Assembly (NCBI GenBank): GCA_964394335.1 | Contig: CAYMVZ010000002.1 | Coordinates: 1-60,619, forward strand | Length of the DNA stretch: 60,619 nucleotides | Direction of reading: 5' to 3' | From: an uncultured Nitrospinota bacterium | GTDB lineage: Bacteria; Nitrospinota; Nitrospinia; CAJXCL01 | In this document: piece after piece, positions 1 through 60,619 of the stretch | How positions within the stretch are numbered: the first letter of the stretch is position 1 | Layout of the letters: each line of letters starts with the position of its first letter | Program-made: the position numbers and the translations under genes | The notes under the pieces: model-generated | Told to the model about the DNA's origin: nothing | What the model saw: only the letters and a program-made list of their open reading frames with translations | Database searches by the model: none

Positions 1-6
1 ATGGAT

Positions 7-726
7 TTAGGTTTTTAATGCCCCGTGCGGAAGCACGGGGTTCTTTACTTTTTTTAGTTCTTCAATAGAGTCCTTCATTTTTTCCAATTTTATTCTTTGA
101 CCCATGAAAAGGAAATAGAGAAAAGTAAAAGCTGTTAAGGAAACCATAAGAGTTATTATCATAGAAGGTTCCAAGCCGGATCCCACTTTTTCCATTGTAA
201 GCATCTTGGGTAGTGGATGAAAAGTCCTCCACCACAAGACGGAAAAGTGAATGATTGGAATATCCAGAAATCCTACAATTCCCAGGACGGCAGCATAGCG
301 GGCTCCTTGTGAGCCGGGACCCGCTTGAGACTTTATCATAAGGTACGCCACATAGATCATCCACAAAATCAACGTGGAAGTTAAGCGAGCATCCCACACC
401 CACCATGCGCCCCATATCGGTTTTGCCCAGATAGGACCTGTAAGTAGAACGAGGGAACAAAAAACAACACCAATCTCAGCTGAAGAGTGGGCAATAATAT
501 CCCACTCTCTTTCTTTTTTCCATAGAAATAATATAGAAGCGATAAAGACAATAAAAAAGGCAAAAAAAGCAATCCAGGCTGAAGGGACATGAAAATACAT
601 GATACGCTGGACAATGCCTTCATGTTTAACTGTTGGCGCATAAAGAAATATACAAAAAAGCGCCGCGCTAACAGCTATAAAGGTTAACCAGCTAAAAATA
701 CTATATGAAGGCTCTTCATTTTTCAT
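7..726 (-). CDS. ccmC: Heme exporter/cytochrome c biogenesis protein CcmC
   Basis: Tryptophan-rich WWD motif (GPIWAKPIWGAWWVWDARLT), conserved His (YFHVP, IIHFS), six TM segments; lies downstream of ccmAB. Confidence 0.95.
   Translation of the reverse strand: MKNEEPSYSIFSWLTFIAVSAALFCIFLYAPTVKHEGIVQRIMYFHVPSAWIAFFAFFIVFIASILFLWKKEREWDIIAHSSAEIGVVFCSLVLLTGPIWAKPIWGAWWVWDARLTSTLILWMIYVAYLMIKSQAGPGSQGARYAAVLGIVGFLDIPIIHFSVLWWRTFHPLPKMLTMEKVGSGLEPSMIITLMVSLTAFTFLYFLFMGQRIKLEKMKDSIEELKKVKNPVLPHGALKT
21..40. repeat. GC-rich palindrome resembling an IS200/IS605-type subterminal hairpin
   Basis: CCCCGTGC-GGAA-GCACGGGG, perfect 8-bp stem, preceded by AATGCCC as at 2449; lies in the last codons of ccmC. 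Confidence 0.5.
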
Positions 727-873
727 TTATTTACCGACGCTTGATATGTTTTCTTTAAGAGATTCTATCTCTTTGCATAGCCTGGCATTTTTGCGTACAA
801 GGTTATAAATATAGGAAAACAGAGCAATCCAGAATATTATATTCGCGGCGAAAAGATAGCCTATGTTATTCAT
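727..873 (-). CDS. ccmD: CcmD-family small membrane protein, 48 aa (not in ORF track)
   Basis: Hand translation MNNIGYLFAANIIFWIALFSYIYNLVRKNARLCKEIESLKENISSVGK: one TM then a charged helix; AAGGA RBS; its TAA directly abuts the ccmC ATG. Confidence 0.8.
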   Translation of the reverse strand: MNNIGYLFAANIIFWIALFSYIYNLVRKNARLCKEIESLKENISSVGK

Positions 874-946
874 AAAAAAATCCTTGAAGAATTATCAGTT
901 AACAATTCTCAATGTTAATTGCCAATTGTTAATTGTTTATCTCTCC

Positions 947-1624
947 CTACTCTTCTATGATGTATTCAAAAACTATAAAAGAAGCGATTAAAAATATAAT
1001 ATCAAATACCATAAGCAGTTTCAACCATGTTGATACTGACTCTAAAGATCTACCGTGCAGTAAAGCCCCGGTAGCTTTTACAGACGCAATGACAACCGGA
1101 ACAATTAACGGGTACAAAAGGATAGGAAGCATAATTTCCCTTGTTTTAAATGAAGCAGACATGGCAGACATCAGGGTTCCAAGAGCTACAAATCCAAGCG
1201 TACCCATAAAGGTGATCAAGCATATTTCTTTTATGAATTGAAATGAAAGATTAAAAAAAACAACAAAGACAGGAAAGAGAAATATTTCCATGATTGTCAT
1301 AAAGATAAAATTGCCAATCATTTTGCCTAAGTAAATAGCGCTTCGATCCACAGGCGTAACCATCATCCCTAACAGACAATCATTTTCCTTTTCATTTAGA
1401 AAAGAACGGTTTAAACCAATTGTCCCAGCAAAGATAAACGCCACCCATAAAATTCCTGGGGCAATATCCAGGTTTTTTACCTTGCTAAGGTCAATTGAGA
1501 AAGTAAAAATTATTAATATCAGAACAGCAAGCAAAAACATTGAGCTAAACATTTCCCTTGTTCTGAATTCAGACAAAATGTCTTTCCAAATAATAGTACT
1601 AATATCTTTAAAGTATTTTTTCAT
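947..1624 (-). CDS. ccmB: Heme exporter permease CcmB
   Basis: IIWKDILSEFR N-terminus, EKENDCLLGM loop, LLPILLYPLIVPV-like segment; follows ccmA. Confidence 0.93.
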   Translation of the reverse strand: MKKYFKDISTIIWKDILSEFRTREMFSSMFLLAVLILIIFTFSIDLSKVKNLDIAPGILWVAFIFAGTIGLNRSFLNEKENDCLLGMMVTPVDRSAIYLGKMIGNFIFMTIMEIFLFPVFVVFFNLSFQFIKEICLITFMGTLGFVALGTLMSAMSASFKTREIMLPILLYPLIVPVVIASVKATGALLHGRSLESVSTWLKLLMVFDIIFLIASFIVFEYIIEE

Positions 1625-1628
1625 AAAT

Positions 1629-2348
1629 CTATTTCCGCTTTTCTACACAACCAAAGTAGATTTGTTCAAACTCTTCCGAAATGATCTCAGGTACGGGTTT
1701 TTGAAAAACTATTTTTCCGAAAGCCATAATAATAACTTGATCGCTAACTTCTAAACCCTGTTTTAAATTGTGAGTGGTCATAATTATTGTGTTTTGAGCT
1801 GTATGTAATTTTTTAAGTATGCCTGTTAAAATCTTTGTAGCATGTTGATCAAGGCCTGTATAAGGTTCGTCCAGAAAAATAATAGACGGTTTATTCAACA
1901 TGGCTCTTGCAATAGCAAGCCGTTGCTGCATACCTCTTGAAAAGGTACGCACCGGATCCCTGCGCCTTTGAAACAAGTCCACTTCATTTAATAATTCTTC
2001 GATACGGGTATCCAGGTTGGATAAACCATGCAGTTTTCCATAAAACTTGAGGTTTTCATAAGGAGTGAGATTATTATAAGAAAACGTATTGTGGGAAATT
2101 AACCCGATTTTGCTTCGAATAGCATCTCCGCTTTTAGATATATCATTTCCATATATAATTGCTTTTCCAGAGGAAGGATAAATCAAATTGGAGAGGATTT
2201 TGATTAGTGTAGTTTTACCAGCTCCGTTAGGTCCAAAAATCGTGAGAAAATCGCCCACTGGTACTTTTAAACTTATTCCATTCAGTGCGTCGATATGGCC
2301 AAATGAACGTTTCAGATTTTCTGTTTCTATCGCCCATTTGTTCTCCAT
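1629..2348 (-). CDS. ccmA: Heme exporter ABC ATPase CcmA
   Basis: Walker A GPNGAGKTT, signature FSRGMQQR, Walker B IFLDEP; adjacent to ccmB. Confidence 0.88.
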   Translation of the reverse strand: MENKWAIETENLKRSFGHIDALNGISLKVPVGDFLTIFGPNGAGKTTLIKILSNLIYPSSGKAIIYGNDISKSGDAIRSKIGLISHNTFSYNNLTPYENLKFYGKLHGLSNLDTRIEELLNEVDLFQRRRDPVRTFSRGMQQRLAIARAMLNKPSIIFLDEPYTGLDQHATKILTGILKKLHTAQNTIIMTTHNLKQGLEVSDQVIIMAFGKIVFQKPVPEIISEEFEQIYFGCVEKRK

Positions 2349-2448
2349 TGTACAACCATTTTAAAAAGTGATTATAAGAAGCAATTGATTAAAGCACACA
2401 GGAATTAGAGCAAGTGCGAAAATTTCAAAACATTTGTTTTGTAATGTA

Positions 2449-2555
2449 AATGCCCAGGGGCAAGCCCGTGGTACGAATTTTCCCGATCTTCGCTTGGCGC
2501 CCTTTTGGCGATTTTACATTCACCCACGCCTAAAGGCTTGGAACACTGTCCTTCG
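2449..2555. mobile_element. Possible non-autonomous IS200/IS605-like miniature remnant (two hairpin ends, no transposase)
   Basis: Left imperfect palindrome CCAGGGGCAAGCCCGTGG (2454-2471); right ATTCAC-CCACGCC-TAAA-GGCTTGG (2518-2541). Confidence 0.4.
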
Positions 2556-2560
2556 GGTTA

Positions 2561-2640
2561 ATTAGAATTTGTTTATATTTGAGAGTTGAGGTTTAGAATT
2601 TATATGTTATTTGGAGCTTGTCATTTGAGATTTATCTCTA
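2561..2640. repeat. Degenerate short-period T-rich repeats (TTAGAATTT / TTTGAGA-like)
   Basis: TTAGAATTT occurs twice and TTTGAGA twice within ~75 nt just past the secF stop. Confidence 0.35.
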
Positions 2641-2655
2641 TTTTTTACTGCGCCA

Positions 2656-3558
2656 CTATCGCTTGCTCTGTCTTTGTTTTTCCCATACAAGCAATACAGG
2701 ACTGGCAATGAATATGGATGAATATGTGCCCACAAAAACACCAATCATAAGAGCAAACGAAAAATCATGGATAACCTCTCCCCCCAAGAAGAATAATGCC
2801 AAAACCACAATAAGCGTCGTCAATGAAGTCAATATTGTTCTGCTTAAGGTCTGATTTATACTAAAATTGATAATATGTTCGAAGTTTTTCTTTCTTATCT
2901 TTCTCAGGTTTTCTCTAATTCTGTCAAATACCACTATTGTATCGTTTAAAGAATATCCAATGATTGTTAAAAAAGCAGCTACAATGGGAAGGGAAAATTC
3001 CTTATCAAATAACAAAAAAAATGTGGTAGTAACCAGGATGTCATGAATAAGCGCGATAATGGCAGCAACGGCAAAGCGAAACTCAAAACGCCAGGATATG
3101 TAAATAATAATCCCGATCAAAGCATAAAAAATGGACAAAATAGCCTGCTCTCTTAAATCACGACCGACTTTTGGGCCTACCATTTCCACACGAACGACCT
3201 CGAAACTGTCCTGAGCAAAATCTTTTTCAAGCTGATTTTTAACAGTTACATTCAAGTCTTCCAAAGCTTCCGAAAACCGCTCTGTATTGATCAGAATATC
3301 TTTATCGGATCCAAATTGCTGAATGCTGCTGCTTCCCATACCTAATTGATGGAATGATGATCGAATTTTATCAATAGAGACTTTTTCTTTAAACTGAAGC
3401 TGGATTAAAGTGCCACCGGAAAAATCAATGCCAAGGTTCAAACCACCTTTAACGATAAACAAAACAATACCGATTGTTATAAAAAAAAGAGATAAAAACA
3501 TAGCCCCCCTTTTTTTACCAATAAAATCAATCGAGATGTCACTTTTTAAAATTTCCAT
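2656..3558 (-). CDS. secF: Protein translocase subunit SecF
   Basis: LNLGIDFSGGT, VGPKVG, IGYSLNDTIVVFDRIRE and TLSRT motifs. Confidence 0.96.
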   Translation of the reverse strand: MEILKSDISIDFIGKKRGAMFLSLFFITIGIVLFIVKGGLNLGIDFSGGTLIQLQFKEKVSIDKIRSSFHQLGMGSSSIQQFGSDKDILINTERFSEALEDLNVTVKNQLEKDFAQDSFEVVRVEMVGPKVGRDLREQAILSIFYALIGIIIYISWRFEFRFAVAAIIALIHDILVTTTFFLLFDKEFSLPIVAAFLTIIGYSLNDTIVVFDRIRENLRKIRKKNFEHIINFSINQTLSRTILTSLTTLIVVLALFFLGGEVIHDFSFALMIGVFVGTYSSIFIASPVLLVWEKQRQSKR

Positions 3559-3728
3559 GTTGTATTCATTTGAATTTATTTGTTATACACATTCAGAATA
3601 GGAGGGTTAATATACCAGAAAATGTGTGGAGGTTAAAGAAAATATTATGAGATGGGGGCTCTCTTTATCCTGAACAACGCAATGAAGGGAAAAGCAAAAA
3701 TGCGCTCTTACAGAAATTGTTATAGTAA

Positions 3729-4295
3729 TTAATGCTTTCGAAGCATTTCTGTGGCAAAATCACTACGGGCAATACTTTGTGAGGCTGAAGCAATTATTTC
3801 GCCTGTCTTTATGTTGATAGAATTTACGTTGAGGTCCAGATTTGTACCAATGTCAATTATCCTGCCAGCAATTATGGCTTCAATCTCAAGAGCTTCTCCC
3901 AGTTCTTTTAAGGCAGAAACTTCAAAATTATTGAATTCAATATCGAACCTGTTCATTGCATCCAGCAAATCTCTTCTTGGAGTTAGCCTGAAATATTTAT
4001 TTTTAGAAATTTCATTTGCTATTTTCAAACTGATGTACCGACCTAAGTCAGAGACTTTGCCTGTACGATCTACTAAATCCAAAACTGCAATTTTATTGAT
4101 TACAAAATCTGAACTTTCTTCATCTATTTCTATTTGGTCTATCAACTGATTTACTAAAAGGTGGGTCTTTTTTTCGTAGTAGCGTGTATTTGTTTTTGAA
4201 TCGAATATTCTTTTTAAACTATGAGAAAACGAGGGAAAAGTGCCGCAGCCTGATAACAATAGAACAGATATCCACAAAATAAATATTTTTTTCAT
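3729..4295 (-). CDS. Lipoprotein with FlgO/CsgG-like fold
   Basis: Lipobox LSGC; KIAVLDLVD...LGRYISLKIANEI...AIIAGRI...LNVNSINIKTGEIIASAS pattern. Confidence 0.6.
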   Translation of the reverse strand: MKKIFILWISVLLLSGCGTFPSFSHSLKRIFDSKTNTRYYEKKTHLLVNQLIDQIEIDEESSDFVINKIAVLDLVDRTGKVSDLGRYISLKIANEISKNKYFRLTPRRDLLDAMNRFDIEFNNFEVSALKELGEALEIEAIIAGRIIDIGTNLDLNVNSINIKTGEIIASASQSIARSDFATEMLRKH

Positions 4296-4371
4296 TTTTA
4301 CATTGCCTTAAAATGCTTAGCGAGCGTTAGCGAGCTAACATACATAAAAATCATTCTCTACATTTAAAGAT

Positions 4372-4394
4372 TTCCTGCGGTCTTACTGCAGGAA
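4372..4394. terminator. Hairpin just past the lon stop (possible terminator)
   Basis: TTCCTGC...GCAGGAA 7-bp stem; U-tract is weak. Confidence 0.35.
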
Positions 4395-4397
4395 GCT

Positions 4398-6833
4398 TCA
4401 ATTTAAAGGCACATTTTTGGGGATTTGTTTGTCAGCAATTTCAGCAATTGGAGTTTTTTCAGCAGGGAGTTTTTCTTTATGTTTTACAACAGTTTTAAAG
4501 GGATTCCTTACCAGAGCTGCTTTTAGTACTTCGTCCATATTTTGTACTAAAGTTATTTTAAGAGCCTTTTTTATTTTTACTGGAATTTCTTCGAGGTCTT
4601 TTTTATTTTCCATTGGAATAATAACATTAGATATTTTACCCCTGTGTGCCGCAAGTAACTTCTCTTTTAACCCACCAATGGGGAGGACTCTGCCCTGTAA
4701 AGTTATCTCTCCGGTCATAGCTAAATCATTTTTTACCGGAATCATGGTTAAGGCAGAAACTATGGCTGTTGCCATGGTAATGCCGGCAGAGGGTCCATCT
4801 TTTGGGATAGCTCCTTCCGGGATATGAATATGTATATCATTTTTTTGATAAAAACTTTTGGGGAGATTAAGTTCCTTGGCTTTAGAGCGGACATAGCTCA
4901 ATGCTGCCTGTGCAGATTCCTGCATGACATCTCCCAGCTTTCCTGTAAAAGTGGGCTTCCCTTTCCCTGCAACTATGAGAACTTCAGTGATCAGCAACTC
5001 TCCTCCCACCTCGGTCCACGCTAAACCTGTGGCCAGGCCGATTTTATTTGTTTTTTCTTTTTTTCCATATCGAAATTTTTGAACTCCTAAAAAGCTTTCC
5101 AATTTTTTTGAGTTGACGATTGATTTGATTGATTCCCCTTTTGTAGCCACTTTTTTTGCTATTTTACGGCATATTGTTGCTATCTCCCGTTCAAGGTTTC
5201 TGACTCCTGCTTCTTTGGTATAATGTTGAATGATTTTTCTTATAGCATTTCTTAAAAATTTGATATTCTTATCTTTAAGACCATGCTCTGGTATTTTTTT
5301 TGGGATCAGAAACTGTTCTGCTATCTTTGTTTTTTCGTCTTCTGTATATCCGGAAATTTTCAATACTTCCATCCTATCCTGTAATGGTTGCGGAATGGGA
5401 TGAAGGAGATTTGCAGTTGTAATGAACAAGACTTCAGACAGGTCATAATCTACTTCAAGATAATGATCGTTAAAATTGCAGTTTTGTTCCGGGTCAAGAA
5501 CCTCAAGCAATGCGGAAGATGGGTCGCCTCTAAAGTCGGTACTCATTTTATCTACTTCATCCAGCATAAAAACCGGATTTTTAGTTCCTGCTTTTTTCAT
5601 CGACTGGATAATTTTTCCAGGCAAGGCGCCAATATAAGTTCTTCTATGCCCCCTGATTTCTGCCTCATCTCTAACACCTCCTAAAGAAACCCTTACGAAT
5701 TTCCGTCCAAGTGCGTGAGCAATAGACTTGCCTAAAGAGGTCTTTCCCACTCCAGGTGGCCCAACAAAACAAAGTATGGGGCCCTTCATTTTGTCTACCA
5801 ATTTTCTGACTGAAAGGTATTCCAATATCCGTTCTTTGATTTTCTGCAAACCATAATGGTCTTCATCGAGTATTTTTGATGCCTGGCTAATATCAATTTT
5901 ATCTCCTGTTCCTGGTTTCCAGGGGATATCGATCAACCAGTCAACATAATTTCTAACTACAGTTCCCTCCGCAGACATGGGCGGCATTAATTCTAACCTT
6001 TTCAGTTCTTTTTGGGCTTTTTCATATACCTCTTTTGGCATTCCTGCTTTTTTTATTTTGTCAGTAAGCTCCTGGATTTCTGATTTTTCATCACCTTTTC
6101 CCAATTCTTTCTGGAGGGCTCTGATTTGCTCAGATAGGTAGTATTCTTTCTGGCTTTTTTCCATTTGCCGTTTGACTCTGTTTCTGACTTTCTTTTCAAT
6201 TCTTAAAATTTCAAGCTCATTGAGCATAAAATCAATGAGTTTATCCAACCGGTCCTTTGGGTTTATCGTTTCTAATAGCTCTTGCTTTTCAGATGTTTTC
6301 AAATCTAATTGTGCTGCTAAAGTATCTGAAAAAATATCAGGTTCAGAAACAGTATTTAGAGTTTTTACTACTTCTAAAGGAACACGTTGATTAAGTTTTG
6401 AATATTGCTCAAAAATCGAATTTGCGCTACGCATCAGCGCGGCAGCTTGAACAGAATTTTCTCGCTCGGTTTCCAGCGGAATTGCGGTTACTTCAAAGAA
6501 TGCAGAATTTTCAAGAAATGACTCAATCTTTGCTCGCTGGATTCCCTCAATTAAAACTTTTACAGTCCCATCTGATTGCTTTAGAATCTGAAGAATATTG
6601 GCGGTTGTGCCGATCTCATGAATTTCTTCAGGGAGCGGATCATTTTTTTTGGCCTTTTTTTGAGCTGCGAGGAGTATTTTCCTATCAACAGCCATGGCGT
6701 GATCCAACGCCTTTATAGAGCATTCCCTCCCGACAAAAAGGGGAATAATCATATGAGGAAATACAACAATATCTCTAAGGGGTAGGAGAGGGAGAGTCAT
6801 TTCTTTAGTTTTTTTTTGTTCTTTTTTTTTCAT
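4398..6833 (-). CDS. lon: ATP-dependent protease La
   Basis: [11 protein letters not shown]-domain, Walker A GPPGVGKT, catalytic KDGPSAG Ser and downstream GGLKEK Lys. Confidence 0.98.
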
Positions 6834-6846
6834 AGTTTTTTATGCG

Positions 6847-8109
6847 TTAAGCGGTTTTAACTTCTTTTTTTTCATACAATAACATAGGGGATTCTTTTTT
6901 CGTAACAACTTTTTCATTAACCACACATTCTATAATTTCAGGTTGTGATGGAATTTCATACATGATATCCAGCATAATTTCTTCCATAATTGATCGCAAC
7001 CCTCGAGCACCTGTTTTTCTTTTTATGGCCATTTTAGCAATAGCTTTTAAAGCATCTTCGGTAAATTTAAGTTTCACATTATCTAAATCGAAGAATTTTT
7101 GATATTGTTTTACCAAAGCATTTTTTGGTTTAGTTAAAATATCAAACAAAGCCTTTTGATCAAGGTCATCAAGAGAGGAAACCACCGGTAATCGCCCAAT
7201 AAATTCCGGGATAAGCCCATATTTTAAAAGGTCTTCAGGGGAAACATCGGGTAATATTTCACCAATATTCTTTTCTTCTCTGGTTTTAATTATAGCGCCG
7301 AAACCAACACTCCTTTTACCAATACGATTCTCTATAATCTTATCCAACCCTACAAAAGCTCCTCCACATATAAAAAGAATATTAGTTGTATCAACCTGTA
7401 GAAAATCCTGATGTGGGTGTTTTCTGCCCCCCTGTGGAGGAACAGAGGCTATAGTACCTTCTATAATTTTTAAAAGTGCGTGTTGTACTCCTTCACCAGA
7501 TACATCTCTTGTGATAGAAGGGTTCTCAGATTTTCGACTAATTTTATCGATTTCATCAATATAAATTATTCCCCGTTCCGCTTTTTCTACATTGTAGTCA
7601 GAATTCTGGAGGAGCTTCAGGATGATATTTTCCACATCTTCACCAACATACCCGGCTTCGGTTAAGGTGGTTGCGTCTACAATTGTGAATGGAACGTCCA
7701 GTATTCTTGACAGGGTTTGTGCTAAAAATGTTTTGCCCGAACCCGTAGGTCCAACAAGCAGAATATTGCTTTTATGGAGTTCTATGTCATCAGTATCTAA
7801 CGGAGCATCAATTCTTTTATAATGATTATGAACTGCTACTGAAAGGACTCTTTTGGAAGATTCCTGACCAATGACATACTGATCTAAAATTTTTTTGATC
7901 TCTTTAGGTTTCGGCAGACGTTGAAGCTCGGCGCTTTTTTCCTGAGTCCACTCCTCCACCATGATTTCATTACATAACTCAATACATTCGTCACAGATAT
8001 ATACGGTTGGTCCTGCAATTAGCTTTCTTACTTCTTCAGGACCCTTTCCACAAAAAGAACACCTCAACGATCCATCAGAGCCAGAACCAGAGCTACATTT
8101 TCTAATCAT
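6847..8109 (-). CDS. clpX: ClpX ATPase
   Basis: Zn finger [20 protein letters not shown] pore loop, VGF loop, GARGLR. Confidence 0.98.
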
Positions 8110-8729
8110 TTTTTTACCTCCTTGCTGCTTGATGTTTTGGACATAGCATCTCTCGAAGAGATAACTTCATCCACAATTCCGTATTTTTTGGCATCCTCTC
8201 CAGACATAAAAAAATCTCTATCCGTATCAGCTCTAACTTTTTCCAAAGGTTTTCCCGTATGTTTAGATAATATTTTATCAAGAGTATCACGCATTCTTAG
8301 AATTTCCTTGGCATGGATGTCTATATCAGCGCTTTGACCCTGAAAGCCTCCGGAAGGTTGATGAATCATAATTCGCGAGTTAGTTAGCGCAAATCGCTTC
8401 CCTTTTGTCCCGGCTGCAAGCAATAAAGCTCCCATGCTGGATGCTTGACCTATACATATAGTCTGAATATCCGGTTTGACATATAACATTGTGTCATAAA
8501 CAGCCATTCCGGACGTTACAATGCCACCCGGAGAGTTTATATAAATATAAATATCCTGTCCCGGTTCTTCGGCTTCCAAAAATAATAATTGGGCAATTAT
8601 TAAATTTGCTATATGGTCATCGACCGCGGATCCAAGAAAAATAATCCGGTCTTTCAGCAGTCTGGAATAAATATCATAGGCACGTTCGCCACGACTTGTT
8701 TGCTCAACAACCATTGGTATTAAAGTCAT
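8106..8729 (-). CDS. clpP: ClpP protease
   Basis: [14 protein letters not shown], catalytic Ser in QASSMG, MIHQP. Confidence 0.98.
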
Positions 8730-8766
8730 TGTCTAATTTTCCCCCTTAAAAATAATTTTAGCTTGA

Positions 8767-10071
8767 TTATGACGCAGTATCAAGTTCATTCCTATCAACT
8801 TCAACTTCCTTTATTGTTAGTTTGGACAGTATAAAATCCATGGTTTTTTTTCTTTTAAGTTCATTCAAAAAGTTATTGTATGAATCATCCTTTTGCATGG
8901 AGACTCTTAACTTTTCTTTTGCCATTTTTTTCTCGGCCGCAAATTTTTCCAATTCACTGTCAATTTGATTTTGATCAATTTCAATTTTTTCACTTTCTGA
9001 AATTTTTTGTCGAATCAACTCCCCCTTGATAACTCTCACTGCATCCTCACTAAAATTCTCTCTGTCAATTTTCATACTGTCATCTTTCATTCCTCGAAGC
9101 CGCATTTTATTTTTAAAATCTTCAACCATGAAATTGATCTGATCTTCAATAAGAATTTGAGGGATTTCAAGAGGATTCATTTCAATTAATTTATTTATAA
9201 CATCCAGATAGAGAGCAGTCTCAGACATCGCTTTTCCTCTTTTCTCCTGATGCTGCCGAACTTCCTCCCTTAACTCCGCTACAGTCTTCTCTTTTCCCAT
9301 CTCATCTTTTATAAACTGATCGGTAATTTCAGGAAGTTTCTTGATTTTAATTTCGTTGACCCTGACTTTAAAAAGCACCTCTTTATCGGCTAGATCTTTG
9401 TTGGGATGGCTGGCTGGGTAAGTTACTGTAAACTCCTTTTCCTCATTTTTATTCAAACCGATAAAGCCTTTTTCAAAATCCTCTAATAAATTGTTTGCCC
9501 CTATTATAAGGGGATAATTTTTTGTTTCTTCCTTCTGGGTAGCGGAACCATCGACAAAACCTTTGAAATCAACGACAACAAGATCACCTTCCTTCGCTGG
9601 GCGGTTGGTTATCTCTTCAAAAGCAGCATATCGATCCTTTATATATTCAAACTCTTTATCTATATCTTCATCAGTAATTTTTGCGATCTTTTTTGTAAAT
9701 TCCAATCCTTCATATTTTTTTATTTCAAAAGGAGGAATAATTTCTATGGTAGCCGAAAAAGTTATCGGTGAATTTTCTTCATGTTTAATATTTTCAAGCT
9801 TTGGAGAACCGACCGGTTTCAGATCTTTTTCTTCCACAGCTTTATAGTATGATTCCGGAATAATCTTATTAAGCACATCACCTTTAACACGATCGTGGTA
9901 TAATTTTTTAAGGTAGCTTTTTGGTATTTTCCCTTTTCTAAAACCGGGAACTTTCACTTTTTTACCAAGTTCACGGTAAGCATCTTCCTCTTCCTGCGAA
10001 AATATTTCCAAAGGAATTTCTATCTTCAACTGCTTCGTGCAGGGGCCAATTTCCTTAATATCGATTTTCAT
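8767..10071 (-). CDS. tig: Trigger factor (start moved to ATG 10071)
   Basis: GFRKGK ribosome-binding signature and FKBP domain; the ORF-track N-terminal extension overlaps the tRNA. Confidence 0.95.
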   Translation of the reverse strand: MKIDIKEIGPCTKQLKIEIPLEIFSQEEEDAYRELGKKVKVPGFRKGKIPKSYLKKLYHDRVKGDVLNKIIPESYYKAVEEKDLKPVGSPKLENIKHEENSPITFSATIEIIPPFEIKKYEGLEFTKKIAKITDEDIDKEFEYIKDRYAAFEEITNRPAKEGDLVVVDFKGFVDGSATQKEETKNYPLIIGANNLLEDFEKGFIGLNKNEEKEFTVTYPASHPNKDLADKEVLFKVRVNEIKIKKLPEITDQFIKDEMGKEKTVAELREEVRQHQEKRGKAMSETALYLDVINKLIEMNPLEIPQILIEDQINFMVEDFKNKMRLRGMKDDSMKIDRENFSEDAVRVIKGELIRQKISESEKIEIDQNQIDSELEKFAAEKKMAKEKLRVSMQKDDSYNNFLNELKRKKTMDFILSKLTIKEVEVDRNELDTAS

Positions 10072-10094
10072 TGTGTCTCTTAAAAAAATTTCAC

Positions 10095-10176
<82 letters not shown>

Positions 10177-10259
10177 CGTAGGGGTCTTTTAGTAAATATT
10201 TTGTTTAAAATGATTTCTCAAGATCAATTGTCAGTTGCGTACTTTAAAAGTTAATTTTA

Positions 10260-10288
10260 CTTTTATCATTTTTATATTACATTGTCAA
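10260..10288 (-). promoter_or_regulatory. Putative sigma70 promoter for tRNA-Leu/tig
   Basis: TTGACA-N17-TAAAAG on the minus strand. Confidence 0.45.
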
Positions 10289-10309
10289 TTGACCGAATTT
10301 ATCGACCTC

Positions 10310-10338
10310 TTGCAATTTCTTCATAGAATTGATAAATT
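10310..10338 (+). promoter_or_regulatory. Putative sigma70 promoter for 10377
   Basis: TTGCAA-N17-TAAATT. Confidence 0.4.
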
Positions 10339-10376
10339 AAAATTTTATTTCATTTGAAAATATTTATTGGATAGAA

Positions 10377-11237
10377 ATGTTATTTTTTTGCCAAATAAAT
10401 GATGCAAAAAAATCAGGGCTTCTTTTTTTCATTTCTTTTACTTTAATTTCCTTTCTTACAGCCTCATGTGCCTTTAACAAGTCAAGAATTATAAAACAAA
10501 CATTTAAAAAAGGAAAACTGGTAGTAAGAATTGTTGAAAAAGACATGGATGCTCATTACCTTTCAAAAAAGAAATTGGAGCATCCTCACACTTTTACAGA
10601 GGCAAAAATCTTTGATAACTTAACATCTCTTAAGTATAAAAGACTTGCTTTATTCAGCAGAGAAGAAAACGTTTTTGACAAAAAATTTGCTGAAGAGATC
10701 AGTCCTCTTTTAGTAAATGCCTTCAAAAGAGCGAGTAAAAATGATTTTATTGAAGTTGATGCCAGGTCTCCTAAAGGCCGCATTTTAGGGGATGTTTTTA
10801 TTTTTAAAAGAAAACTTAATTGGAAATTCAAAATTATTAATGGCGCTTCCTATGAAAGACGGAATTCAAAGGATTACCTCGACGGATGGAAAATTGTTCT
10901 CCAAAAAGGGCAAAAATATTATGGTGAGAAGGAGCTATTTGGTGTCAGGGTAGCAAAAAACTGGATTATTTATCCGGTTGATAAAACATGGCCTAATGTT
11001 AGCCTTTCCAATAAAGGCGATCAAAAAGTAGATACCTATAAAGAATTAAATGATGAATCAGACACGGATTTTTTAGAAACTCTTCCAAAAGAGCAGTCGA
11101 AAAAAGGCGCTTCTTCAACTCAGCAGAAAAAAATTGAAGCCAAATTCCTTCGCTTGAAAAAACTTATGCAAAAAGGACTCATTACTAAAGAAGAATATAA
11201 AGCCAAAAAACAAGAGCTGCTGGGAAAATATTTTTAA
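10377..11237 (+). CDS. Exported/lipoprotein-like protein with C-terminal SHOCT domain
   Basis: Hydrophobic signal ending LTASC; C-terminus LRLKKLMQKGLITKEEYKAKKQELL fits SHOCT. Confidence 0.7.
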   Translation: MLFFCQINDAKKSGLLFFISFTLISFLTASCAFNKSRIIKQTFKKGKLVVRIVEKDMDAHYLSKKKLEHPHTFTEAKIFDNLTSLKYKRLALFSREENVFDKKFAEEISPLLVNAFKRASKNDFIEVDARSPKGRILGDVFIFKRKLNWKFKIINGASYERRNSKDYLDGWKIVLQKGQKYYGEKELFGVRVAKNWIIYPVDKTWPNVSLSNKGDQKVDTYKELNDESDTDFLETLPKEQSKKGASSTQQKKIEAKFLRLKKLMQKGLITKEEYKAKKQELLGKYF

Positions 11238-11264
11238 CTTGCAACCATTCTATGCTTATTCTAA

Positions 11265-12269
11265 GTGCTATATTCTTACGAAGAGATTAAAATTCAAAAC
11301 ATTAATTTGGCTAAAAGACCTTTCAGCTTTTCTTTCCCTGAATTTGATCAAAAACTATTTGATTCCATTTCAAACATTGGCCTTGCAAACCCACCAATAA
11401 TTTTACCTGCTTGCGTTCATCGCACAGATAGACAAAAAAAAAATACTAATAAGTATTATGTTGTCTCAGGGATCAGAAGGGTCCTGGCCTGTAAAAAATT
11501 GGGAATAAAGGCCCTGCCATGCTCCATTATCAAAGAAAATACATTGGATTGCGAAAAATTTATTCTTTTAAGCCTTAAAATCAACCTTTCAAGCAGGGAG
11601 TTAAATGATATTGAAAAGGCTCATCTTTTTAAACTGCTTAATGAAACAGGCATATGCCGGGAAAAAATAATAAGAACATATATGCCTTATCTCAACCTGG
11701 AAAAGAGCAGAAAAATCTATGAAGATATTATGAGTCTTAATTCACTAGATACTATAAGCAAGATGAGGGTTATCGAATGGAATCTTCCTTTAAAAATTTC
11801 TGCAGTATTAGCAAGGTATCAGAAATCTGATAGAGCTGCTGTAATGAAAATGGCAGAAATATTAATGCCAGGCATAAACCGTTTGAAGGAAATTATCATG
11901 TATTTAGAAGAAATTGCTTTAATACAAAAGTGTTCCATATCAGATCTTATTAAGAAATATCTCGTAAACATGGTTAAAAATTCTACAATATGCAGAAAAG
12001 AACGAACAGAAATGGTAAGGCAAAAATTAAAGGGGCTAAGATATCCGCAACTGGCAAAAATGGAAAGGGAATGGAATGAATTCATAAAAGAACTTCATTT
12101 ACCACAGGATATAAAAATCATTCCACCCCTTTCTTTTGAAGGAAAAAAGATAAAACTGGAAGTTTCATTTTCTAATAAAGATACTTTGTCCCGTTCCCTG
12201 TCCAAATTTAATGAGACTTTAATGTCCGGCTCATTAGTGGAACTGATAAATTTAGTTAACACAAAATAA
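11265..12269 (+). CDS. ParB/Srx N-terminal domain protein (GTG start)
   Basis: SISNIGLANPPII and YYVVSGIRRVLAC (GxRR box); no parA nearby. Confidence 0.65.
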   Translation: MLYSYEEIKIQNINLAKRPFSFSFPEFDQKLFDSISNIGLANPPIILPACVHRTDRQKKNTNKYYVVSGIRRVLACKKLGIKALPCSIIKENTLDCEKFILLSLKINLSSRELNDIEKAHLFKLLNETGICREKIIRTYMPYLNLEKSRKIYEDIMSLNSLDTISKMRVIEWNLPLKISAVLARYQKSDRAAVMKMAEILMPGINRLKEIIMYLEEIALIQKCSISDLIKKYLVNMVKNSTICRKERTEMVRQKLKGLRYPQLAKMEREWNEFIKELHLPQDIKIIPPLSFEGKKIKLEVSFSNKDTLSRSLSKFNETLMSGSLVELINLVNTK

Positions 12270-12958
12270 TGAAACTCTCTGTTATAATCCCAGTTTATAA
12301 CGAAAAAGCAACTCTTGAGGAAATTCTGAGACGCGTTCAAGCTACTCCAATCAAAAAAGAAATAATTATCGTGGATGACGGCTCAACGGATGGCACGAGC
12401 AAACTGTTAGAAAACATAGCAAAGACTCCATATAATAGTATTCACGTAATCCACCATGAAACGAATAAAGGCAAAGGGGCTGCTATTATTCATGGAATGG
12501 AAGAAGTTAAAGGAGATTTAACTATAATTCAAGATGCGGATATGGAATATGACCCCAACGATTATGAAGCCCTTCTTGAGCTGTTTAAAAATGATCACGT
12601 TCAAGTAGTTTATGGTTCAAGAAATTTAAAAAAAAATGACCGTTCTTCTTTTGCTTTCTATTGGGGAGGCCGGTTTTTGAGCTGGATTACTAATATTCTA
12701 TATGGTTCTAATGTAACCGATGAAGCTACCGGTTATAAAGTTTTCAGAACATCTTTGTTAAAAGGTTTGGATTTAAAAAGTACTGGATTTGATTTTTGTC
12801 CTGAAGTTACTGCCAAAATTCTACGGCGCAAAATCAAAATTTATGAAGTTCATATTTCTTACAACCCGAGACTCTGGCATGAAGGAAAGAAGATCAGGTG
12901 GATTGACGGCTTAATAACTATTTGGGTTTTGGTCAAATACCGCTTTCAACGTTTCTAA
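12269..12958 (+). CDS. GT2 polyprenol-phosphate glycosyltransferase (DPM1-like)
   Basis: SVIIPVYNE, IVDDGSTDGT, NKGKGAA, IQDAD-EYDP, VVYGSR, TGYKVF. Confidence 0.9.
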   Translation: MKLSVIIPVYNEKATLEEILRRVQATPIKKEIIIVDDGSTDGTSKLLENIAKTPYNSIHVIHHETNKGKGAAIIHGMEEVKGDLTIIQDADMEYDPNDYEALLELFKNDHVQVVYGSRNLKKNDRSSFAFYWGGRFLSWITNILYGSNVTDEATGYKVFRTSLLKGLDLKSTGFDFCPEVTAKILRRKIKIYEVHISYNPRLWHEGKKIRWIDGLITIWVLVKYRFQRF

Positions 12959-13085
12959 AAAAGCTCTCTGTATTGCTAACCGGCACATCTCGTTTTTTTA
13001 ACAAAGTTTTGCTGGGCAACGGGTGAAGCCCTTTTTGTTGCGGTAACTTGCCGCGCAGTGTATTTTAAAGATTCTTATGTGGGGA

Positions 13086-13132
13086 ACCTCCCCTTAATCC
13101 CCCTCCTAGCAGGGAGGGAAAACGGGGTGGTT
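13086..13132. repeat. C-rich/G-rich imperfect palindrome (REP-like); partial second copy near 57917-57930
   Basis: CCTTAATCCCCCTCCTAGCAGGGAGGG; CCTTAATCCCTCCT recurs at 57917. Confidence 0.45.
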
Positions 13133-13203
13133 AATAAAAAAAGTTTTCCACATAATGATAAGCAATCACAATTTTTCTGGCCTCAATACGCCGCAATAGC
13201 GAC

Positions 13204-14991
13204 ATGACGACTGCCATGACTTTAATTAAAGATAGGCGTCAGGTAATTTTTCTAATTTTCCTGTTTTTTGTAGCATTTAGTATCAGAATTATCTACCTAT
13301 CAGAATTCCATTACAAAAATCCTTTTTTCGACATTATTCCATCAGCTTTCGATCACTCTAATTTTGATCAAGGAGCGATGAATTTCTCCAAAGGTGATCT
13401 CTTAGCTCGAAGTGCAAATAATAGTTTTGCTCCTTTATATAAATATTTTTTAGGAATAATATACCTGTTTTTCGGCAGAAACTTTGATGTTATTTACTTA
13501 ATACAGTTTGCCATGGGGTCTCTCTCCGCAATATTGATCTATTTAATTACAAAAGATCTCTTTGGTTTTCGCGCCGGTGTAATAGCTTTTACGGGTTTTG
13601 CCTTTTACTCTCCTCAAATTATTTACGAAGGTATAATTCTAAGGGCTGCGTTTATATCTTTCTTTGGAGTCTTATCATTTTATCTTTTATCCCGTTTAAA
13701 TTATTCTTTAAGTCCAGCCAATTTAATAATTTCAGCTCTATCCCTTTCATTATTCATCCAGGGGAGACCGAATGTAATTTTCTGTCTCCCCTTTGTATTC
13801 GTCTTTTTGCATAAAATCTTTCACTCTCTAAAACCAGATAAAAGAATTATATACTGGCTTACATTTAACGGCGCCCTCTTTTTATCATTTATACCTCTGC
13901 TTATCCAATGTTACCTGGTCCATGGTAAGTTTGTTTTTTTTGATGCCAGTGGACCTTTTGCTTTAATTTCCGGAAATCTTACCTCTTACTCAGGGGTGGG
14001 TCATGATGTTGCTCTCTTTGAAGATTATAGAAGTAAAAATGCATCAGGCTTCCTGCCAAATATACATCTATTATTTCAAGAAATTTCAGAAGACTTATTA
14101 GGGTTTATAAAACTTTATCTTCGCAAACTATATTATTTTTTCAACGATTATGAAGCACCAACAAATATTTCGATCTATCTTTACCGAAAATTATCAAATA
14201 CTTTACCGCTGTTATTAGGGCATTTTTCTTTATACTCTTCATTGGGGCTCATGGGAATATTGTTGGCAATTAAAAATAATAAACAGACCTTTCTATTATA
14301 TTCTTATATCATTTCACTATCTCTATCTATAATTATTTTCTATAATACGGCAAGATTTCGTATACCGGTGGTGCCGTACTTTATTATTTTCAGTTCATAT
14401 ACTATCCACTTAATTATTTCCTGGATATCTCAGAAGAAATTCAAGAATGCTGTTGTAGCATCATTCACAGCCATTATTCTTTTCATCGTTTTCCTTGAAC
14501 CTAAAGTTAATGTAGTGGATCGAATCCGGGCGGAAGATTACAACAACATAGCAACCGCGTGGAAGGAAAAAGGTAATTTAGAAAAGGCTGTCAGCTATTT
14601 AGACCAGGCAATTGTTACTGATCCATTTTTTTCTTTTAGTTATTTTAATAAAGGGCTGTATTTTTTAAAGAAAGAGGATTGGGAGAATGCAATATTTTAT
14701 TTTGAAAAAGCATTCTTTTTAAACAAGCAGCATATTGAATCAAAAAACAAATTAATGATTGCTTTATTTGGTTTAGGAGATCAATATTTGAAAAAGAAAG
14801 AGTATAAAAATGCTATTCCTATCTATTCAAAAATTCAAAAGATAGATTCGCAAAATATTGACGCATTGCTTAATATGGGTGTTTGCTATGTATATATGGG
14901 AGAAGAAATCGAGGCAAAAAAATTATTTGAGTCTATATTGAAAATTAATCCTGATCATTCTGCAGCAAAAACCAATCTTGGTCTTTTATAA
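13204..14991 (+). CDS. GT-C (PMT/ArnT-like) membrane glycosyltransferase with C-terminal TPRs
   Basis: Multi-TM N-terminal part with acidic first loop (FDHSNFD), FIQGRPNV and ARFRIPVVP motifs, then TPR repeats. Confidence 0.7.
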   Translation: MTTAMTLIKDRRQVIFLIFLFFVAFSIRIIYLSEFHYKNPFFDIIPSAFDHSNFDQGAMNFSKGDLLARSANNSFAPLYKYFLGIIYLFFGRNFDVIYLIQFAMGSLSAILIYLITKDLFGFRAGVIAFTGFAFYSPQIIYEGIILRAAFISFFGVLSFYLLSRLNYSLSPANLIISALSLSLFIQGRPNVIFCLPFVFVFLHKIFHSLKPDKRIIYWLTFNGALFLSFIPLLIQCYLVHGKFVFFDASGPFALISGNLTSYSGVGHDVALFEDYRSKNASGFLPNIHLLFQEISEDLLGFIKLYLRKLYYFFNDYEAPTNISIYLYRKLSNTLPLLLGHFSLYSSLGLMGILLAIKNNKQTFLLYSYIISLSLSIIIFYNTARFRIPVVPYFIIFSSYTIHLIISWISQKKFKNAVVASFTAIILFIVFLEPKVNVVDRIRAEDYNNIATAWKEKGNLEKAVSYLDQAIVTDPFFSFSYFNKGLYFLKKEDWENAIFYFEKAFFLNKQHIESKNKLMIALFGLGDQYLKKKEYKNAIPIYSKIQKIDSQNIDALLNMGVCYVYMGEEIEAKKLFESILKINPDHSAAKTNLGLL

Positions 14992-15141
14992 AAAAAAAAT
15001 TAAATTCTATTGGACCAAAGATTTCAATCATCATTGTTGTCTTTTCCGTCATGCCGCGCCACTAAAAAGTAAAACGCGATTAAAGTTGCTATAGCCAATC
15101 CTAATTTGATGTAAATTTCTTGATAATCCATAACGCAATGG

Positions 15142-15270
15142 AGCAGCAACCACAAGTCGGTAAGGAAAACCGAATTGTACGGATTCCGAAGGAAGGCCGC
15201 CCTAAGGGTTAAGGTCCGTGATGGCAGAGCTAAGCTCAGCTTTGCCGATAATCATATAGGCTGCCGCCCG
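15142..15270 (+). repeat. Multi-hairpin structured noncoding element, copy U1 plus terminal hairpin
   Basis: Aligns over ~75 nt with the two tandem units at 57309 and 57389; see findings. Confidence 0.75.
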
Positions 15271-15377
15271 GTTTCCTAATAATAATTGTACTAAGCCATG
15301 GATAAGGCGCTGTAAAAAGCATAACTAAACACCGCCTAAAAAAAACGCAATTTTACAGATTTGCAATATAGAGAGAT

Positions 15378-15896
15378 TTACTTATCTCTTGATAAATTTA
15401 AATTGTCCCTGGTTTTTAAAACCGCTTCGGGGAAAAACATATTCCACAGCAATAAAATGACGCCGATAGTAATACATGAATCCGCAACGTTAAAAGCCGG
15501 CCAGTAATGTTGATACCAGTGAAAATATAAAAAGTCTATAACCTCTCCGTAAAAAACACGGTCAATAAAATTTCCTATGGCGCCGCTGATAATCAAGGCA
15601 AAAGAAACAAGTGTCAAACGTTGATTTTCAGGGGTTTTATAATAGCAGAACAGAATTATGCCGGCGGCAACAGTTGAGATAAGTATAAAAAAAAGAGTTA
15701 ACCATGGACTTTTAAAACCGGACAAAATGCCGAAAGCAGCTCCTGAGTTTCGAATATATGTAATCTGAAAGAAATTTTTTATTACTTCTATTGATTGGTG
15801 TAACTTCATCTGTGAATCTACATAAATTTTAGTGGCCTGATCCAGAAAAACCATTCCAACTACAATCAGTAATAATGTCTTATACTTTTTGTTCAT
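15378..15896 (-). CDS. lspA: Lipoprotein signal peptidase (start ATG 15896)
   Basis: [35 protein letters not shown]; ATGA overlap with ileS. Confidence 0.96.
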
Positions 15897-18703
15897 CCCA
15901 AATTTTCCTTGCAACGACAACATATGGCAGGATGGCTGCTATCCTTTCCTACAGATTCACTAAAAGTCCAGCACCGCTCGCATTTTTCTCCGGGAGCCTT
16001 ATAAACTGATATTTCCAGGTCTTTAATTTCTTCACTGTTAAACACTATTGATTCTGAATTAGCGTTACTATGCTTGACTCTATTTCCACAAATCTTTTCC
16101 ACACCAGAGACAATAAAAATTGTTTTTAATTCCTCTGTTTCTAACGGGATCTGATTATTCAAATTTTCAGGCGAACTTAGCTTGACTAGAGCATCCAGGG
16201 AATGACCTATGACTTTATCGCGACGCGCTATTTCCAGAGCTTTTGAAACTTCCTTTCTTAAAAGAATAACCTGATCCCATTTTTTTGATAGATCATCATT
16301 GATATAACTTTTTTTAACTTCCGGGAATAATGCCATATGAACAGACGACGGTTCACTTCCATTTTTTGGCAAATATCCCCAAACTTCTTCAGCAGTAAAT
16401 GAAAGAACAGGAGAAATCAATTTTGTCAGAGTGTAGATTAATTTATATATAGTTGTCTGAGCAGATATCCTACCCGGGGAATCTTTTTGGAATGTATACA
16501 AACGGTCCTTAAGAATATCGAGATAAAGCGAACTCAAGTCGACAGTACAAAAATTATGAAGAGTATGGTAAAAAATATGAAATTCATAATTCTTAAAGGC
16601 ATTCTCAATTTTACGGACAACATCCTGAAGCCGATGGAGAATCAGTTTATCAATTTCAAAGAGATCTTCATATTTCACCTGGTGTTGTTGAGGGTTAAAA
16701 TCATATAAATTTCCAAGGAGATACCTGATTGTATTTCTAATTTTTCTATATGCTTCGGTAAGACGTTTAAGAATTTCATCAGAAATCTTTATATCTTCTC
16801 GATAATTTTCGGACGCGACCCATAACCTGAGCACTTCTGCGCCACTTTTTTTAATAACCTGATCCGGGGTTATAACATTGCCCGCTGATTTCGACATTTT
16901 TTTTCCTTCTCCATCCACAACATAACCATGAGTCAAAACAGTTTTATAAGGCGCCTTCCCACGGGTTCCGATAGAAGTCAATAAAGAACTCTGAAACCAG
17001 CCCCTGTGCTGATCACTACCTTCAAGGTAAAGATCTGCAGGCCAGTGAAGAACGTCATTTTTTTCAACCACTGCCGCTTGACTCACACCCGAATCAAACC
17101 AGACATCCAGAATGTCCGTTTCTTTCTGGAAATCTTTATTTCCGCATTTGGAACATGTTGTTCCGCCCGGCAATAGATCCACAGCATCTTTCTCAAACCA
17201 TATATCGGTTCCATCTTTTTCAACCATTTCCGCAATATGTTCCGAGATTTCTTTGCTCTTTAAAAACTCCTTACATTCTTTGCAACAAAAAGCAGTGATA
17301 GGGACCCCCCATGCTCGTTGTCTCGACACACACCAATCTGGCCGGTTTTCCACCATTTCGTAAATCCTATCCATTCCCCACTCCGGAACCCATTTTGTTT
17401 TTTTAATTTCTTCCAAGGCTTTTTGTCGAAGCCCGCTTGTCTCCATAGAAATAAACCACTGGGTAGTAGCCCTGAACAGGATAGGGCTTTTACATCGCCA
17501 GCAGTGAGGGTAGGAATGAGTGGTTTTTTCTTCCTTTAATAAATATCCGTTTTCCGATAATTTTTTATTGATTTCAAGATTGGCCTTCCACACGTTCATC
17601 CCGCCAAACTGTTCCACGGAATCGATAAAAAAACCGCCATCATCAACAGGGTTATAAATGTCCAGGCCATATTTCATACCAATTTCGTAGTCCTCCTGTC
17701 CATGACCCGGAGCAGTATGAACAGCACCTGTCCCCTGTTCCAATGTAGCGTGTTCTCCCAGAATCACCGGCGACTTTCTATCTATAAAGGGATGACGGCA
17801 AACAATCCCTTCCAACTCATCGCCCCTAAAGGTCTGAAGTGTTTTAAAAGATTTAATATCACATTTTTCCATAACAGGATTTACCAGTTCCTCGGCAATT
17901 ATTAATACCTCTTTTCCTGCCTCAATTGCTGAATATTTTAATTTTGGATGGAGGCAAATAGCTAAATTGGCCGGCAATGTCCAGGGAGTTGTAGTCCAAA
18001 TTATCACTGAAACAGGTTTACCTTTTAATTTTGGAAATTTATCTTCGAGATCATCTTGAACCGGAAATCTTACATAGATAGAAGGAGATTCATGATCAGC
18101 GTATTCCACTTCCGCCTCAGCCAGAGCTGTCCGGCAGCGAGCACACCAATGAATAGGTTTAAGTCCTTTGTAAAGGCTGTTATTTTCTATAAATTTTCCA
18201 AGTTCTCTAACTATAGCCGCTTCGTAAGAAGATGTCATAGTAAGGTAGGGATTTTCCCAATCTCCAAAAACACCCAAACGTTTGAATTCGGATCTCTGAA
18301 TGTTTATGAATTTTTCAGCAAACTCACGGCACAATTTTCTGAATTTGCTCTTAGTAAAATCTTTTTTTTTGGATCCAAGTTGTTTCTCAACTTGATGCTC
18401 TATTGGAAGGCCATGGCAATCCCATCCCGGAATATAAGGAGCATCGAATCCTTCCATATTTTTTGATTTAACTATAAAATCTTTGAGAATTTTATTGAGA
18501 GCTGTACCTGCATGGATATGGCCATTCGCATAAGGGGGTCCATCATGGAGGACATATTTGGTCTTGCCATTTCGATGCTGCCTGATTTTTGCGTATAAAT
18601 TTTCCGATTCCCATTTTTTCAGAATTTCAGGTTCCAACTGAGACAGGTTTGCCTTCATTGGGAAATTGGTTTTAGGAAGGTTTAAAGTTTTCTTGTAATC
18701 CAT
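15893..18703 (-). CDS. ileS: Isoleucyl-tRNA synthetase, type 1 (start ATG 18703)
   Basis: [12 protein letters not shown] (HIGH-like), [16 protein letters not shown]-terminal Zn finger CERC. Confidence 0.98.
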
Positions 18704-18726
18704 TTTAGTTTGCAACTGATAATATT

Positions 18727-18758
18727 AATAAATAAAAGGCGGAGGTCAACTCCGTCTT
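18727..18758. terminator. Terminator-like hairpin in the ileS leader
   Basis: Minus strand AGACGGAG-TTGAC-CTCCGCCT then TTTTATTTATT, 24-55 nt before the ileS ATG; stem has one A-C mismatch on this strand. Confidence 0.4.
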
Positions 18759-19054
18759 AATTAAATGGTAAGCTCCTTTTTCAATATCATGGTACTAAGC
18801 AAAAATCAAATATAAATATTTAAAATAAAATGCTAAAATAGTTTGTATAAAAAGCGTAGAAGATTGCTTTAATCAGTTTCATAAGTGGTAAGAAAATAGC
18901 TGTTTTTTTGCGTATGTGAGTCTAAAAGGTATCGCCAATTATTTGACAAAAAAGGTGTTTCAATGTCAAAGATTTAGTTTTATAATACTTATATAAGAGG
19001 AGGATAATTTTTATCTTATTGAAAATCAATTAGTTAAGATAAAAATTTCTATAA

Positions 19055-19070
19055 TGGCATCTTAATTGCT
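19055..19070 (+). promoter_or_regulatory. sigma54 (-24/-12) promoter of the motA-fli-flh operon
   Basis: TGGCAT-CTTAA-TTGCT, GG-N10-GC spacing, one mismatch to TGGCAC-N5-TTGCW, 50 nt before the motA ATG. Confidence 0.75.
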
Positions 19071-19120
19071 CTTTTTGATAAAACCTATTGATCTATTTCT
19101 ATTAAGTTGAAATAATTTTT

Positions 19121-19882
19121 ATGGATATTGCGTCTATCATTGGAATCATTGCTTGTTATGGGCTGATAATTATGGCTATCGGCACGCAATTGATACTCTT
19201 TGTTAATATTCCATCCGCTCTCATTGTAATTAGGGGGACTATTGGAGCAACCATGATTAATTTCCCATTGAAAGACGTTATTGGAGCCATTAATGTTGGA
19301 AAGAATGTTTTTCTTGTAAAGAGTACCGACCCTTCTCTGATTATTAGGGATTTGGTTGAATATGCAGGTAGAGCAAGGAAAGAAGGCATTCTGGTCTTAG
19401 AATCGGTTGTCGGGTCTATTAAAGATGAATTTTTAGCCAAAGGCATTCAATTAGCGGTTGATGGGCTGGAGCCTAAATTTATACAACAAATTATGGAAAC
19501 AGAAATTGAAAGAATAGAAGACCGACACAAACACGGTGCCGATGTTTTCTTTACCATGGCAACTTTATCTCCTGCTTTCGGACTGATTGGAACTTTAGTC
19601 GGACTCGTATTAATGCTTCAATCAATGGATGATCCCAGTTCTATCGGGCCTTCGATGGCCGTAGCGCTCATCACAACCTTTTATGGAGCTCTTCTGGCAA
19701 ATACATTGTTTACTCCAATGTCCGGAAAATTAAAAGCCAGAAGCAAAGAAGAAATGTTAATAAAAGAATTGATATTAGAAGGAATTTTGAGTATAGCGGG
19801 GGGTGACAACCCCAGGATTATGGAGCAAAAATTAAACTCATTTTTACCTCCTAAATTAAGAAAGACTACTTTTGAAAAATAA
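19121..19882 (+). CDS. motA: Flagellar stator A subunit (PomA/MotP-type)
   Basis: ARKEGILVLE, FLAKGIQLAVDG, PAFGLIGTLVGLV, AVALITTFYG. Confidence 0.95.
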   Translation: MDIASIIGIIACYGLIIMAIGTQLILFVNIPSALIVIRGTIGATMINFPLKDVIGAINVGKNVFLVKSTDPSLIIRDLVEYAGRARKEGILVLESVVGSIKDEFLAKGIQLAVDGLEPKFIQQIMETEIERIEDRHKHGADVFFTMATLSPAFGLIGTLVGLVLMLQSMDDPSSIGPSMAVALITTFYGALLANTLFTPMSGKLKARSKEEMLIKELILEGILSIAGGDNPRIMEQKLNSFLPPKLRKTTFEK

Positions 19883-19883
19883 A

Positions 19884-20612
19884 ATGACAAAAAAACTTTT
19901 CCATAGAATATTACAATTAATTAAAAAAGAAAAAGGTGGCGCGTTTATTGTTATGTATACATCTTTAAGTGTTATTCTTCTGGCCTTTTTTGTTTTGCTT
20001 AATACAATGTCTACGGTTGACGATCAGAAAGTTGCAAGAGCTGTTCATTCCATCAGGAGCAGCTTTGGGGTGCTTTCTTCGGATATAAGATGGTTAATGG
20101 GAATCAAACCGAAACTTTCTTCTGAAGTTGAAATCCTGGCAATTCGAGAACTTGAAGTACATACTCTTTCAAGGGAACTCGAAGAATTTGCAATACTGCA
20201 AGATATGGGAAAGGACTTTGGACTTTTTACTACAGAAGAGGGAACTATTATTTCACTTTCTGAAAAGGTCGGGTTTCTCCCTGGTAGCTCTGAAATAGAG
20301 CCGCCAATGCTTCCGATTCTGGATAAGATCGCCACGCTGATTAACCGGACCGGCTTTGTTGCGCATATCGAAGGACATACTGACAATATTCCAATTAACA
20401 CAAAACAATATCAATCCAACTGGAAACTGTCAGCAGCAAGGGCTGTTAATATTCTCAAATATCTTATAGAAAAAGGAAAGGTTGACCCAACAAAAATCGC
20501 TGCCGCGGGATTTGGCAACGACAGACCTTTATTTTCAAATGATACCTCGCTGAATAGAAGTCATAATCGGAGGGTGGAAATAGTATTGTTAAAAAATAAA
20601 AATGAGCTTTAA
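19884..20612 (+). CDS. MotB-like protein lacking the conserved TM Asp (start ATG 19884)
   Basis: TM FIVMYTSLSVILLAFFVLL aligns with the MotB TM; OmpA-like domain EGHTDN, NWKLSAARA, NRRVEI. Confidence 0.85.
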   Translation: MTKKLFHRILQLIKKEKGGAFIVMYTSLSVILLAFFVLLNTMSTVDDQKVARAVHSIRSSFGVLSSDIRWLMGIKPKLSSEVEILAIRELEVHTLSRELEEFAILQDMGKDFGLFTTEEGTIISLSEKVGFLPGSSEIEPPMLPILDKIATLINRTGFVAHIEGHTDNIPINTKQYQSNWKLSAARAVNILKYLIEKGKVDPTKIAAAGFGNDRPLFSNDTSLNRSHNRRVEIVLLKNKNEL

Positions 20613-20660
20613 ATATTGTTGTTAGTACTATGAGAAATTGTAATAAAATTGAGTTTTAAA

Positions 20661-21467
20661 ATGAAAAAAAAGAATGAAGAATCTGAAGATGGAGGAGTGG
20701 ATCCCAACGCCTGGATGGTTACTTTTTCTGACCTGTTAACATTGATGATGACCTTTTTTGTGTTGCTTTTAACCATGTCGACTGTGCAACCTCAAGAAGT
20801 AAAAGAGGCTTTTAGTATTTTTGACAGTCTCTACTATGAGGAAGGAGCACATGATACCGCGGAAATAGAGTCATATGGTGTTATGGATGCTAAAGGAGGG
20901 AGCCCGAAAATGGGACAACAAGGTGGTATAGTGGGTTTACCTTTTAGGCAGGTGTCTGCCAGAACGATTGCGAAGGATGCTGAGGAACTTGAGGTGCTAT
21001 TCACTGAACTTGCGCGTGACGCCGAAACAAAATTTACTGATTTTTCAGAAGAAGAAGCAAATGAACTTAAAAACATTGTGGTAGCAAATGATCCGGAAGG
21101 AATAACCGTTCATTTACCTGACTCATTGTTATTTAAAACGGGGGATTCTGAGATTAATCCTCACTTCATTGCGATTTTGAAGATGATGGGAACTTGGTTT
21201 CAGAAAACGCCGTATATCATAAAGATAGAAGGGCATTCAGACAATACTAAAGTTAAGAATGCAGTGTTTTCCTCCAACTGGGAATTATCTGTAAACAGAG
21301 CAACTAATATCATGCGTTATTTTATAGAAAATAAATTTATTATAGATTCAAAGAGAATCTCAGCATATGGATATAGTGAATTTCAACCATTAGTTTCCAA
21401 CGATTCCATAGGGAACCGTAAAAAAAACAGGAGGATTGAAGTAATTTTTAAAAAACCAAAAATTTAG
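20661..21467 (+). CDS. motB: Flagellar stator B subunit, canonical (start ATG 20661)
   Basis: WMVTFSDLLTLMMTFFVLL; EGHSDN, NWELSVNRA, NRRIEV. Confidence 0.93.
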   Translation: MKKKNEESEDGGVDPNAWMVTFSDLLTLMMTFFVLLLTMSTVQPQEVKEAFSIFDSLYYEEGAHDTAEIESYGVMDAKGGSPKMGQQGGIVGLPFRQVSARTIAKDAEELEVLFTELARDAETKFTDFSEEEANELKNIVVANDPEGITVHLPDSLLFKTGDSEINPHFIAILKMMGTWFQKTPYIIKIEGHSDNTKVKNAVFSSNWELSVNRATNIMRYFIENKFIIDSKRISAYGYSEFQPLVSNDSIGNRKKNRRIEVIFKKPKI

Positions 21468-21505
21468 TTGAATTATTTTTTTGTAGTAGCTTTCCTCAAA
21501 GAATG

Positions 21506-21620
21506 AACGTGGTTCGACAACTCTTCGGCAAGCAATATCATTTTGAGCTTGTCGAAATATCAGGTGGCTATGTTGTGGTGACTCATTTGACTTATTCATG
21601 ACAGGCCTTACCGAACCGTT
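21506..21620. repeat. REP-like imperfect inverted repeat
   Basis: TTCGACAACTC (21513) / GAGCTTGTCGAA (21545); outer AACGTGGTTCG / CGAACCGTT. Confidence 0.5.
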
Positions 21621-21671
21621 GGTATCCAGGGGTTAGCTTAATATTCACACATTCTTTAAAGGGATATTAAA

Positions 21672-22193
21672 ATGGCAGAAGAAGAAATAGAAGAAAAAGA
21701 AGAAATAGAAGAGGCCCCTAAAAAAGGCGGAAATCTTAAACTTATAATAATTATTGTAGCGGTTCTCGCAATTTTGGGAGGCGGTGGTGCATTCGCCTGG
21801 TTTAAGTTTATTGCTCCGGCCATTGGGGTAGGAGAAGAAACTGTTAAAGAAGAGAAACAAAAAACGGAGTCTGAAAGTGCAGAAATTGGCACCGGAACCA
21901 TGTTTCCTCTGGATTCATTTATCCTAAATCTTTCTGGAGAGGGTGGAAAAAGGTTTTTAAAATTAACAATGGAGTTGGAGCTGAGTAATTCGGCATTAAA
22001 TAACGAAATAACTGCTAACGTTCCCAAAATAAAAGACTCAATATTGATCTTGTTGAGTAGCAAGACATTTAAGGATATTTATACTGTTGAGGGCAAATAT
22101 AAACTACGCGATGAAATAACCGCTAGAATTAACCGTTTTTTAGTTACAGGACAGGTAAAAAGTGTATATTTTACAGAATTTGTTATTCAATAA
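21672..22193 (+). CDS. fliL: Flagellar basal body protein FliL
   Basis: N-terminal TM; FILNL...FLK...IKDSILILLSSK...EGK..LRDEI..RIN...VYFTEFVIQ. Confidence 0.95.
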   Translation: MAEEEIEEKEEIEEAPKKGGNLKLIIIIVAVLAILGGGGAFAWFKFIAPAIGVGEETVKEEKQKTESESAEIGTGTMFPLDSFILNLSGEGGKRFLKLTMELELSNSALNNEITANVPKIKDSILILLSSKTFKDIYTVEGKYKLRDEITARINRFLVTGQVKSVYFTEFVIQ

Positions 22194-22211
22194 TTTTTTT
22201 GGAGATATATT

Positions 22212-23192
22212 ATGAGTCAGGTTTTATCACAAGATGAGGTCGATGCGCTATTAAGAGGCGTCACCGACGGAGAAATTGAAACGGAAACAGACCAACCTAT
22301 AGACGACTCCGGCATAGTTCCTTACGATTTAACCAGCCAGGAAAGGATTATTCGCGGGAGAATGCCTACTCTCGACATTATTAATCAGCGATTTGCCAGG
22401 CTTTTTCGTACCAGCATATCCGCTATGCTGCGTAAAGTCGCCGATGTTACGACTGTTTCTACTGATACAGTTAAATTTGGTGAATTCATTAAATCTCTTC
22501 CTGTTCCGGCCAGTCTGCATATTTTTAGAATGGAACCTCTTCGAGGATTTGCCCTGCTTGCCGCTGAAAGCAAGCTGGTGTTTTCTCTCGTGGATAATTT
22601 TTTCGGTGGCGGCAGCGCGACTTCTTTCAAGGTTGAAGGACGCGATTTTACTTCTATTGAACAAAAGATGATTAAAAAAGTTGTTCTTGGGGCTCTGCAA
22701 GATCTGGAGAAGGCCTGGAAGCCCGTGCATCCAGTCCAGGTATCTTTTGTCAGATCTGAAATAAATCCGCAGTTTGCCGCAATTGTTCCAACTACGGATG
22801 TTGTGGTTGTTATCTTATTTGAAATTGAAATGGAAAATGTTACAGGAACAATTACGGTTTGTCTCCCTTACTCAACAATTGAACCAATTATTACTAAACT
22901 GAGAGCGGGATTTCAGAGTGATCAATTGGAAGTTGACCAGACATGGGTAAAAAGGTTGCGAGAAAAGTTGCAGACTGCTGAGGTGGAATTATTGATAGAG
23001 TTAGGGAAAACAACATTGAGATCCAATGAGTTAATAAATTTAGATTTAGGAGACATTATTCAGTTAGATAATGACGTGAGCGACGAATTGCTGCTCATGG
23101 TTGAAGGAATTCCTAAATATAAAGTATACCCCGGTGTGTCAAGGGGTAATAAAGCTGTTAAAATTTCACAATTTATTAAGAGAGGAGAGTGA
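22212..23192 (+). CDS. fliM: Motor switch protein FliM
   Basis: [10 protein letters not shown] CheY-P binding motif, YDL, C-terminal SpoA domain. Confidence 0.97.
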
Positions 23193-23197
23193 ATATT

Positions 23198-23593
23198 ATG
23201 GCAGATGATGATGTATTAGGTTCCTTTGAGGATGTTTCTTCCGGTGACTCTGGAGATATAGCATCACAAGATTCCGGAGGAGAGGTGGGTTTGGAAGCCC
23301 AACTGGACAAAGACCTGGAGAAAGTAACTGATAATAAAAATCTCGATATGATCCTGGATATACCACTTGTTGTGACCGTTGAATTGGGCCGAACAAAGAT
23401 GATGATTAATGACCTTCTTCAGTTAGGACAGGGATCTGTTATTGAGCTTAGCAAATTAGTTGGAGAGCCTTTAGAAATTCTTGTAAATGAAAAATTGGTG
23501 GCACGGGGTGAAGTTGTTGTTGTCAACGAAAAATTCGGGGTTCGCTTAACTGACATAGTTTCACCTATGGAACGTATCGAAAGCTTAGGATAG
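23198..23593 (+). CDS. fliN: Motor switch protein FliN (ATG 23198 preferred over GTG 23189)
   Basis: [32 protein letters not shown]; AGGAG 10 nt upstream. Confidence 0.96.
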
Positions 23594-23599
23594 TAAAAA

Positions 23600-24676
23600 A
23601 TGAAAAAAATATTTTATGTTCTGTCTATGGTTGTTTTTATGCTTTGGGGAGCACCGGTCCTTGCAGTAGATCTGTCAGCATATAATTATTTGCAAGGCAT
23701 AGAGACTTCCTCATCCGAAAATGAAATAAAAATAGCTATAAACTTTAGTAAACCGATTAATGATGTTCGGAAACCTCAATTTTTTGAAAAATCCATACAA
23801 TTTGCTTTTAATAAAACTTATGTTAAACCGGCTAAAAAAACCTTTAACATTGGAGAAGAATTAATTTCTGATGTACATATTTATCAATATGACAAAAACA
23901 GTGTGCGACTAAGGCTGATCATCGGCAAGGAGGATGTATGGGATGAGGATAGATTGGCATATGAAAAAAAAGGTAATCAGTTGGTAATAAGTGTTTCAAA
24001 AAAAAGTACGGATTTGCTGAATAATATGTTCGAAGAAAATTTAAGCTTACCCGTTGTAGATATTGAAAAACATTTCAATAAACCTATTGAACTCCTCTCA
24101 GACGCAAAATATCAAGAGGATTTGACACCGGTTATCTATGATGAAACTGATAAAAACAAAGTCAGCTTGGATGTTAATAAAAATGAAAAAAACATTGGTT
24201 CTAATAACGTCACCGGCCCAACCCTTTTTTCTTCATCTATAAAAGTAGTTACAGCACTAACAATAGTCCTCTCTTTAATTCTGCTAACTTACTATTTTGT
24301 GAAGAAATATCTGCTAAAAGACGGTTCGTTATTAGGAATGGATAAACAGGTAAAAGTTATTTCTACAAGTTACATAGCACCCAAAAAGAGCATTTCCCTG
24401 GTTGAGGTCGCTGGAGAAATTTTAGTTTTAGGTGTAACAGTATCGAATATCAATTTGCTGACTAAAATTGAAAATAAGGAAGCTGCTGAAAGGATAAAGG
24501 GAAAAAAAGAAAGCCGGTTAGCTAACTGGAAAAAAAATAAACAGATTATATCCTCGTTTTCCAGGCAACTGGATGATTACACATCAAAAACGGATGAAAA
24601 AGGGAAAAAAAGTAGTTCAGTTAAAGTAATAAATCGTTTAATAGAGGAGAAAATAAACAAGTTAAAAACAGTTTAA
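23600..24676 (+). CDS. fliO: Long FliO with signal peptide and N-terminal periplasmic domain
   Basis: C-terminal TM then VISTSYIAPKKSISLVEVAGEILVLGVT; position between fliN and fliP. Confidence 0.8.
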   Translation: MKKIFYVLSMVVFMLWGAPVLAVDLSAYNYLQGIETSSSENEIKIAINFSKPINDVRKPQFFEKSIQFAFNKTYVKPAKKTFNIGEELISDVHIYQYDKNSVRLRLIIGKEDVWDEDRLAYEKKGNQLVISVSKKSTDLLNNMFEENLSLPVVDIEKHFNKPIELLSDAKYQEDLTPVIYDETDKNKVSLDVNKNEKNIGSNNVTGPTLFSSSIKVVTALTIVLSLILLTYYFVKKYLLKDGSLLGMDKQVKVISTSYIAPKKSISLVEVAGEILVLGVTVSNINLLTKIENKEAAERIKGKKESRLANWKKNKQIISSFSRQLDDYTSKTDEKGKKSSSVKVINRLIEEKINKLKTV

Positions 24677-24732
24677 AAGTTGCATTTTACTAAATAAATA
24701 TCAAATTTATTTAAAATATTTTACGCTGAATA

Positions 24733-25509
24733 ATGAAAAAAAGAGATTCAAACTTTGTTAAATTTAGAGTCATAGCCTTTCTCATTGCTGCTTTTTTGTT
24801 GTTCAGCTTTGCAGACAAGATTTATGCGGTTCCTTTGCCAACAGTTAGTATAGGAATTGGAGAGACTGAAAATCCCCAACAGGTTGCTTCCAGTTTAAAA
24901 GTACTGTTCCTTCTCACTATACTCTCACTGGCTCCTGCTTTATTAATCATGACAACCTCTTTTTCGAGAATAATCATTGTATTATCATTTCTCCGCCAGG
25001 CGCTTGGCACGCAACAAATGCCTCCTAATCAGGTAATAATCGGGCTGGCTTTGTTTCTCACCTTTTTTATTATGACTCCATTCTGGAAAGATATTAATTC
25101 TCTTGCGCTTGAACCGTATTTATCCGAAAAAATATCCCAGACGGAAGCAATGTCCAATGCTCTGAAGCCAATAAGAAAATTTATGTTTAACCAGACAAGG
25201 CCAAAGGATATGGCTATGTTTATTAATATGTCGAAGATTGATCGGCCTAATAACCGTTCTGAAGTCCCGACACATGTACTGATACCGGCTTTTATAATAA
25301 GTGAATTGAAAACAGCATTCCAAATTGGTTTTTTAATTTATCTACCATTTTTGATTCTTGATATGGTAGTGGCCAGCGTTCTGCTTTCAATGGGTATGAT
25401 GATGCTGCCGCCTGTTTTGATTTCACTGCCTTTTAAGTTGATGCTGTTCGTGCTCGTTGACGGATGGTATTTAATTATCGGTTCATTAATGAAAAGTTTT
25501 GGAGGATAG
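24733..25509 (+). CDS. fliP: Export gate FliP
   Basis: [36 protein letters not shown]. Confidence 0.97.
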
Positions 25510-25516
25510 TAATGTT

Positions 25517-25598
25517 TACCGCAAAGATCGAATTTGTGATTTTATTTTTTTCTTGGCTGCGACTCCGTTGTGTTCTGATCTCAGCATTCTGCGGTTAA
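25517..25598. repeat. Short element with inverted ends (MITE/REP-like)
   Basis: TACCGCAAAGA ... TTCTGCGGTTAA; the same CTGCGGTTAA end occurs near 35609. Confidence 0.45.
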
Positions 25599-25620
25599 CA
25601 GTACTTTTACAGAGAAAGAT

Positions 25621-25890
25621 ATGACTCAAGAATTTGCTATTGATATTGCCATGGAAGCTTTAAAAGTGGCTCTGTTGCTTTCCGCGCCCATGCTTGGGTT
25701 TGGGCTGATTACCGGAATTGCAGTGAGCATTTTTCAAGCAGTTACTTCTATCCAGGAAATGACGCTGACATTTATTCCAAAAATATTAGCTGTAGTAGCA
25801 GCCCTGTTTATTTTTTTCCCATGGTTGCTGCAAACCATGCTGCAGTTTACATCTAAAGTCATAATTATTATTCCACAGATAGTAAGGTAA
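25621..25890 (+). CDS. fliQ: Export gate FliQ
   Basis: SIFQAVTSIQEMTLTFIPK. Confidence 0.97.
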   Translation: MTQEFAIDIAMEALKVALLLSAPMLGFGLITGIAVSIFQAVTSIQEMTLTFIPKILAVVAALFIFFPWLLQTMLQFTSKVIIIIPQIVR

Positions 25891-25894
25891 AAAT

Positions 25895-26671
25895 ATGAAC
25901 CCATTTAACCTTTCGGAAAGTCAGGTTTTACTTTTTATGTTAATGTTTGTCCGTGTAGGGGCTTTGATTTTTTTTACTCCTATCCTCGGGGGCGCCAATG
26001 TGCCTTCTCACGCGAAAATAGGCTTGGCTTTCTTTGTAGCTCTAATGCTCCTCCCTCTGGTTGATTTCAAATTTGTTGAATACCCAAAAGGTGTTTTCTC
26101 ATTTGCTTTGCTTGTCAGTTCGGAGCTTTTAATAGGAATGATAATCGGGTTTTCTGTGAGGCTGTTGATGTCCGCAGTTCAAATTGCAGGGACAACAATT
26201 GGTTTTCAAATGGGTTTTGGAATAGTTAATGTGATCGATCCGGTTACCAGTTTACAAGTTTCAGTAATCTCCCAGTTCCAAAATCTTGTGGGGTATTTAA
26301 TATTTTTGTCAATCAACGCCCATCATATAATTCTAAACTCTATTGCCTCCAGCTTTCAGTTAATCCCTCCCCTGGGATTTGAATTTAGCGGGGATATGGT
26401 AAATATTTACATGAATATTGTTAGAGATGTTTTTGTGGTATCCGTAAAAATTGCCGGTCCTCTGATTGCCACCCTGTTATTTACAAGTGTGGCGCTTGGA
26501 ATGATTGCGCGGACTGTTCCGCAGATGAATGTGTTTATAGTGGGTTTTCCACTTCAAATCGGGTTAGGGCTTCTTATGATCGGTCTTACTTTACCATTAT
26601 TTAATATGGTCATTAATAATATTGCAGGTTTAATAGAGCAAAATATTTTCGCGCTTATGAAAGCGATGTAA
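25895..26671 (+). CDS. fliR: Export gate FliR
   Basis: GTTIGFQMGF, IARTVPQMNVFIVGFP. Confidence 0.96.
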   Translation: MNPFNLSESQVLLFMLMFVRVGALIFFTPILGGANVPSHAKIGLAFFVALMLLPLVDFKFVEYPKGVFSFALLVSSELLIGMIIGFSVRLLMSAVQIAGTTIGFQMGFGIVNVIDPVTSLQVSVISQFQNLVGYLIFLSINAHHIILNSIASSFQLIPPLGFEFSGDMVNIYMNIVRDVFVVSVKIAGPLIATLLFTSVALGMIARTVPQMNVFIVGFPLQIGLGLLMIGLTLPLFNMVINNIAGLIEQNIFALMKAM

Positions 26672-26735
26672 TAAAAGTCATTGGTTATTAGTTATTGGTT
26701 GTTGATTATGGAACAAAAAGACAAGTTCATTGCCT

Positions 26736-26786
26736 TGTCATTCTGAAGGAGCAAAGCGACTGAAGAATCTCGCTCAGGACAGGCTC
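26736..26786. repeat. REP-like repeat
   Basis: TGTCATTCTGAAGGAGCAAAGCGACTGAAGAATCTCGCTCAGGACAGG, imperfect inverted ends, between fliR and flhB. Confidence 0.45.
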
Positions 26787-26816
26787 TGCGGAGAAGCATT
26801 TTATAGGAATTAAAAA

Positions 26817-27884
26817 ATGGCTGAAGAAGATAAAGAACAACGTACGGAAGAAGCGTCGGACAAACGGCGGCGCGAAACTGAAGAAAAAGGCCAATTTGCA
26901 GTCAGCAAAGAATTCAACTCCACATTTGTGCTTTTAGGGAGCCTCCTTGTTTTTATTTTTATGGGGGGACAGATTACTCAAAATATTATGTCACTATGGG
27001 GGAATCTTCTAACTAACATAGGAACATTTCAGCTTACAGAGGCAAATTCTTTTACCCTGTTTCAAAATATTCTTAAAGGCACGGTTGTAATTTTGGCTCC
27101 CATACTTATTGGAATTTTAATCTCAGGAGTTTTGGCTAACGTTTTTCAGACTCAAGGGTTCAGGCTATCGCTCAAACCATTGGAACCTAAATTTTCCAAA
27201 CTAAACCCTATAAAAGGGATGGGTCGTCTTTTTTCAAAAAATTCCCTGATGGAGCTTATAAAATCTATTTTCAAAATCATGATCATCGGATTTATCGCGT
27301 ATAAAACAGTAAAACAAGAATTTCCCACTATTCCTCTATTAATGGATACGGGAACAGGATCGTCAGCGGTTTATATGGGTGAAATTTCTATAAAAATAAT
27401 GGTACGCACCCTTTGGGCAATGCTTTTCCTGTCTCTTTTTGATTATGCATTCCAAAGATATAGCTATTCAGAAAGCATGAAAATGACCAAGCAAGAACTT
27501 AAAGAGGAACGAAAAGAAACAGAGGGAGATCCATACATTAAAGCCAGAGTCAGGAACATCCAGATACAATTAGCCAGAAAACGAATGATGGCGGAAGTGC
27601 CGGAAGCGGAAGTCGTAATTACAAACCCGATTCATTATGCAATCGCTCTTAAATACGATAGAGATTCTATGGAAGCTCCGATGGTTGTAGCGAAAGGGGC
27701 AAATCATATAGCACAAAAGATCAAAGAAATTGCAAAAGAACACGGCGTGCCGGTTGTGGAAAATAAACCACTGGCCCAGACCCTATATAAGCTGGTTAAT
27801 ATTGGCGGAGTAATCCCTCATACTTTATTCAGAGCCGTTGCTGAAGTACTGGCCTATGTATACAAACTGAAAAATAAGGTGTAA
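26817..27884 (+). CDS. flhB: Export switch FlhB
   Basis: RTEEAS, KETEGDP, NP(I)H autocleavage site, AEVLAYVY. Confidence 0.97.
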   Translation: MAEEDKEQRTEEASDKRRRETEEKGQFAVSKEFNSTFVLLGSLLVFIFMGGQITQNIMSLWGNLLTNIGTFQLTEANSFTLFQNILKGTVVILAPILIGILISGVLANVFQTQGFRLSLKPLEPKFSKLNPIKGMGRLFSKNSLMELIKSIFKIMIIGFIAYKTVKQEFPTIPLLMDTGTGSSAVYMGEISIKIMVRTLWAMLFLSLFDYAFQRYSYSESMKMTKQELKEERKETEGDPYIKARVRNIQIQLARKRMMAEVPEAEVVITNPIHYAIALKYDRDSMEAPMVVAKGANHIAQKIKEIAKEHGVPVVENKPLAQTLYKLVNIGGVIPHTLFRAVAEVLAYVYKLKNKV

Positions 27885-27887
27885 ATT

Positions 27888-29951
27888 ATGGCAAACGAAT
27901 CTTCATTATCAGGTAAATATAGCGAATTAATTTTAGCAGGAGGTGTGGTCGGCATTTTAATCATAATGGTCATGCCATTGCCGACTGTTATTCTGGATAG
28001 TCTTCTGTCTTTCAGCATTACCTTTTCAGTCATTATCCTGCTGGTCTCCATGTATATGCCGCAGGCGCTGGAGTTTTCAGTATTTCCTTCTTTGTTATTG
28101 ATCGTTACGCTTTATCGTCTTTCTCTCAATATTGCCTCAACCCGGATTATTTTACTTCACGGAAATGAAGGAACTAACGCTGCGGGCCAGGTTATCAGAT
28201 CTTTTGGCGATTTTGTGGTTGGAGGAAATTATGTTGTCGGAATGGTCGTGTTCCTCATCCTGGTTATAATTAACTTTGTGGTTATTACAAAAGGTTCTGT
28301 AAGAACATCTGAAGTAGCAGCGCGTTTTACATTGGATGCTATTCCGGGAAAACAAATGGGTATAGACGCTGACCTTAATGCGGGAATGATTAATGAGAAA
28401 GAAGCTCAAAAACGTAGAAGAGAACTGGAACAGGAAGCGGACTTTTATGGGTCCATGGACGGTGCGATACGGTTTGTACGCGGAGATGCTATTGCGGGAA
28501 TTATTATTACCGGTGTTAACATTCTTGGCGGTTTTTTTATAGGAGTGCTTCAGCAGGGTATGGATCTTTCTCAGGCAGCCGAGGTTTATACTACCCTAAC
28601 CATAGGGGACGGCCTCGTGTCCCAACTGCCTGCGCTCGTTATCTCCACAGCCGCCGGTATTGTAGTAACCCGGGCCTCATCCGACAAAAGTCTCGGCAGG
28701 GAGATTGCTGGTCAGCTTTTGTTTCATCCAAAGGCGTTTGCGATTGCTTCCGCTGTATTGTTCTTTTTTGGAATGGTTCCGGGGTTACCTCATTTTGCTT
28801 TTTTTGTTTTAGCAATTACGGTAGGCGTCATTGCTTACCTTACCTTTGAATCCCAAAAAACGGCTCAAGCAGAGAAAGTAAAAAAAATAGAGGAAGAAAA
28901 AGCTCCTGTTCAGGAACGGGTAGAATCAATTCTCCCGCTTGATGCGGTAGAATTAGAAGTGGGATATGAACTAATCCCCCTGGTAGATGCTTCAAGGGAT
29001 GGCGAACTTTTGAATCGTATTAAATCGATCCGCCGCCAGTTTGCTCTGGAGATAGGAATTATTGTTCCGCCTGTTCACATCCGTGATAATTTACAATTAA
29101 AACCAAATGAATACTCTATTCTGGTTAAGGGAACTGAAGTGGCAAGAGGAGAATTAATGATGGGAAATTTTCTCGCTATGAACCCGGGGGCAGAAGCCGG
29201 TGATATTGGAGGAATTCCCACTCAAGAACCTACTTTTGGATTGCCAGCTACCTGGATAACTGAAAGTGAAAAAGGAAAAGCACAGATGGCAGGATACACG
29301 GTAGTCGATAATGCCACAGTAGTAACTACGCATATTAAAGAAATTATAAAAAATTATGCCCATGACTTGCTTGGACGGCAGGAAACACAAGCGCTGCTGG
29401 ATAATGTTAAAGAAACTCATCCTAAAGCAGTGGAAGATATAATCCCAAATTTGCTTTCTTTAGCTCAGGTTCAAACCATATTGCAAAATTTATTAAAAGA
29501 ACAGGTTTCCATAAGGGATATCTTAACTATTCTGGAAATATTGGGAAAATTTGCGCCTACGACTAAAGATACGGAATTGTTGACTGAATATGTCCGGCAG
29601 GCATTGGCAAGACCTATCAGCAACCAATACCAGACTGCTAAAGGGGAAATACCGGTATTAACCGTTGATCAGAAAGTTGAGGATATCCTGACAAGTTCAA
29701 TACAGCGTACGGAGTTTGGTTCCTATGTTTCTATTGAACCGGATATGGCAACAAATCTGCTCAAAAAAATAAAAGATGCCTTGGAGAAAATATCTCCTAT
29801 GGAAATTCAGCCCGTTATTTTATCCTCTCAAAATATTAGAGTTCACTTAAAGAAATTGACAGAAAGGTTCATACCAAATCTGGTATGCCTTTCTCATAAT
29901 GAAATAGCGCCTAAGGCAAAGATTAAGAATCTTGGAGTAATTACGTTATAA
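27888..29951 (+). CDS. flhA: Export gate FlhA
   Basis: EVAARFTLDAIPGKQM, FYGSMDGA.RFVRGDA, TIGDGLVSQ. Confidence 0.98.
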   Translation: MANESSLSGKYSELILAGGVVGILIIMVMPLPTVILDSLLSFSITFSVIILLVSMYMPQALEFSVFPSLLLIVTLYRLSLNIASTRIILLHGNEGTNAAGQVIRSFGDFVVGGNYVVGMVVFLILVIINFVVITKGSVRTSEVAARFTLDAIPGKQMGIDADLNAGMINEKEAQKRRRELEQEADFYGSMDGAIRFVRGDAIAGIIITGVNILGGFFIGVLQQGMDLSQAAEVYTTLTIGDGLVSQLPALVISTAAGIVVTRASSDKSLGREIAGQLLFHPKAFAIASAVLFFFGMVPGLPHFAFFVLAITVGVIAYLTFESQKTAQAEKVKKIEEEKAPVQERVESILPLDAVELEVGYELIPLVDASRDGELLNRIKSIRRQFALEIGIIVPPVHIRDNLQLKPNEYSILVKGTEVARGELMMGNFLAMNPGAEAGDIGGIPTQEPTFGLPATWITESEKGKAQMAGYTVVDNATVVTTHIKEIIKNYAHDLLGRQETQALLDNVKETHPKAVEDIIPNLLSLAQVQTILQNLLKEQVSIRDILTILEILGKFAPTTKDTELLTEYVRQALARPISNQYQTAKGEIPVLTVDQKVEDILTSSIQRTEFGSYVSIEPDMATNLLKKIKDALEKISPMEIQPVILSSQNIRVHLKKLTERFIPNLVCLSHNEIAPKAKIKNLGVITL

Positions 29952-31102
29952 TGCATGTAAAAAAATTTACAGCGAAAAACATAAAAGAAGCTTTAAGGCT
30001 CGTAAAAAGAGAACTGGGGTCCGATGCCATTATTATATCTACAAAAGATATTGAACCTGTTTCGAATGACGGGAAAGGGCATGCCGTAGAAGTAACTGCA
30101 GCAATGGATTTTAATTGTGAAGAGATGCCACAAATAAAAGAATTGATTCAACCGCTGCAAAAGGAGATTGCGGAACTCAAGGAAATTGTAAAATCCATTT
30201 CCCCTGATCTTTTCGGTTCTATTAAAAAAAATGCTGATAACTCTTTTAATAAAGAAGCTATCGAACTTAAATCTATTGTTCATTACTTACTTAATAACAC
30301 AAAAATATTAAAAGACCTTGGTATTAATGACTCCTTAATCAATTTATACAGAGAAGCTATTAATAAAGGTATAAATGAGAGATTGGCTTTTCAGCTTATT
30401 GAAAAAGTTAACAGTCGGCTAATAAATAAATCTTCTTCAAATAATAACGTTAAAGCTCAATTTTTTATGGAGATGGAGAAGTTTATTAAAACCGCAGGAC
30501 CTCTTAAGACAGGTGTGAAAAAGCCAAAAGTGGTTTCATTTGTAGGTCCGACAGGAGTAGGCAAAACAACAACAATAGCTAAACTGGCAGCAGAATTATC
30601 TTTAAACCAAAAAAAAGAAGTGGCATTGCTGACTCTTGATACTTATCGAATCGCCGCAGTAGAACAATTAAAAATTTATTCAAAGATCATTGATATTCCC
30701 ATATCGATTGCCAGAGATAAAAAGGAATTTCATGAGGCGTTGCAGCTTTATAAGGATAAAGATATCTTGCTTATTGATACAGCCGGGAGCAGCAGAAAAG
30801 ATGAAAAACAGATGAAGGAATTAATGGATTTTCTTAATGGAAATGTTTCGGTTGAAACCCACCTTGTCCTCAGTTCAACAGATCAGGAAGACATTTTAAT
30901 CAGAAATATTAAACGTTTTTATCCGTTATCTGTAGATCGTCTTATTTTTACCAAACTTGATGAAGCAAATTCTTTTGGGATGTTGTTTAATATCGCTATG
31001 AAAACAAATAAAGCAATTTCCTACTTTACAACAGGCCAAAAAGTCCCGGAAGATATAGAAGTAGCTACTGCGGGAAAAGCAATCGATTTAATTTTTCAGT
31101 AA
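29951..31102 (+). CDS. flhF: SRP-family GTPase FlhF
   Basis: GPTGVGKTTTIAKLAA, DTYRIAA, DTAG, TKLDE, TGQKVPED. Confidence 0.96.
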   Translation: MHVKKFTAKNIKEALRLVKRELGSDAIIISTKDIEPVSNDGKGHAVEVTAAMDFNCEEMPQIKELIQPLQKEIAELKEIVKSISPDLFGSIKKNADNSFNKEAIELKSIVHYLLNNTKILKDLGINDSLINLYREAINKGINERLAFQLIEKVNSRLINKSSSNNNVKAQFFMEMEKFIKTAGPLKTGVKKPKVVSFVGPTGVGKTTTIAKLAAELSLNQKKEVALLTLDTYRIAAVEQLKIYSKIIDIPISIARDKKEFHEALQLYKDKDILLIDTAGSSRKDEKQMKELMDFLNGNVSVETHLVLSSTDQEDILIRNIKRFYPLSVDRLIFTKLDEANSFGMLFNIAMKTNKAISYFTTGQKVPEDIEVATAGKAIDLIFQ

Positions 31103-31111
31103 AGGAAAACG

Positions 31112-31987
31112 ATGGATCAAGCAGATACACTGCGAAAAATAGCTAATAAAACTAATTTTTCTGAGAGTCGAAAAGAAATGAAAAAAGAGAAAAACAACAA
31201 TGAATCAGTCAGGATAATTGCTGTGACCAGCGGCAAAGGAGGGGTAGGTAAAACTAATGTGGTAGCAAACCTGGCCTTCGCGTTAGAAAAGCATGATAAA
31301 AATACTCTTATATTTGACGCGGATACAGGCCTTGGAAATGTCGATATACTCCTTGGTTTAGCCCCAAAATATAATCTTAAGCATGTGTTGAAAAGGGAGA
31401 AAGATATAAAGGACGTAATTATAAACCATAAAAAAGGAATAAGCGTTTTACCTGCCGCATCCGGCATACAGGAGTTGGCAGAACTGAACAGAGACCAGCG
31501 TCTCATTATTTCTGAAGAATTTGATTCTCTTGCGGATAATTATGATTACATACTGCTGGATACTGGAGCCGGAATATCACCTAATGTTACTCATTTTTGT
31601 GCATCTGCTCATAACATTCTGGTGGTTGTATCACCAGAACCTACCTCCCTTACAGATGCCTATGCTTTGATAAAGGTGCTTTTTTTAAATCACAATCAAA
31701 AGCAATTTAAACTTCTTATTAATTTAGCGAAATCGGACAAAGAAGCAATAGAGGTATATAAACAGTTGAGTACCGTTATACACAAGTTTTTGCCCTTAAT
31801 TTCTGTAGATTATGCAGGTTACGTATTATATGATGAAAATATGGCTAAATCCGTACGAATGCAAAAATCTATTGTTGATTTTTACCCATACTCAAAAGCG
31901 AGTAAAGGCTTTTTAAAATTAGCAGAAAAAATTGCGGGATTGGAACCAGCCCTGTTTTTAACAGAAAATAAAATTAATATTTTTTAA
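31112..31987 (+). CDS. flhG: MinD-like ATPase FlhG/FleN
   Basis: MDQADTLR N-terminus, SGKGGVGKTN, DTGAG, PEPTSLTDAY. Confidence 0.94.
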   Translation: MDQADTLRKIANKTNFSESRKEMKKEKNNNESVRIIAVTSGKGGVGKTNVVANLAFALEKHDKNTLIFDADTGLGNVDILLGLAPKYNLKHVLKREKDIKDVIINHKKGISVLPAASGIQELAELNRDQRLIISEEFDSLADNYDYILLDTGAGISPNVTHFCASAHNILVVVSPEPTSLTDAYALIKVLFLNHNQKQFKLLINLAKSDKEAIEVYKQLSTVIHKFLPLISVDYAGYVLYDENMAKSVRMQKSIVDFYPYSKASKGFLKLAEKIAGLEPALFLTENKINIF

Positions 31988-32016
31988 TAAACAAATTTCG
32001 AAATTAATTTGTATAG

Positions 32017-32382
32017 ATGTTAATTCTTCCGAATCAGGCAGGTGTGGCACTTGGGATGTTTGCGTTTGCAATTGCATCTCTGGTAAGTATTTTCTCTGAA
32101 GTGGCGCTTGAGATAGCGGTTCTCAGAGGGGGAATTGCTTTTCTGATTTTTTCGGTTTTCGGCTGGTTAATGGCATATCTTATTTACGAAGAGGAAAAAC
32201 CGGAAACCGAAAAGAAAAAACCTGCATATGATGATGCTAAAGCTGAGGAAGAAACTGTTTCAGCTCCGGTCGAATCTACTGCAGCTGCAAAAAGTCCTGT
32301 TGCAGTTCCGGCAACTGGAGATAGCACAACCGGTGATTTAGATGATCAGGGTTTAGAGGTGCCGGATGATAGTGATTTCTAA
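32017..32382 (+). CDS. Hypothetical 2-TM protein with acidic Ala/Pro/Glu-rich tail
   Basis: ORF fills the flhG-fliA gap in operon orientation; two hydrophobic segments. Confidence 0.7.
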   Translation: MLILPNQAGVALGMFAFAIASLVSIFSEVALEIAVLRGGIAFLIFSVFGWLMAYLIYEEEKPETEKKKPAYDDAKAEEETVSAPVESTAAAKSPVAVPATGDSTTGDLDDQGLEVPDDSDF

Positions 32383-32403
32383 TCTTAGGTAATATGGAAT
32401 GTT

Positions 32404-33201
32404 ATGAATAAAGGCATTTATCAAAAAGCTTATGTGGATAATCTCCCTAAAAAACAAAATAATATCCTTGGGACTGCTATAGATCCCAGCAATATGGATA
32501 AACTGGTGGAGGAATATGCACCTCTTATTAAATATATAGCTCATAGAATTGCTAAACGACTCCCTCCTCATATAGAGGTTGATGATCTTATGGGCTCGGG
32601 AGCATTAGGTCTAATAGATGCTATTGAAAAATTTGATCCAAATCGAGGAGCTCAATTTAAAACTTACGCGGAATTTCGAATCAGAGGGGCCATCATGGAT
32701 GAACTTCGTTCATTGGACTGGGTACCTCGCTCGGTACGGCAGAAGGCCAATCAATTGCAGGAAGCATGTCAAAAGCTTGAACATAAATTAGGTCGGTCCG
32801 CGGAAGACGACGAGGTGGCGAAGGCCATGGGAATTGAATTGGAAGAATACCACAATATTGTCAATCATTCTGCTAATATGCCTTTCTTAAGCCTTGATGA
32901 TCTTGGCTTAGGGCACAAAGAAGATCGTAAAAGTTTGCTGGATTGCCTGGCAGGTTCCAAAGATGCAAATCCACAAACTCATGCGCGCCTCAATGAACTA
33001 AAAAAAACCATTGCAGAAGCAATAGACAGCTTACCGGAAAAAGAAAGACTGATGATTTCTCTTTATTATTATGAAGAATTAACAATGAAAGAAATAGGAG
33101 CGGTTTTGGAAATAACAGAATCACGTGTTTCTCAAATCCACTCCAAGGCTGTTTTAAAACTTAAATTAAAGCTAAAGAAACTTATGACTGAATACGATTA
33201 A
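32404..33201 (+). CDS. fliA: Flagellar sigma28 factor
   Basis: YAPLIKYIA, AQFKTYAEFRIRGAIMDELRSLDW, TESRVSQIH. Confidence 0.96.
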   Translation: MNKGIYQKAYVDNLPKKQNNILGTAIDPSNMDKLVEEYAPLIKYIAHRIAKRLPPHIEVDDLMGSGALGLIDAIEKFDPNRGAQFKTYAEFRIRGAIMDELRSLDWVPRSVRQKANQLQEACQKLEHKLGRSAEDDEVAKAMGIELEEYHNIVNHSANMPFLSLDDLGLGHKEDRKSLLDCLAGSKDANPQTHARLNELKKTIAEAIDSLPEKERLMISLYYYEELTMKEIGAVLEITESRVSQIHSKAVLKLKLKLKKLMTEYD

Positions 33202-33271
33202 TTATATATAGAGGAATCTATTTTGTGTTAATGCATAATGTTTTTATGATACAATATATGGGGTAAGTAAA

Positions 33272-33577
33272 ATGGTAGAACCCATAAGTCTTCAGCAAAT
33301 TCTATCCATGGGCACTCAGGTTGAGAAGATGCAGCAAGTGCATCAGAATCAGCATGATGTAAGTGTGCGGAATTTTGCACAAGACATGCGGGCAACCCTT
33401 GATGAAAAAAAAGTCGAAGTACCGGTCCAAGAAGAGGGCAGTGAGATAAAATCCGCAGATGACCAATCCCGCCAGAAAGCTAACCAAGAACAAAAAAACA
33501 AACAACAGAATGATGACAGCCAGAAAAAAAGTGGCGAAGATATTGATCATGGGAACCGTATCAATGTTGTGGTTTAA
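33272..33577 (+). CDS. Hypothetical Gln-rich small protein
   Basis: 101-aa ORF in operon orientation after fliA; ends GNRINVVV. Confidence 0.65.
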   Translation: MVEPISLQQILSMGTQVEKMQQVHQNQHDVSVRNFAQDMRATLDEKKVEVPVQEEGSEIKSADDQSRQKANQEQKNKQQNDDSQKKSGEDIDHGNRINVVV

Positions 33578-33614
33578 AAGCTCCAGCACAAGGATTAAAA
33601 TTGTTAATTATTAA

Positions 33615-34127
33615 ATGATAACTCTATGGATTGCTATACAGGCTGTTGTAGATATATTGATATTAGTAGCTATTCTTTTTTATATTTTTGATCTAAAAAA
33701 TAAAAAAAAGAAAGAGAAACTAAATGTCAATCTGAAAAAAAAAGAAACACTGGAGCTTGTCCAGTCACTTGATAGGCTAATTACCGAATCGGAGCGTGCG
33801 TCAATAGATATTTCCGATAAAGCACTGCTTAGCCAGAAAAAAATCCAGGAACTGCTTGATCAATTAGAAATAAAAAAGAAAGAATTACAAGAAGAGGCAA
33901 AGAATGCGGAAGCCCTCATAGAACAGATTCAAAATCAATTAGAAACAAACTCCAATCAAAATGAGTCAATCCCTTCCGAGGGAGATAAATATTCAGAAGC
34001 AGCTAAGTTAGCCAAAACCGGTTTAAATGCCGAGGAAATTTCCAGGCAACTGGACTTGCCTAAAGGAGAAGTAGAGCTGATCCTCAATCTCCCCCTCCAA
34101 AACGCCAAAAAAAATCAAGAAAACTAA
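33615..34127 (+). CDS. TM + coiled-coil protein with DUF2802-like C-terminal helix-turn-helix
   Basis: KYSEAAKLAKTGLNAEEISRQLDLPKGEVELIL. Confidence 0.7.
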   Translation: MITLWIAIQAVVDILILVAILFYIFDLKNKKKKEKLNVNLKKKETLELVQSLDRLITESERASIDISDKALLSQKKIQELLDQLEIKKKELQEEAKNAEALIEQIQNQLETNSNQNESIPSEGDKYSEAAKLAKTGLNAEEISRQLDLPKGEVELILNLPLQNAKKNQEN

Positions 34128-34259
34128 ACTCTTTTTCAAGAGACCATACTTTTACAAACACGCAATCGCTGTTGAAAAATTCCAAAAGGTGAGGTTTTAA
34201 ATTTATATATTTGCTATTATTAGTTTTCTACTGCCCTTTGGTCAATTAATGAATTTTCA

Positions 34260-35438
34260 ATGTTAAATTTCTTTAGAAAAGAGCTTCAAAACCTGAAAAA
34301 CATTGACCTGTACAGAAAGTTAAGATTAGTACAGGGTGCCCAGGGGCCTTGCGTTTCTATGAATGGAAAAAAGGTTATTCTTCTTTGCTCCAACAATTAT
34401 CTGGGACTCGCAAATCACCCTTCTGTTAAAAAAGCTGCCAATAAAGCAATAAAAGACTTTGGATGTGGTGCCGGAGCATCACGCCTTATTTCGGGGACGA
34501 TGACACTCCACAGTGAGTTAGAAAAAAAAATAGCGCTTTTCAAAAACACGAATTCCGCTTTAGTTTTTAATTCCGGATACCATGCAAACATAGGCATGCT
34601 CTCTGCTTTAATGAAAAAAAGAGATATTGTTTTTTGCGATGAACTAAACCATGCCAGTATTATTGACGGCTGTAGGCTCAGCGGGGCAAAAACGACCATC
34701 TATCCTCATAAAGATATGGACGCTCTTGAAAGGCATTTAAAAAAATCAAACGGGTACAAAAAGAAACTAATCGTGACGGATGGTGTTTTTAGTATGGATG
34801 GTGATATAGCTCCATTGCCTGACATTGTTTTTCTTGCGAAAAAATATTCGGCTTTTACCATGGTGGACGATGCTCATGCTACAGGAGTTTTTGGAAAAAA
34901 TGGAAAAGGGATAACAGAACACTTTAATCTTTCATCCAATGAGATCGATATTCAGATGGGAACTTTTGGAAAAGCTTTAGGGAGTTTTGGAGCTTATATT
35001 GCAGGCAACAAGGAATTAATAAATTATTTAATTAACAGGGCCCGGTCTTTTATCTATACAACAGCGCTTCCTCCGTCTGTGCCGGCTGCATCTTTAGCTG
35101 CTATTGAAATGATTCAATTAAAACCGGGTTTAAGAAAGAAACTTTGGGAAAATGTGGATTATTTTAAGAAAGGGCTTCAAAAAAAAGGGTTTAAAAATTT
35201 TGACAGCCAGAGTCAGATTATACCCATTATTGTTGGCAATTCAAAAAAGGTCGTTATGGCAAGTGAATACCTGCTTAACAAAGGGGTTTTTGTAGTGGGG
35301 ATTCGCCCCCCTGCTGTACCTAGAAAAAAAGAAAGGCTCCGAATCACAATTATGTCTTCACATACAAGGAAAGATTTGGACTATGCCTTAGATGCACTGC
35401 TAAAAATGAAAGAAAAATTTTTAGATTATAAACCATAA
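34260..35438 (+). CDS. bioF: 8-amino-7-oxononanoate synthase
   Basis: CSNNYLGLA, SGYHAN, DELNHASIIDG, VFSMDGD, DDAHA, GTFGKALG. Confidence 0.9.
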   Translation: MLNFFRKELQNLKNIDLYRKLRLVQGAQGPCVSMNGKKVILLCSNNYLGLANHPSVKKAANKAIKDFGCGAGASRLISGTMTLHSELEKKIALFKNTNSALVFNSGYHANIGMLSALMKKRDIVFCDELNHASIIDGCRLSGAKTTIYPHKDMDALERHLKKSNGYKKKLIVTDGVFSMDGDIAPLPDIVFLAKKYSAFTMVDDAHATGVFGKNGKGITEHFNLSSNEIDIQMGTFGKALGSFGAYIAGNKELINYLINRARSFIYTTALPPSVPAASLAAIEMIQLKPGLRKKLWENVDYFKKGLQKKGFKNFDSQSQIIPIIVGNSKKVVMASEYLLNKGVFVVGIRPPAVPRKKERLRITIMSSHTRKDLDYALDALLKMKEKFLDYKP

Positions 35439-35511
35439 CGGCAGATTTAACAGCGTGGCAAAGCTGGAACCAAACATGAATAAGGCGCAAAAATTTTCTT
35501 TTATTGCAAAG

Positions 35512-35618
35512 GCACAGAGGCTACAGAGAAATTATTCAGGGGGCAGACTTTTTATTTCTGATCCTCGATAAACGAACCCTGATCCCAAAATTATTAATCT
35601 TTGCGTCTCTGCGGTTAA
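35512..35618. repeat. MITE/REP-like element with inverted ends
   Basis: GCACAGAGGCTACAGAGAA ... TCTTTGCGTCTCTGCGGTTAA between convergent genes. Confidence 0.5.
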
Positions 35619-35651
35619 TTTACATCAAAAAAAAGTAATGGTTATTAAGGG

Positions 35652-36245
35652 TTAATTTAAAATCGGATCAGGTGGATAGGTGGAAAGCAAAGCATACTGG
35701 CCGCCCATTGATCTTAGAATCTGCCGCCATAATTTGTCAGGCTCAGGGTAAAAAACAAAGCCTTCTCTGGCAGGACAGACTATCCAGGATTTTATTTTTA
35801 ATTCTTCATCAAGTTGTCCTGCTGCCCAACCAGCGCTTCCAAGGTAAAGCCGGTAAGAAATATCTCCCTCAGTTTTATTTGACAATAAATTATTTAAATA
35901 ATTAACATCTCCTCCCAGGAACACACCGTCGCATATTTTTTCAGTTTTTTTTAAGAGGCCATTATTATTATGCAAATATAACAGATGATTTGTTTGAACA
36001 GGTCCCCCGCTGAACACTTTGTTTTTGTTTTTAGTCGCATTAGGGTTATTCTTCAACACTTCTGCAATCGATACATTAAGAACTCTATTAACAACTAATC
36101 CAAATGCCCCGTCTTGATTATATTCACAGATTAACACCACGGTTAGATTGAAATTCGGATCCTGTAAACGCGGATTAGCTATAAGAAACGAGCCTTTGGT
36201 CAGAGTTTTTTGCATGTCGATTTTATTGTCTTTCGTTATTTCCAA
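35652..36245 (-). CDS. YqgE/AlgH family protein
   Basis: FLIANP.LQDPNF, GAFGLVVNR, GGPVQ, YLGSAGWAAGQLDEE. Confidence 0.93.
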   Translation of the reverse strand: MEITKDNKIDMQKTLTKGSFLIANPRLQDPNFNLTVVLICEYNQDGAFGLVVNRVLNVSIAEVLKNNPNATKNKNKVFSGGPVQTNHLLYLHNNNGLLKKTEKICDGVFLGGDVNYLNNLLSNKTEGDISYRLYLGSAGWAAGQLDEELKIKSWIVCPAREGFVFYPEPDKLWRQILRSMGGQYALLSTYPPDPILN

Positions 36246-36387
36246 ATAAAGTGCAATATATTCTGGTGCTGCAATAGATATTTTGTATTTTTATATCATG
36301 AATTATTGTAAAAAATATACTATACAAATGTCAATAGTTCGGATAAACTGACTTTTTATTTTTAAATATTTCGATAGGAGAATTTTT

Positions 36388-37491
36388 ATGAAGTTAAAGT
36401 TCGTTGTTTCTATTTTAGCTACAATAAGTATTTTCATGGCAGGAATATTTTTTTCTGCTTGCAATAAGAAAAGCGAATCTCCACCAGAGGCATCCGCAGA
36501 AACGGGAAAAACATTAAAGGCAATAGAAAAATTTGAAACTATAGAGGATGCATCAAACCCGGAAAGCACATTGAAGTTAATTGATGAAGCTTCAAACTCA
36601 TTACCCGAAGTAGTTGCAAAAGTAAACGATGCAAAAATAACAAGCAGATCCATTAAAGCATCTTTACAGAGGTTAAAAGTTCAGGCAGGCCACCAAAATC
36701 AAGTGATGAGTAAACAGCAAATCAAGCAAATGGTTAACCAAATATTAGAGACGGAAATCCAACGTGAGGTTATGTTCCAGCATGGAAAGAAATTGAAAAT
36801 CGAAGTTTTGGATAAAGATATTTCCAAAATAACAGACCTGATGAAAAGTAGATTTAAAAACGAAGAAGAGTTTTTGAACGAATTTTCAAAAAGTGGGATG
36901 AACTTAGAAATGTTGAAAAAGCAAATTAGTCGAAATATTGTAGTTACCAGAGTCATTCAAAAAGAGATTAACGACAAAATAGAAATCAGTGACCAACAAG
37001 CCATGGATTTTTATAAAAAAAATGAGAAGTCTTTTAAAAATCCGGAATCGGTTCATGCGGCGCATATATTGATTAAAGTAGATAAAAAATTTAGTGATAA
37101 AGATAATGAAATCGCAAGAAAGAAAATTGAAGATATTTTGAAAAAAGTAAAAAAAGGAGAAGATTTTGCTGATTTAGCTAAGCAATATTCTGAGGGACCC
37201 AGCGCATCCCGAGGAGGAGATTTAGGCAACGTTACCAGGAACCAAATGGTGAAAGAGTTTGAAGACGCTGTTTTCAAGCTCAAAGAGGGGGAAGTCAGTG
37301 ATGTTGTTGAAACCCAATTTGGTTTCCATATCATTAAAGCGTATGAGAAAAAAGAAGCTGGCGGTTTGGTCCCGTTTGATCAAGTAAAAGAAAATATTTC
37401 GAATTTCTTAAAGCGTTCTGAAGCCGATCAAAAGACAAAAACTTATGTTGAGGATCTTGAGAGAAAAGCAGATATAAAAAGGTTTATTTAA
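36388..37491 (+). CDS. SurA/PrsA-like parvulin peptidyl-prolyl isomerase, lipoprotein
   Basis: Lipobox FSAC; VHAAHILI, FADLAKQYSEGPSASRGGDLG, ETQFGFHIIK. Confidence 0.9.
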   Translation: MKLKFVVSILATISIFMAGIFFSACNKKSESPPEASAETGKTLKAIEKFETIEDASNPESTLKLIDEASNSLPEVVAKVNDAKITSRSIKASLQRLKVQAGHQNQVMSKQQIKQMVNQILETEIQREVMFQHGKKLKIEVLDKDISKITDLMKSRFKNEEEFLNEFSKSGMNLEMLKKQISRNIVVTRVIQKEINDKIEISDQQAMDFYKKNEKSFKNPESVHAAHILIKVDKKFSDKDNEIARKKIEDILKKVKKGEDFADLAKQYSEGPSASRGGDLGNVTRNQMVKEFEDAVFKLKEGEVSDVVETQFGFHIIKAYEKKEAGGLVPFDQVKENISNFLKRSEADQKTKTYVEDLERKADIKRFI

Positions 37492-37600
37492 GACAGACAG
37501 TAAAAAAAAATGGTTCAATATGTTTGTATTAGCCGAAGAATACGCTGACCGGTTGAAAAGTGCATTTTGGATCGAAGAGACCTATCGTACAATTTCATAA

Positions 37601-37680
37601 CCAGCAGTAATTGCTATAAGCCATATGCCTAATTCTTTTCGCCTACTGCTTGGTTGCGGCTGAAAGCCACACCGCAGTCT
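37601..37680. repeat. REP-like double hairpin between convergent genes
   Basis: CAGCAGTA...TACTGCTTG, then TTGCGGCTGAAAGCCACACCGCAG. Confidence 0.45.
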
Positions 37681-37699
37681 CTATAGTGAACAATTATAT

Positions 37700-38911
37700 T
37701 TACGATAAACAATCCAGAAAGCTTGTTCCAATTAATCCTGATGTCATTAATGTCTGGTTTGATTGATTTGATGATAATATTCCAAAATTATCCGCTACAG
37801 TGGCTCCCAAGTCAGCAAATGTCTGGCGTGTCCCTAGGTCTCCGCAATTTTTTGATTGAGGATTGTATACTAACAAAGGCACATACTCCCTGTTATGGTC
37901 TGTTCCCGGGAATGTAGGGTCATTACCATGGTCTGCAGAGACTATTAAAAGATCATCATCAGATATCTTTTTTAACAAACCAACAAGCCATCTGTCAAAC
38001 TGCTCGAGGGCCAAAGCGTATCCTTTTGGATCATTTCGATGTCCGTATAACATATCAAAATCGATAAGGTTTGCGAAAATCAAACCTTCTTTTTCCATGT
38101 CCATGAGTTCAAGGATTTTTAACATGCTTGAATTGTTTCCCCTGGTATGATGTGATTGTGTCAAGCCTCTTCCGGCAAATATATCTTCAATCTTACCAAT
38201 TCCAACTATCTGACAGCCAGCATTTTTTAATTGATCCAAATAAGTTCTCTCTGGCGGCGGTAGAGAATAATCCTGCCTATCATCAGTGCGTGTGAATGAA
38301 CCTGGTTTTCCAATAAAAGGGCGAGCTATAACACGGCAGACTTCATATGGTGGTTTTAAAAGTTCTCTGGCAAATAAGCAGATTTCATATAGCTTTTCCA
38401 ATGGACAAACTGATTTATGCGCTGCAATTTGGAAAACAGAATCTGCTGATGTGTAAACAATAGGTGAACCTGTTTTCAGGTGCTCTTCACCTAAGATGTT
38501 AATTATTTCCGTTCCCGAAGCAGCGCAATTACCCATAACTTTTTTGCCGATTTTCTTTTCAAATGGCTTAATGATTTCTGGGGGGAAACCTTTGGGGAAA
38601 GTTGGAAAGGGTTTCTTTAAATTTATTCCCATAATTTCCCAGTGGCCTGTAGTTGTATCTTTTCCTTTAGATTTTTCCCTCATTTTTCCAAAAAACGCAT
38701 TTGGCTTTTCTGTTTTAGAAAGGCCTTTAATGGTTACAATATTTCCCATTCCCATTTGTTGAAGATTGGGCAGGTGTATCCCCTTTACTGATTCAGCTAT
38801 GTGTTGAAGCGTGGCAGCTCCCTGATCTCCGTATTCAGCAGCGTCCGGGAGTTCACCCACACCTAAACTATCCAGAATAATAAGGAGAATTCGTTTAAAT
38901 CGAAGAGGCAT
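37700..38911 (-). CDS. deoB: Phosphopentomutase
   Basis: [49 protein letters not shown]. Confidence 0.96.
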
Positions 38912-38912
38912 G

Positions 38913-39536
38913 CTATTTTATAAGGTATTGGGTAAAGTAAATTTTTACAGCAGTACCTTTTTGGAGGGAACGATTTAAGATTTTAAGAATTTCTTGCCCG
39001 AGTTTTGTTTTGTCAGTATCCGATTTTAGATCACTCAAACTCTTTTTTTTTAGCTCAAAAGATACGTTTGCTCTTAAAAGCGCAATGTTTTGATCGATTT
39101 CTTTTAAAACTACTTCATTACTAAGGTCAAAGGAGAAGGCTATTTTAAGAAAGGATTCTTCACTGTTTTTTGATTTGATGGGAAAGAAAAAAGGAGTAAA
39201 TTCATATTGAGGCACTATTTTAAAAGATGGAACTGCTTCCTCTACAGGTTTCTCAGCGACCGGCTCCGGCTCTGGTTCTGGTTCCGGTTTGAGAGAAAAA
39301 TAAACAATAACCCCAGTGAGTAATATAAATATTAAAATGCCGGCGCCGGCTAATTTAAGAGTTTTAGACGGTATTTCATTAAACTTCTCAGTAAGCTTTT
39401 GTATAAAGCCGGACCCTTTTTCTTCAGGTATTTCAGGTTCTTCAGGTTCCGGAGGAGCTTTTTCTTCTTCTTCAAAACCTTCTGGTATTTTGAGATCAAG
39501 GTCAATATCGAGTTCTGTTTTACGTTTTTTTCCCAT
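38913..39536 (-). CDS. Second FliL-family protein
   Basis: Acidic/Pro N-terminus, [29 protein letters not shown]...IYFTQYLI. Confidence 0.75.
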
Positions 39537-39613
39537 ACTCCGAGCTTAGTTTGTTTAGTCCAGATTGTCTTAAAAAGGATAGAACTTAAAATAAATGTAG
39601 AAAATCTTTGATG

Positions 39614-40765
39614 TTAATGCCCTAATTTTTTCAGTATCAATTGAGCATCTTTAAAGTCCAGATTGATTCCCAAGGCCTTTTTGAAATGATGGACTGCTTT
39701 TGGTTTGTTATTTGCTTCAATGTAAGCTCTGCCTATGTTATAATGTATACCTTCATCATTTTGATCAAGCTTAATCGCCTTGTGATATTCTTTAATAGCC
39801 TCGTTGACCCTGCCCTTTCGCCTGAGGGCAATCCCAAGGCGGTTGTAAACATGTATATCTTCTTTTTGGTTTAAAGAATGTTTAAATGCAGCAGCGGCTT
39901 TTTCCGCATGGCCACCCGCTAAAAAGATTTCACCGATATTTGTTTTAAGCTCGGGATTATTCGGTTCAGCTTCTACCGCTTTTTCAAATGCTTTTTCTGC
40001 TTGTTCCACATCACCACTTTCCAAGTACATTTTACCTAAAGTAGTTTGCCTTTTAGAGTTGTGCGGGCTGATTTTTATCGCTTTTTCAAATGAAACAAGG
40101 GCTTTTTCTTTATCGCCAACTTCCTGATAAAGATCACCAAGGGATTGATGTACTTTAATATACTGTGGATTGATTGAGACAGCCTCCTGAAGCGACTCTT
40201 CTGCTTTCTCAATATTACCCATTTTTTTATACGCTTCACCAATTAGCTGTCGTACCCGGGCGCTTTTCGGAGATAATTCCAAAGCCTTCTCAAACATCTC
40301 TATAGCTTTTCCGTAATCTTCCTGCTTTGTTAAATTAATACCTCCTTGAATTAACTTGTCAAACTCAGTGGGCGAACTTCTTCTTTCGAGAATAGATTTA
40401 ATCTTGCTTTCCAGGGTCAAGGCAACAAAAGGCTTTATAATATAACCATCTATATCATTTTCAGCGGCCTGGGCTATTTGTGACTCTTCCACTTCCGCTG
40501 TAACCATCAAAATTGGAATATCGGAAAATCGTTGACCTTCCCTTGTTTTTTGAACTACCTCAATGCCCGCCATACGCGGCATGTTCCAATCTAAGATAAG
40601 GAAGTCTGGTTGAAAATCAAACATTTTTTTTAAACAATTTTCTCCATTGTTTGCTTCATCTATAAATTCGTAGCCAATGTAGCGAAGCATATTCCTGATG
40701 GTCCTCCTCATGTTTGTCATATCGTCGACAACGAGGATTTTCATGTTTTTTTCTTTGTTAAGCAT
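39614..40765 (-). CDS. Response regulator: receiver domain + TPR repeats
   Basis: ILVVDD, LDWNMP phospho-Asp, YIIKPF, multiple TPRs. Confidence 0.92.
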   Translation of the reverse strand: MLNKEKNMKILVVDDMTNMRRTIRNMLRYIGYEFIDEANNGENCLKKMFDFQPDFLILDWNMPRMAGIEVVQKTREGQRFSDIPILMVTAEVEESQIAQAAENDIDGYIIKPFVALTLESKIKSILERRSSPTEFDKLIQGGINLTKQEDYGKAIEMFEKALELSPKSARVRQLIGEAYKKMGNIEKAEESLQEAVSINPQYIKVHQSLGDLYQEVGDKEKALVSFEKAIKISPHNSKRQTTLGKMYLESGDVEQAEKAFEKAVEAEPNNPELKTNIGEIFLAGGHAEKAAAAFKHSLNQKEDIHVYNRLGIALRRKGRVNEAIKEYHKAIKLDQNDEGIHYNIGRAYIEANNKPKAVHHFKKALGINLDFKDAQLILKKLGH

Positions 40766-40768
40766 TGA

Positions 40769-41560
40769 TTAAGTTCTCTCAGCAGTCGAAAGAGTAAAAC
40801 TAAAGGTGCTTCCTTTGCCCTCTTTGCTTTCAACCCAGATCATTCCATTGTGAGCTTCAAGCGCCATTTTGCAAAAGGTTAGCCCGAGGCCGGTACTGTG
40901 TTGTATCCTATTACCATTTTTCACTTCTTGACAGAATTTGTCAAATATTTTTTTTTGAAATTCTTTGGGTATCCCTTTTCCCTGGTCTGCTACACTTACT
41001 TTTAAAAAATCTTTTTCTCCGTTTGGTTCCACAATGATTTTGATTTCACTTTGAGGAGGAGAATAAGATATAGCATTTAAAAGCAAATTTGACAAAACTC
41101 GTTCAATAATTTCCTTATCAGCATCTACCGGTTTAAGTTCTCCTTTAGCTTCCATAGTAACACAAATTTCATTTTGTTTCGCAATCGTTTTAATTTTTTT
41201 TATGCTTTCCGTAATCATTTCATCTATGTGGAATGATTTTTTGTTGAGAATCATACTTCCTTCTTCAATTTTGCTGATTTCCAGTATATTTAAAATCATC
41301 CGGTAAAGGTTTTCACATCCCATGATCGCAGTTTCCAAGTATTCTCGATTAAGGTCGGAAAGTGATTTATCACAATTCAACAAATCCAGGTTGGCTGTAA
41401 TTTCACCCACAGGCCCTTTCAGATCATGAATAATCATCTTGAACAAATCTCCTTGCGTGCTCTGGAGTTCTTCCAGCTTTTTATTTTTTTTTTCTAATTC
41501 CCGGATATCTTTTTTTAAAGATTCTATTTCCGTTATATGATTGGTATTTTCTTCTATCAT
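40769..41560 (-). CDS. Cytoplasmic histidine kinase without sensor domain (ATG 41560 preferred over GTG 41578)
   Basis: H-box HDLKGP, N-box NLLLNA, DQGKGI, GLGL; only a short coiled coil precedes the H-box; TAATG overlap with the upstream gene. Confidence 0.9.
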   Translation of the reverse strand: MIEENTNHITEIESLKKDIRELEKKNKKLEELQSTQGDLFKMIIHDLKGPVGEITANLDLLNCDKSLSDLNREYLETAIMGCENLYRMILNILEISKIEEGSMILNKKSFHIDEMITESIKKIKTIAKQNEICVTMEAKGELKPVDADKEIIERVLSNLLLNAISYSPPQSEIKIIVEPNGEKDFLKVSVADQGKGIPKEFQKKIFDKFCQEVKNGNRIQHSTGLGLTFCKMALEAHNGMIWVESKEGKGSTFSFTLSTAERT

Positions 41561-42021
41561 TAAATATTGTCTCTCCACCTAAAATTAATATCACAAAGTC
41601 TTTGAGACAAAATAGAGCAAATGTTTCGCATCATTAAATATCCTATGTGGTTGTCCCTATCAAAAAGTTTATATAGTTTTTCACCATCAATTATAAGCAT
41701 AGAAATTTTATCCAGAGCAATAGCGCAAGCCGACCTGCGCTCCCCTTCAAGAAAAGATATTTCCCCAAAAATTTCACCGTCTCGTAGCGTTGTTAGACGC
41801 CTTCTTGAGCTTCCAGAAGATTGAGATGAAGGCGCTTTTTTTTCAACGGTTACTCTTCCTTCCAAAATGACATAAATATCTGAGCCTTTACTATCTTCCT
41901 CAATAATAACCTCTTCTTCGTCGTATTTTTTTTCAATGCAAAGTAGTAGAATTTTATCCAATTCATCAGAACTTAATCCTTCAAAAATCTTAAACCCAGA
42001 AATTTTTTCTTTGAGAGACAC
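41560..42021 (-). CDS. Stand-alone cyclic-nucleotide-binding domain protein (GTG 42021 preferred)
   Basis: IFEGLS..EL, IYVILEGRV, FGEISFL, RRSA; G-rich RBS just upstream; no HTH. Confidence 0.88.
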   Translation of the reverse strand: MSLKEKISGFKIFEGLSSDELDKILLLCIEKKYDEEEVIIEEDSKGSDIYVILEGRVTVEKKAPSSQSSGSSRRRLTTLRDGEIFGEISFLEGERRSACAIALDKISMLIIDGEKLYKLFDRDNHIGYLMMRNICSILSQRLCDINFRWRDNI

Positions 42022-42048
42022 AGATTTTCCCCCTTCAAGAATCACTAA

Positions 42049-42064
42049 CGCACTTTTAATGCCA
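42049..42064 (-). promoter_or_regulatory. Putative sigma54 promoter for the cNMP-HK-RR-FliL2-deoB run
   Basis: TGGCAT-TAAAA-GTGCG, GG-N10-GC; ATAATGGCAT identical to the motA promoter. Confidence 0.55.
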
Positions 42065-42211
42065 TTATATCAAAATTATTTGATTTGCAAAACCCCATCC
42101 GAGTCGATAGCCGAAAAAAATCCCCTTAAAAAATAATCACTTACGTATCTTAATATTAATTACGGCTACACAGGCTATCAAAGGATTGATGAAAAAAAAT
42201 CCGTCAGGTTC

Positions 42212-42376
42212 CTACAATCTCGTATAAACATCTGCGGATTTAGTGTTTTTCATTTTACAGTATGGACATTCAAAAGATCCTTTTAATCTAATACTTTCTT
42301 CCACCTCAGAACGTGAAACTGATATATTTTTATGGCATTTTCTGCACGGAAACGCAATTTTTTTCCCCTCGTTCAT
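42212..42376 (-). CDS. 54-aa Zn-ribbon/rubredoxin-like microprotein (not in ORF track)
   Basis: MNEGKKIAFPCRKCHKNISVSRSEVEESIRLKGSFECPYCKMKNTKSADVYTRL; two CxxC; ATG 1 nt after the ACAD stop; AAGGA upstream. Confidence 0.75.
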   Translation of the reverse strand: MNEGKKIAFPCRKCHKNISVSRSEVEESIRLKGSFECPYCKMKNTKSADVYTRL

Positions 42377-42377
42377 A

Positions 42378-43532
42378 TTAATAAGTTCCTTTTTTAATTA
42401 ATTCTTTTGCTATCACAATTTTTTGGATCTCATTAGTTCCTTCAAATATCCGGTTAATACGGGAATCACGGTAAAAGCGCTCCACCGGATAATGGCTCAT
42501 ATATCCCAAGCCTCCATGTATTTGCATAGCCGAGTCAACGATCCAATCCAGAGCTTCAGAGCAGAATACTTTTACAATAGCGGATTCACGCGAAAACTTT
42601 TCTCCATTATCCACCATATTTGCAGTTCTGTACACCATTCCTTCCATTGCGTAAATTTTTGTGTTCATCTCCGCTAAGATAAATTGAACTGCCTGATGCT
42701 CACATATCGGGATATTAAACTGCTTTCTTTCTTTGGCAAATTTTAAAGATAAATCCAGCAGCTCTTTAGAAGCACCAAGAGAGGCTGCCCCCAGGCTGAG
42801 TCGTCCAACATCAAGCGCCTTCATTGCGGTAATAAAACCTGCGCCATAAACTCCCAACATATTATCCATAGAAACTTTCATATCTTCAAATATTAATTCA
42901 GCTGTAGTGGAACCTCTAATACCCATTTTTTCTTCAATAGTTCCAACTTTAAAACCTGGGGTACTGGACTCAACAATAAAAGCGGATACTCCGCCACGCG
43001 CGCCCTTTGCAGGGTCTGTTACAGCAAAAACAACAATAATATCGGCATTGCTGCCATTAGTAATCCATATTTTGGTGCCATTGATTACAAAATAATCTCC
43101 ATCCCGAACAGCCGAAGTTTGAATGGATGCAGCATCGGATCCGGCTTGCGGTTCTGTCAGAGCAAAAGCTCCAAGCTTTTCCCCCTTTGCCAGAGGAACT
43201 AAGTAGTTCTCTTTCTGTTCATCAGTTCCATCAAAGAAAATAGAAGAACAAGCAAGACTCTGGTGGGCAGATATTGTAACAGCCGTGCTTGCACAACCAT
43301 GACCCAACTCTTCCAGCATAATGCAAGCACCGGTCTCGCCCAGTTCAGAACCGCCATATTCTTCTGGGAAAGGAATTCCCATTAAGCCAAGTTCAGCTGC
43401 TTTTTTTAACAACTCGTCAGGAATTTCTTTTTCCTTATCTATCTTAGCGGCAAGTGGTTTGACGTCCTGGTCAACGAATTTCCTCACCATAGCGCGCAAC
43501 ATGTTATGTTCTTCCGTAAACTTAAAATCCAC
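42378..43532 (-). CDS. Acyl-CoA dehydrogenase (short-chain type)
   Basis: FALTEPQAGSDA, KIWITNG, KMGIRGS, RKQF, IFEGTNEIQ. Confidence 0.95.
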   Translation of the reverse strand: MDFKFTEEHNMLRAMVRKFVDQDVKPLAAKIDKEKEIPDELLKKAAELGLMGIPFPEEYGGSELGETGACIMLEELGHGCASTAVTISAHQSLACSSIFFDGTDEQKENYLVPLAKGEKLGAFALTEPQAGSDAASIQTSAVRDGDYFVINGTKIWITNGSNADIIVVFAVTDPAKGARGGVSAFIVESSTPGFKVGTIEEKMGIRGSTTAELIFEDMKVSMDNMLGVYGAGFITAMKALDVGRLSLGAASLGASKELLDLSLKFAKERKQFNIPICEHQAVQFILAEMNTKIYAMEGMVYRTANMVDNGEKFSRESAIVKVFCSEALDWIVDSAMQIHGGLGYMSHYPVERFYRDSRINRIFEGTNEIQKIVIAKELIKKGTY

Positions 43533-43585
43533 CCTTCCCTCTAAATCCGCAGGTTTTTAGATAATAGCTTAATGTAGAAATCAAT

Positions 43586-44371
43586 TCACATGTCCTTAAA
43601 TTTTGGTTGGCGCTTTTCGAGGAATGCGGCAACTCCCTCTTTCTTGTCCTCTGATTCGCATATTTTCCCAAACATTTCAGATTCTATTTTGAGCCCTTCT
43701 TCCAGAGATGTTTTTAGGCCTTGATTTATAGCCTTCAGCGCAGCGGCAATCGCCAATTTTCCTTTAGATATAATTCGTTTTGCGAGTCCCTTTGCTTGTT
43801 TCAAGACGTCGTCCGGAGGCACAATTTTATCTACAAGACCTATCCTGTGAGCCTCTTTTGCAGTTATCATATCTCCCGTTAAAATGATCTCTGCTGCTTT
43901 TCCCGGTCCTACTAAACGGGGAAGTCTCTGCGATCCCCCAAAACCAGGTATTATTCCGAGATTAATTTCCGGCTGCCCCAGTTTTGTCATATCACTAGCG
44001 ATTCTCATATGGCACGCCATTGCCAATTCACATCCCCCTCCGAGAGCCAGACCGTTGATAGCCGCGATAAAAGGTTTTTCCGAGTTTTCAATTTTATTCA
44101 ATACCGCCTGACCTTTAGCAGTCAGAGCCTGTCCTGTTTTAGTATCAGTTATGTCTGCAATTTCTTTTATATCCGCCCCCGCCACGAAAATAACACCGCC
44201 GGTCCCTGTTATAATAGCTGCTTTTATTTCCTTATCTTTCAGAACCATATCTACAGATTCTTCCAATTCTTCCATAACTTTACTGCTAAGAGCGTTTGCA
44301 GGTGGGTTATTTATCGCAATGACGGCGATTTTGTTTTCAGATGAAAAATTAATAAATTTAAAATTAGACAT
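43586..44371 (-). CDS. Enoyl-CoA hydratase/crotonase
   Basis: FVAGADI, GLALGGGCELAMAC, PEINLGIIPGFGG. Confidence 0.94.
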   Translation of the reverse strand: MSNFKFINFSSENKIAVIAINNPPANALSSKVMEELEESVDMVLKDKEIKAAIITGTGGVIFVAGADIKEIADITDTKTGQALTAKGQAVLNKIENSEKPFIAAINGLALGGGCELAMACHMRIASDMTKLGQPEINLGIIPGFGGSQRLPRLVGPGKAAEIILTGDMITAKEAHRIGLVDKIVPPDDVLKQAKGLAKRIISKGKLAIAAALKAINQGLKTSLEEGLKIESEMFGKICESEDKKEGVAAFLEKRQPKFKDM

Positions 44372-44469
44372 TAATAGCCTTTAAAGCAGATTTTTAATGG
44401 TTACATTATAAATTTAGTAGATTTTAATATCAACGACATTAAAAACAGTGTTTAACAGGAAGGAACTGT

Positions 44470-45390
44470 TTACGAAACAGACAGCATTTTTTCCAGAGCA
44501 GAATTAGCCTTGATTTGAATATTCTTTGGCACAGTAACGTGATGTTTTTCATCCTCCAAAGCTTCCAAAACATCTTCCAAAGTTGTTACTTTCATGTTTG
44601 GGCAGATTTGCTCATTTGATGGGAAATAAAATTCCTTTTTCGGGTTCTCTTTTCTTAGCCTGTACCCGATTCCGATCTCCGTTCCTACAATAATTTCATT
44701 ATGAGAGCATTCCCGGGCAAATTTAATCATCCCGGAAGTACTGGCTATGTGATGGGCAAGGTTCAATACTTCAGGAGTGCATTCAGGGTGTGCCATAAAA
44801 ACTGCCTTTGGATGTTCTTTCATCGTTTTTCGTACACTCTCTTCTTTTATAAAGTTATGGTGGGTGGGACAAAAACCTTTCCAGGGGATAACTGTCTTTT
44901 GGGTAAAACGTTGAGCATATTTCGCGAGATTCATGTCCGGAATCATCAAAACTTGTTTTCTACCATTTAACGATTCTACTACTTTAACGACATTAGATGA
45001 CGTGCAACATATATCGCTTTCCGCCTTGACGTCAGCGGTTGAGTTTACATAACACACGACAATCGCATCGGGATAGATTTTTTTTACCTCCCTTAATTTT
45101 TGTACGGTTACCATATCCGCCATAGGACATCCTGCTTCAAGATTAGGAAGCAAAACCTTTTTAGCAGGAGATAAAATTGCCGCGCTTTCCGCCATAAAAT
45201 GAACGCCGCAAAAAACAATGATCTCTGCGTTTGTTTCAGCCGCTGCCCGGCTCAAGCCTAAAGAATCGCCGGCAATATCAGCAATCTCCTGAATTTCATC
45301 TCTCTGATAGTTATGCGCCAGCAACACGGCGTTCTTTTCTTTCAAGAGGGCCCGGATATCCTTTTTCAGCTTGTCATCATTGTCTGTCAT
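44470..45390 (-). CDS. nadA: Quinolinate synthase
   Basis: LAHNYQ, FCGVHFMAE, GCPMA, YVNS, CCTSSN, CPTH, HPEC, CPNM. Confidence 0.97.
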   Translation of the reverse strand: MTDNDDKLKKDIRALLKEKNAVLLAHNYQRDEIQEIADIAGDSLGLSRAAAETNAEIIVFCGVHFMAESAAILSPAKKVLLPNLEAGCPMADMVTVQKLREVKKIYPDAIVVCYVNSTADVKAESDICCTSSNVVKVVESLNGRKQVLMIPDMNLAKYAQRFTQKTVIPWKGFCPTHHNFIKEESVRKTMKEHPKAVFMAHPECTPEVLNLAHHIASTSGMIKFARECSHNEIIVGTEIGIGYRLRKENPKKEFYFPSNEQICPNMKVTTLEDVLEALEDEKHHVTVPKNIQIKANSALEKMLSVS

Positions 45391-45433
45391 GTTGACATTA
45401 TATTATGAAATCTGATATAAAAGAAAGTTTATT

Positions 45434-46762
45434 ATGTTTAAGAATCTATCTGATCGGTTAGAACCGATTCTAAAAAAATTAAAGGGACGAGGCAAGCTAA
45501 ACGAAGAAAATATCAGGGAATCCCTTCGTGAAATCAGGATAGCTTTGCTGGAAGCCGACGTAAATTTTCAGATCGCTAAAGGTTTTATTGCGCGAATCGC
45601 TGAGAAAGCTGTTGGATCTGAGGTAATGGATAGTTTGACACCCGGACATCAGGTTGTCAAGATTGTCCATGAAGAGCTTATTCATTTATTGGGTTTCGAA
45701 TCATCACAGATAACTTTTTCCGGAGAACCGACAACTATTATTTTAATGGTTGGTTTGCAGGGATCCGGCAAAACAACCTCCGCTGGTAAATTAGCTAAGA
45801 AATTCAAAGATGAGGGAAAAAAACCTTTTTTGGTTCCCGCTGATGTTTATCGACCTGCCGCAATAGAACAGTTAAATATTTTAGGTGAAAAGCTTGATAC
45901 TGATGTATTTGCCACTAATGATCAAAAGGACCCTGTCGAAATTTGCAGGAATGCCTGTGAAGAAGCGTTAGAAAAGGGCTTAAACCCAGTTATTATCGAC
46001 ACCGCAGGGAGGCTGCATATTGATGAGAAGTTAATGGAGGAATTAAAAAATATTAAAATTGAGATTCAACCTCATGAGATTTTATTGGTAGCCGACGCCA
46101 TGACGGGGCAGGAAGCGGTGAATATAGCCCAATCTTTCGATAGCAGCCTAGGGATCGACGGGATTATATTAACAAAGATGGATGGGGACGCGCGGGGCGG
46201 GGCGGCTTTGTCCATAAAAGAAATCACGGGAAAACCAATAAAATTTATTGGCGTTGGAGAAAAATTAGAGGCCTTGGAAGTTTTTCATCCTGATAGGTTG
46301 GCATCGAGGATTTTAGGAATGGGAGACGTCCTTTCATTAATTGAAAAAGCAGAATCTAATGTCTCTATTGATTCCGCCAAAGATCTCTATAAAAAAATTA
46401 AAAAAGATAGTTTTTCTCTTGTGGATTTTAAAAACCAGTTAGCGCAAATGAAAAAAATGGGTCCGTTGGATCAGCTAATGGGAATGTTGCCTGGGATGAA
46501 GGGGTTAAAAAATATTAAAATTGATGATAAAGCCCTTGTCAGGACGGAAGCAATCATTAATTCTATGACATCTCAAGAAAGATTAAAGCATCAAATTCTT
46601 AATGGAAACAGAAAAAAGAGGATTGCAAAAGGAAGTGGAACTCATGTTTCCGATGTAAACAGGCTTTTAAAGCAGTTTGTACCATCTAAAAAAATGATGA
46701 ATAAATTTTCTAAAATGAACTTGAAAAACGGTTTAGGAATGGGAAACATGATTCCCTTTTGA
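45434..46762 (+). CDS. ffh: Signal recognition particle protein
   Basis: GLQGSGKTT, DVYRPAA, DTAGR, TKMDGDARGG, RILGMGD, M-domain. Confidence 0.98.
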   Translation: MFKNLSDRLEPILKKLKGRGKLNEENIRESLREIRIALLEADVNFQIAKGFIARIAEKAVGSEVMDSLTPGHQVVKIVHEELIHLLGFESSQITFSGEPTTIILMVGLQGSGKTTSAGKLAKKFKDEGKKPFLVPADVYRPAAIEQLNILGEKLDTDVFATNDQKDPVEICRNACEEALEKGLNPVIIDTAGRLHIDEKLMEELKNIKIEIQPHEILLVADAMTGQEAVNIAQSFDSSLGIDGIILTKMDGDARGGAALSIKEITGKPIKFIGVGEKLEALEVFHPDRLASRILGMGDVLSLIEKAESNVSIDSAKDLYKKIKKDSFSLVDFKNQLAQMKKMGPLDQLMGMLPGMKGLKNIKIDDKALVRTEAIINSMTSQERLKHQILNGNRKKRIAKGSGTHVSDVNRLLKQFVPSKKMMNKFSKMNLKNGLGMGNMIPF

Positions 46763-46831
46763 ATACAATGGTGGATGAGTAGATGTGTTGCCCACCCTTT
46801 TACTCATCAGCAAAAAGAAGGAGGTGGTTCA

Positions 46832-47077
46832 GTGCCAGTAGTAATGCGGTTAGCGAGATATGGAGCAAAAAAGAAGCCTTTTTATCGAGTAGTTGTAGCA
46901 GATTCAAGGTCACCAAGAGATGGACGTTTTTTGGAAATCGTTGGAACATACAATCCCCTGATTGAAAAAGAAAACATTAAAATCGACCAGGAAAAAGCAA
47001 CTTCATGGTTAAAAAAAGGAGCCTTGCCATCGAAAACGGTTAAAAGTTTATTTAAAAAAAATGGAATTGAAATATGA
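46832..47077 (+). CDS. rpsP: Ribosomal protein S16 (GTG 46832)
   Basis: [28 protein letters not shown]; AGGAGGT RBS 6 nt upstream. Confidence 0.97.
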
Positions 47078-47304
47078 AGGAATTAATCGAATTTATAGCT
47101 AAGTCTTTAGTCGAGAATTTGGAACAGGTGGAGGTCCGCGAAGTTCAGGGTGATAGAACCACCATTATTGAACTGAAAGTTGCCCAGGAAGATATGGGAA
47201 AAATCATTGGTAAGCAAGGTAAAACGGCAAGATCCATTCGAACTCTTCTCAATGCAACAGCTGCAAAGGTAAAAAAGAAGGCTGTTTTAGAAATTTTGGA
47301 ATGA
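47074..47304 (+). CDS. khpA: KH-domain RNA-binding protein
   Basis: [17 protein letters not shown]; between rpsP and rimM. Confidence 0.92.
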
Positions 47305-47810
47305 AGAAAGAATTAATTCCCATCGGCAAGATTGTTAAGTGCCAGGGGAATAAAGGCCATGTCCGGTTATTTCCTTTCATTGAAGATCTTGCGCTGAATG
47401 AATACGCAGGAGAAATTTCTACCAGTGACTCATCAGGGATAGTTTTAAAAAGAAAAATCGCTTCCATAAGACCTAACAAAAAATTTTGGATTATTCATTT
47501 TGAAGGCGTCAACAGTATCGATGAAGCGCAACCTCTTGTAGGACAAAAAGTGGCTGTCAATAAAACCTTTTTCCGGAAACTCCCTGCGGGAAATTATTAT
47601 TGGTTTGAAATATTAGGGCTCGACGTTTATGATGAAAAAGATGATTTTCTTGGAACAATTGATAATTTCTTTTCCACCGGCGGTAATGATGTGTATGTAG
47701 TCAAAAAGGATAAAAGGAAGGAATTCTTTATTCCGGCAATCAAAGAAATTGTAAAACAAATTGATTTAAAAGAAAATAAAATGGTCATTCGTTTGGCAAA
47801 TGGTTTATGA
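47301..47810 (+). CDS. rimM: Ribosome maturation factor RimM
   Basis: [33 protein letters not shown]. Confidence 0.93.
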
Positions 47811-48541
47811 CATATATTGAGTTTAACATAGTTACTATTTTCCCTGAGATGTTTAAAACTTCTTTGAATGAGAGCATCCTTAAAAAAGCTCAGGAAAAAA
47901 GTCTTTTTAAAATTAACTTGTTCAATTTACGTGATTTTGCGGAAGGAAAGCATAAAGTTACTGATGACTATCCTTATGGCGGGGGTGGCGGGATGATAAT
48001 GAAACCCGAGCCCATTGTAAAGGCCATTGAATCAATTAAAGCTGAAAAACCGAAGAGTAAAGTAATTCTTATGACGCCTCAAGGGAAAACACTCAACCAG
48101 GCTTATGCTAAAACACTGTCTAAAGTACAATCATGGATTATCATATGCTGTCATTATGAGGGGGTTGACGAAAGAGTGCGGCAGCATTTTGTTGATGAAG
48201 AAATTTCAATAGGAGATTATATACTAACGGGAGGAGAAATTCCTGCTATGGTGTTAATTGATGTTCTGGTCCGGTATATTCCTGGAGTCATTGGGGGTAA
48301 AAAAGCCGTTGAAAACGATTCTTTTTTTAACTCACTTTTAGAGTATCCTCAATATACCAGGCCGTCCAATTTCCGCGGACTGCAAGTACCGGAAGTACTC
48401 CTTTCAGGAAATGAGAAGCATATTAAGGATTGGCATCACAAGCAGGCTTTAAAAAGAACATTCGAGAGACGGCCGGATCTTTTGGCAAAGACCAAACTGA
48501 ACGAGGAAGATACGCAATATCTTCATACAATACGGAAATAA
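47807..48541 (+). CDS. trmD: tRNA (m1G37) methyltransferase
   Basis: DDYPYGGGGGM, YEGVDERV, SIGDYILTGGE, LEYPQYTRP. Confidence 0.97.
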   Translation: MTYIEFNIVTIFPEMFKTSLNESILKKAQEKSLFKINLFNLRDFAEGKHKVTDDYPYGGGGGMIMKPEPIVKAIESIKAEKPKSKVILMTPQGKTLNQAYAKTLSKVQSWIIICCHYEGVDERVRQHFVDEEISIGDYILTGGEIPAMVLIDVLVRYIPGVIGGKKAVENDSFFNSLLEYPQYTRPSNFRGLQVPEVLLSGNEKHIKDWHHKQALKRTFERRPDLLAKTKLNEEDTQYLHTIRK

Positions 48542-48542
48542 T

Positions 48543-49112
48543 ATGTGTAAGAATTATGCAAATGTCTCTTTGATTCTCACACATTATCCCGTTTATAACA
48601 AAAATCAGGAGGTTGTAGTCTCTTCAATAACTACTCTTGATATACATGATCTTTCAAGAATTGCTAAAACCTATGGGCTTGGGACATTTTATATTGTTAC
48701 ACCGCTAAAATCGCAGATAGATTTAATTGAAAAAGTATGTTCACATTGGAAAACAGGGTTCGGCGCCAGTTATAATCCAACTCGGAATGAAGCATTCGGC
48801 AACATTTGTGTAGCTGATAACCTGGATTGCGCTTTTCGACTAATTATGGATCGCGAAGGTAAACCACCAAAAGTTATCGCTACGGGCGCGAGGAAATTTC
48901 AAAATTCGATTAAGTTTCATGAGATGAGGAAAAAAATTAATCTCAATGATCCTTTTGCAATTCTTCTTGGAACCGGTTGGGGGCTCGAAGAAAGTGTTGT
49001 TATGAAAGCAGACTATATCCTGGAACCTATTAAAGGCATTGGAAATTATAATCATCTTCCGGTGAGAGGTGCAGCAGCTATAATCGTTGATCGTTTATTA
49101 ACAAGGGAATAA
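48543..49112 (+). CDS. SPOUT RNA methyltransferase-like protein (Methyltrn_RNA_4/DUF2168-like)
   Basis: [44 protein letters not shown]. Confidence 0.8.
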
Positions 49113-49125
49113 GGAGAAATATAAA

Positions 49126-49485
49126 ATGAACGCTATTGAAAAAATAGAATCAGAACAATTAAAGAAGAAAAGAATTTCCTCGTTTAAGGCGGGTGATACA
49201 GTTCGTGTCCACTTAAAAATTAAAGAAGGAGAAAAAGAACGGATTCAAGTTTTTGAAGGGGTGGTTATTGCTAAAAAACATGGGGGAGCCCGTGAAACTT
49301 TTCTGGTAAGAAAAGTCTCCTTTGGTGTTGGAGTAGAGAGAATATTCCCGCTCCATTCACCGAGAATAGAAAAAATTGTTGTCGTACGAAAAGGGAAAGT
49401 ACGTCGCGCGAAACTTTATTACTTGAGAAATCTTAAAGGAAAAGCCGCCAGAATTAAGGAAGCAAGTAAAGTCAACCAGAAATAA
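49126..49485 (+). CDS. rplS: Ribosomal protein L19
   Basis: [29 protein letters not shown]. Confidence 0.98.
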
Positions 49486-49514
49486 GATTTAGTTCTAAAA
49501 TTATTTTTTGATAG

Positions 49515-50129
49515 ATGAACTTTGACATTATAATGTGGCACTATGAAAACGAGACAAGAAAGCAGGGCCACAAAATAATTGCAGGCATAGATGAAGCGGG
49601 AAGGGGTCCCCTGGCAGGACCTGTAGTAGCAGCGTCTGTTATTTTACCAGAAAATTGTCGAGTCGAAGGGCTGAATGACTCTAAAAAATTATCAGAAAAA
49701 AAAAGGAATCTGATTTTTCAAATTATTCGGCAAAAAGCAGTTGCAATCGGCATAGGGATAACTTATGAAAACATAATAGACCAAATAAATATTTTGCAAG
49801 CTGCAAAAGTTGCCATGGAGGATTCTGTTTCCCGATTAAGCTGCAAGCCTGATTTTCTTTTAATCGATGGCAATCAGAAAATACTTTCTACTATACCTCA
49901 ACTTACTATCATAAAAGGAGACGCATTAAGCGCATCCATTGCAGCAGCTTCTGTTATAGCAAAAGTAACCAGAGATAAAATGATGATTCAATATGATGAT
50001 ATTTACCCTCAATATGGATTCAGAAAACACAAAGGTTACGGAACGCAAGATCATTTAAAAAGCATTAGCAAGTTTGGACCCTGCAAAATTCACCGCAAAA
50101 CATTTAAAAGTGTAAAAGAATACTGTTAA
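49515..50129 (+). CDS. rnhB: Ribonuclease HII
   Basis: GIDEAGRGPLAGPV, NDSK, LIDG, SIAAASVIAKVTRD, HKGYGT. Confidence 0.97.
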   Translation: MNFDIIMWHYENETRKQGHKIIAGIDEAGRGPLAGPVVAASVILPENCRVEGLNDSKKLSEKKRNLIFQIIRQKAVAIGIGITYENIIDQINILQAAKVAMEDSVSRLSCKPDFLLIDGNQKILSTIPQLTIIKGDALSASIAAASVIAKVTRDKMMIQYDDIYPQYGFRKHKGYGTQDHLKSISKFGPCKIHRKTFKSVKEYC

Positions 50130-50224
50130 AATGAATGAAACAAAGGAAAAATCGCGCATTCTACTTTGGCTCTCGGTCTTTTTTTCTGCTGGTAAAAGGA
50201 TTAAAAATATATTAAATTATTAGT

Positions 50225-50971
50225 ATGAAGGGACAATTTTCACTATTTGTAGCCGCAAGTTTAATATTTCAAATATGGATGTTTATTGACTGCTTGAAGC
50301 GCAAGGAAAATTTCTTCTGGATTCTGATCATTATACTGTTTGGTCCTGTTGGCGCTGCTCTTTATTTGTTTTTTGTCAAACTTTCCGGTAGCAGCGTAAA
50401 AATTAAAACCACTATCAAGGATACAGAAGAAGTTGAAAATTTAAAAACCCTGATAAAAATGCATGGCAAAGCTTATCATTACAATGAACTTGGTGATATT
50501 TATTTAAAGCGGGGTGATCTGCAGGAAGCTAAAGAATGCTACGAAAAAGCGGTAAAAAAAGACCAAAGCATGCTAAACGCCCAATATGGTCTGTCAAAAT
50601 GTCTACATGGGGCAGGGAAATATTTGGAGGCAGCTTATGTCCTGGAAGACCTTGTAGCAAAAGACCGGAAACATGATTATGGAAATGCGCTTTTTGGCTT
50701 GGCAGAAAGCTACCGCCTTTCAGGGGAGGACGATAAAGCAATAAAAGTGTATGAGGACCTTTTTAAGGCATATTCCTTTTTCAGAGGTTATTATGAATAT
50801 GCAATGCTCCTTGTAAAAAAAGGACGATTGGACGACGCCATTAAATCTATGCGAACTCTTATTAATAATGCCGGTACATTACCGGATTACAAATACCAGC
50901 AGGAAAAAATCTGGATTGATAAAGCCCATAAATTCTTACGCCGTTACCAAAAAAACCCGGGTTCTCTTTGA
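50225..50971 (+). CDS. Membrane-anchored TPR protein (PLDc_N-like anchor)
   Basis: WMFIDCLKR...WILIIILFGPVGAALYLF then TPRs. Confidence 0.7.
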   Translation: MKGQFSLFVAASLIFQIWMFIDCLKRKENFFWILIIILFGPVGAALYLFFVKLSGSSVKIKTTIKDTEEVENLKTLIKMHGKAYHYNELGDIYLKRGDLQEAKECYEKAVKKDQSMLNAQYGLSKCLHGAGKYLEAAYVLEDLVAKDRKHDYGNALFGLAESYRLSGEDDKAIKVYEDLFKAYSFFRGYYEYAMLLVKKGRLDDAIKSMRTLINNAGTLPDYKYQQEKIWIDKAHKFLRRYQKNPGSL

Positions 50972-50987
50972 TTTTGCGTAATTAATA

Positions 50988-53093
50988 GTGCAAAAATCTT
51001 TTCGTAAAGCAGATCTGCAAAATCTTCTTTTAATAATTATCATTCCCAGCCTTCTTTATTTTCACGCCTATAAAAGCCCTTTCCATCTTGACGATTTTAT
51101 CACTATCATCGATAGGCCTCTAATTAAAAATCTCAGCATTTTTTTTGATGAGGATAATAACCCTTATGCCGCCAGCGGCATATTCCAAAACAGGGTTTTC
51201 CTGCTTTACAGTTTTGCGTTAAATTACCATATTGGCAACCTTAATGTAATAGGCTATCATCTTGTTAATGTCATTATACATCTCATAGTTTCTATCCTAA
51301 TATACTTTTTAGTCAAAGAAATATTAGCATGCCAACCCCTCAATACTTCCCAAAGTGGAAAAAAGCAATTTCAGTATAGCAGGACAATCCCTTTGCTCGC
51401 TTCTCTCTTGTTTTCTGTTCATCCATTACAAACAGAATCAGTAACTTATATTTCCAGCCGGTCAACTCTTGCAGTAACTTTTTTCTTTTTAGGATCGCTC
51501 CTTTTTTTTATTAAAGGATCGGCATTCTTTTTTAATCCTTTGAAAGAAATTAAACACAAAATCTACATAGTCAATTATTTTCTCTTCGGAATACTGTTCT
51601 TTTTATTGGGACTGGGATTCAAAGAAACCATCGTTGTTCTGCCGCTAATCTTTTTTCTTTATATACTGCTGTTTTACTCACGGCAAATACGTCTATCAAG
51701 GAAGGTTCTTGGTTCTATCTTCCTGCTGATATTTCTTCTGCTGATTCACGGCGCTGGATTTTTTATGCATTCTAAAGAGATAGACCGATTGGCTGCACTA
51801 TATAAGACATCTGAATTTCAGGAAAAGAGTATACAGGACGCAATGGTTAAGCTTAAAGAAATTAAAAAAAAGCAGCACCCATTTCTTAATTTATTCTACT
51901 TTTCAACTGATGAACCAAATATCCTAACCAATATCTATCGTTCTATATATTCCAGAGGTAAGTACGTTTATAGCGTAGGAAAAGTTTCATATTCCGAAAA
52001 AGTCTACTTTTTGTCAGAATTAGAAATTATCGTATTTTATTATCTTAAGCTTCTTTTTTTACCCTTCAATCAAAGCGTCTTTCCTGATTTTCCTGAATTC
52101 AATATTGAACACTGGAAAACATTAATTGGTGCTTTATTTGTCATAGTTTTATTATCTACATACTGTCTGTTTTCAAACTTAAGATTAATTTCATTTTCTT
52201 TCTTTTGGTACATTGTAACAATTATGCCTTACACTACTTTCATACCTTTAACCGACCTGGTTTCGGAACATCGAACATATCTTCCCAACATCGGTTTTTT
52301 TATAGCAGTTTCAACAGGATTAGCTGCATTGCTAACCTTAAAAAAACGCCTTATTTCTTTATCCTTTATTTTAGCAATTTTAGTATCTGCTTCTATGCTA
52401 ACTTTAAAAAGAAACTTTATATGGCAAAGTGAAATTTCATTGTGGGAAGACTCTGTTAAAAAAGCTCCCGGACACGTTAAGTCTATTAATGCCCTTGGAG
52501 CGGCATATATCAGAGCAGGAAAACATGAGAAGGCACAGCCTGTTTTCCAGAAGGGCTTAAAAATAGACCCTTTTAACCATACTCTCAATATTAACATGGG
52601 TATAATATTCAAAAAAAATGGCAATCTTGATAAGGCAGAAGAACACTTTAAACTGGCTGCTTTAATTTCAAAAGATTATTTGGCGTTCATTAATCTTGGA
52701 TCTATTTATTTAGAAAGAGACCTGTACTTTCAAGGTATAGAAGAATTCAATAAAGCCCTAAGTAGTAAACCGGATTCACACCTTGCTTATTTTTATCTTG
52801 GTATAGCTTACAATGATTTGAAAGACTACAAAAAGGCCATCCAGTACTTTGAAAAATCTATTGAGTTAAATTCTGATTTTTCTAAAGCGTATAACAATTT
52901 GGGATTCAGTTATTGGAATTTGGGAAAACATGATGAAGCTTATGAGTGGTTTGTAAAAGCTATGAATAAACAGCCGGAACTTCCTACTCCATACTTAAAT
53001 ATTGGAAATTATTTCCTTATTAAAGGACAACAAAAACAAGCTGAAGATTTTCTTAAACGTTATCAAGAAAAGTTAAAAAATGAGAAAAAATAA
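50988..53093 (+). CDS. TMTC-like GT-C membrane protein with TPRs, copy 1 (GTG start)
   Basis: FHLDD first-loop motif, YHLVNVIIH, FSVHPLQTESVTYISSRS, SEHRTYLP, LWEDSVKK, TPRs. Confidence 0.85.
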   Translation: MQKSFRKADLQNLLLIIIIPSLLYFHAYKSPFHLDDFITIIDRPLIKNLSIFFDEDNNPYAASGIFQNRVFLLYSFALNYHIGNLNVIGYHLVNVIIHLIVSILIYFLVKEILACQPLNTSQSGKKQFQYSRTIPLLASLLFSVHPLQTESVTYISSRSTLAVTFFFLGSLLFFIKGSAFFFNPLKEIKHKIYIVNYFLFGILFFLLGLGFKETIVVLPLIFFLYILLFYSRQIRLSRKVLGSIFLLIFLLLIHGAGFFMHSKEIDRLAALYKTSEFQEKSIQDAMVKLKEIKKKQHPFLNLFYFSTDEPNILTNIYRSIYSRGKYVYSVGKVSYSEKVYFLSELEIIVFYYLKLLFLPFNQSVFPDFPEFNIEHWKTLIGALFVIVLLSTYCLFSNLRLISFSFFWYIVTIMPYTTFIPLTDLVSEHRTYLPNIGFFIAVSTGLAALLTLKKRLISLSFILAILVSASMLTLKRNFIWQSEISLWEDSVKKAPGHVKSINALGAAYIRAGKHEKAQPVFQKGLKIDPFNHTLNINMGIIFKKNGNLDKAEEHFKLAALISKDYLAFINLGSIYLERDLYFQGIEEFNKALSSKPDSHLAYFYLGIAYNDLKDYKKAIQYFEKSIELNSDFSKAYNNLGFSYWNLGKHDEAYEWFVKAMNKQPELPTPYLNIGNYFLIKGQQKQAEDFLKRYQEKLKNEKK

Positions 53094-54774
53094 AAAACTT
53101 GTCTGCTCGTCCGTGGTTTTAATAATTGTTCTCAATCTGCTTGTCTATGCCAATACCTTCAAAGTGCCATTTCAGTTTGATGATGTCAAATTTATCGAGA
53201 ATAATGAAAATATTTTAGAACCATTAGATATTAATGCCTTGATAAAAACCTACTTTTTAAGAGGCATCGTTCGTTGGAGTTATGCTGTGAATTATCTAAT
53301 AGGCGAATTTAATACTATTGGCTATCATATTGTCAATTTATCAGTGCATATTATAATTTCGATACTTTTTTTTGTAGTTCTTCGTAACCTGTATCCCAAC
53401 AGTAAATGGAATTTGCCACTTTTAGCAGCCCTTTTATTTTCCCTTCACCCTGTCCAAATAGAATCAGTTACTTACCTGATGAGCCGTTCTGGATTACTTG
53501 CTACTTTTTTTTATCTTCTGGCATTTTATTTTTTTATCAATTCTACCCAAAACTTTCCGGTACATAAGGCTAAAACAGTTGTTTTTTCAATTGCCGCTCT
53601 AATTTGTTTTCTCCTGGGTCTTGGATCCAAATTAACCATAGTTTCATTACCAATAATACTGATCATTTACTTGTTCGTCATTAATATGAATAAAAACAGC
53701 ATTTTGTCTATTATACGTCAATATAAATGGCTTCTGATGGGAGTGCTTGCAATCTTTACTTTGTTTTTGGTTTATAAGTCCTTTTCAAAACATGGATTGA
53801 TAGGGATCCAGGGTATGGCGATAGAACAATATGGCAGGTGGGGTTATTTTATGACTGAGGTTAAAGCTTTTTATTTTTATTATTTAAAGTTATTATTTCT
53901 TCCAACTAACCTAAATATCAACCCTGATTTTCCCTTTTCACCTTCATTATGGCAAACTATTTGTTTACTAACGCTGACACTGTTTGGATTGTTCTATTTA
54001 GTAAAATATTCAAAGAAATTACCACTATTGATTTTTTCTGTTTTATGGATACTTGTTACTCTTTTACCAACATCTTCCATTGTTCCATTAAACGACATTG
54101 TAGCTGAGCATCGAATATATCTCCCTTCACTCGGTTTTTTTACCGCAATAAGTCTGGCCATAGTAGAGCCCAAACGACAGTCTGAAATGTTAAAAATAGT
54201 TTCAGTTTTAACTATGGTGGTAGTGTTTTCTATTTTAACGGTCCAGAGAAATAATGTTTGGAATAATCCAATTTCTCTATGGGAAGATGCAATGAAAAAA
54301 TCGCCTCATCACGTTAGATCTTATCTCAATGCAGGCAGGAGTTATTATTACGAAAAGATGTTAGAGAAAGCGGTTGCAGCTTATGAAAAGGCCAATAACA
54401 TTGATATCTTTTATTTTGAATCGCACTATAACCTCGCTACTATTTACTATGAGTGGGGAAACCTCGATAAAGCAGTAAAGGAATTCTCAATCGCATTGCG
54501 ATTGAATAAAAACTTGCCAGTAGCTTATATAAATCTTGGTAATATTTATATGGAAAAAAAAGAGCATGACACGGCAATTGATATGTTTAAAGCCGCTATT
54601 CATCTTCAGGAGGACTGTTCTGTCTGTTTTCGTAATATAGCCATTATTTATTATTACCATCTTAAGGACTACAAAAAGGCAATGTTTTATTTCCAACAGA
54701 CATTAAGATTAGACCCTGAACAAAACCAAAAGCAGGAAATTCAATCTATTCTTAGTTCTCTTGATACTTCTTAA
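53080..54774 (+). CDS. TMTC-like GT-C membrane protein with TPRs, copy 2
   Basis: FQFDD, YHIVNLSVH, FSLHPVQIESVTYLMSRS, AEHRIYLP, LWEDAMKK, TPRs. Confidence 0.85.
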   Translation: MRKNKKLVCSSVVLIIVLNLLVYANTFKVPFQFDDVKFIENNENILEPLDINALIKTYFLRGIVRWSYAVNYLIGEFNTIGYHIVNLSVHIIISILFFVVLRNLYPNSKWNLPLLAALLFSLHPVQIESVTYLMSRSGLLATFFYLLAFYFFINSTQNFPVHKAKTVVFSIAALICFLLGLGSKLTIVSLPIILIIYLFVINMNKNSILSIIRQYKWLLMGVLAIFTLFLVYKSFSKHGLIGIQGMAIEQYGRWGYFMTEVKAFYFYYLKLLFLPTNLNINPDFPFSPSLWQTICLLTLTLFGLFYLVKYSKKLPLLIFSVLWILVTLLPTSSIVPLNDIVAEHRIYLPSLGFFTAISLAIVEPKRQSEMLKIVSVLTMVVVFSILTVQRNNVWNNPISLWEDAMKKSPHHVRSYLNAGRSYYYEKMLEKAVAAYEKANNIDIFYFESHYNLATIYYEWGNLDKAVKEFSIALRLNKNLPVAYINLGNIYMEKKEHDTAIDMFKAAIHLQEDCSVCFRNIAIIYYYHLKDYKKAMFYFQQTLRLDPEQNQKQEIQSILSSLDTS

Positions 54775-54874
54775 CAGTTCGATAAAATCTGTTTATTTAA
54801 AATCGATTTTTCTTCTACTGCGGAAATAAAAGCCGGTTTGACATTATTCTATACGGTGATTACAATATTGGGCT

Positions 54875-56980
54875 ATGAATATTAATTGTTCCTGGCTGAA
54901 AGAATATATTGGTTTTGATCTCTCTCCTGAAGAACTCTCCAATAAATTAACTCTCGCGGGATTGGAAGTTGAAAACCTGAAAGAAAAAGGCAAGTCCGAT
55001 GCTTTGCTGGAGATTAATATAACTCCGAACCGGCCTGACTGCCTCAGTTTCATTGGAATAGCACGGGAAATATCCGCTCTTACCGGGTCTTCGATAAAAT
55101 ACCCGGACTGCACGGTACGAGAGCAAGGCAAAAATATTGAAAAGGTGACGGCGGTTGCCATCCATGATGAATATTTGTGTCCGCGCTATTCAGCCAGGGT
55201 TATTGAGGGAGTTAAAGTAGGCCCTTCTCCGCAATGGCTGGTGGATAAATTGGATTCCATCAATATTAGATCCATTAATAACATTGTGGACATCACAAAT
55301 TTTGTTTTGCATGAAATAGGGCAGCCGCTTCACGCGTTTGATTACGATCTGTTAAAAGAAAACAGGATTGTGGTACGTCGTGGTATTAACGGAGAGAAGT
55401 TTGTAGCCCTTGATAATACCACCTGCGATATAAAAGACTCCATGCTTGTCATTGCCGATGCGGAGAGACCAATAGCCTTGGCCGGAATAATAGGCGGCAA
55501 GAATACAGAGGTATCGGATAAAACAACTAATATTCTTCTGGAAAGCGCTTATTTCGAACCGACACAAATTCGTCGTACCTCGAAAAAACTTGGTTTACAA
55601 ACGGAATCTTCCTTTCGTTTTGAACGCGGAGCAGATCCCGAAAATGTCTTAAAAGCATCAAACCGGGCTGCGGGATTAATCTTGAAAGTGGCGGGTGGAA
55701 AAGTCGCAAAAGGGATTATTGACATTTATCCAACATTAATATCATCTCCGGAAATAACTTTGAGGCTGGACAGGGTAAATAAGGTTTTGGGAACAAACCT
55801 TACCGGGAATGAAGTAAAAAATTATGTCGAAAAACTTGACTTTTCTGTTTTGCAAGAGCAAGAGGGAAAGTTTGAGATTGAGGTGCCTTCCTGGCGGCGA
55901 GATATTACAAGAGAAATTGATTTGATTGAAGAGATTACCCGGCTTCATGGTTATGATAATATTGAAGCTAAAAGCCCTGAATACAGAATTAACAGAGTGA
56001 ACCTGAATAAATATTACACTTTCGAAAAAGAAGTAAAAAACTATTTTAAAGGAAAAGGGTTTTGCGAGGCAATTAACTACGCATTTATCAGCGATGAAAT
56101 GCAGAGGCTTTTTCAAAATAATAACCAGAATTTCGAAACCGATAATGTATTCCTGAAAAACCCTATAAACAATGAATGGCGGGTCATGAGAAAAAGCCTG
56201 TTACCGGGATTGCTGATCTCTATTCAGAAAAACATTAACAGGGGGATTGAGGAGGTTCAACTTTTTGAATTGGGCAGACAATATGACCCTGTAAAGGACA
56301 CAAATACCATTTCGAAAAATAAAGCCATGGATACTAATAAAAGTAGTTTATCAAAAGAAATTAATTATCTTTCAGGGGTGGTGACCTCAAAAGTAGAAAG
56401 AAAACTATGGAAAGAAGAAATGTCGAGAAATATATATTACTTGAAGGGGATTATCGAGATGTTTCTGGAAGAGATGCGTTTAAAAAAATTTAGTTATAAA
56501 AAAACTTCTTTGCCCACCTTTAATAATCTAATAGAATTATATAGCAGTGAAAACAAAATTGGATTTATTGGTGAGTTGAGCCGCGATGTAACTGATAAAT
56601 TGGATATTAAAGACAGTCTATTGGTATTTGAAATTAATCTTGATATGCTGTATAAAATTCGGGAAGAATTGACATCATTTAGCTCTATTTCAAAATACCC
56701 GAATATTTTAAGAGATATTGCGATTCTTGCGGATCGTAAAGTAGAATCCAAAGTAATTGAAGATTATATTAAGAGGCAAGGGACATTCCTGTTAAAAAAA
56801 CTGACTCTTTTTGACTGCTATGAAGGAAAGTCCATTCCGTCAGGTAAAAAAAGTCTTGCATATTCTCTGGTATTTGGGGATGACGAGAGGACTTTGAAGG
56901 ATGAGGAAGTTGACGCTATACATGAGAATATAATTAAGGGATTGGCTGATAAATTTAAAGCGCATTTAAGACCACAATGA
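54875..56980 (+). CDS. pheT: Phenylalanyl-tRNA synthetase beta subunit, short form lacking the B2 OB-fold
   Basis: ITPNRPDCLS, INNIVDITN, GQPLHAFD, RFERG, DLIEEI.R..GY, C-terminal anticodon-binding domain. Confidence 0.95.
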   Translation: MNINCSWLKEYIGFDLSPEELSNKLTLAGLEVENLKEKGKSDALLEINITPNRPDCLSFIGIAREISALTGSSIKYPDCTVREQGKNIEKVTAVAIHDEYLCPRYSARVIEGVKVGPSPQWLVDKLDSINIRSINNIVDITNFVLHEIGQPLHAFDYDLLKENRIVVRRGINGEKFVALDNTTCDIKDSMLVIADAERPIALAGIIGGKNTEVSDKTTNILLESAYFEPTQIRRTSKKLGLQTESSFRFERGADPENVLKASNRAAGLILKVAGGKVAKGIIDIYPTLISSPEITLRLDRVNKVLGTNLTGNEVKNYVEKLDFSVLQEQEGKFEIEVPSWRRDITREIDLIEEITRLHGYDNIEAKSPEYRINRVNLNKYYTFEKEVKNYFKGKGFCEAINYAFISDEMQRLFQNNNQNFETDNVFLKNPINNEWRVMRKSLLPGLLISIQKNINRGIEEVQLFELGRQYDPVKDTNTISKNKAMDTNKSSLSKEINYLSGVVTSKVERKLWKEEMSRNIYYLKGIIEMFLEEMRLKKFSYKKTSLPTFNNLIELYSSENKIGFIGELSRDVTDKLDIKDSLLVFEINLDMLYKIREELTSFSSISKYPNILRDIAILADRKVESKVIEDYIKRQGTFLLKKLTLFDCYEGKSIPSGKKSLAYSLVFGDDERTLKDEEVDAIHENIIKGLADKFKAHLRPQ

Positions 56981-57264
56981 AAATTGAAACCATTGATAAA
57001 TTTCAAAAAATAGAAAAAGAATTAAAAAAAATGATTTCTCAGCTGAATTCGGTTAAGGATGAAAATAAAATATTAAAAAAACGTGTAAACGAACTGGAAA
57101 AATTTAAAGCGTCAGGGTCTAAAAAAATCATAAAAGGTCAAAAAGTTTCTTCAGATTATGATAATCTTAAAAACAACTTCAACAAACTCACACGTGAAAA
57201 AGAACTTATTCGGAAAAAAGTTGATCAGATGCTAAAGAAGATGGAAACTGTTCAGATTTTTTGA
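56977..57264 (+). CDS. ZapB-like coiled-coil protein
   Basis: All-helical heptad pattern; overlaps the pheT stop; upstream of zapA. Confidence 0.65.
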   Translation: MKIETIDKFQKIEKELKKMISQLNSVKDENKILKKRVNELEKFKASGSKKIIKGQKVSSDYDNLKNNFNKLTREKELIRKKVDQMLKKMETVQIF

Positions 57265-57297
57265 GCTATTGGGACGCGGATTTTCATAAAGCGGCTA

Positions 57298-57533
57298 GTG
57301 GCTGCAGCCACAATTCGGCAGGAAAGCCGAATTGGACGAATCCCAAAGGAAGGTCGCCCGAAGGGTTGAGGTCAGGGATGGCCGATATCACAATTTTACC
57401 ACGATGGTAAAATTGGACGGATTCCGAAGGAAGGCCACCCTAAGGGTTGAGACCAGGGATGGTCGAAATCAAATGAAGCTTCCGCCCAATCTGCTAACAA
57501 AAATTGTGCTAAACTCAGCTTTGTTAAAAAAAC
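57298..57533 (+). repeat. Tandem multi-hairpin units U2 and U3 (80-nt period) plus terminal hairpin
   Basis: Palindrome GTGGCTGCAGCCAC 57298-57311; units start 57309 and 57389; homologous to 15149-15246. Confidence 0.8.
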
Positions 57534-57597
57534 ACAGTTTTGCAAGTTTGTAGTACAGAAAATAATGATAGAAAATATTTCTTTTTAAAATGATAAA

Positions 57598-57894
57598 ATG
57601 GACAAAGAAAAAAGAAATTTAACAGAAGTCGAAATATACAAGGAGTCATATAAAATTGTAAATGACGCCTCGCCGAAATACACCCAATCTCTTGCAAAAT
57701 ATGTAGATGAAAAGATGAAAGACATCTCACAAGCCACCTCAACGGTTTCATCCATGAAAGTCGCCGTTCTTGCCGCTCTAAATATTGCTGATGAGTTGTT
57801 TAAAGTGAAACAGGAATTGAAGACCGAGAAAGAAGTAATCGAAAAAGAAACAGACAGCCTGTATCGATTAATTCAAAGCAATACAAAATTTTAA
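57598..57894 (+). CDS. zapA: Cell division protein ZapA
   Basis: EVEIYKESYKI, LAKYVDEKM, KVAVLAALNIADELF. Confidence 0.92.
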   Translation: MDKEKRNLTEVEIYKESYKIVNDASPKYTQSLAKYVDEKMKDISQATSTVSSMKVAVLAALNIADELFKVKQELKTEKEVIEKETDSLYRLIQSNTKF

Positions 57895-57945
57895 TTAAAC
57901 CTTAGAATAATACCTACCTTAATCCCTCCTTGACTGGGAATTAAT

Positions 57946-58506
57946 TTGCAAAAAATAAGGTTTTACACATTTTTAGTAGTGAATTATTCCTCAAAGGTTC
58001 TAGGCTTTTTTTTAGATCTTGTTTATCCTCCGAAATGTTTTAAATGTGGATTTTCTTTGATCGGCTTGGAAAGCAGCTCGATTTGTTCCTCCTGTGTTAA
58101 AAAGATTAGTCTTATTAAACCTCCCTTTTGTGAAACATGCGGGAAACCATTCTACTTTCAATACGATCCCCCATCTGAAGGTGGCTATCGGTGTGGTACC
58201 TGCCGAACTGAGAAGCATTATTTTGATAAGGCGCGGTCTTTAGGAAAATATGAAGGAGTCTTTAGACAGGCGTTGATAAGTTACAAATATAAAGGCAGAA
58301 AGGAATTGCTGAAAGATTTTGTAAAAATATGCCTTCAGCCTCAAAATAATTATTGTTTTATTCCCCTGAAGAAGCACGTTGACAAGTCCAATGGCATAGA
58401 TGTAATTCTTTATGTTCCGTTACACAAAAAGAAATTACGAACAAGGGGATTTGATCAGGCATTCCTCATAGCTAAAGAGATATTGTATCAAATAAACATC
58501 AATTAA
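57946..58506 (+). pseudogene. comF: ComF-family protein truncated before the PRPP-binding domain
   Basis: Double Zn ribbon (CFKC, CSSC, CETC, CGTC), YKYKG, VPLHKKKLRTRGFDQA, then a stop; no DD-x-TTG motif seen in downstream frames. Confidence 0.8.
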
Positions 58507-58861
58507 TCAAAAAGTTATAAGTATATCAAATCCATAAATAGCACATCTTAGCACACTCGGAAAATTTTAGCACAGAAATACTGGTAAACAATCGTTCACC
58601 TGGACTGCTTCACAGAATACCTGAAATTCTTACGAGGATGCCATATATTGGACGATCTTATGTTGCGCTGAGGGAAAGCTGCTGGCTTGGTGAGAGGAAG
58701 ATTGAAACGCCAGTTGAAGTGATCCGGGTGAAATGTTTATAATGTTCGGGAAATCAAAAAAAAGAAGTCAAGGAATGTGAACTTAATAAGTTTCTATGAC
58801 ACAAAATTCCCACAAGGGGTTTTGATGAACCAATTATGACAATAAGGAAGTTAGAAAATAT

Positions 58862-58896
58862 TTGAGTAAAAGTTGGCAAATGTCTTACAATATAAT
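58862..58896 (+). promoter_or_regulatory. Putative sigma70 promoter of the DprA-PRTase pair
   Basis: TTGAGT-N18-TACAAT overlapping a TATAAT; GGAGGT RBS before ATG 59031. Confidence 0.35.
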
Positions 58897-59030
58897 GAAG
58901 CTTGTTTTGCAATCATAAATTGATAAGATAAAAAATATTTTTATTGAAAACTCTGCCGCCGACAAGATTTGTTAAAAGCTATAGATTTAGATGAACTTAA
59001 TGGACTTAGTTAATGGAGGTATAATAAATT

Positions 59031-59921
59031 ATGCAAGCGGCGTTAAAAAGTACCATATCAGCTTTTGATGAAATGCTCGCTTATGAAACATTGTGGGCTA
59101 TGCTAAATTCTTCACTAAAGAAAATAGCAGAAATGTTTTGTGAACATAAAGTGCTTCCTTCCGAGCTTCTTAAAATAAAGAGCGATATGTTCGATGTGCC
59201 AAAACTTAAAGAGGAGGTTGAAAAGTTCTTACTAAATAAAAGAGGGTTCCTTGTAAGTATTAATGGTGATTTTCAATATCCGAAACGACTTCGAGCAGCA
59301 AGGTATCCAATTGAACTCTTCTATTATAAAGGTGATGTGGGATTACTTGATAGTCCTTGCATTTCAGTTGTTGGAGCAAGAAAATGTACAGAAAAAGGAA
59401 TTAAAAGGACAATGGACTTAGTAAAAGGACTTGTTAAAAATGATTATACAATAGTTTCTGGACTAGCCTCAGGAATAGACAAAGTTGCAATGGAAACAGC
59501 AATAGCCTCCAAGGGAAATACTATAGGTGTAATTGGAACGCCAATAGACGAATATTATCCTAAAGAAAACAAATTGTTACAGGATGAAATCTCCTCGAAA
59601 TATCTATTGATGAGTCAAGTTCCATTTTATAGATATAAGAAGGAACCGTTTAGCTCAAAAAGAAATTATTTCCCACAGAGAAATGCGACAATGTCAGCCT
59701 TATCTTATGCAACAATAATTGTTGAGGCATCTGATACAAGCGGAACATTGATCCAAGCAAGAGAATGTTTAGCTCAAAACAGAAAACTATTCATTTTAAA
59801 TTCTTGTTTTGAAAACTCAAATATTTCTTGGCCGAGAAAATACGAAGAACGTGGTGCTAAAAGAGTATATGAGTTAGACGATATATTGAATGTCTTAAAT
59901 AATGGTCCAACTAAAAAATGA
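59031..59921 (+). CDS. DprA/Smf-family Rossmann-fold protein (ShosA-like)
   Basis: YPKRLR, LFYYKGD, SVVGAR, IVSGLASGID, YPKEN, FPQRN, IIVEA..TSGTLIQA; lacks the C-terminal winged helix of competence DprA. Confidence 0.9.
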   Translation: MQAALKSTISAFDEMLAYETLWAMLNSSLKKIAEMFCEHKVLPSELLKIKSDMFDVPKLKEEVEKFLLNKRGFLVSINGDFQYPKRLRAARYPIELFYYKGDVGLLDSPCISVVGARKCTEKGIKRTMDLVKGLVKNDYTIVSGLASGIDKVAMETAIASKGNTIGVIGTPIDEYYPKENKLLQDEISSKYLLMSQVPFYRYKKEPFSSKRNYFPQRNATMSALSYATIIVEASDTSGTLIQARECLAQNRKLFILNSCFENSNISWPRKYEERGAKRVYELDDILNVLNNGPTKK

Positions 59922-60523
59922 GCGGTTTATGGAAAATAATAGAAAAAACTGTAGGAACAGATTTTCCACAACACCTTGATGACACAGACAAATGTTATTA
60001 TGCTCGAGATTATATTTCTCAAGGTGGGTATCAATCTTCAGAAACTAACGATCTCATTTCAAATTTTAAAAAATCTACGGACAGGAAGAATAAACCTGAA
60101 TGGCATTATAAGAAAATAGCAATTGAAAGATTTGCCACTGAGTTAAGTCTTGTAATTCGAGATAAGATGTCAATAACTTGCATACCTAGTTCAAAGTGTA
60201 CTACTGATCCTGATTATGACTTTAGATTAGAAGAAACACTTTTACATTTAAAAGAAAAGAAGCCTTTGATAAATATTGAATATCCCTTAAAAGTTTCACA
60301 AACAACACTTGCATCTCATCTTGGTGGCAGTAGAGATATTTCTACGATTTATGCTAATTTGAAATGGGATGGTTTTACTACACCACCCGAAAAACTAATT
60401 ATCCTTATAGATGATGTTATTACTTCTGGTGCGCACTTTAAGGCATGTAAAAAAAAATTTTTAGAACATCATCCAGGTATTGAGGTTTTAGGGTTGTTCT
60501 GGGCAAAGACTGTATCGAAATAA
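59918..60523 (+). CDS. Phosphoribosyltransferase-like protein (ShosT-like PRTase domain)
   Basis: PRPP motif IILIDDVITSGAHF, CIPSSK; ATGA overlap with the DprA-like gene. Confidence 0.8.
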   Translation: MSGLWKIIEKTVGTDFPQHLDDTDKCYYARDYISQGGYQSSETNDLISNFKKSTDRKNKPEWHYKKIAIERFATELSLVIRDKMSITCIPSSKCTTDPDYDFRLEETLLHLKEKKPLINIEYPLKVSQTTLASHLGGSRDISTIYANLKWDGFTTPPEKLIILIDDVITSGAHFKACKKKFLEHHPGIEVLGLFWAKTVSK

Positions 60524-60619
60524 TTCTTCACGAGGATTTCTGCTCTTTTACAAGTCATTTCAACTCAGTAGTGTCCGGTTAAGAACTTTATAAATTATAG
60601 TAAGTTATATTTTATCAAT

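Follow-up and report, generated by a model that had tools for sequence, protein, structure and literature searches.

Why would a flagellar operon place two motB genes behind a single motA, and why should one of the two lack the aspartate that is invariant in MotB and binds the ion? The question is raised by a 60,619-nucleotide stretch of DNA from an uncultured Nitrospinota bacterium (the window). The gene between motA and motB, here called motB', encodes a full-length paralogue of MotB with serine at the ion-binding position; its product is referred to as B', and the Asp-bearing partner as B. The original prediction had given the positions of these open reading frames and of the Ser and Asp codons, and a reading of the sequence returns exactly the same positions. 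The genes, the two codons and a promoter candidate are as follows.

19055–19070, plus strand: candidate sigma-54 type −24/−12 promoter (TGGCATCTTAATTGCT), 51 nt upstream of motA
19121–19882, plus strand: motA, 253 aa, stator A subunit, PomA/MotP-like (Pfam MotA_ExbB, 1.7e-31)
19884–20612, plus strand: motB', 242 aa, MotB paralogue without the ion-binding Asp
19962–19964, plus strand: Ser27 codon (TCT) of motB', at the position of the MotB ion-binding Asp by sequence reading and alignments
20661–21467, plus strand: motB, 268 aa, canonical stator B subunit (Pfam MotB_plug, 9.2e-17, 60.8 bits; OmpA, 1.6e-14, 54.4 bits)
20730–20732, plus strand: Asp24 codon (GAC) of motB, the conserved ion-binding Asp of MotB
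21672–22193, plus strand: fliL (Pfam FliL, 3.5e-25)
22212–23192, plus strand: fliM, from the ORF list, in the same operon as motA, motB' and motB
23189–23593, plus strand: fliN, from the ORF list, in the same operon as motA, motB' and motB

The locus and the architecture of B'

The start codon of motB' is located one base past the stop of motA. Downstream of motB the operon continues with fliL, fliM, fliN, fliO, fliP, fliR, flhB, flhA, flhF, flhG and fliA; a 121-aa ORF without a Pfam match (32017–32382, plus strand) lies between flhG and fliA, and fliA is followed by the gene for a DUF2802 protein. The FliO homologue of the window (23600–24676, plus strand) is unusually long at 358 aa. Its FliO domain covers residues 245–324 only and the approximately 240 N-terminal residues have no Pfam match; FliO has 125 aa in locus L081 and 196 aa in locus L082. 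That the locus has one MotA, as had been predicted, holds for the 60-kb window, and extra stator sets may be located elsewhere in the genome. The top NCBIfam model for MotA is PomA (272 bits, below its cut-off of 341), and the highest scores are those with PomA and MotP, which are sodium-type stator proteins. The sequence TTFYG in the last membrane helix of MotA resembles the Thr-Thr site of PomA. The flagellar motor encoded in the window may be sodium-driven.

The pattern TGGCAY-N5-TTGCW has a single match in the whole window (chance expectation 0.13), which is the promoter candidate in front of motA. This same motif also precedes motA in 40 of 72 related loci. As the motif is unique in the window and recurs at the same place in the relatives, the stator/switch operon of these lineages probably depends on RpoN, with motA, motB' and motB as the opening genes of a flagellar operon that is probably sigma-54-dependent. 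The junctions are tight; the median gap in the related loci is 16 nt from motA to the B' gene and 7 nt from there to the B gene, with many overlaps of 1 or 4 nt. Taken together with the shared promoter motif, this makes it very probable that the three genes are on one transcript. In metatranscriptome data, single short contigs match motA and motB' (20390–20558) exactly; this is weak evidence for expression, as carry-over of DNA is possible.

B' and B share 33% identity over their full length (BLASTP, E 2e-40). Their membrane helices (AFIVMYTSLSVILLAFFVLL in B' and AWMVTFSDLLTLMMTFFVLL in B) align without gaps, as the original prediction had it, with Ser27 of B' opposite Asp24 of B. An alignment with the Clostridium sporogenes MotB structure (6YSF) spans B' from end to end and puts Ser27 on the ion-binding Asp of 6YSF. 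Pfam identifies MotB_plug in residues 15–61 (36.5 bits, cut-off 24) and OmpA in residues 131–229 (64.1 bits). Three elements can be located along the chain.

19941–20015, plus strand: transmembrane helix of B', residues 20–44 in the AF2 model
20022–20063, plus strand: plug-like amphipathic helix of B', residues 47–60 in the AF2 model, inside the Pfam MotB_plug match
20274–20570, plus strand: OmpA-like peptidoglycan-binding domain of B', with 8/8 motif residues (G-H-x-D, S, R, N-R-R)

The AF2 model of B' has a mean pLDDT of 76, and the linker (residues 56–86) is disordered. The model's C-terminal domain has the fold of the MotS, PomB and MotB periplasmic domains (target-normalised TM-scores 0.82–0.90). 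The peptidoglycan-binding domain that B' was said to have kept is thus present, and B and B' of the window each hold all eight motif residues. The segment that follows the membrane helix is conserved, and S56, F61 and G62 are conserved family-wide. B' therefore has the helix and plug of MotB/PomB, the OmpA-like domain and the place next to motA in a flagellar cluster; the invariant membrane-helix Asp (Asp32 in Escherichia coli) is replaced by Ser27. The downstream motB has every sequence feature of MotB/PomB, Asp included. A MotY-type accessory protein is soluble and periplasmic, without the MotB helix and plug, and B' has both. No NCBIfam model scores above its cut-off for B' (the best has 141 bits and a cut-off of 259), and family members are named 'MotB' or 'OmpA family protein' in the source databases. 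In Desulfovibrio vulgaris (DVU0048–0050) an 'OmpA family' gene presumably lies between motA and motB.

Conservation, descent and selection

A homologue search with B' returned orthologues with 56–100% identity and remoter relatives with 30–45%, all of which carry Ser, Ala or Gly in place of the Asp. The closest named related locus, from a Nitrospinota bacterium, has 76% identity to B'. A scan of one genome per species with the word pattern ILLAFF[IV]LL gave 80 loci. The order motA, Asp-less B', Asp-bearing B is found in 73 of the 80, nearly always with fliL, fliM and fliN next; the remaining loci are at contig ends or had one of the three genes missed by the ORF/BLAST screen. The triplet occurs in Nitrospinota, Nitrospirota, Desulfobacterales, Myxococcota, SAR324, Lambdaproteobacteria and others. 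The residue at the Asp position was read directly in the loci. Among 74 B' sequences it is Ser in 51, Ala in 16, Thr in 6 and Cys in 1, and Asp in none (0/74), so the loss that the original prediction proposed to look for in other triplets is conserved and the orthologues do not retain the Asp. The partner B has Asp in 100% of the loci, inside an invariant W..TF.D helix motif.

The prediction had allowed that a nearby acidic residue might stand in for the Asp. The membrane helix is free of Asp and Glu along its whole length in all 74 B' sequences. B' could in principle still conduct ions through other residues, as roughly half of the family has Ser or Thr there and an Asn at +13 is conserved. 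Many members have Ala, Gly, Cys or Pro at the site, however, which leaves no conserved polar group; in addition to the missing acidic residues, W−6 and T−3 around the site are relaxed. We regard conduction by B' as very improbable.

The 100% invariance of ILLAFF[IV]LL in the 80 loci is partly built in, since the scan used that pattern, and for this reason our claims on conservation rest on a pattern-free profile search. The search covered 1.84 billion cluster representatives (50% identity), with the Asp position assigned by alignment to a fixed column. The best 150 hits included 132 of suitable length, and among these 132 best hits 60 are Asp-less and 72 Asp-bearing. The site residue in the 60 Asp-less representatives is Ser (29), Ala (23), Gly (4), Thr (2), Asn (1) or Pro (1). 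A Gly-type B' that retains the Trp is found in L081, in the same gene order of motA, B' and B. Asn-type B' proteins in L082 (1327–2040) and L083 (924–1637) retain the W..TF of true MotB and are found in the order motA, B', B, fliL; they look like a less derived form or an independent loss of the Asp.

When the window is compared with its two closest relatives, dN/dS (Nei-Gojobori) is 0.28–0.34 for motB', 0.31–0.53 for motB and 0.16–0.18 for motA; dS is low for the amino-acid divergence, with AT-rich codon bias under the Nei-Gojobori method as the probable cause, and the ratios are comparable between genes only. In a neighbour-joining tree (no bootstrap), all 74 B' sequences form one clade, apart from every B and from the outgroup MotB proteins. 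The pairwise distances of B' and B correlate (r = 0.70). The single clade and the correlated distances point to one old duplication, after which B' and B would have been inherited jointly. Decay of the kind seen in pseudogenes, which had been named as the outcome that would speak against a function, is not observed in B': the frames are intact, dN/dS is not near 1 and the distribution is not patchy. The Asp-less B' is a genuine feature, ancient and widespread, and it is under selection.

A base-call error had been judged unlikely, and this judgement is borne out by an independent marine metagenome assembly (run X2) that is identical over 18900–21443. The idea that motB' arose from a sequencing error or is a duplicate in decay is refuted by this assembly, by the intact frames, by a dN/dS of about 0.3 and by the conservation across phyla; nothing was found in its favour, and we give it practically no credence.

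The membrane helix of B' is not relaxed evenly. In the pattern-free set, entropy averages 2.34 bits over the cytoplasmic half (−6 to 0 from the Asp column), as compared to 1.18 bits in Asp-bearing MotB, whereas the periplasmic half (+1 to +15) has 1.30 bits as compared to 1.19. In these alignments constraint is released around the lost ion site (W−6, T−3, D0), and the remainder of the B' helix is held as in a working MotB. B' and B have the LL.FF.LL core in common. B' also has conserved substitutions of its own, namely Ile at +4, Ala at +7 (Thr in the partner B) and Ile at +10; the three positions share a helical face with the lost Asp. The half-relaxed profile suggests that the B' helix packs in a MotB-like protein environment.

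The entropy profile bears on whether B' is located in the MotA ring at all. B' might sit outside it, as a membrane-anchored wall-binding scaffold that arose from a duplicated motB and resembles MotY and the T-ring or partners FliL. No part of B' is better conserved than the OmpA domain (seven or eight of the eight motif residues in 60 of the 74 loci), fliL is directly next in the operon, and wall-binding accessory proteins are common in flagellar motors; MotY is a wall-binding stator accessory with an OmpA-like domain. In a plain anchor, however, neither the plug nor the periplasmic half of the helix would stay as conserved as in MotB, Pfam detects MotB_plug in B', and the B' gene is always between motA and motB. 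We consider such a scaffold unlikely.

Complementary losses in B and B' and a proposed mixed stator

A stator that generates torque requires both an ion site and a wall anchor, as is established for MotB. In about 20 of the 74 loci, mostly of the Myxococcota type, the Asp-bearing B has at most four of the eight peptidoglycan-binding residues and the partner B' has seven or eight. The Pfam OmpA match was inspected in B of ten such loci; it is absent in five, below the gathering cut-off in two and weak or truncated in three. All ten partner B' proteins have a complete OmpA match (44–69 bits). The degenerate domain of B is still an OmpA-like homologue (hhalign probability 98.9%), and an open frame of similar length is kept. 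Asp-bearing B proteins with a degenerate anchor occur in the Myxococcota-type loci L009, L010, L025, L033, L040, L057, L063–L065 and L068, and further in L069, L071, L073, L074, L078 and L079. The reverse, in a milder form, is seen in several loci of the Desulfobacterales type, where B' has four to six of the eight motif residues and B is intact (L013, L016, L035, L053, L054 and other loci of this type).

In these sequences the division of labour is lineage-dependent, and the Asp is always and only in B. At the Myxococcota-type loci neither a B2 nor a B'2 dimer would unite the ion site with a canonical wall anchor, going by the motif residues. The simplest reading of an ion site and an anchor that are split between B and B' is that both proteins are in one complex. 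This argument reaches the window locus only by homology, as B and B' of the window are both fully anchored.

The same loci weigh on the possibility that B' forms non-conducting MotA5-B'2 units of its own, which would act as inert placeholders, brakes or static struts beside MotA5-B2. B' has retained helix, plug and wall anchor; with the LL.FF.LL core common to B' and B, either could fit the ring, and in E. coli the motors are blocked by neutral Asp32 mutants of MotB, which still assemble. At the Myxococcota-type loci, however, B2 units would be left unanchored. B' is very probably co-transcribed with A and B, is often translationally coupled to them and has no regulatory domain. With similar helices and roughly equimolar synthesis, mixed dimers would be expected to be the commonest form unless they are actively excluded. 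Separate MotA5-B'2 units are in our view fairly improbable. The original prediction had offered two hypotheses, an asymmetric B/B' stator and an anchoring brake; the brake has found no specific support, and the asymmetric stator is favoured because the half of the B' helix away from the ion site is conserved as in MotB and because B has lost its anchor at the Myxococcota-type loci, where B' has retained it.

We lean modestly towards a MotA5-MotB-MotB' unit with a single ion-binding Asp, which is a prediction from sequence. B' would be seated beside canonical MotB within the MotA pentamer, with both helices inside one ring. B would carry the ions, and B' would supply the second axle helix, the plug and the wall anchor. 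The mixed unit is also backed by the presence in B' of all parts of MotB but the Asp, by the fixed gene order and tight junctions, by the neutral site, by the dN/dS values and by the correlated distances. If a mixed dimer were poisoned by B', most stators would be disabled, which is hard to square with conservation across phyla. The residues at the B' site are small and neutral, with Asn among them, and this suggests a site that is permanently 'protonated'; Asn is reportedly the classic mimic of protonated Asp (Kojima and Blair 2001). We speculate that the B' site behaves in this way and that ions would then drive only every other 36-degree step.

Several observations count against the mixed unit. 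Neutral substitutions of Asp32 in E. coli MotB reportedly abolish function, and many are reportedly dominant-negative (Zhou et al. 1998). The current alternating-site model of the 5:2 stator uses both Asp residues, and a unit with a single Asp would require a modified cycle. The spacing from helix to OmpA domain in B' and B does not co-vary (r = 0.14, n = 41) and is uninformative, and at several Desulfobacterales-type loci B' has part of its anchor motif only. On balance, motB' most likely codes for a working third subunit of the stator that is under selection, and the asymmetric B/B' stator is a well-supported hypothesis, though not proven.

Comparison with known stators and implications

Canonical MotB, PomB and MotS, as in the MotA5MotB2 structures (6YSF, 6YSL, 6YKM and 8BRI), and B' are alike in the N-terminal helix with its LL.FF core, the plug helix, the flexible linker, the C-terminal OmpA-like domain and the motA-adjacent position of the gene in a flagellar cluster. 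They differ at the invariant Asp, which in B' is Ser here and Ser, Ala, Thr, Gly, Cys, Asn or Pro family-wide, and in the loss of the Trp and Thr on the cytoplasmic side. Unlike canonical MotB alone, B' always co-occurs with a second, Asp-bearing MotB. MotY and the T-ring, PflA/PflB and the FliL rings are additional proteins by which stator units are positioned or stabilised, some with OmpA-like domains. B' differs from all of them in being a MotB paralogue over its full length, with the helix and plug of MotB.

The closest gene layout is that of Aquifex aeolicus, where a single motA and a pair of motB genes (motB1 and motB2) are in one operon, an arrangement that its authors called unusual.(PMC4525482) The membrane and N-terminal regions of MotB1 and MotB2 are 97% identical and both have the Asp; the differences are confined to the periplasmic domains, and either MotB functions with MotA as a chimera in E. 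coli.(PMC4525482) The window differs in the ion site itself. B' and B are not an Aquifex-type pair with near-identical, Asp-bearing membrane regions, as their helices differ and the Asp is in B alone.

In concept, the closest system is the gliding motor of Myxococcus, which has one A-type protein (AglR) and two unlike B-type proteins (AglQ and AglS), TolR-like and both reported with a mid-membrane Asp.(PMC9389320) It is not flagellar. The complex predicted for this motor, AglR5-AglQ-AglS, has a heterodimeric axle and gives the mixed MotA5-MotB-MotB' unit a precedent.(PMC11761067)

In a survey of stator evolution the gene downstream of motA was taken as the B subunit, and Asp-less forms are unmentioned.(PMC12505986) Surveys made in this way would pick the Asp-less paralogue in the lineages described here. 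A full-text literature search found no description of an Asp-less MotB paralogue, with the proviso that absence from the searched texts is no proof of novelty.

What emerges is a stator operon with a dedicated non-ion-binding B paralogue that is conserved across phyla. MotA5MotB2 is among the most thoroughly studied molecular machines; its current mechanism rests on two equivalent, alternating Asp residues, and a B gene that has dropped the Asp is a natural experiment on it. The loss of the Asp in B' and the loss of the anchor in the B of one lineage make it testable whether one ion site is enough and what the second axle helix does. The split between B and B' likewise makes it testable how plugging and anchoring separate from ion conduction. 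We see an even chance that many lineages (Nitrospinota, Nitrospirota, Desulfobacterota, Myxococcota and SAR324) run 5:1:1 stators, with one carboxylate per unit and with conduction and anchoring divided between two B-type subunits. If this is true, a strict alternating cycle of two Asp residues is not the only way to run a 5:2 rotary motor, which can function or be gated as a half-site engine.

What the first reader, a model, noticed from the sequence alone, without database searches (positions are those of the whole stretch)
57298..57533. Tandem 80-nt units: variable perfect hairpin + conserved structured core (candidate new RNA or ssDNA motif)
U2 hairpin 1 is CAATTCGGC-AGGAAA-GCCGAATTG and U3 hairpin 1 is CAATTTTACCA-CGA-TGGTAAAATTG: different sequence, the same CAATT/AATTG base, perfect pairing. 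The core is GAC-G(A/G)A, T(C/T)CC-(A/G)AA-GGAA, GG(T/C)C, (G/A)CCC-(G/T)AA-GGGT, TGA, then GGTCA-GGGA-TGGCC versus GACCA-GGGA-TGGTC (compensatory, GNRA loop; GTGA in U1). An exclusive alternative pairing AT(C/T)CC/GGGAT also holds in both units. I cannot match it to a riboswitch, ribozyme or SRP family from memory. It sits in the transcribed direction between zapB-like and zapA, so it could be a regulatory RNA, a processing site or a REP/BIME-like HUH substrate.
Basis: partly seen in the sequence, partly recalled or inferred. Interest (0 to 1): 0.7.

Follow-up and report, generated by a model that had tools for sequence, protein, structure and literature searches.

The report
Modular hairpin-rich intergenic repeat element
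The two 80-nt units are the optional middle module of a roughly 275-nt hairpin-rich repeat that is scattered in dozens of copies through marine Nitrospinota genomes, so it looks like a small parasitic DNA element rather than a regulator made for zapA.

Summary
There are two 80/81-nt units (57311-57390 and 57391-57471). Each has a perfect but different first hairpin followed by a conserved three-hairpin core. No Rfam family matches.

It is not specific to this locus. The units sit inside a larger element (about 57285-57559) made of a head hairpin plus AGCCA, then the units, then a tail with two more hairpins. A third copy lies at about 15127-15371.

The same head–unit–tail element occurs about 100 times in 733 kb of Nitrospinota metagenome and MAG DNA. 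It is always intergenic and lies in both orientations, with 0, 1 or 2 units. One isolated unit directly follows a tmRNA gene.

The zapB-like/zapA spacer is 9 nt (empty), 136, 235 or 333 nt in close relatives.

Orthologous copies diverge at about the neutral rate and break pairs. Across the family the hairpins covary, so the structure seems to matter for spread, not for the host.

It is transcribed: two metatranscriptome contigs contain it.

It has no TIRs, no variable TSD, no REP tag, and no transposase was found.

Verdict: a new family of BOX/BIME-like modular mosaic repeats. The mobilisation mechanism is unknown.

The parts
57285..57310 (+). Head module: CATAAAG, then hairpin H0 GCGGCT-AGT-GGCTGC (57291-57305), then AGCCA.
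   Evidence: Aligns with the family head CATAAAG-GCGGCC-AAGG-GGCCGC-AACCA. H0 covaries across copies: GCGGCC/GGCCGC, GCGGCG/CGCCGC, GCGGAG/CUCCGC, GCGGCU/AGCCGC, GUGGCC/GGCCAC.
57311..57390 (+). H1 57311-57334; H2 57337-57356 (CGA..TCG closing pairs); H3 57356-57366 (GCCC-GAA-GGGT); H4 57370-57383 (GGTCA-GGGA-TGGCC); 3' end GATATCA.
   Evidence: It is 88.7% identical to the orthologous unit of L104, the same as third codon positions.
57391..57471 (+). H1 57391-57415; H2 57418-57437; H3 57437-57447; H4 57451-57464 (GACCA-GGGA-TGGTC); 3' end GAAATCA.
   Evidence: The type-B hairpin is identical (25/25) in L004 from another MAG. A near-identical unit is present in RNA contigs of X21/X22. This unit is absent from the orthologous element of L104.
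57472..57559 (+). Tail module: AAT-GAAGCTTCCGCCC (the H5 position), a spacer, then the long A/T-rich hairpin H6 (arms 57500-57508 AAAATTGTG and 57533-57541 CACAGTTTT), then GCAAGTTTGTAGTACAGA.
   Evidence: Aligns to the family tail. Contigs of other copies diverge after 57559 (loose ends). H5 and H6 covary in the family. Most of a promoter-like match TTTGCA-N16-AATAAT (57539-57566) lies here; its -10 box runs past the element's end (consensus match only).
15127..15371 (+). Second locus of the same family in the window: degenerate head, one unit (15153-15233, with a mismatch in H1 and a 21-nt insertion in H4), and a tail with an extra insert in the H6 loop. It lies between convergent genes (TPR/PMT_2 protein and lspA).
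   Evidence: It is orthologous to L003:6658-6850. Identity there is 89%, with different uncompensated H1 mutations in each genome.

Best explanation
The two units are the internal, copy-number-variable module of one copy of a dispersed, non-coding, modular repeat family of marine Nitrospinota. I read it as a parasitic or mosaic intergenic element of the BOX/BIME kind.

Architecture:
- Head: hairpin H0 followed by AAYCA.
- 0, 1 or 2 units of about 81 nt. Each unit has a perfect hairpin H1 of discrete sequence types on a CAATT/AATTG base, a variable hairpin H2 on a CGG/CCG base, an invariant CCC-GAA-GGG mini-hairpin H3, and hairpin H4 with an ARGGAU loop followed by GAAATCA.
- Tail: hairpin H5, then the A-tract/T-tract hairpin H6, then ACAGTGTAATAGTATAAAG.

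Shown:
- The family exists in many copies, in both orientations, and only between genes.
- The zapB-like/zapA spacer is empty in one close relative, and holds 0-unit, 1-unit or other content in others.
- Copies at orthologous sites decay at about the neutral rate.
- Family-wide, the stems covary.
- Some copies are present in RNA.

Inferred:
- The hairpins are needed for the element's propagation (recognition of a folded single strand by an enzyme supplied in trans), not for a host function at each locus.
- Module number and content are reshuffled by recombination or gene conversion between copies.
- At this locus the element is a passenger co-transcribed within the pheT/coiled-coil/zapA mRNA. 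There its stable hairpins may incidentally affect read-through, processing or mRNA stability.

The mobilising enzyme and intermediate (ssDNA or RNA) are not known.
For: **Repeat family**
- The genome scan found 4 Nitrospinota MAG loci.
- The metagenome scan found 99 loci, about 60 of them true. At least 30 contigs come from one metagenome, with up to 3 pattern matches per locus; nhmmer finds up to 4 copies per locus.
- nhmmer gives 104 hits in 733 kb.
- Word depth over the core is 600-1100 versus 24 in the flanks in runs X1/X2.

**Modularity**
- More than 20 zero-unit copies have an identical junction, AACCA|AAUAGGG. Whole elements also occur in tandem.
- The window has 2 units and L104 has 1.
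- An isolated unit lies directly after the tmRNA CCA.

**Orientation**
- All copies are intergenic.
- In co-directional gene pairs, 24 are sense and 15 antisense (not significant). Orientation is mixed within single contigs.

**Presence/absence at this spacer**
- 333 nt in the window; 235 nt in L104-107; 236 nt with different content in L108; 9 nt in L111; 136 nt in L112, a zero-unit form.
- L111 instead has an element right after zapA.

**Neutral decay**
- U2 is 88.7% identical to the L104 unit, against 80-89% at third codon positions. The head is 67% identical.
- The 15-kb copy is 89% identical, with uncompensated stem mutations and indels.

**Covariation**
- 8 pairs and 31 cells show double changes, against 3.2 and 8.3 in shuffles (0/500).
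- Alternative H2 stems exist: CGGAU..AUCCG, CGGAUG..CAUCCG, CAGC..GCUG.
- H0 and H5 occur in compensated variants.

**RNA**
- Contigs of 152 and 158 nt hold units (the 152-nt one also a head), at depth 52/46 (X21) and 14.7/9.6 (X22). Flanking genes have depth 0.

**Parallel with BOX**
- BOX elements are boxA and boxC separated by a variable number of tandem boxB. A1C1 forms exist, boxB folds on its own, and the authors judged the elements parasitic (PMC3049150).
Against: - No terminal inverted repeats.
- No copy-specific target-site duplication: own-flank longest common substring 3.9, shuffled 3.6 +/- 0.16.
- No transposase or RAYT motif in 733 kb. Genes flanked by inverted copies are housekeeping genes. 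Mobility is therefore inferred only from distribution and polymorphism.
- The empty site could be a deletion between short ATTTTTTRA repeats rather than the ancestral state.
- Strong conservation of H3, of the ARGGAU loop, and of the exact H1 type-B sequence across genomes could reflect a host-level function.
- The RNA contigs are unexpectedly abundant for a passenger sequence.
- The sample is biased. Loci were fetched with a pattern lying in H2/H3, so invariance there is partly imposed.
Confidence: 0.65

Rival explanations
1. The 81-nt unit (and perhaps the whole element) is moved as folded single-stranded DNA by an HUH/Y1 enzyme, in the style of REP/RAYT or IS200/IS605 'PATE' elements. The unit would insert 3' of an AYCA tetranucleotide that follows a hairpin. 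Its own right end (hairpin H4 plus GAAATCA) would recreate that target. This would explain tandem units, precise unit-less junctions and the copy behind the tmRNA CCA.
For: - Every unit is preceded by AACCA, CACCA, AATCA or TATCA and ends in (A/T)ATCA.
- Zero-unit copies read AACCA|AAUAGGG, as a seamless excision or an unfilled target would.
- The window's second unit has a different H1 type and is 16% diverged, so it is not a local duplication.
- In L108 a different module follows the same head+AACCA junction.
- A hairpin followed by a cleavage site a few nt downstream is the geometry of IS200/IS605 right ends and relaxase nic sites (my knowledge).
- C-GAA-G mini-hairpins are exceptionally stable in DNA (my knowledge).
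Against: - No Y1/RAYT signature in 733 kb, and no REPs flanking a gene in the RAYT manner.
- No GTAG/CGTC tag.
- H1 starts right at the left junction, which leaves no room for an IS608-type guide segment.
- Orientation is mixed within contigs, so there is no evident strand bias.
- One RNA-contig unit is preceded by TTTTTA, not AYCA.
- Gene conversion between 0-unit and 1-unit copies explains the precise junctions without any enzyme.
Confidence: 0.15
2. The units are a host-useful RNA module carried by a mobile scaffold. For example, they could be a protein-binding decoy. H4 reads CARGGAUG in a hairpin loop, which is the CsrA/RsmE consensus, and H2 carries a second GGA about 35 nt upstream. Alternatively they could be an mRNA-stabilising or processing structure.
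For: - The H4 loop consensus is A-R-G-G-A-U, closed by C-G pairs.
- Unit-containing RNA contigs reach depth about 50, while neighbouring mRNAs are undetected.
- There is hairpin covariation.
- The H1 type-B sequence is identical across genomes.
Against: - GGA is lost in many copies: loops AAGAAU, AAAGAU, AAAAAU, AGAGAU.
- The H2 GGA is absent in the alternative H2 variants.
- There is no sense-orientation preference: 24 versus 15.
- Orthologous copies decay neutrally.
- No csrA was seen in the sampled DNA, though only 733 kb were examined.
- G-U versus A-C wobble counts give no strand signal: 27 versus 29.
Confidence: 0.1
3. It is a locus-specific cis-regulator (riboswitch, attenuator or processing site) that controls zapA within the pheT-zapA operon.
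For: - It lies in sense orientation directly upstream of zapA.
- The fold is strong: z = -3.2 to -4.1.
- A promoter-like TTTGCA-N16-AATAAT sits at its 3' end.
Against: - The same element occurs next to unrelated genes, in either orientation.
- A relative with 84% identical ZapA has only 9 nt between the two genes.
- Relatives carry 0 or 1 unit, or unrelated DNA, at this position.
- It diverges at the neutral rate.
- No Rfam match.
Confidence: 0.03
4. It is a bidirectional transcription-terminator cassette. H6 followed by a T-run would act on the + strand, and GC-rich H0 followed by TTTATG on the - strand. It would be spread because it insulates neighbouring genes.
For: - H6 is flanked by an A-tract and a T-tract, and H0 is GC-rich with a U-rich 3' side on the reverse strand.
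- An orientation-independent function would fit the random orientation.
Against: - The terminator scan finds nothing in the window copy or in a consensus copy.
- 21 copies lie between divergent genes, where no terminator is needed.
- The window copy sits inside an operon whose downstream gene, zapA, must still be expressed.
- It does not explain the units.
Confidence: 0.05

Closest known systems
BOX elements of Streptococcus pneumoniae / S. suis (boxA-boxB(n)-boxC)
   Same: - Both are composite intergenic repeats with fixed 5' and 3' modules and a tandem, copy-number-variable internal module that folds on its own.
- Both have forms without the internal module (A1C1).
- Length varies between strains at orthologous sites.
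- Both are transcribed when co-oriented with genes, and BOX were judged parasitic (PMC3049150; compare).
   Different: - There is no sequence similarity, and the phylum is different.
- The unit here is 81 nt with four hairpins, versus about 45 nt for boxB.
- BOX have terminal inverted repeats and target-site duplications. None were found here.
- Head and tail do not pair with each other here.
REP / BIME (bacterial interspersed mosaic elements) and REPINs with RAYT transposases
   Same: All are high-copy extragenic hairpin repeats assembled into mosaic clusters. They occur in either orientation, and structure is conserved by compensatory change (PMC2817692, PMC3116915, PMC3733652).
   Different: - REPs are single 20-40-nt palindromes with a GTAG/CGTC tag. 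They are arranged in alternating orientation and linked to a RAYT gene.
- Here the elements are 100-275 nt with 3 to 11 different hairpins in one orientation.
- They have no tag, and no RAYT was found.
MITEs with strong RNA/DNA secondary structure (Correia, ERIC/IRU, RUP, Bacillus cereus bcr1)
   Same: Size range of 100-300 bp, non-coding, intergenic, multi-copy, polymorphic between relatives, and co-transcribed with neighbours.
   Different: There are no terminal inverted repeats and no copy-specific TSD. Both ends instead carry the same short direct motif, (C/T)ATAAAG. That motif may be a fixed target, as proposed for bcr1's TTTAT (my knowledge), or part of the element.
IS200/IS605-derived palindrome-associated elements (PATEs)
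   Same: Both have subterminal hairpins at both ends of the unit, insertion next to a fixed short sequence, no TSD, and seamless unit-less junctions.
   Different: No TnpA or TnpB partner was found. The left hairpin abuts the junction, and there is no strand bias. None of this was tested biochemically.

Membership tests
Any Rfam family (riboswitch, ribozyme, SRP, 6S, sRNA) | Covariance-model score at or above the family's gathering threshold | tested here: not met
   The window at gathering score gives only one tRNA at 10095-10174. The region at E<=10 gives only noise of 13-16 bits, against cut-offs of 35-57. A consensus copy in L009 also gives only noise.
REP/BIME (RAYT-associated) | Short (20-40 nt) imperfect palindrome with a conserved GTAG or CGTC 5' tag | tested here: not met
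   The hairpins H0-H6 carry no such tag. The unit is 81 nt and the element is 100-275 nt.
REP/BIME (RAYT-associated) | A RAYT (Y1 HUH) gene in the genome, typically flanked by the REPs | tested here: inconclusive
   No HUH...Y motif was found in the six-frame translation of 733 kb. Genes between inverted copies are GAPDH and a membrane protein. No whole genome was available.
REP/BIME (RAYT-associated) | High copy number, extragenic, both orientations, mosaic clusters | tested here: met
MITE | Terminal inverted repeats | tested here: not met
   Only internal hairpins are found in consensus copies.
MITE | Target-site duplication that differs from copy to copy | tested here: not met
   Own-flank longest common substring is 3.9, versus 3.6 +/- 0.16 for shuffled pairs. 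A constant (C/T)ATAAAG at both ends is compatible with a fixed duplicated target but does not prove one.
MITE | Presence/absence polymorphism at orthologous sites | tested here: met
   The zapB-like/zapA spacer is 9, 136, 235, 236 or 333 nt. L111 has an element after zapA, and the window does not.
BOX-type modular repeat | Constant 5' and 3' modules with 0 to n tandem internal modules | tested here: met
   Head and tail carry 0, 1 or 2 units. The definition is from PMC3049150.
BOX-type modular repeat | Sequence homology to boxA/B/C; TIR related to an IS; TSD | tested here: not met
   No TIR or TSD. The sequences are unrelated by inspection, but no formal HMM comparison with BOX was run.
IS200/IS605-type (PATE) ssDNA element | Insertion 3' of a fixed tetra- or pentanucleotide without duplication, with subterminal hairpins at both ends | tested here: inconclusive
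   Units follow AYCA and end in ATCA, and H1 and H4 are subterminal. One exception is TTTTTA. Recombination explains the same pattern.
IS200/IS605-type (PATE) ssDNA element | Cleavage and strand transfer by a Y1 transposase; lagging-strand orientation bias | not testable with these tools
   This needs complete replicons and biochemistry. Orientation is mixed within contigs.
CsrB/RsmZ-like CsrA decoy | Multiple conserved GGA motifs in hairpin loops, and a csrA gene in the genome | tested here: inconclusive
   The H4 loop consensus is CARGGAUG, but GGA is lost in many copies and in the H2 variants. No csrA was found in 733 kb.
Intrinsic terminator | GC-rich stem followed by a T-run | tested here: not met
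   No site was found in the window copy or in a consensus copy.

The most novel reading that the evidence does not exclude
The 81-nt unit may itself be a tiny site-specific mobile module. It would be nested in a larger repeat and insert (and excise seamlessly) 3' of a 'hairpin + AYCA' signal. That signal is mimicked by the CCA end of tmRNA. Each unit would recreate the signal with its own H4-GAAATCA end, and its H1 'cassette' would come in discrete perfect-palindrome types. If so, it is mobilised by an enzyme or RNA/ssDNA pathway that has not yet been linked to such small elements.
Probability: 0.12. Interest if true: 0.7.

Novelty: new member of a known kind. Interest (0 to 1): 0.35.

Why it matters
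It explains an eye-catching structured sequence without invoking a new riboregulator. It also gives annotators of Nitrospinota genomes (key marine nitrite oxidisers) a repeat family to mask, use as a strain marker, and consider as a source of assembly breaks. Contigs end at these elements.

Modular BOX-like repeats have so far been described mainly in streptococci. A second, unrelated modular family has units that covary, are transcribed, vary between close relatives and once abut a tmRNA 3' end. That offers an independent system for asking how such TIR-less, transposase-less repeats spread, and whether they affect operon expression (here, the cell-division gene zapA).

Tried and rejected
- **Rfam.** Searched at gathering and permissive thresholds on the window and on a consensus copy. 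Nothing.
- **Tandem Repeats Finder.** It misses the array because of the unlike H1.
No covariation.
- **Strand of the structure from G-U versus A-C counts.** 27 versus 29, no signal apart from the fixed G-U at the base of H3. An earlier by-eye estimate of a 2:1 bias was wrong.
- **Terminal inverted repeats.** None.
- **Copy-specific TSD.** None.
- **Sigma-70 promoter and intrinsic terminator scans.** Only one weak promoter-like site at the window copy's end, and nothing in a consensus copy.
- **CsrA and Y1-transposase motif searches in six frames of all fetched DNA.** Nothing.
- **RAYT-like arrangement (gene flanked by inverted copies).** The genes are housekeeping.
- **tRNA linkage.** Only the tmRNA abuts a unit. 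tRNAs are merely nearby.
- **Viral contigs.** No copy.
- **Literature on Nitrospina repeats.** Nothing found.
- **Long-range pairing of ATTGGGACGCGGA with TCCGCCCAAT in the window.** The 15-kb copy shows no counterpart by eye. Its similar-looking left flank lies at the 3' end of, and just beyond, a conserved small ORF on the other strand.
- **6S RNA (a known zapA neighbour in other phyla).** No model match.

Full report
**The observation**

The region lies between a 95-aa coiled-coil ORF (56977-57264) and zapA (57598-57894), downstream of pheT, all on the + strand. Pfam ZapB scores only E=0.04 for the coiled-coil ORF, below the cut-off. ZapA scores PF05164 at 2.9e-19.

The repeat finder returns one direct-repeat family, 57330-57390 and 57411-57471. 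It is 61 nt long, 84% identical, with spacing 81. It also returns two perfect hairpins, 57311-57334 (9 bp) and 57391-57415 (11 bp), which share only their CAATT/AATTG base. The core patterns have chance expectations of 0.02 and 0.00 matches in the window. The stretch folds better than shuffles on both strands, with z = -3.2 and -5.3. For the whole element on the + strand, z = -4.1. No Rfam family matches.

Three small points are not correct:
- 'U1' has no GTGA loop.
- The alternative AUUCC/GGGAU pairing has no covariation.
- The feature extends beyond the stated coordinates.

**It is a repeat family**

A third copy of the core lies at 15153-15233. Its flanks align with those of the 57-kb locus both upstream and downstream of the units.

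A degenerate core pattern found 4 loci in species-representative genomes. They are labelled Nitrospinota, uncultured Nitrospirae or uncultured bacterium. A shorter version of the pattern found 99 metagenome loci, of which about 60 are true copies. At least 30 of the contigs come from a single metagenome, with up to three pattern matches per locus.

Aligning 56 copies with flanks gives sharp boundaries and this consensus:
- CATAAAG-GCGGCC-AAGG-GGCCGC-AACCA | CAATTCGGC-AGAGAAA-GCCGAATTG GA CGGATTCCGAAGGAAGGCCG CCCGAAGGG TTGAG CCCARGGATGGG CGAAATCA | AATAGGGCTTCCGCCCTGGAGAACAAAC GAAAAAACTTGTTCAAAAAACAAGTTTTTACAGTGTAATAGTATAAAG

An HMM of this element hits 104 places in the 733 kb fetched. In the two DNA runs that hold the window's organism, word depth over the core is 600-1100, against 24 in the flanks. 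The window copy corresponds to head 57285-57310, units 57311-57390 and 57391-57471, and tail 57472-57559. Contigs of other copies diverge after 57559.

**Modularity**

More than 20 copies have no unit at all. In them the head's AACCA is joined directly to the tail's AAUAGGG, always at the same position. Whole elements also occur head-to-tail, with the tail's GTATAAAG fused to the next head. Most copies have one unit, and the window has two.

Further optional inserts occur in the H6 loop. In L108, a different 190-230-nt repeat follows a head+AACCA junction.

One lineage has a bare unit directly after the CCA end of its tmRNA gene, with neither head nor tail. The HMM aligns the tmRNA 3' end to the head's 3' half.

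H1 comes in discrete types:
- Type A is CAATTCGGC..GCCGAATTG.
- Type B is CAATTTTACCACGATGGTAAAATTG. It is identical in the window and in L004.
- Further variants appear in RNA contigs.

H2 also comes in unrelated versions that keep a CGG/CCG-type base.

**Distribution relative to genes**

With a simple ORF caller, nearly all copies are intergenic. In co-directional gene pairs, 24 are sense and 15 antisense. A further 21 lie between divergent genes and 10 between convergent genes. Orientation is mixed within single contigs. This is not what a cis-acting RNA element would show.

**Polymorphism at this very site**

ZapA homologues led to orthologous contigs.

| Locus | ZapA identity to window | zapB-like/zapA spacer | Content |
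|---|---|---|---|
| window | – | 333 nt | two units |
| L104-107 | 94% | 235 nt | one type-A unit, a different tail |
| L108/109 | 87% | 236 nt | left part replaced by an unrelated repeat |
| L111 | 84% | 9 nt | ...CAGATTTTTTAAGAGGATAAAATGG, empty |
| L112/113 | 75% | 136 nt | a diverged zero-unit element |

These contents were read. L111 instead has a full element immediately after zapA, where the window has none. Filled sites carry a second ATTT(C)TTTTTAA next to the zapA RBS. That is compatible either with a roughly 9-bp duplication or with deletion end-points.

**Selection**

Between the window and L104, unit U2 is 88.7% identical and the head 67%. Third codon positions of the flanking genes are 80-89% identical. 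At the 15-kb locus the window and L003 differ by uncompensated H1 mutations and by indels. Individual copies therefore drift about neutrally.

Across 58 distinct units, the consensus fold is exactly H1-H4. 95.5% of cells are paired. Eight pairs and 31 cells show double changes, against 3.2 and 8.3 in shuffles (0/500). The slid controls collapse. H0 and H5 occur in several fully compensated versions.

I read this combination as meaning that structure is required for propagation of the element. Only intact copies seed new ones. The structure does not appear to serve a function at each locus. G-U versus A-C counts do not identify the folding strand.

**Transcription**

Two small metatranscriptomes come from the same sample as DNA run X2.
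- One contig of 152 nt (depth 52 and 14.7) holds a head, a type-A unit and the start of another CAATTG... module.
- One contig of 158 nt (depth 46 and 9.6) holds a type-B unit.
- pheT, the coiled-coil gene and zapA have depth 0.
- tmRNA has depth 3,000-28,000. This drops to about 50-100 right after the CCA, and that residual depth comes from other unit copies, not from read-through.

Contigs carry no strand or end information, so processing cannot be judged.

**What it is not**

- It has no TIRs.
- It has no variable TSD.
- It has no REP tag.
- No Y1/RAYT or CsrA motif occurs in the sampled DNA.
- There is no RAYT-like arrangement.
- It has no consensus terminator. The only promoter-like match is a single weak one at the window copy's end.
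- No copy occurs in viral contigs.
- No paper on such repeats in Nitrospina was found.

**Comparison with known elements**

The nearest analogue is the pneumococcal and S. suis BOX element. It consists of boxA and boxC around a variable tandem array of independently folding boxB. A1C1 forms exist, length varies between strains, the elements are transcribed, and the authors judged them parasitic (PMC3049150). The present family shares that logic, but it shares neither the sequence nor the TIR/TSD features.

REP/BIME/REPIN systems (PMC2817692, PMC3116915, PMC3733652) share the mosaic, hairpin-based, extragenic character. Their defining tag, size and RAYT linkage are not met here, or could not be tested.

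The regular 'hairpin + AYCA | unit ... hairpin + ATCA |' junctions, together with the tmRNA-adjacent unit, keep open a more interesting reading. In it, the unit is itself a site-specific ssDNA (HUH-type) or otherwise mobilised module. I give this about 0.12-0.15.

**Verdict**

This is a real and well-described motif, but it is a copy of a dispersed modular repeat, which makes it a new family of a known kind. At this locus it is most likely a co-transcribed passenger that separates two genes which are adjacent in a close relative.

Noticed in passing
window 15032-15139 (- strand): A conserved 35-aa hydrophobic small ORF, MDYQEIYIKLGLAIATLIAFYFLVARHDGKDNNDD*, lies just left of the 15-kb element. 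The surrounding region, 14992-15129, is 94% identical to L003, against 77-90% at third codon positions.
   Followed up: partly
window 57946-58506 and 59031-60523: The comF-like ORF covers only residues 5-180 of the 263-aa ComF (DZR_2 + Pribosyltran) of relative L104. Relatives then have Ham1-like and TPR genes. The window instead has a DprA/SLOG-like gene (PF02481, 2.5e-53) and a weak PRTase-CE-like gene. This looks like a replacement or a small island that truncates comF.
   Followed up: partly
L108:2265-2500 and L108:2840-3060: A second, unrelated repeat of about 190-230 nt occupies both the zapB-like/zapA spacer and the region after zapA in this relative. It reads ..AATAGAACGCnGATnACGC.. 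(a hairpin in the middle, e.g. TTTTCGTTCCC/GGGAACGAAAA in the zapB-like/zapA copy) ..TTTTAATCTGTnTTAATCCGnATCATCnGTGAAATCnGTGTTCCATTTATTnCAATAGGTT. The second copy sits directly behind a head hairpin + AACCA.
   Followed up: no
L001:4761-5198 (also L054, L087): A tmRNA gene (tag ANDYEYALAA) is followed, with no spacer after its CCA, by a single type-A unit lacking head and tail. RNA depth falls about 300-fold at the CCA.
   Followed up: partly
L111:2797-2844: The relative with the empty zapB-like/zapA spacer carries a full head + unit element starting 2 nt after the zapA stop codon. The window has no element at that position.
   Followed up: yes
window 15233-15340; L055, L029, L001:2064-2212: There are further optional inserts. 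One is a 21-nt insertion in H4 of the window's 15-kb copy. Another is a roughly 40-60-nt module (GAGCTTTGCATAAGGCGYTGTAAAAAGC...) inside the H6 loop of several copies. The tail is therefore mosaic too.
   Followed up: partly
window 57539-57566: A promoter-like TTTGCA-N16-AATAAT has its -35 box in the last bases of the element and its -10 box (57561-57566) just past the element's end at 57559. It could drive zapA now that the element separates zapA from the upstream gene.
   Followed up: no
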